In this document: piece by piece, positions 1 to 20,000 of the stretch
Layout: every line of letters starts with the position of its first letter
Position numbering within the stretch: position 1 is the stretch's first letter
Sequence record: DRR723986_4969
Strand: one strand, 5' to 3'
Length of the DNA stretch: 20,000 nucleotides
The notes under the pieces: generated by a model
What the model saw: only the letters and a program-made list of their open reading frames with translations
Databases searched by the model: none
What the model was told of the DNA's origin: nothing
Position numbers and translations under genes: made by a program

Positions 1-890
1 TCGTCGCGAGGCTTGGCATCGTCCCGCTGCATCTGACCACCTGCGAATCCGGACAGTTCAAGACCGGAATTCTTGTCGATGATCGCCTTCAGGTCGTCGG
101 GCAGTCCGTCATAGGCTGCCCGGTTCATGCCCAGCACGAAGGTTGCCGTGTAAAGAGCATCGTCACCGAAATCCGTGTGGTTGCTGACGAGTTCGTTGAT
201 CTTGAGTGCGCCGGTCACCTCCCACGGCACCACGGTGGCATCGATAACGCCCTTGGACAGGGCTTCCGGAACCGCCGGCACAGGCATGCCGACAGGTGTT
301 GCCCCGAGTGAACTGAACATGTCGTTGGTCACCCGCGTCGGGGCCCGCAGCTTCACGCCGTTCAGGTCGTCGAGCGAGTCGATCGGGTCCTTGGAGTGGA
401 TCAGCCCGGGTCCATGCACCCAGAGCCCCAGAACCTTCATGTCCTTGAAGTCCTGGTCCAGCATGGTTTCTTCCGCCAATTGCCAGAAGGCACGCGACAC
501 GGCCTCGGCATTGGTCATGACGAAGGGCAGTTCGAAGACTTCCGTCCTTGGAAAGCGGCCGGGCGTATAGCCAGGCAAGGTCCAGACGATGTCGGCGATG
601 CCGTCGATGGCCTGGTCGACCAGTTCCGGCGGCTTACCGCCAAGCTGCATGGCCGGGAAATGCTGGAACTCGATCCGCCCGCCCGATTCTTCCTCGATCC
701 TGGCCATCCACGGTTCAAGGATGTTCTTCGGCACACTGGCTTGCGCCGGCAGCATCTGGTGCAGCCGCAGCGTGACCTCCGCTGCCACGGCCTGGCCCGC
801 CGTAAGGCTCAGTGAAAGCGCGGCCATGGCAACCGCTCCCACGGTGAGCGCACCTGCGGCCACCGATCTCATCATCCGGTACTTCGACAT
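1..890 (-). CDS. TRAP transporter solute-binding protein (DctP family), 3' end runs off the window
   Basis: Absent from the ORF track; translated by hand from ATG at 890 (SD GGAGG just upstream): MSKYRMMRSVAAGALTVGAVAMAALSLSLTAGQAVAA signal peptide, then EVTLRLHQMLP...ESGGRIEFQHFPAMQLGGKPPELVDQAIDGIADIVWTLPGYTPGRFPRTEVFELPF...KLRAPTR...EALSKGVIDA, typical DctP-family motifs. Confidence 0.9.
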   Translation of the reverse strand, partial: MSKYRMMRSVAAGALTVGAVAMAALSLSLTAGQAVAAEVTLRLHQMLPAQASVPKNILEPWMARIEEESGGRIEFQHFPAMQLGGKPPELVDQAIDGIADIVWTLPGYTPGRFPRTEVFELPFVMTNAEAVSRAFWQLAEETMLDQDFKDMKVLGLWVHGPGLIHSKDPIDSLDDLNGVKLRAPTRVTNDMFSSLGATPVGMPVPAVPEALSKGVIDATVVPWEVTGALKINELVSNHTDFGDDALYTATFVLGMNRAAYDGLPDDLKAIIDKNSGLELSGFAGGQMQRDDAKPRD

Positions 891-919
891 GGTTTCCTCC
901 CTTGTTCGAAATCGTTTCC

Positions 920-1243
920 TCACGCCTGCTCGTCCGGCAGATGCACCACCAGTCCGTCGAGCGCACCGGTCAGCCTGATCTGGCAGGACAGGCGGGATGT
1001 TTCGCGCAAGTCGGCGGCCGCGCATTCCAGCATGATTTCCTCGCCGTCCGTGCGCGCGCCGGTCTTGTTGCTCCACGCCTCGTCCACGTAGCAATGGCAG
1101 GTGGCGCACATCATGGCGCCGCCGCATTCGGCAAAGATGCCATCGACCCCGTGGCTGACAGCCGTTTCCATGACGCTCGCCCCTTCGCTCGCTTCTATGG
1201 TCTTCCGGCTGCCGTTCGGCTGGACGAAGGTGATCTGCACCAT
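920..1243 (-). CDS. 2Fe-2S ferredoxin (putidaredoxin/adrenodoxin type), probable P450 electron donor
   Basis: 107 aa; ECGGAMMCATCH (C-x5-C-x2-C) and RLSCQI; directly downstream of the P450. Confidence 0.95.
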   Translation of the reverse strand: MVQITFVQPNGSRKTIEASEGASVMETAVSHGVDGIFAECGGAMMCATCHCYVDEAWSNKTGARTDGEEIMLECAAADLRETSRLSCQIRLTGALDGLVVHLPDEQA

Positions 1244-1293
1244 GCGGTTTTCCTTTCAGCCGGCTCTAACCCGGCCAGGTTGGTTTCTTTTTG

Positions 1294-2469
1294 TCAGCTC
1301 AGTTTGACGGGCAGGTTCAGGGGGCCACGGAAACCGAAACCGCTCCAGACAACGTCTTCGGGCTTGTCCAGCGTCATGCCGGGGAACCGTTCGAACAGCA
1401 TCGGCAGCATGATTTCCCCGACAGTCCGCCGCGAGATATGGGCGCCGGCACAATGGTGCGGGCCGCTGCCGAAGGCCTGATGCGGCGCTTTCTTTCGAAA
1501 GACGTTGAAGGATTCGCCGTCTTCGTAGAGATCCTCGTCGCGATTGGCCGAGGCCTGGATGGTCATCAGCGTCACGCCTTCGGGAATGTCGATGCCGTCG
1601 ATTTCCAGATCCCGCGTCGCCCGGCGAGACGACGCCTGGATCGGCGCGACCCAGCGGACACCTTCCTCGAATGCATCCGCCCAGGCGTCCTGCCGCTTAA
1701 CTTCCTCAAGCTGGTCCGGATTGGTCAGCAGGCCATAGATGATGGTTGCCAGCGCATCGCGCGGCTCGTTGATGCCGCCACCGATGGCAATCTTGATGTT
1801 GGCGTAGATCTGGCTTCTGGGGATCGGGTCGCGTGCATTCAGCATGACGGAGAACGCGGAGTTGTTGGGCTCTGCCAGATGCCGGGCAATCAGGCTGTCG
1901 AACACGGCATCCATTTCGGCATTGGCCGCGTCGGACCGGGCAAACGGTTCATCCGCGAAGCCGAAATTGCCGGCGCCGTCGATCAGCACCTGCGACCAGC
2001 GCTGCATGTCGGCGTCGCCGACTTCGTCGAGACCCAGGATGTGCGCGAGGATCCGTGCTGCCACCGGTCCGCACAGGTCGGTGAAAAGGTCGACCGTTTC
2101 GCCTCGTGGCAGCCGGTCGAGATACTCCGCGGCAATCTTGCGGTAGAGATCGGCCCAGTCTGTCTTGATGACCTTGGGCGAGAAAGCCGGCTGCATGGCC
2201 ATGCGCTCGCGCCGGTGTTCCTCTCCGTCCTTGCGCATCAGCGTGTGGGCCAGAAAGGCGCGCCGCATCGGTGTGACAGGATCGTCCGAACTGTAAAGCT
2301 CGGGATCGTCCTTCACCATCTTGGTGTGTTTCGCCTTGGTCAGAAAGATACGGTTTGCCGCCGGAACCTGAACGATCGGCGTTTCGGCCCGCATCCGCTT
2401 GTAGATCGGATAGGGGTCGCGCGTCAGGTCCGCAAGCGTCAGCGTTTCGTCGACAGGTGCGACCGCCAT
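1294..2469 (-). CDS. Cytochrome P450
   Basis: 391 aa; DPYPIYKRMR N-terminal motif, DGEEHRRER, ExxR (EGVR), SANRDE, heme-ligand motif FGSGPHHCAG; SD GGAGGAG upstream; atypical I-helix GGGINEP. Confidence 0.96.
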   Translation of the reverse strand: MAVAPVDETLTLADLTRDPYPIYKRMRAETPIVQVPAANRIFLTKAKHTKMVKDDPELYSSDDPVTPMRRAFLAHTLMRKDGEEHRRERMAMQPAFSPKVIKTDWADLYRKIAAEYLDRLPRGETVDLFTDLCGPVAARILAHILGLDEVGDADMQRWSQVLIDGAGNFGFADEPFARSDAANAEMDAVFDSLIARHLAEPNNSAFSVMLNARDPIPRSQIYANIKIAIGGGINEPRDALATIIYGLLTNPDQLEEVKRQDAWADAFEEGVRWVAPIQASSRRATRDLEIDGIDIPEGVTLMTIQASANRDEDLYEDGESFNVFRKKAPHQAFGSGPHHCAGAHISRRTVGEIMLPMLFERFPGMTLDKPEDVVWSGFGFRGPLNLPVKLS

Positions 2470-2523
2470 CTGCCTTCTCCTCCCAAATCCGGCACTGACG
2501 GCAGGTTAAGCGGGCGGAATAAA

Positions 2524-2569
2524 ATCAGGCAATACGATTGACTTTATAGTTGTCATCGAATTTTTTGAT
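2524..2569. promoter_or_regulatory. Two LysR-type binding boxes (ATC-N9-GAT) in the divergent P450/LysR promoter region
   Basis: ATCaggcaatacGAT at 2524-2538 and ATCgaattttttGAT at 2555-2569, starts 31 bp apart; both satisfy the LTTR T-N11-A rule within an AT-rich spacer. Confidence 0.65.
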
Positions 2570-2618
2570 TTTACAAATCGTGGCGAGTGTTCTTGCCGGA
2601 TCCGGGAGGAAATTGCCG

Positions 2619-3557
2619 ATGCCGGGCGATCCGTTGGAAGTCGATTTTCGGGCGCTGCAGGTTCTGGTCTGGGTGCACCAGCTCCGTTCGTTCACGCGTG
2701 CGGCGGAAGAACTCGGCGTCAATCAGTCAGCGGTCAGCTACACGATCAACAAGCTGCGGGACGTGTTTCAGGATCCGCTGTTCGTCCGCCAGGCCCGTCG
2801 GCTCCACCCGACAAAACGCTGCGAAGATATCGTCCATCAGGCCAAACGGTTGACGGCCGAGTTCCGGCAACTGGTCGCTCCGCCGGATTTCGATCCGAAG
2901 ACGGCGGCGCAGACCTTCACCATTGCCTGCAACTTCTATGAACGCGTCCTGATCATTCCGGAAATCGTTCATTTTCTGAAGCGCGAAGCGCCCAACCTGG
3001 ACCTGGAGATCATCGATGCGTCGGGGATCGGTCACGAGCGGTTGCTGCGCAATGAGGCGGATCTCCTGCTTGGTCCGTTCGAACGGTCGGACCCGCATTT
3101 CTACAGGCGCGACCTCTATCAGGATCGCTACGTCTGCCTGCTCGATCCGGAGCATCCGAAAGCCGGAGCGGCACTGAGCCTGGACGATTATCTGGACCTC
3201 GACCACGTGCTCGTCACCTACGGCGGTCAATGGCGGTCGCGCTATATCATCGAGCTTGAGCGCATGAACAAGGACTTGAAAGTCGCCCTGCGCGTGCCGA
3301 GCCCGGCCGGGCTGGAGCGTCTGGTCGCGGGATCGAACCTCGTCGCCACGGTGCCGGAACGGCTGTCCAGATCAGTTGCGGATGGACTTCATGTGGTTCC
3401 CTGCCCGGTGGAAACGTCGGTCACGATCAGCCTCGTGTGGACCACGCTCAACCACCGCGCACCGCTGCACATGTGGGTGCGCGACATGGTCTACCGGCTG
3501 AACACACGAACCCGGAAGGCGGATGATCCGTCTTCCGGGCTGGGTATCTCGCGGTAA
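2619..3557 (+). CDS. LysR-family transcriptional regulator (NodD/NahR/DntR-like substrate domain)
   Basis: SFTRAAEELGVNQSAVSYTINKLRDVFQDPLFVR wHTH; C-terminal LTTR effector domain; ATG 2619 preceded by GGAGGA (preferred over the ORF-track start at 2550); divergent from the P450 operon. Confidence 0.93.
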   Translation: MPGDPLEVDFRALQVLVWVHQLRSFTRAAEELGVNQSAVSYTINKLRDVFQDPLFVRQARRLHPTKRCEDIVHQAKRLTAEFRQLVAPPDFDPKTAAQTFTIACNFYERVLIIPEIVHFLKREAPNLDLEIIDASGIGHERLLRNEADLLLGPFERSDPHFYRRDLYQDRYVCLLDPEHPKAGAALSLDDYLDLDHVLVTYGGQWRSRYIIELERMNKDLKVALRVPSPAGLERLVAGSNLVATVPERLSRSVADGLHVVPCPVETSVTISLVWTTLNHRAPLHMWVRDMVYRLNTRTRKADDPSSGLGISR

Positions 3558-3578
3558 CAGGCTTTCAGCCAGTTTCCG

Positions 3579-4682
3579 TCATGCGGGGTTCGGCCCGACG
3601 TAATGCGACGATGGCCGGATCAACTTTCCGGTTTCCTGCTGTTCCAGAACATGGGCGCACCAGCCCGGTGTCCGGCCGACGGCAAACAGCGGCGTGAACA
3701 GGGTCCGGTCGATGCCGATCGCGTCCAGCAGGACAGCGGTATAGAACTCCACGTTGGTTTCCAGCGGGCGGTCGGGCTTGGCGGTTTTCAGTGCCGCAAG
3801 CGCTGCCTGTTCGATCTCCTCCGCCAGACGCACTTTCGGGTTCTCAGGCCCAAGCAGGCGCAGCCCTGCCTTCAGGACGTCCGCGCGCGGATCCCTTGTC
3901 CTGTAGATCCGGTGACCGAAACCCATCAGCCGCTCCTTGCGTGCCAAGGCTTCGCCAATCCAGGCAGCTGCGTTTTCCGGACTGCCGATAGCATCGATCA
4001 TGTCCAGCACAGGGCCTGGCGCGCCGCCATGCAGCGGTCCGCTGAGGGCGCCCATCGCACCAAGAACGGCCTGTTTCAGGTTCGCCTGGGTCGAGCCGAT
4101 CACGCGCGCCGTGAAGGTGGAAGCATTCAGCCCGTGATCCAGGATTGTCACCAGATAGCGGTTGAGCGCGGCGGCATGGTCGGCAGGTGGCAGCTCGCCC
4201 GTCAGCATGCGCAGAAGATCGGTTGCGGTTTCCAGGGTGCTGTCCGGTGCGATCGGCGTCTGTCCCCTGGCAATCCGGTGAGAGGCGGCCAGAAAGACGG
4301 GCAATGCGCCGCTGATCGCAATCGCGTCGGGCAGGTCGGTGGACATCGGCAAGGCAGCCAGGCCCAGCTGCATGCGTTCATAAACGCCGAGGCTGGAAGG
4401 GGCAGCTTCAAGAACCGGCATGACGGCAAAGGCGACCCGCCGGGCTTCACCGAAAGCCTCACGCAGGGACGAGGCCTCAGGCATCTGGAAATCCTGCCAC
4501 AGATGCCGGACGGCCTCCTCGAAGCTCAGCTTGCCGGCCAGATCTTCGATATGGCGGCCATAGAGGATGAGGACACCCTTTTGGCCGTCGACATGGCTGA
4601 GCATGGTGGTGGCGGCAACAACGCCCTCCAAACCGGCAATCGGGTCCGGCGTCATCCGGGCGGGGTTCGGCGCTTCGGTCAT
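3579..4682 (-). CDS. Citrate synthase/methylcitrate synthase-family protein, Glu-variant active site (B. subtilis CS-I-like)
   Basis: GLEGVVA, DHGLNASTF, GPLHGGA, MGFGHRIY, DPRA, NVEFY, GRTPGW, LIRP; ATG 4682 with SD AAGGAG. Confidence 0.9.
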   Translation of the reverse strand: MTEAPNPARMTPDPIAGLEGVVAATTMLSHVDGQKGVLILYGRHIEDLAGKLSFEEAVRHLWQDFQMPEASSLREAFGEARRVAFAVMPVLEAAPSSLGVYERMQLGLAALPMSTDLPDAIAISGALPVFLAASHRIARGQTPIAPDSTLETATDLLRMLTGELPPADHAAALNRYLVTILDHGLNASTFTARVIGSTQANLKQAVLGAMGALSGPLHGGAPGPVLDMIDAIGSPENAAAWIGEALARKERLMGFGHRIYRTRDPRADVLKAGLRLLGPENPKVRLAEEIEQAALAALKTAKPDRPLETNVEFYTAVLLDAIGIDRTLFTPLFAVGRTPGWCAHVLEQQETGKLIRPSSHYVGPNPA

Positions 4683-4723
4683 GGCTATCTCCTTTTCTTT
4701 CCCGGTCAGATAGAAAGAGAAGA

Positions 4724-4758
4724 TTGCATTGATCAATGTTGATAATTAAAATCAATGT
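4724..4758 (+). promoter_or_regulatory. Sigma70-type promoter for a leaderless HTH-citrate synthase mRNA, overlapped by a TTGAT/ATCAA repeat array (putative operator)
   Basis: TTGCAT (4724-4729)-N17-TAAAAT (4747-4752)-N6-ATG (4759), no SD; perfect palindrome CATTGATCAATG 4727-4738 and TTGAT-N7-ATCAA 4739-4755. Confidence 0.6.
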
Positions 4759-5928
4759 ATGAGCAAGCCGATCTACCTGTCCGCCCGTGAAGCCGCTGCC
4801 GAACTTGGTGTTCAGCCCGCGACTCTCTACGCCTACGTCAGCCGGGGGCTGATCAATTCCGTTGCCGGTCCGGGCAAGCAGCGCCGCTACGACGCGGTGG
4901 ATGTGCGCCGCATGAAAGGCCGCAAGGCTGCCGACGACTACTCCGGTGCTCGACCCTTGACCGGCGACCCGGTGCTGGAAACCGAACTGACGCTGATTTC
5001 GGAAGCCGGTCCGGTCTATCGTGGCCGACCGGCGGTCGATCTGGCGCAAACCTCCACGCTTGAAACCGTGGCCACCCTGCTCTGGGCGTCGCAGGAAGAC
5101 CCGTTTGCCGAAAGCGCTCCATTGCCCCCGCCCGACCTGCCGGAGGGACTTGCGCCTCTGGACCGGCTGATGGTCGCGCTTGCCGCCTGGCCGCTGCAGG
5201 ACAAGGCGGCCTACACCCAGGCACCCAAGCTTCTGCAAGTGAAAGGCGCTGCCCTGCTGCGCTACGCGGTTGCAGCTCTCCTTAACGCAGATCCGGTCGA
5301 CGTGCCGATCCACACGCAGATTGCCAATGCTTTCGGCGTGTCGTCTTCGGCGAAGAACGTGATCCGGGCGGCGCTGATCCTGTGTGCCGACCACGAGCTC
5401 AACACCAGTGCCTTCGCGACGCGCTGTGCTGCCTCCACCCGGGCACCCCTCCACGCAGCCCTTCTTTCCGGTCTGGGAGCCTTTGCCGGTCCGCGCCACG
5501 GTGCTGCATCCGACAGGACAACGGCATGGCTGTCCGGTGTCGGGCCGGACACCGATATAGAGACCCTGCTTTCGGACCGGTTGAGCCGGGGCGAGCCCCT
5601 GCCCGGCTTCGGTCACACGATCTACCGCGGGCCGGATCCGCGCGCCGCTTGCCTGCTCGACGTGCTTTACCGCAGCGAGCCCGCGCACCCCTTCGTCCAG
5701 CGCCTGCCGGGTTTGATTACGGTTGCGCGTGACCTGTTCGGCGAAGCGCCGAACATCGATCTTGCCCTTGCAGCCACACAAAAGACCTATGACCTGCCGA
5801 AGGACGCCGGCAAGATCATCTTCTGCGCTGCCCGCATGACCGGATGGATCGCTCATGCGCTGGAGCAATACGCGGCACCGGAACAGATCCGCCCGCGGGC
5901 CGCCTATGTTGGCGAGCGTCCGGAATAA
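4759..5928 (+). CDS. N-terminal HTH (MerR/excisionase-like) fused to a citrate synthase-like domain; probable transcriptional regulator
   Basis: YLSAREAAAELGVQPATLYAYVSRGLI...RRYDAVDV HTH, followed by DHELNTSAF, GPRHG, PGFGHTIY, DPRA, PNIDLAL, ARMTGWIAH, IRPRAAYVG. Confidence 0.88.
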   Translation: MSKPIYLSAREAAAELGVQPATLYAYVSRGLINSVAGPGKQRRYDAVDVRRMKGRKAADDYSGARPLTGDPVLETELTLISEAGPVYRGRPAVDLAQTSTLETVATLLWASQEDPFAESAPLPPPDLPEGLAPLDRLMVALAAWPLQDKAAYTQAPKLLQVKGAALLRYAVAALLNADPVDVPIHTQIANAFGVSSSAKNVIRAALILCADHELNTSAFATRCAASTRAPLHAALLSGLGAFAGPRHGAASDRTTAWLSGVGPDTDIETLLSDRLSRGEPLPGFGHTIYRGPDPRAACLLDVLYRSEPAHPFVQRLPGLITVARDLFGEAPNIDLALAATQKTYDLPKDAGKIIFCAARMTGWIAHALEQYAAPEQIRPRAAYVGERPE

Positions 5929-5986
5929 GCCTGGTCACTTTTGCGGGATGCTTGTATCGGGGCGTCTTTGCGACTACTTAAAACGG

Positions 5987-6094
5987 GCACCTTCGAGGTG
6001 CGTCCCATGGAGATTGGATGTCAGAGATTGCGTGAGCAGGCTCTCTGAAGATCAGAGAGCCTTGAATACATGAACCGGTGCCTTGGCGGGCGCC
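5987..6094 (+). other. Hairpin-rich intergenic/leader region upstream of rsgA
   Basis: GCACCT-tcg-AGGTGC (5987-6001); perfect 11-bp stem AGGCTCTCTGA-aga-TCAGAGAGCCT (6038-6062); GGTGCCT-tggc-GGGCGCC with G-U pairs (6077-6094). Confidence 0.4.
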
Positions 6095-6127
6095 CGATGA
6101 CGTGTGTTTAATTCACGAGACAATCCA

Positions 6128-7222
6128 ATGGTACGGAACTATTCCGACTTCTTTCCCGCACGCCCCGGAAACGATGGGCCGGACAAAAACACTTCACGGC
6201 TTCTTTCACTTGGCTGGCGGCCCTATTTTGCACAACAGATCAGCTCCGACGAGCTGACGGCAACACCGCCCGTCCGTGTTGTCGAGGTCCATCGAAACGC
6301 GCTTCACGTGGTCGGCGAAGGGCTGGACGAAGCGATCCTGCCTGTCAGGAACGCCACGGTAGGCGACTGGTTGCTGCTGGACCGCGCTCATCCGCCATCA
6401 AGCCGGGTGCTGGAGCGACAGAGCCTGCTCAAGCGTCGTGCACCTGGAACCGATCGACAGATCCAGCTGATCGCAGCCAACATCGACACGGTGTTCGTGG
6501 TGTCTTCCTGCAATCAGGACTTCAATATTGCCCGGCTGGAGCGGTACATCGCGCTTGCGTTTGAGGCCGGTATAGATCCGGTGATCGTCCTGACCAAGTC
6601 GGATCTGGCGAGCGATCCGGAAAACTATGTCGATCAGGCTCGGACGATTTCGAACTCGGTTCCGGTCGTGACGCTGGACGCGCGCGGCGATGAGCCGGGT
6701 TTGAAACTCGCGGCCTGGTGCAAGCCGGGCAAAACAGTTGCCTTCCTTGGCTCTTCGGGCGTCGGCAAGTCGACGCTAACCAACGCGCTTTCCGGCACCG
6801 AGGACATAGCCACGCAGGCTATTCGCGAAGACGACGCCAAGGGCCGTCACACGACGACCCACCGGCAACTTCACGTGGTTCCAGGCGGTTGTCTGGTGCT
6901 GGATACACCGGGCATGCGGGAACTGCAGCTGACGGATGTGGCAGCCGGGATCGATGATCTGTTCTCGGATCTGAACGAGCTGGCATCCCGTTGCCGCTTC
7001 ACTGACTGCCGGCACGAAACGGAGCCCGGTTGCGCCGTTCAGGCCGCGCTGGCGGACGGCACCCTGGAACCTGGCCGGCTGAACAGGTGGCGAAAGCTGA
7101 AGGCGGAAGAAGCCTTCAACTCTGCAAGTCTGGCGGAGCGCAGGTCCAAGGACCGGGCATTCGGCAAGATGGTCCGAAGCGTCATGAAGCAGAAGAAGCA
7201 GAAAACCTGGGGCCTGGAGTAG
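6128..7222 (+). CDS. rsgA: Ribosome small subunit-dependent GTPase A (circularly permuted GTPase)
   Basis: VGDW, LIAANID, G4 TKSD before G1 GSSGVGKST, GRHTTT, DTPGMREL, Zn finger CRFTDCRHETEPGC; start 6128 (ATG) or 6104 (GTG) uncertain. Confidence 0.95.
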   Translation: MVRNYSDFFPARPGNDGPDKNTSRLLSLGWRPYFAQQISSDELTATPPVRVVEVHRNALHVVGEGLDEAILPVRNATVGDWLLLDRAHPPSSRVLERQSLLKRRAPGTDRQIQLIAANIDTVFVVSSCNQDFNIARLERYIALAFEAGIDPVIVLTKSDLASDPENYVDQARTISNSVPVVTLDARGDEPGLKLAAWCKPGKTVAFLGSSGVGKSTLTNALSGTEDIATQAIREDDAKGRHTTTHRQLHVVPGGCLVLDTPGMRELQLTDVAAGIDDLFSDLNELASRCRFTDCRHETEPGCAVQAALADGTLEPGRLNRWRKLKAEEAFNSASLAERRSKDRAFGKMVRSVMKQKKQKTWGLE

Positions 7223-7258
7223 CGGGTCTGGAAGGCCAAGGCTTACGTAGCTGCTGAC

Positions 7259-7289
7259 ATCCGGGGCCGGGCTCTGCCCGGCCCCGGAT
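7259..7289. terminator. Perfect 14-bp inverted repeat between convergent rsgA and GNAT genes; possible bidirectional terminator or REP-like element
   Basis: ATCCGGGGCCGGGC-tct-GCCCGGCCCCGGAT; no clear U-tract on either strand. Confidence 0.55.
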
Positions 7290-7329
7290 CAATGCTTTCC
7301 AGCGCACCCGGAGTTGGCAAGCAGCTTGG

Positions 7330-7794
7330 TCACAGTGTCAGCCGCATGTGGACGATCCGCTTGTCGCCGCGCTGTTCCTGATGGGTTTCCGCGAAACCCG
7401 CACGCTGGTACCAGGCCCGGTTTTCGGTCATGAGTACGTTAGTATAGAGCCGGATTTCGCTCAGCCCGAAGTCCGCTGCGCGCCGCCGCGCCCAGTCGAG
7501 CAGCTGCCTGCCACGGCCCTTGCCCTGCTCTTCCGGATCAACGGCAATGCTTTCGATCAGGAGATGGTCCGGATGCCGGATCAGAACAAGGCTGGCGGCA
7601 AGAGAGGTGCCGGAGCGGAGCACCCAGACGTCGTCCCGCCGGATATGCGCGGCATAATCGGCGGTCATTGGCACGGGGACGGCGTTGATGACCGGGATAT
7701 AATGCGCATAGGCCCGCCGGGCGAGTTCGGTCATTGCGACTGCATCACCCGGGTTTGCCTGGTCAAGGCCTCCGGAAACCTGTGGGGTGTCCAT
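7330..7794 (-). CDS. GNAT-family N-acetyltransferase
   Basis: IESIAVDPEEQGKGRGRQLL (motif A, QGxGxG) and LYTNVLMTENRAWYQRAGF. Confidence 0.88.
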   Translation of the reverse strand: MDTPQVSGGLDQANPGDAVAMTELARRAYAHYIPVINAVPVPMTADYAAHIRRDDVWVLRSGTSLAASLVLIRHPDHLLIESIAVDPEEQGKGRGRQLLDWARRRAADFGLSEIRLYTNVLMTENRAWYQRAGFAETHQEQRGDKRIVHMRLTL

Positions 7795-7800
7795 TAGGGA

Positions 7801-8646
7801 TCAAAGCCTTGTTTTCATGAAGGATTCGAAATCGGGGATTCCTTCCGGCATGGTTTCGGTCCTGTCGAAACAACCGAAGGTGCCGCCGTCTTTCATGTCT
7901 TCGGCAGCGGCAATGAAGGCGCGGTAGGCAAGTCGTGCCAGACCTGCCCCGATGGAGACGCGCGTAACGCCCATGTCGCCCAGTTCCTTGCGGGTCAGGT
8001 GGAAGTTCTTGCGCCCGGCCAGGACGTTCATCGGTGCTTTCACGGCGGCCAGAACAGCGGCAATCTGTTCCTTGTCCTTCAGCTCAGGTGCATAGACGCA
8101 ATCGGCACCTGCCTCTGCAAAAGCGTTCAGCCGCTTGATCGTTTCGTCAAGTTCATGCTGCGTCTGGACGGGTCCTTCACTGCGGGCAGTCAGAACGAAA
8201 TCCGGCGCCAGCCGGTTCTTGGCATCCACCGCCGCCTTGATCCGCTCCACCGCCAGCTCCAGATCGTAGTAGGGATGTTTCGGATCGGTTGTGTAATCCT
8301 CGATGGAGCAGCCGGCGAGGCCAACCTCGATCGCCCCCTTGACCGTTGCCGCCACATCGTCCGGGCTGTCGCCGAACCCGTTCTCCAGGTCACCGTTCAC
8401 CGGCACGCTGGTCGCGGCAATGATGTCGGCGGCATGTCCGAGCGCATCGTCGCGCGTGATCAGCCCTTCGGCATCCTTCACGCCTTGCGTCCAGGCATAT
8501 CCGGCGCTGGACGTGGCCATCGCGTCAAACCGCAACCCGTCCAGAATGCGGGCTGTGCCGATATCGAAGGGATTCGGCATCAGGAAAGCACGCCCTTTTT
8601 CGTGAAGAGCTTTGAAGGCGGCACGGCGTTTGGCTGCGGTCGGCAT
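7801..8646 (-). CDS. Isocitrate lyase/PEP mutase superfamily protein
   Basis: MPNPFDIGTAR, ATSSAG, VNGDLENGFG, AGCSIED, VLTARSE, AEAGADCVY, GVTRVSIG; no KKCGH/KRCGH loop. Confidence 0.9.
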   Translation of the reverse strand: MPTAAKRRAAFKALHEKGRAFLMPNPFDIGTARILDGLRFDAMATSSAGYAWTQGVKDAEGLITRDDALGHAADIIAATSVPVNGDLENGFGDSPDDVAATVKGAIEVGLAGCSIEDYTTDPKHPYYDLELAVERIKAAVDAKNRLAPDFVLTARSEGPVQTQHELDETIKRLNAFAEAGADCVYAPELKDKEQIAAVLAAVKAPMNVLAGRKNFHLTRKELGDMGVTRVSIGAGLARLAYRAFIAAAEDMKDGGTFGCFDRTETMPEGIPDFESFMKTRL

Positions 8647-8871
8647 GGCCGGATCTCCCTTGAGGTGTATTTCGCAAAGATTACCGTTAAAGTTTAAATC
8701 GGCAATGCGATCCCTTTATGATGGGTGCGATGTTGCTCAGGTAAGATCCAGTTTAGCCAGAATCGGGGCGCCAGTTTGGAAAAACCGTGATTCCAGCGAA
8801 ACGCCTTGTCTTTGCGTTCGCAGCGCCGTTTGATGGTGAAAGCGCCAGCAGGCAGATCCAGGGAGGTTGCC

Positions 8872-9519
8872 ATGCCGGAAGATCCCACGACACTATCAGA
8901 TTTCAACGACCCGATAACAACGGTTGACCAGCTCGAAGCCCATGCCGGAACCGCGCCCGAAAAGGTGAGGGTGAAGGAGATCAAGGCACTGGACGACCTG
9001 TGCAGGCAGTTCATTGCACGGTCCCCCTTTTGCCTGATCGCGACGGTTGATCCGGAGGGTGTGATCGATGTGAGCCCCAAGGGGGACCCGGCCGGTTTCG
9101 TCACCGTCTTGAGCGACACAGTGCTGGCGATCCCCGACCGCCCCGGAAACCGCCGCCTCGACAGCTACCACAACCTGCTGAAGGACCCGCGCGTCGGACT
9201 TATTTTCCTGATCCCGGGCAAGGGCGAGACCTTGAGGGTGTCGGGCAGAGCCCGCATCGTCCGGGATGCCTGGTTGCTGGAGCGGATGCAGGTGGAGGGC
9301 AAACAGCCGGCGATGGCGCTGGCAGTGGAGATCACCCGGGCATTCATGCATTGCCCGAAGGCCATGGTCCGCTCGAAGATCTGGCAACCGGAAAGCTGGC
9401 GCAATGCTGATGACCTGGGCGACATCGGCGATGCGATGATCCGGCATGGCAAACTGAAACAGACCCCGGAGGCGCTTCTGGAAGAAGCCACCTCCGAAGG
9501 CTTGCTCAGGCTTTATTGA
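8872..9519 (+). CDS. Pyridoxamine 5'-phosphate oxidase-like FMN-binding protein (MSMEG_1061-like family)
   Basis: FIARSPFCLIAT, DVSPKGDPAGFV, IPDRPGNRRLD, GLIFLIPG, ETLRVSGRA, HCPKAMVRS; ATG 8872 with SD GGGAGG. Confidence 0.88.
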   Translation: MPEDPTTLSDFNDPITTVDQLEAHAGTAPEKVRVKEIKALDDLCRQFIARSPFCLIATVDPEGVIDVSPKGDPAGFVTVLSDTVLAIPDRPGNRRLDSYHNLLKDPRVGLIFLIPGKGETLRVSGRARIVRDAWLLERMQVEGKQPAMALAVEITRAFMHCPKAMVRSKIWQPESWRNADDLGDIGDAMIRHGKLKQTPEALLEEATSEGLLRLY

Positions 9520-9987
9520 TCAGGTCCATGCGGTGCGTGAGACCCTTGCCGCGTAGCAGCCGCGGCGAGCAAAATGCAGGTGAATGTAGTCGACTTGCGG
9601 ATTGTCGAAGAACGTCCGGATGACACCTTCCAGCTCGCGGCCTTCAACGACTTCCGCGTCGATCATCTCGTGGGCCCGGTTGAAGGCTCGTGCCGACAGC
9701 AGGCGCTTCGCCACGACTTCCGGGATCGTGTCCGGGGCCGGATGGTTTTCCTGCGCGCCATCGGCGACAAAGATCGCATGCCGGGAGCGGTAGGGCGTTT
9801 CGCCAGGTTGATGTTCGAAATTGAGCAGGTAAACCCGGGTACCCGGGGCTGCACCGGCAAGTGACACACGGCAGGGAAACGCTCCGTCCGAAATGTGCAC
9901 CTGAATGCCCTTCCGCGCGAGTTCCGTGTCACTCAGGCTGCTCAAATGTGCAAACTCGGTGGCGGGAAGAGGCTCGATCTGAAACAT
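9520..9987 (-). CDS. DUF1203-family protein
   Basis: FPCRVSL, LLNFEHQ, PYRSRHAIFV, YIHLHFARRGCYA pattern; SD GAGGAG upstream. Confidence 0.8.
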   Translation of the reverse strand: MFQIEPLPATEFAHLSSLSDTELARKGIQVHISDGAFPCRVSLAGAAPGTRVYLLNFEHQPGETPYRSRHAIFVADGAQENHPAPDTIPEVVAKRLLSARAFNRAHEMIDAEVVEGRELEGVIRTFFDNPQVDYIHLHFARRGCYAARVSRTAWT

Positions 9988-10056
9988 GGTGTTGTCTCCT
10001 CAATGGTTGTGAGAAGACCCTAGGCGGCTGAAAACGCCCAAACGACCCGATTTGCG

Positions 10057-10078
10057 AGCGGGAATATATTTTCCCGCT
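10057..10078. terminator. 8-bp hairpin just downstream of the second GNAT gene
   Basis: AGCGGGAA-tatatt-TTCCCGCT about 10 nt after the stop at 10088; no U-tract in the minus-strand direction. Confidence 0.35.
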
Positions 10079-10087
10079 GCCGGTCTG

Positions 10088-10510
10088 TCAGGCCGGGTTT
10101 TTGACACCCGCCCGGCGTGCCATACCCAGGGAAACCGGTGCGGTTTCTTCAAAACCGAATTGGGCATAAAGCGCATTGGCCGGAACATCGGCGATCAGGC
10201 TGACATAGGTCGAGGGCGGGAATGCGCTTTCGATATGGGCAGTCAGGGCTGCCATGATGCGCTTGCCAAGGCCCTGCCCCTGGTAGGCGGGCAAAACCGC
10301 GATATCCGTCACCTGGACAAAACAGCCGCCGTCACCAATGAGACGCCCCATACCGATCGCTTCATCGCCGTCATAAAGCATCACGCAAAACAGGCTGTTC
10401 TTCAGCCCGATTTCCGCCGCGTCCCTGCCGTAGCCGCTCAGCCCGGAATCGACCCGCAGGCGCAAATAGGTATCGACGTCGGGGACCTGGGTCTTCAGCG
10501 AGATTGTCAT
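10088..10510 (-). CDS. GNAT-family N-acetyltransferase (AttT-like)
   Basis: YLRLR..SGLS, IGMGRLIGDGG, DIAVLPAYQGQGLGKRIM, YVSLIADVPANALYAQFGF; ATG 10510 preceded by AGGA. Confidence 0.88.
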   Translation of the reverse strand: MTISLKTQVPDVDTYLRLRVDSGLSGYGRDAAEIGLKNSLFCVMLYDGDEAIGMGRLIGDGGCFVQVTDIAVLPAYQGQGLGKRIMAALTAHIESAFPPSTYVSLIADVPANALYAQFGFEETAPVSLGMARRAGVKNPA

Positions 10511-10747
10511 GCAGTGTCCTGGAATCGGCTGCAACAAGGAGGGAACGCGACCCTAGCCGATCGCACCGGCGCTGGCCATCGGAATAGACATGCTCAAGCC
10601 GGACAAGGGGCTGTTGACCCCAGGCACGCTGCTTTGCATTGAAGGCTCAAGACAAACGACATCTTGCGTTCCTGCGGTGTTCTAACCGATAACGGCAGGT
10701 GGCTGAGAAAATTCGGCCGCGTACCGGAACGAGAAGACTGAGCAGAC

Positions 10748-11455
10748 GTGGATTTTTTCAATCTCCAGCCCGGGGAATGGCAGGCCCTTCTCTTGACCCT
10801 CAAGGTCGCTTCTGCCGCCCTCGCTGTCGCGCTGCCGCTTGCCGTTCTGATGGCCTTCGTACTTGCCCGCTACCGGTTCACCGGCCATGGCGCCGTCAAT
10901 GCTCTCGTGCATCTGCCACTCGTCTTGCCACCGGTGGTCACGGGCTACGTGCTGCTGCTGACCTTTGGCCGCAAGGGTCCGGTCGGATCGTTTTTGGATA
11001 GTGTCTTCGGTGTCACCTTCGCCTTCAATTGGACCGGTGCCGCGCTCGCTGCCGGTGTGATGGCTTTTCCGTTGATGGTCAGGCCGATCCGTATTTCCTT
11101 CGAAGCCGTGGACCCGAAACTGGAAGAAGCGGCCAAGTCGCTCGGTGCCCATCGCCTGACCGCCTTTCTGACGGTCACCCTGCCTCTTGCCCTGCCGGGA
11201 ATTCTCGGTGGCGCGATCCTGGGCTTTGCAAAGGCCATGGGCGAATTCGGTGCGACCATAACCTTCGTCTCCAACATTCCGGGGGAGACAAGAACCCTGT
11301 CTCTGGCGCTCTATACCGCCACCCAGACCCCGGGTGGAGAACTGGCTGCCTTCCGCCTGACGCTGATTGCGGCCTTTGTCGCCTTCGCGGCGCTGATCGC
11401 CTCGGAAGCACTGGCGCGCCGATTGCGCGCGCGCATGGGGGGCGGTCATGCTTGA
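10748..11455 (+). CDS. modB: Molybdate ABC transporter permease
   Basis: LPLVLPPVVTGYVLL, FNWTGAALAAGVMAFPLMVR, EAA loop LEEAAKSLGA, GEFGATITFVSNIPGETRT; GTG start. Confidence 0.95.
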   Translation: MDFFNLQPGEWQALLLTLKVASAALAVALPLAVLMAFVLARYRFTGHGAVNALVHLPLVLPPVVTGYVLLLTFGRKGPVGSFLDSVFGVTFAFNWTGAALAAGVMAFPLMVRPIRISFEAVDPKLEEAAKSLGAHRLTAFLTVTLPLALPGILGGAILGFAKAMGEFGATITFVSNIPGETRTLSLALYTATQTPGGELAAFRLTLIAAFVAFAALIASEALARRLRARMGGGHA

Positions 11456-12569
11456 TGTCGACATCACCGGCCGTGTCGGAAAGCTCGATCTTGAAGCCCG
11501 GTTCAACAGCCGTGGCGGGGTGACATCGCTTTTCGGCCAGTCGGGGGCCGGCAAGACAACGCTGACCAACATGATCGCCGGGCTGATCAAGCCGCTCAGC
11601 GGACATATCACCGTCAACGGCACGACCCTTTTCGACGCGAACAAGAATATCAACCTCTCGGTGCAGGCACGCAGGATCGGTCACGTCTTTCAGGATGCCC
11701 GGCTGTTTCCGCATCTCAGCGTTGCCTCGAACCTCACCTATGCGCGCTGGGCGGGTCGCAGGCCTGGGACCCGGGACATGGCCGAAGTGGTCGATCTGTT
11801 GGGGTTGGGCGGGCTCCTGGAGCGAAAGCCCGGAACTCTTTCCGGCGGCGAGAGGCAACGAGTGGCCATCGGGCGGGCGCTTCTGTCGGACCCGCGGCTC
11901 CTGATCATGGACGAGCCGCTGGCCAATCTCGATCAGGCGCGGCGAAACGACATTCTTCCGTATCTGGACCGTCTGTGCGTGGAAGCGGGAATTCCGATCC
12001 TCTATGTCAGCCATTCCATCGAGGAAGTGGCGCGCCTGTCCAACACGCTCGTGATCCTGTCGGATGGACGCACACCCGCCTTCGGACCGGTGGCCGACAT
12101 GCTCGCCCGGACCGATCTGGGCCGGGCAACCGGCCGTCACGAGGCCAGTGCGCTGCTGGAAGGCACCGTCACCAGATGTGACCCGGACTGGGGCCTGACC
12201 GATGTCGATATCGGCGGAGCCACACTGCAGATACCGGATATGGCAGCCGTGCCGGGCGATGCGGTGCGCCTGCGCATCCGGGCCAGGGATGTTGCCCTGG
12301 CAGTCAAACCGCCGGAAGGCCTGTCCATCCGCAATGCCTTCGCGGCGACAATCCGCAGTATTTCGAGTGAAAGCGGTCCCTATGCGGAAATCCTTTGCTC
12401 CGTCAGCGGACAGGTGCTGCGTGCCCGCATCACCCGCGCGTCCGTTGCCGACCTCGATCTCCACACAGGCAAGGACGTCACGGTTCTGATCAAGAGCGTT
12501 GCCATTGACCGGCGCCAGCGTGCACCGGCCCTGTCGGACACGGCTACCGGGGAGGATTTCGCTGGATAA
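11448..12569 (+). CDS. modC: Molybdate ABC transporter ATP-binding protein with C-terminal TOBE/Mop region
   Basis: Walker A GQSGAGKTT, FQDARLFPHL, LSGGERQRVAIGR, MDEP, YVSH, LSIRN...LIKSVA; overlaps modB stop by 8 nt. Confidence 0.95.
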   Translation: MLDVDITGRVGKLDLEARFNSRGGVTSLFGQSGAGKTTLTNMIAGLIKPLSGHITVNGTTLFDANKNINLSVQARRIGHVFQDARLFPHLSVASNLTYARWAGRRPGTRDMAEVVDLLGLGGLLERKPGTLSGGERQRVAIGRALLSDPRLLIMDEPLANLDQARRNDILPYLDRLCVEAGIPILYVSHSIEEVARLSNTLVILSDGRTPAFGPVADMLARTDLGRATGRHEASALLEGTVTRCDPDWGLTDVDIGGATLQIPDMAAVPGDAVRLRIRARDVALAVKPPEGLSIRNAFAATIRSISSESGPYAEILCSVSGQVLRARITRASVADLDLHTGKDVTVLIKSVAIDRRQRAPALSDTATGEDFAG

Positions 12570-12612
12570 GGCTCCCGCTTCACGCGGCGCGCGGCTTGTT
12601 TATACTGACGCG

Positions 12613-14409
12613 ATGTTGCGCAAGACCAAGCGCCGGACCTGGCGCAGGCTGAAGATCGGTATCGGAGCGGCGGCGATCCTGTCGACGGTCGCACTGATGT
12701 GGCTGACCGGGCTTGCCAGCTTGCGGATCACGCTTGCGGAGGTGGAAACCGGTGCGCGGGCCAATCTTGCGGTTCAGACAGCCGTTCTCGAAAGACTTCT
12801 CGACAAGTTCCGCCTGCTGTCGCCGCTGTTGGCACGCGGTCCGGATATCGGCCAGTTGCTGATGAGCACGGGCAGGTCTGGAGACCCTGGCATTGCCGCG
12901 ATCGCTGCCGGCATGTCGGGCGCGGAAGAGATATGGCTGATGGACAGGCAAGGCAATGTCGTGGTCTCCAGCCAGGATGGTGTGCCGACGGGCTCCTTCG
13001 GCGGGGCGGAACGCATCGGACATGCCTTCGAACAGGCCCTTCAGGGCCAGCTCGGCCGGCAGCTCATCCCCGGTACGCCAGAGGCCGCATCGAATTATGT
13101 TTTCGCCTCGCCGTTGCGCCGGGGCAGCTCCATCGTTGGCGTGATTGCCGTCCGGGTCAGTCTGGAAGACGTCGAGCAAGCCTGGGCACTCAGCAAGGAA
13201 CCGCTGGTCGCGCTGGATGGCAGCGGCCGGATTGTGGTCACCAACGTTCCCGCATGGCGCGGCAAGCGGATGGACGAGCTTTCTGTCGGCCGGGATATCG
13301 CCGACATGTCGGTGGCTGAGCGCATCGAGGTCCTGCTGCCGGCAACGCCGTCTCCCTATTATTACCTGCAATTGACGGAGAACTTGGCCGTTCTCGGCTG
13401 GCAGGTCAGAACGCTTGTGACGATCGAGGATGCCCGCCAGCGTTCCGGCTGGGCCATGCTGGTCGCGCTTCTGGTCTGTGTGATCGCCGCCGGAGGTATC
13501 GCCATCCTGATCGTCAGGCGGGAAGAATTCGTGCGCCAGGAACGACGCAACCGGGCGAGCGCGCTGCGCCTGGAGCGCCGTGTGCAATCACGGACTGCGG
13601 ATCTTCGCCGCACCAACGTCCTTCTGGAACAGGAAGTGCGCGAGCGCGAACAGGCTGAAGCCGATTTGCGTCTGGCCCAGGCCGAACTCGTGCAGGCAGC
13701 CAAGCTGGCAACGCTCGGCAGGATGTCTGCAGCTCTCAGTCACGAGTACAACCAGCCACTGGCAGCTATCCGTTCCGATGCCGAAGTGGCAGGCATGCTT
13801 ATCGAGCGGGGGCGTGCGGACGAGGCCCTCGGCAATCTCTCGCGGATCGAAGGCATGGTCAGCCGCATGGCCGAAATCGCCAAGACGCTGAAAGGCTTCA
13901 CGCGCAAGTCGGGCACCGACATCAAGCCGGTGTCCCTGCGCCAGGTGATCGACGAGGCAACGTTGCTGCTGCAGCCACATATCAAGCAGAGCAAGGTGCG
14001 TCTCGATCTGGCGCTGCCGACAGAGGATATCATCGTCAAGGGCGGGCGCATCCGCCTGGAGCAGGTGGTCATCAATCTCCTGTCCAACGCACTGGATGCT
14101 GTCAGCGGCAACGCCGCATTGCTTGCCATGCCCGAAGTGCGCCTGGAACTGAGGCAGGAAGGCAGCGAAGCGGTTCTGACCGTCAGTGACAATGGCACAG
14201 GCATCGATGCCGATGTGCTGCCACAGATCTTCGACCCGTTTTTCACGACCAAGGATGTCGGCGCCGGGCTCGGGCTGGGCTTGTCGATTGCCTACAAGAT
14301 CGTTCATGACTTTTCCGGATCGCTGAAAGCGGCGAATCGCGACGGTGGCGGTGCGGTGTTCACCATGCGCCTGCCGGTGGCCGATGAGCATGTCCTTGCA
14401 GCGGAATGA
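12613..14409 (+). CDS. dctB: C4-dicarboxylate sensor histidine kinase (DctB-type)
   Basis: Two TM segments flanking a Cache-like periplasmic region; ELVQAAKLATLGRMSAALSHEYNQPL H-box, NLLSNALDA, DNGTGI, FDPFFTTK, GLGLGLSI; start uncertain. Confidence 0.85.
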   Translation: MLRKTKRRTWRRLKIGIGAAAILSTVALMWLTGLASLRITLAEVETGARANLAVQTAVLERLLDKFRLLSPLLARGPDIGQLLMSTGRSGDPGIAAIAAGMSGAEEIWLMDRQGNVVVSSQDGVPTGSFGGAERIGHAFEQALQGQLGRQLIPGTPEAASNYVFASPLRRGSSIVGVIAVRVSLEDVEQAWALSKEPLVALDGSGRIVVTNVPAWRGKRMDELSVGRDIADMSVAERIEVLLPATPSPYYYLQLTENLAVLGWQVRTLVTIEDARQRSGWAMLVALLVCVIAAGGIAILIVRREEFVRQERRNRASALRLERRVQSRTADLRRTNVLLEQEVREREQAEADLRLAQAELVQAAKLATLGRMSAALSHEYNQPLAAIRSDAEVAGMLIERGRADEALGNLSRIEGMVSRMAEIAKTLKGFTRKSGTDIKPVSLRQVIDEATLLLQPHIKQSKVRLDLALPTEDIIVKGGRIRLEQVVINLLSNALDAVSGNAALLAMPEVRLELRQEGSEAVLTVSDNGTGIDADVLPQIFDPFFTTKDVGAGLGLGLSIAYKIVHDFSGSLKAANRDGGGAVFTMRLPVADEHVLAAE

Positions 14410-14425
14410 AATGAGATAGGCGTTA

Positions 14426-15760
14426 ATGGATCAGGCGACCGTCCTACTGATAGACGATGAAGCGGACCTGCGCGGCTCCTTGAGCCAGGGGCTGGAGTTG
14501 TCCGGCCAGGCGGTGTTTGCAACCGGTGAACCGGAAGAAGCCCTGGAACGGGTCAACCGCGGGTTCTACGGCGTGCTTGTTACAGATATTCGCATGCCCG
14601 GAACGGACGGGTTCCAGGTCATGAAGCGGGCCTTCGAGATCGATCCCGCCCTGCCCGTGGTGCTGATCACCGGCCATGGCGATGTGCCACTGGCGGTCGA
14701 GGCCATGCGCGCCGGTGCCTATGATTTCATGGAAAAGCCCTTTTCCGTTTCGCGCCTTGCCTCCGTGGTGGAACGCGCGCTCGACAAGCGCCGGCTGGTG
14801 CTGGAAAACCGCAAGCTGCGCGAGGAGCTGGCAGACCGAACGGGCCTGGAAAGCCGTCTCGTGGGGCGCACCGCCGCCATGGAACTGCTTCGCCGCAATG
14901 TCACGGCCCTGGCGGCAACCGATGCCGATGTGCTGATCCTGGGGGAGACCGGCTCCGGCAAGGAGGTGGTCGCCCGGGCACTGCATGACGAAGGACCCCG
15001 CAAGGAAAAGCCTTTCGTCGCCCTCAATTGCGGGGCGCTTCCCGCCGAAATCATCGAATCTGAACTCTTCGGCCACGAGAAGGGCGCCTTTACCGGTGCC
15101 AGCGGACAGCGCATCGGCAAGCTGGAACATGCCCATGGGGGCACCGTGTTTTTGGACGAAATCGAATCCATGCCGCTGGAACTGCAGGTCAAGCTGCTGC
15201 GCGTGATCGAGACCCGGACAATCGAACGGCTCGGCTCCAACAAGGCGATCGAACTGGATGTGCGCTTCATTGCGGCCACCAAGGAAGACCTTGAGGCTGC
15301 CGGCAAGGAAGGCCGGTTCCGGCTGGACCTGTTCTACCGGCTCAATGTCGTCAACGTTGCCATTCCACCGTTGCGCGACCGGCTGGAAGATATCCCTCTC
15401 TTGTTCCGGCATCTGGCGGTGGAAGCCCGGGCACGCTACCGGCGCGAGATCCCGGACATCAACGAGGAATATCTCGCCGAGCTGATGGCGCGGGACTGGC
15501 CGGGCAACGTCCGCGAGTTGCGCAATGTCGCCGACCGTTTCGTGCTCGGTGTCGAGCTGGTCAACGCGCCCAGCAGCGGGGCCGGATCCACCTTGTTCGA
15601 ACAGGTCGCGACATATGAACGGGCGTTGATCGTCGCCGAACTCAAGCGCAACGACGGTGCCATCAAGCCCACTTACGAGAACCTTGGGCTCTCGCGAAAG
15701 GCGCTCTACGAGAAGATGCGCAAATACGGTCTCGGCAAGGACGAAGCGCTTTCCGTCTGA
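14426..15760 (+). CDS. dctD: Sigma54-dependent response regulator (receiver-AAA+-Fis HTH)
   Basis: LIDDE, TDIRMPG, ITGHGDV, GETGSGKE, ESELFGHEKGAFTGA, FLDEIE, WPGNVREL, LGLSRKALYEKM. Confidence 0.9.
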   Translation: MDQATVLLIDDEADLRGSLSQGLELSGQAVFATGEPEEALERVNRGFYGVLVTDIRMPGTDGFQVMKRAFEIDPALPVVLITGHGDVPLAVEAMRAGAYDFMEKPFSVSRLASVVERALDKRRLVLENRKLREELADRTGLESRLVGRTAAMELLRRNVTALAATDADVLILGETGSGKEVVARALHDEGPRKEKPFVALNCGALPAEIIESELFGHEKGAFTGASGQRIGKLEHAHGGTVFLDEIESMPLELQVKLLRVIETRTIERLGSNKAIELDVRFIAATKEDLEAAGKEGRFRLDLFYRLNVVNVAIPPLRDRLEDIPLLFRHLAVEARARYRREIPDINEEYLAELMARDWPGNVRELRNVADRFVLGVELVNAPSSGAGSTLFEQVATYERALIVAELKRNDGAIKPTYENLGLSRKALYEKMRKYGLGKDEALSV

Positions 15761-15776
15761 CAATGACCTGACTTCC

Positions 15777-15808
15777 TTGCCATCCCGGGTCGCTGGGCGG
15801 GTTGGCAA
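15777..15808 (+). terminator. Imperfect hairpin after dctD
   Basis: TTGCCATCCCG...CGGGTTGGCAA, 11-bp stem with one mismatch, just after the dctD stop. Confidence 0.3.
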
Positions 15809-15837
15809 AACGAATGGCCGAAAAAAGTTCGGGCCGG

Positions 15838-15864
15838 TGTCACAAATCGCTGCACCCGGTCGTC
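15838..15864 (+). promoter_or_regulatory. ECF41-type promoter (TGTCACA-N16-CGTC)
   Basis: TGTCACA 15838-15844, 16-nt spacer, CGTC 15861-15864; directly upstream of the CMD gene and ECF41 sigma; A-tract upstream. Confidence 0.85.
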
Positions 15865-15906
15865 AACCCTGTGTCACACCCTGAAACCTGAATGGAAGAC
15901 ACGCCA

Positions 15907-16338
15907 ATGACGACCTCTAATGCCATCAATCACTACGAAAATGTCCCCGATATCGTGAAGCGTTTCGTCGCTGCCAGCGGTGAGATCGGCAAGGCAGGGC
16001 TGGAGCCGAAACTGCGGCATCTCATCGATCTGCGTGCATCGCAGATCAACCAGTGTGCCTATTGCGTGAAGATGCACACCCAGGAAGCACTCGACGCGGG
16101 CGAGACCCAGGAGCGTTTGCAGCGCCTGACGGTCTGGCGGCACGTTGATGACTACACGCCGGCGGAGAAGGCGGCCTTTGCCTGGACGGAAGCCTTGACC
16201 AGTCTTCAGGTCGATACGAACTATGAGGCGTTGCGCGGTGAATTGCGCCGCCACTTCGATGACGCCGAGATCAGTGCGATCACCGCCGCGGTCGCGATGA
16301 TCAATCTGTGGAACCGGGTACAGGTATCGAACCACTGA
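15907..16338 (+). CDS. Carboxymuconolactone decarboxylase/AhpD-family protein
   Basis: LIDLRASQINQCAYCVKMH (CxxC), EKAAFAWTEALT, INLWNR; start 15907 (GGAAG upstream) or 15892. Confidence 0.9.
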   Translation: MTTSNAINHYENVPDIVKRFVAASGEIGKAGLEPKLRHLIDLRASQINQCAYCVKMHTQEALDAGETQERLQRLTVWRHVDDYTPAEKAAFAWTEALTSLQVDTNYEALRGELRRHFDDAEISAITAAVAMINLWNRVQVSNH

Positions 16339-16339
16339 C

Positions 16340-17254
16340 ATGAGTGACGCTCCAGGCATCGATGTTTTCGAGACGGTACGCCCGAAGCTGATGGGGCTGG
16401 CCTATCGCATGCTCAGCTCCATGGCAGATGCCGAGGATGCGGTGCAGGACACATACCTGAAGTGGCAATCCACGGACCGTGCCGGCATCCTGAATCCGGA
16501 AGCATTCCTCACCACGGTCTGCACCAATTGCTGCCTGGACACTCTCAAGGCCGCTCACAGGAAACGGGTCGACTATGTCGGCCCGTGGATCCCCGAACCG
16601 CTTCAGTTCGAAAGTGGCTCGGACCCGGAGACCGACCTGGACAGGGCACAATCCCTGACGACGGCGTTCCTCCTGCTGCTGGAGCGCCTCAGCCCGAAGG
16701 AGCGCGCCGCCTACCTGCTGCGCGAGATCTTCGCAAAGCCGTATGACGAAGTTGCCGAAACTCTGGGGGTTACCGAACAGACCTGCCGCCAGTTGGTGTC
16801 CCGGGCAAGCAGACATGTGCAGGGTCCGACCTCCCGTTTTGTTCCTCCGGCCGATCATCAGGACCGGATCCTGTCTGCCTTTCTCACCGCTATTGAAACA
16901 GGGTCCACGGACCACCTGACGGGCCTTCTCGCCGAAACCGTACAACTCCAGTCCGATGGTGGCGGCAAGGCAACGGCCATGAGCCGGATCCTGGAAGGCG
17001 CGGACGAGGTCGCTCGCTACGCGGTTCTTATTCTTGGCCGCCTCTGGGAGCCCTGCCAGATCAAGATACTGGATCTGAACGGCACACGTGGCCTCGTCAT
17101 GTTCTACGGCGATGAGATCGTGACAGCCGTGATGTTCGCCTATGACGCCGATGGGCGGCTGGAGCGTATCTACAACATGCGCAATCCGGACAAGCTGGCA
17201 CGCCTGAAGGTAAAGCTGCGCCACGACCGGTCTTCAGGCGCTATCTGGCACTGA
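16340..17254 (+). CDS. ECF41 (SigJ-like) RNA polymerase sigma factor with C-terminal SnoaL-like extension
   Basis: LAYRMLSSMADAEDAVQD, linker YVGPWIPEP, LERLSPKERAAYLLREIF, SDGGGK, NPDKL signature. Confidence 0.92.
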   Translation: MSDAPGIDVFETVRPKLMGLAYRMLSSMADAEDAVQDTYLKWQSTDRAGILNPEAFLTTVCTNCCLDTLKAAHRKRVDYVGPWIPEPLQFESGSDPETDLDRAQSLTTAFLLLLERLSPKERAAYLLREIFAKPYDEVAETLGVTEQTCRQLVSRASRHVQGPTSRFVPPADHQDRILSAFLTAIETGSTDHLTGLLAETVQLQSDGGGKATAMSRILEGADEVARYAVLILGRLWEPCQIKILDLNGTRGLVMFYGDEIVTAVMFAYDADGRLERIYNMRNPDKLARLKVKLRHDRSSGAIWH

Positions 17255-17299
17255 TAATTCGGCGCTTTACGGCTTAAAATATGATGTAGCAGGCCTGAA

Positions 17300-17352
17300 A
17301 TGTGTCGGTTTCGACACATCCGGTTTGATGCCATGTGTCTGACTCGACCCAT
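17300..17352 (+). promoter_or_regulatory. Tandem upstream activator sequences, putative DctD binding sites
   Basis: ATGTGTCG-gttt-CGACACAT (17300-17319) and a degenerate copy ATGTGTCT-gact-CGACCCAT (17333-17352), 33 bp apart, about 90-140 bp upstream of the sigma54 site. Confidence 0.75.
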
Positions 17353-17437
17353 AAACGAAAGTCTCTCCCGACCAGGTTCATTTGAAACTTTTTGTTAACC
17401 TGCAGAAATCGGCGCTTTTTGTTGCTCTTCCGGCACT

Positions 17438-17452
17438 TGGCACGGACTTTGC
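17438..17452 (+). promoter_or_regulatory. Sigma54 (-24/-12) promoter of dctPQM
   Basis: TGGCACG-gact-TTGC, GG-N10-GC spacing exact. Confidence 0.88.
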
Positions 17453-17527
17453 CAATAGGGTGCCGACCAGCCACCACGCTGTCCGGCCCGAATGGCCGTC
17501 ATACTGAAATGTCTGGGAGGACATCCG

Positions 17528-18535
17528 ATGAAAAAATTCGCTCTCGCCGCAGCTACCGCGGCGTCTCTGGCCCTGTCTGCAAACGCTTATGCGGCTGACG
17601 ATTGCAATGACGGTGAAATCGTCATCAAGTTCAGCCACGTGGTTGCCGCAACCGGCCACCCGAAAGGCGACGCTGCCACGCTGCTGGCGGAACGCGTCAA
17701 CGACGAGATGAACGGCAAGGCCTGCATGCAGGTGTTCCCGAACTCTCAGCTGTTCGACGACGACAAGGTAATGGAAGCTCTTCTGCTCGGCGATGTTCAG
17801 CTTGCTGCGCCGTCGCTTTCCAAGTTCGAAGCCTACACGCTGAAGTTCCGCCTGTTCGACCTGCCGTTCCTGTTCCAGGATCTGGACGCCGTCGAGCGCT
17901 TCACCACCGGTGAAAACGGCAAGGAACTCCTGAACTCCATGACCGACTACGGTTTCCAGGGCCTCGGCTACTGGAGCTCCGGCCTCAAGCAGTTCTCCGC
18001 CAACAAGCCGCTGCTGGTTCCGGACGACGCAAAAGGCCTGAAGTTCCGCGTGCAGACCTCTGACGTGGCTGTTGCCATGATCGAAGCCATGGGCGCCAAC
18101 GCTCAGAAGCTCGCCTTCAAGGAAGTCTACGGCGCACTGCAGACCGGTGTTGTGGACGGTCAGGAAAACTCCTGGTCCAACATCTACACCCAGAAGTTCT
18201 TCGAAGTGCAGGACGGCATCACCGAAACCAACCACCAGCTGCTTGCTTACCTGCTCGTCACTTCCGACGAGTGGCTGGACAGCCTGGACCCGGAAGTTCG
18301 TGACCAGTTCCTGACCATCGTGGAAGAAGTCACTGCAACCGCAAACGGTAACGTGGCAGCTGCTGAAGCCAAGAACCGCCAGAACGTTCTGGATGCCGGT
18401 TCCACCATTCGTGAACTGACGCCGGAACAGCGCAAGGCATGGGTTGGCGCCATGAAGCCGGTTTGGGACAAGTTTGAAGGCGATATCGGTAAGGACCTGA
18501 TCGACTCCGCCGTCGCTTCCAACAACGCCAGCTAA
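17528..18535 (+). CDS. dctP: C4-dicarboxylate TRAP solute-binding protein
   Basis: Signal peptide MKKFALAAATAASLALSANAYA; IKFSHVVA, HPKG, VFPNSQL, FDLPFLF, GLKFRVQ, ALQTGVVDGQEN; SD GGGAGG. Confidence 0.93.
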   Translation: MKKFALAAATAASLALSANAYAADDCNDGEIVIKFSHVVAATGHPKGDAATLLAERVNDEMNGKACMQVFPNSQLFDDDKVMEALLLGDVQLAAPSLSKFEAYTLKFRLFDLPFLFQDLDAVERFTTGENGKELLNSMTDYGFQGLGYWSSGLKQFSANKPLLVPDDAKGLKFRVQTSDVAVAMIEAMGANAQKLAFKEVYGALQTGVVDGQENSWSNIYTQKFFEVQDGITETNHQLLAYLLVTSDEWLDSLDPEVRDQFLTIVEEVTATANGNVAAAEAKNRQNVLDAGSTIRELTPEQRKAWVGAMKPVWDKFEGDIGKDLIDSAVASNNAS

Positions 18536-18557
18536 GGCTGACCTGAAACAACTCCTG

Positions 18558-18582
18558 GAAGGGCCGGATCGTCCGGCCCTTC
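18558..18582 (+). terminator. Intercistronic hairpin after dctP (partial terminator or mRNA-stabilising stem)
   Basis: GAAGGGCCGGA-tcg-TCCGGCCCTTC, 11-bp perfect stem between dctP and dctQ. Confidence 0.55.
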
Positions 18583-18660
18583 TGCCAAGGTCCCGCGGCC
18601 GCCCGCGCAACCATGCCGGCGGACACGCTGATAACCAAGAGGCCAATTCGGGGGAAACGC

Positions 18661-19281
18661 ATGCAACGCGTCGACAATTGGGTCACGCGCTTCGAGGAAG
18701 GTGTACTCGCCTTTCTCCTGGCCGCCATGACCATCGTATCCTTCACCCAGGTGGTGGCGCGATACGGCTTTAATTCCGGCTGGACCGGTGCCCTGGAATT
18801 CACACGTATCCTGTTCGCCTGGCTGATCCTGTTCGGCATGAGCTATGGCGTCAAAATCGGCTCGCATCTGGGCGTCGATGCGGTCATCCGCCTGTTTCCC
18901 AAGCCGGTGTTCCGGGCTGTTGCCGTATTCGGTGCACTCTGCGGCGTTGTTTATGCGCTGACGCTGCTCTGGTCGGAATGGCTGCACATCTTCGGTCTCG
19001 ATACCAGAGGCGGCGCGATCGACTACTGGTCCAAGATGTACAAGATCGGCATCGGCCTCGACGACTTGCGCTATCCCGACGCGATCATTGAAACCTTCGG
19101 CACGAAAGAGCGCGTTCAGCGCTGGATCGCTTATCTGATCCTGCCCATCGGCCTGTTCCTGTTCATGTTCCGCTGCATTCAGGCGGCCTGGCAGATCATT
19201 ACCGGCGAGCGCGAAATGATGATTGCCGCGCATGAGGCGGAAGACCTCGTCGCTGAAAACAAAGACGTCTTGAAGGACTGA
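18661..19281 (+). CDS. dctQ: TRAP transporter small permease
   Basis: FEEGVLAFLL, QVVARYGFN, ILFAWLILFG, HLGVD, four hydrophobic segments; lies between dctP and dctM. Confidence 0.9.
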   Translation: MQRVDNWVTRFEEGVLAFLLAAMTIVSFTQVVARYGFNSGWTGALEFTRILFAWLILFGMSYGVKIGSHLGVDAVIRLFPKPVFRAVAVFGALCGVVYALTLLWSEWLHIFGLDTRGGAIDYWSKMYKIGIGLDDLRYPDAIIETFGTKERVQRWIAYLILPIGLFLFMFRCIQAAWQIITGEREMMIAAHEAEDLVAENKDVLKD

Positions 19282-19291
19282 GGCCGGGGCA

Positions 19292-20000
19292 ATGGAAGCA
19301 GCAATTCTCTTCATTCTCGTCCTCGGCTTCTTGTTCCTGGGCGTTCCGATCTCCATTTCGCTCGGCTTGTCCAGCGTTCTGGCGATTGCCATCTTCTCCA
19401 ACGATTCAATCTCGTCGGTGGCTTTGCAGCTGTTCACGGCGTCGCAGAACTACACGCTCCTGGCCATTCCCTTCTTCATTCTGGCCTCGGCCTTCATGTC
19501 GACGGGCGGCGTTGCCAAGCGCATCATCCGCTTCTCGATCGCGTCCGTCGGTGCGATCCGGGGTGGGTTGGCGATCGCGGGCGTCTTTGCCTGCATGCTG
19601 TTCGCCGCGCTGTCAGGCTCCTCGCCCGCAACCGTCGTTGCCATCGGTACCATCGCCATCGCCGGCATGCGGCAGGCAGGCTACACGAAAGAGTTTGCCG
19701 CGGGTGTCATCGCCAACGCCGGCACGCTCGGCATCCTGATCCCGCCTTCCATCGTCATGGTGGTCTATGCGGCTGCAACCAACGTTTCCGTTGGCCGCAT
19801 GTTCCTTGCCGGTGTGGTTCCAGGGCTGATCGCCGGTCTGATGCTGATGATCGCCATCTATGTCATGGCACGCGTCAAGAACCTGCCGGCCCAGCCGTGG
19901 CCGGGCTTCAAGGAAATCTGGCATGCCATGATGGAAGCAGCCGTCGGCCTGTTCCTGATGGTCATCATCCTGGGCGGCATCTACGGCGGTATCTTCACCC
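19292..20000 (+). CDS. dctM: TRAP transporter large permease, 3' end runs off the window
   Basis: Absent from the ORF track; translated by hand: MEAAILFILVLGFLFLGVPISISLG...LLAIPFFILA...GGLA...FAALSGSSPATVVAIG...AGTLGILIPPSI...SVGRMFLAG...ILGGIYGGIFT. Confidence 0.93.
   Translation, partial: MEAAILFILVLGFLFLGVPISISLGLSSVLAIAIFSNDSISSVALQLFTASQNYTLLAIPFFILASAFMSTGGVAKRIIRFSIASVGAIRGGLAIAGVFACMLFAALSGSSPATVVAIGTIAIAGMRQAGYTKEFAAGVIANAGTLGILIPPSIVMVVYAAATNVSVGRMFLAGVVPGLIAGLMLMIAIYVMARVKNLPAQPWPGFKEIWHAMMEAAVGLFLMVIILGGIYGGIFT

Follow-up and report, generated by a model that had tools for sequence, protein, structure and literature searches.

The two citrate-synthase-fold genes that lie head to head in the window (the 20,000-nucleotide stretch of sequence record DRR723986_4969 analysed here) probably represent a regulator and its target. 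The plus-strand gene encodes a helix-turn-helix (HTH) domain fused to a citrate synthase fold. With a probability that we put at about 70%, judged from the sequence, this fusion is a local, autoregulated, metabolite-sensing one-component transcription factor, in which the citrate synthase fold would serve as the sensor. The initial annotation had proposed a self-contained sensor/target module of this kind, and the proposal is supported by the size of the fusion family, by its near-invariant recognition helix, by a DNA site that accompanies the gene and occurs once in each of three tested genomes, and by the recurrence of the divergent pairing. In the literature searched, neither a published characterisation of an HTH-citrate-synthase protein nor a described regulator that uses the citrate synthase fold was found.

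The genome that carries the window is Roseibium-like; the nearest genome used for comparison (G001, 6.7 Mb) shares 58% of the window's sampled words. The open reading frames and their translations confirm the arrangement of the two citrate-synthase-fold genes, one at 3579–4682 on the minus strand and the other at 4759–5928 on the plus strand, with an intergenic gap of 76 bp (4683–4758). The minus-strand gene encodes a CitA-type (PRK12350) citrate synthase of 367 residues, the presumed target of regulation. Its open reading frame spans 3579–4736, and translation probably begins at the ATG of 4682–4680, ahead of which lies the Shine-Dalgarno sequence AGGAGA (complement of 4688–4693). The protein matches the Pfam family Citrate_synt (PF00285) with 330.3 bits (cut-off 27) and belongs to NCBIfam NF009005 (PRK12350), with a score of 407.6 bits (cut-off 332). 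Its best solved relatives are citrate synthase 1 from B. subtilis (2c6x) and the citrate synthase chains from M. tuberculosis (such as 6wgy and 8gmf), with E-values of 2e-74 and 3e-66, respectively.

The partner had been described as a variant enzyme with NVE in place of NVD. The motif is present, but Glu occupies this position in all 77 CitA-type partners compared, and TNVEF is common to the window's partner and to the solved B. subtilis (2c6x) and M. tuberculosis (8gmf) chains in the alignments. By this comparison NVE is the family-typical norm of the CitA-type subfamily and no peculiarity. A LysR gene at 2550–3557 is convergent with the CitA-type gene. In B. subtilis, citA is controlled by the divergent LysR-type regulator CitR, whereas here the divergent gene is the HTH-citrate-synthase fusion and the LysR gene is the convergent one.

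The fusion gene, the presumed regulator, encodes a protein of 389 residues. Its N-terminus had been read as a MerR/excisionase-like HTH, and the domain search agrees, residues 6–53 matching both HTH_17 (31.3 bits, cut-off 27) and MerR_1 (29.8 bits, cut-off 21.6) of Pfam. Taken together, the Pfam matches, the predicted model and the fold matches delimit a MerR-superfamily winged HTH at residues 6–60 (4774–4938), with the recognition helix TLYAYVSRG. It is followed by a linker of residues 61–68 (4939–4962), flexible as judged by a pLDDT below 50 in the full-length model, and by the citrate-synthase-fold domain of residues 68–380 (4960–5898), presumably the ligand-sensing and dimerisation module. 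This domain matches positions 3–357 of the 357 positions of the Citrate_synt profile with 186.2 bits (cut-off 27), and the motifs DHE, GPRHG, GFGH, DPRA, NID, ARMTGW and IRPR, which the initial annotation had named, are all found in the fusion.

The AlphaFold2 model of the fusion has a mean pLDDT of 94.4, and the secondary structure of the HTH region is taken from predicted models. A helix of residues 46–60 is followed by the disordered linker and then by the synthase fold. The winged-HTH fold is like that of the MerR superfamily and, like the HTH of CarH, it is connected to a distinct sensor module. However, the coiled-coil dimerisation helix of the MerR family is absent from the model, and the linker leads straight into the synthase fold. 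The best fold matches of the isolated HTH (residues 1–65) are SoxR, BldC, Xis, NmlR and CarH, with TM-scores normalised to the query of about 0.64–0.75; those to SoxR, BldC, Xis and NmlR are to DNA-bound MerR-type domains and score 0.65–0.72. Among solved structures none combines an HTH and a synthase fold in one chain, and the best matches there span only residues 192–386 or so of the fusion.

The architecture recurs throughout a large family, with the recognition helix and the carboxylate pocket conserved family-wide. Full-length matches to the HTH-citrate-synthase protein make up at least 150 clusters at 50% identity, and the titles of the records in which fusion genes lie name at least ten phylum-level groups. 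Within the window's own class, 27 of the 301 sampled genomes carry the fusion (the unpublished genome G246 among them). Residue conservation was computed over 139 family representatives, with the 77 CitA-type partners used for comparison with the enzyme. Conservation in the family is highest in the HTH, whose recognition helix is almost invariant: Y24, S28 and R29 are each found in 139 of the 139 representatives and T22 in 131. L16 of the HTH is likewise present in all 139. In the carboxylate pocket, H212, R222, R295, R378 and R380 are each present in all 139, R359 in 138 and H247 in 136; D293 is also tabulated among the conserved residues of the synthase fold.

A candidate operator lies in the gap between the two genes. 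Its core, TCAAT-G-TTGAT-AATTAAA-ATCAA at 4733–4755 (plus strand), is a composite, oriented site of three half-sites at 4733–4737, 4739–4743 and 4751–4755 with the consensus TCAAT-n-TTGAT-N7-ATCAA, which begins 26 nt upstream of the fusion ATG and ends 3 nt before it. A perfect 12-bp palindrome, CATTGATCAATG (4727–4738), extends the site upstream and is kept in Roseibium-like spacers. The site travels with the fusion gene and is unique in each tested genome. Under a rule of at most 2 mismatches in 15 positions, it is found in the 160 nt around the start at 60 of 74 fusion loci collected by protein similarity, always in the same orientation, against 8 matches in 904,332 nt of background; the loci are phylogenetically clustered (about 30 are from Roseibium and about 13 from Corallococcus), so the site counts overstate independence. 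The full site is absent at 14 of the 74 loci; Pseudovibrio has a shorter palindrome only, and the site is missing from two Pseudomonas loci, L074 and L075.

A scan that used the DNA alone, with a 17-base pattern, points to the same gene. Among the 80 loci listed, of at least 120 matching stretches, 49 have a fusion gene directly downstream in the expected orientation. The other 31 listed loci have no adjacent fusion; in 10 of the 12 that were inspected the motif lies inside a long open reading frame, which looks like chance, while at L124 the operator stands before an SDR-MFS-fusion operon and at L103 the site precedes a gene for an FAD oxidoreductase. In whole genomes, the 15-base core occurs exactly once each in the nearest genome, in a Caulobacter sp. 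chromosome and in a genome from the Ktedonobacteria, always at this locus. The strict core has no match in a Corallococcus genome, and in a Pseudovibrio genome a 16-mer with up to 2 mismatches gives 12 matches at 11 places, the sole exact one at the fusion gene. A site upstream of its own gene that co-occurs with that gene across genomes is what an autoregulator would possess.

Two other readings of the spacer were rejected. FNR/CRP-type boxes have the form TTGAT-N4-ATCAA, and their half-site letters, TTGAT and ATCAA, are identical to those of the composite site, but the spacing is different: within 4720–4758 the half-sites are separated by N6 or N7, together with the everted TCAAT-n-TTGAT, and no N4 spacing occurs. 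A hairpin or site formed by 4692–4701 and 4713–4722 is unconserved in Roseibium spacers and has its 5' arm upstream of the inferred start.

The putative promoters of both genes rest on reading by eye and on the conservation of the spacer, because a scan of 3400–6200 gave no promoter-like (sigma-70-like) site; the same scan gave a single terminator-like site, and shuffled sequence contains more. For the fusion, the likely promoter at 4724–4752 (plus strand) consists of TTGCAT (4724–4729), a spacer of 17 nt and TAAAAT (4747–4752), and the candidate operator sits between these -35 and -10 elements. The fusion ATG is only 6 nt past the putative -10, which leaves no room for a ribosome-binding site ahead of it, and the mRNA is probably leaderless, with a predicted 5' end at about 4759. 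For the CitA-type gene, the putative -35 element TTGATC (4731–4736, minus strand) lies inside the palindrome, 17 nt from the putative -10 element CTATCT (4708–4713, minus strand), and transcription is predicted to begin near 4701. In 29 distinct Roseibium-like spacers, TTGC.TTGATCAA..TTGA.A..TA.AATCAA and the CTCCT of the Shine-Dalgarno sequence are at least 90% conserved, and CAGATAG, at the CitA-type -10, is kept in most of them when aligned. Public RNA data add nothing here: 23 runs are listed, each with at most 47% of the sampled words, and the four compared with 3400–6100 all consist of assembled contigs. Three of them cover the entire region by contigs of 8–20 kb, which are uninformative on transcription, on its strand and on its starts.

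The partners of the fusion are centred on citrate synthesis or transport. The divergent pairing is conserved in other genomes, as a neighbourhood survey shows: at 39 of the 49 fusion loci found through the operator, a CitA-type synthase is divergent on the other side. This usual partner is a paralogue of the fusion, as the initial annotation had it, but at some loci the partner is non-paralogous. A type-I-like citrate synthase is the partner at two loci, an HMGL-like protein (named citrate (Re)-synthase or 2-phosphinomethylmalate synthase by JGI) at six, including L057, and a CitMHS citrate transporter at one, L046. A CoA-transferase III is the partner at two loci and a 2-hydroxyacid dehydrogenase at two, one of them L124.

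In the mechanism that we favour, the body with the synthase fold would sense the ligand and also form the dimer, as it does in all citrate synthases, and a flexible linker of some 8 residues connects it to the MerR-type winged HTH at the N-terminus. The composite site, together with its upstream palindromic extension, would be bound by the HTHs. As this site overlaps the spacer and the -10 of the fusion's own putative promoter, and also the putative CitA-type -35, the simplest consequence of its occupancy would be repression of both genes. The open-to-closed domain movement typical of the fold would be driven by a di- or tricarboxylate in the conserved pocket for oxaloacetate or citrate, and this closure would change the presentation of the two HTHs to the DNA and thereby tune the expression of the auxiliary citrate synthase; an acyl-CoA may take part too.

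The proposed logic is the same as that of known enzyme-fold regulators and trigger enzymes such as MocR/GabR, the ROK repressors, PutA and BirA, which combine an enzyme fold with a DNA-binding domain, are autoregulated and often control a divergent metabolic gene. Unlike in these systems, the operator here is an oriented element of three half-sites and no simple dyad. Promoters activated by MerR have a spacer of 19–20 nt with a dyad operator inside it, as opposed to the 17 nt inferred for the fusion promoter, and the arrangement of the half-sites is different as well.

An extra pair of adjacent citrate synthase paralogues is known from Caulobacter crescentus. Its CitB and CitC (CCNA_03757/03758) occur beside the type-I CitA, and when both were tested CitB complemented E. 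coli gltA and CitC did not (Berge et al., eLife 2020, PMC7083601). The text of that article contains neither "helix-turn-helix" nor "HTH", and its passages on CitC treat the protein only as a non-complementing paralogue and propose no regulatory role or operator for it. Matching pairs flank the same operator in other Caulobacter genomes, with four Caulobacter sp. loci showing the operator-centred divergent pair, and the Caulobacter sp. genome contains three citrate synthase genes, one of type I and the two of the pair. From this synteny we infer that C. crescentus CitC is an HTH fusion.

The reading closest to the favoured one is that the fusion remains catalytically active, either in Claisen condensation (for example as a citrate or 2-methylcitrate synthase) or as a lyase (for example of citryl-CoA), and that its DNA-binding head couples its catalytic state to transcription, with PutA and BirA as parallels. 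It overlaps the favoured explanation, differs from it only in requiring catalysis, and seems to us rather unlikely. H212, H286 and D334, which we take to be the equivalents of the His/His/Asp of textbook citrate synthase, are present in 139, 135 and 131 of the 139 representatives, and the window's fusion has all three; a pure sensor would have no obvious need for a triad that is largely kept. The Citrate_synt profile is covered in full, and in Roseibium the fusion is conserved to a similar degree as its enzyme partner (87% versus 83% at L004 and 80% versus 76% at L007). However, H286 or D334 is gone in several members, as in L046 (H286Q and D334H) and L057 (H286P and D334E), which fits sensing over obligatory catalysis. 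Most fusions also lack basic residues near the active site that are all but invariant in the partner enzymes, namely Arg at His+1 (77/77), Arg or Lys at His+4 (76/77) and Arg at position -7 from the catalytic acid (75/77). In the fusions, Pro occupies His+4 in 113 of 139, and the residues seen most often at position -7 are T, L, I, A or G, although the window's own fusion retains Arg at His+4, a point in favour of catalysis. The scores of the fusion against the NCBIfam citrate synthase models are all far under their cut-offs, the best being 139 bits against 421.3 (TIGR01800) and 131 against 332 (NF009005), which places it in none of these curated subfamilies. Lastly, CitC, if it is the C. crescentus fusion as synteny suggests, fails to complement gltA while CitB complements it (PMC7083601).

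Two further explanations are much less probable. The fusion might act at the protein level, forming heterodimers with the CitA-type synthase and so tethering the enzyme to DNA or titrating it, in which case it would not itself be chiefly a small-molecule sensor. The citrate synthase fold, which forms dimers, is common to both proteins, and their genes are side by side at most operator-found loci, but in many lineages the partner lacks this fold, no CitA-type gene was found in the whole genomes of fusion-bearing Pseudovibrio and Corallococcus, and the identity between the fusion and its CitA-type partner is only about 30–34%, over the C-terminal half; we consider such a role highly improbable. 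Relatives of the fusion appear in databases simply as "citrate/2-methylcitrate synthase" or "citrate synthase family protein". These names would suit an ordinary isozyme whose N-terminal domain is vestigial or unrelated and whose DNA site is bound by another factor, as would the score for Pfam MerR (PF00376), which at 26.3 bits is under the cut-off of 28.2. A vestigial domain is hard to reconcile with an HTH that is conserved more strongly across the family than the rest of the protein, and the site, present once per genome in the tested genomes, is found only beside the fusion across many phyla, so that any other binder would need to be inherited together with it. This explanation, too, has very little probability in our estimate.

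The favoured reading of the fusion as a metabolite-sensing regulator can be extended in a way that is speculative and that we regard as improbable in its full form. The synthase fold might serve as a coincidence detector for TCA-cycle entry: oxaloacetate would induce domain closure and the formation of a second binding site, as in the ordered mechanism of the enzyme, and release from the three-half-site operator would require a closed dimer that carries both ligands or the product. The DNA-reading head and the operator would then have persisted over a very long evolutionary time while the controlled gene was swapped among three unrelated solutions to the synthesis or import of citrate, the Si-type CitA/GltA synthases, the Re-type synthase of the HMGL fold and the CitMHS transporter. 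On this extended reading the fusion would be a widespread and ancient "citrate homeostat" and a scaffold for biosensors.

The conserved site and the fold suggest that gene switches derived from an enzyme form an as yet unstudied family acting in citrate metabolism. If confirmed, these proteins would constitute a new and widespread family of bacterial transcription factors in which the fold of a central-metabolism enzyme serves as the sensor, and would explain the "three citrate synthases" of many bacteria, one of which, in the case of Caulobacter CitC, fails complementation tests. They would also provide a defined pair of operator and regulator that responds to a TCA-entry metabolite and could be used as a biosensor, and a natural example in which the regulated enzyme has been replaced by non-homologous ones while the regulator was conserved.

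The fusion gene lies on the plus strand at 4759–5928 and encodes 389 amino acids, in which HTH_17 and MerR_1 matches (residues 6–53) precede a complete Citrate_synt match (residues 68–380), the two-domain composition proposed in the initial annotation. The CitA-type synthase gene occupies 3579–4682 on the minus strand and encodes 367 amino acids; the best reading of its start is the ATG at 4682–4680, with AGGAGA ahead of it. Its product gives a full-length Citrate_synt match (330 bits) and scores above the NCBIfam PRK12350 cut-off (407.6 bits vs 332). The nearest solved relatives are citrate synthase 1 from B. subtilis (2c6x) and the citrate synthase chains from M. tuberculosis, and the TNVEF motif is common to all of them. 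Gene calls and domain matches thus bear out the head-to-head arrangement with a 76-bp gap. The initial observation is correct throughout, apart from the reading of NVE in the partner as a deviation: Glu occupies that position in 77/77 CitA-type partners collected.

The window has a G+C content of ~60–65% and is near-identical to Roseibium aggregatum DNA; the fusion protein of a matching locus (L001) is 98% identical to that of the window. The nearest genome compared (G001, 6.7 Mb) carries the pair and, elsewhere, a type-I gene (472 bits), three citrate synthase genes in total. The neighbours form no obvious pathway with the pair. Upstream are genes for a TRAP solute-binding protein, a P450-like ORF and a LysR-family regulator (2550–3557, plus strand), the last convergent with the synthase gene with 21 nt between the stops. 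Downstream are an RsgA GTPase, a GNAT acetyltransferase and, 1.9 kb from the fusion, a PEP-mutase/isocitrate-lyase-superfamily gene (7801–8646, minus strand, 247 bits), a superfamily that includes 2-methylisocitrate lyases and oxaloacetate decarboxylases. Directly 3′ of the fusion gene in Pseudovibrio lies a LysR gene. Since citA of B. subtilis is under the control of the LysR-type CitR, a second layer of control by LysR is possible. Further along the window, genes for a sensor histidine kinase and a sigma-54-dependent response regulator stand in tandem (12499–15760, plus strand), and behind them is a gene for an ECF-type sigma factor (16340–17254, plus strand).

In the spacer between the two genes, CATTGATCAATG (4727–4738) is directly followed by TTGAT-N7-ATCAA (4739–4755), and the composite core TCAAT-n-TTGAT-N7-ATCAA (4733–4755) ends 3 nt ahead of the fusion ATG. 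Of 75 fusion loci obtained by protein similarity from one genome per species, 74 have an upstream region of 160 nt or more. Allowing up to 2 mismatches in its 15 bases, 60 of these 74 loci carry the core between −150 and +10, always in the same orientation, compared to a background of 8 matches in 904,332 nt in the rest of the same loci; the locus counts are not independent samples, as they include ~30 Roseibium and ~13 Corallococcus. The full core was not found in 14 of the 74: ten Pseudovibrio loci, which retain only ATGATCAATGTTGATCAT, two Pseudomonas loci, L074 and L075. Seven nucleotides (N7) separate the half-sites in the proteobacterial loci that were read, and six (N6) do so in the majority of Chloroflexota loci.

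In the reverse direction, a DNA-only scan of the same collection for GTCAAT-n-TTGAT-N6/7-ATCAAT gave at least 120 stretches. A fusion gene lies directly downstream, in the expected orientation, in 49 of the 80 loci listed, with a gap from the operator of no more than 65 nt in 48 of them and 301 nt in one. The proposed conservation of the divergent pairing stands for the 39 of these 49 listed loci that carry a CitA-type synthase on the other side; other lineages pair the fusion with different genes. Two further listed loci are linked to the system, L124, where the site precedes an SDR-MFS-fusion operon, and L152, which is cut at the site and has a CitA-type gene beside it. Of the 31 listed loci lacking an adjacent fusion, 12 were inspected and the motif lies inside a long ORF in ten, as chance matches would. 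G001, a Caulobacter sp. chromosome and a Ktedonobacteria genome each contain the 15-base core exactly once, at the fusion locus. Titles of fusion-positive records name Alpha-, Beta- and Gammaproteobacteria, Chloroflexota, Actinomycetota, Myxococcota, Acidobacteriota, Eremiobacterota-like groups, Latescibacterota, Poribacteria, Spirochaetaceae, Sericytochromatia and Desulfuromonadaceae. These comparisons indicate that a conserved, oriented site, the predicted operator, travels with the fusion gene.

The Caballeronia locus L124 has its operator (1620–1644) ~2.9 kb upstream of the fusion gene (4514–5641), between a divergent 2-hydroxyacid dehydrogenase gene and the SDR-MFS-fusion gene row, which points to a subfamily whose regulon, and perhaps ligand, differs. 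In L103, on a contig of 64% G+C, the operator is matched exactly at 7394–7417 within an AT-rich spacer, and the gene that begins 40 nt downstream encodes a FAD-dependent oxidoreductase (DAO). No fusion gene is present within this 8-kb locus, and the match may be either a chance occurrence or a remote member of the regulon.

Across 29 distinct Roseibium-like spacers TTGC.TTGATCAA..TTGA.A..TA.AATCAA is conserved; CTCCT is kept in all of them and a CAGATAG block in most. The promoter scan listed no promoter, and both promoters are read from the conserved blocks. The putative fusion promoter consists of TTGCAT (4724–4729), 17 nt and TAAAAT (4747–4752) on the plus strand, 6 nt from the ATG. A ribosome-binding site would not fit into this interval, and the fusion mRNA is therefore probably leaderless. 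The putative synthase promoter consists of TTGATC (4736–4731), 17 nt and CTATCT (4713–4708) on the minus strand, with a start near 4701. An inverted repeat, CTTTTCTTTC (4692–4701) and GAAAGAGAAG (4713–4722), 90% complementary with an 11-nt loop, adjoins the synthase ribosome-binding site and is not conserved among related spacers.

The predicted operator would overlap the spacer and −10 element of the fusion promoter and the −35 element of the synthase promoter, and its occupancy should therefore repress both genes; activation may occur instead. If a ligand closes the domains of the synthase-fold dimer, operator occupancy would change; judged by the conserved pocket, the likely ligand is oxaloacetate, citrate or a similar acid.

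The fusion belongs to a family that is both large and old: among 1.84 billion cluster representatives searched, 1084 proteins reached E ≤1e-30, and most of the best 150 align from about residue 6 to the end and hence include the HTH. One 792-aa representative (P0123), to which the query aligns over two separate segments, is possibly a doubled or tandem version of the fusion. In an alignment of 139 of the representatives, 34–49% identical to the query, the recognition helix is near-invariant (Y24, S28 and R29 139/139, Y26 138, V27 135, T22 131), and so is a His/Arg set (H212, R222, R295, R378 and R380 139/139, R359 138, H247 136), which by motif matching appears to correspond to the oxaloacetate/citrate-binding residues. 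An HTH profile (alignment A2) searched against 301 sampled genomes of the window's class matched once per genome in 27, one of them unpublished (G246), corresponding to 27/256 high-quality genomes and 23/254 genera; the matches mostly lie within open frames of ~390–500 aa (range 338–705).

The AlphaFold2 model of the fusion is confident (mean pLDDT 94.4) and contains a winged HTH (helices 9–16 and 20–28, hairpin 34–45, helix 46–60), a disordered linker (61–68) and then the synthase fold. Folded alone, the HTH best matches the MerR-type DNA-binding domains of SoxR, BldC, phage Xis, NmlR and CarH, with TM-scores normalised to the query of 0.64–0.75 and Foldseek E-values that are weak (≥0.004) because the domain is short. 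The model has no coiled-coil, and assignment as a canonical MerR regulator was rejected.

The initial annotation allowed for either a ligand sensor or a trigger enzyme. The trigger-enzyme reading, the less likely of the two, draws on the near-universal triad in the fusions, where the remaining equivalents H286 and D334 are retained in 135/139 and 131/139. Individual fusions have lost triad residues: L046, beside a transporter, combines H286Q and D334H with an intact Arg/His pocket, L057 has H286P and D334E, and L045, L063 and L068 have D334E. In CitA-type partners the residue after the GFGH His is Arg in 77/77, His+4 is Arg or Lys in 76/77, and 75/77 have Arg seven positions ahead of the catalytic acid (−7), basic positions that, mapped from the pig enzyme, presumably contact CoA phosphates. 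In the fusions, His+4 is Pro in 113/139 and Arg in only 8/139, the window's protein included, and T, L, I, A and G are commonest at −7. The closest described case is the adjacent citB and citC of C. crescentus, where E. coli gltA was rescued by CitB and not by CitC; in the accessible text of that paper no regulatory role is proposed, and "helix-turn-helix" and "HTH" are absent (PMC7083601). The operator-centred pair is present in four Caulobacter sp. loci, and in a Caulobacter sp. genome it is accompanied by one type-I gene; from this synteny CitB is probably the CitA-type partner and CitC the fusion. Taken together, the lost basic residues, the triad losses and CitC non-complementation favour a ligand sensor whose CoA site has degraded, rather than an efficient synthase.

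DNA-binding regulators whose sensor is a reused enzyme fold are a known concept (MocR/GabR, ROK, PutA, BirA). The literature search found no paper describing the citrate synthase fold in this role, and none of the solved structures searched combines it with an HTH. As judged from comparative genomics the feature is real and well supported, and the system is uncharacterised as far as the literature search shows, its DNA binding, sign of regulation and ligand being predictions.

The divergent partner of the fusion is most commonly the CitA-type synthase. It is a type-I-like citrate synthase (448 bits) in L117 and L135, and an HMGL-like enzyme, 68–81% identical across Chloroflexota and Actinomycetota, in L041, L045 (1550–2980, minus strand), L057, L063, L068 and L138. 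The latter falls far below every curated cut-off checked (homocitrate, isopropylmalate and citramalate synthases); automatic JGI names of its relatives are "citrate (Re)-synthase", "2-phosphinomethylmalic acid synthase" and "isopropylmalate/homocitrate/citramalate synthase". The Bradyrhizobium fusion (L046:2525–3724) has a CitMHS citrate transporter as its partner. The partners are family-III CoA-transferases in L070 and L089, a D-2-hydroxyacid dehydrogenase in L124 and L146, and an aminotransferase, a cupin, a methyltransferase and a glyoxalase-family gene in L048, L127, L131 and L139. Whole genomes of Pseudovibrio and Corallococcus contain no CitA-type gene, only a type-I synthase and the fusion. 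This variety counts against any general mechanism that requires a heterodimer with the paralogue. The partners centre on making or moving citrate-like acids via three unrelated protein folds, which is the strongest functional clue, and these non-homologous partner swaps, together with the lost basic residues, belong to what is new on the HTH-citrate-synthase system.
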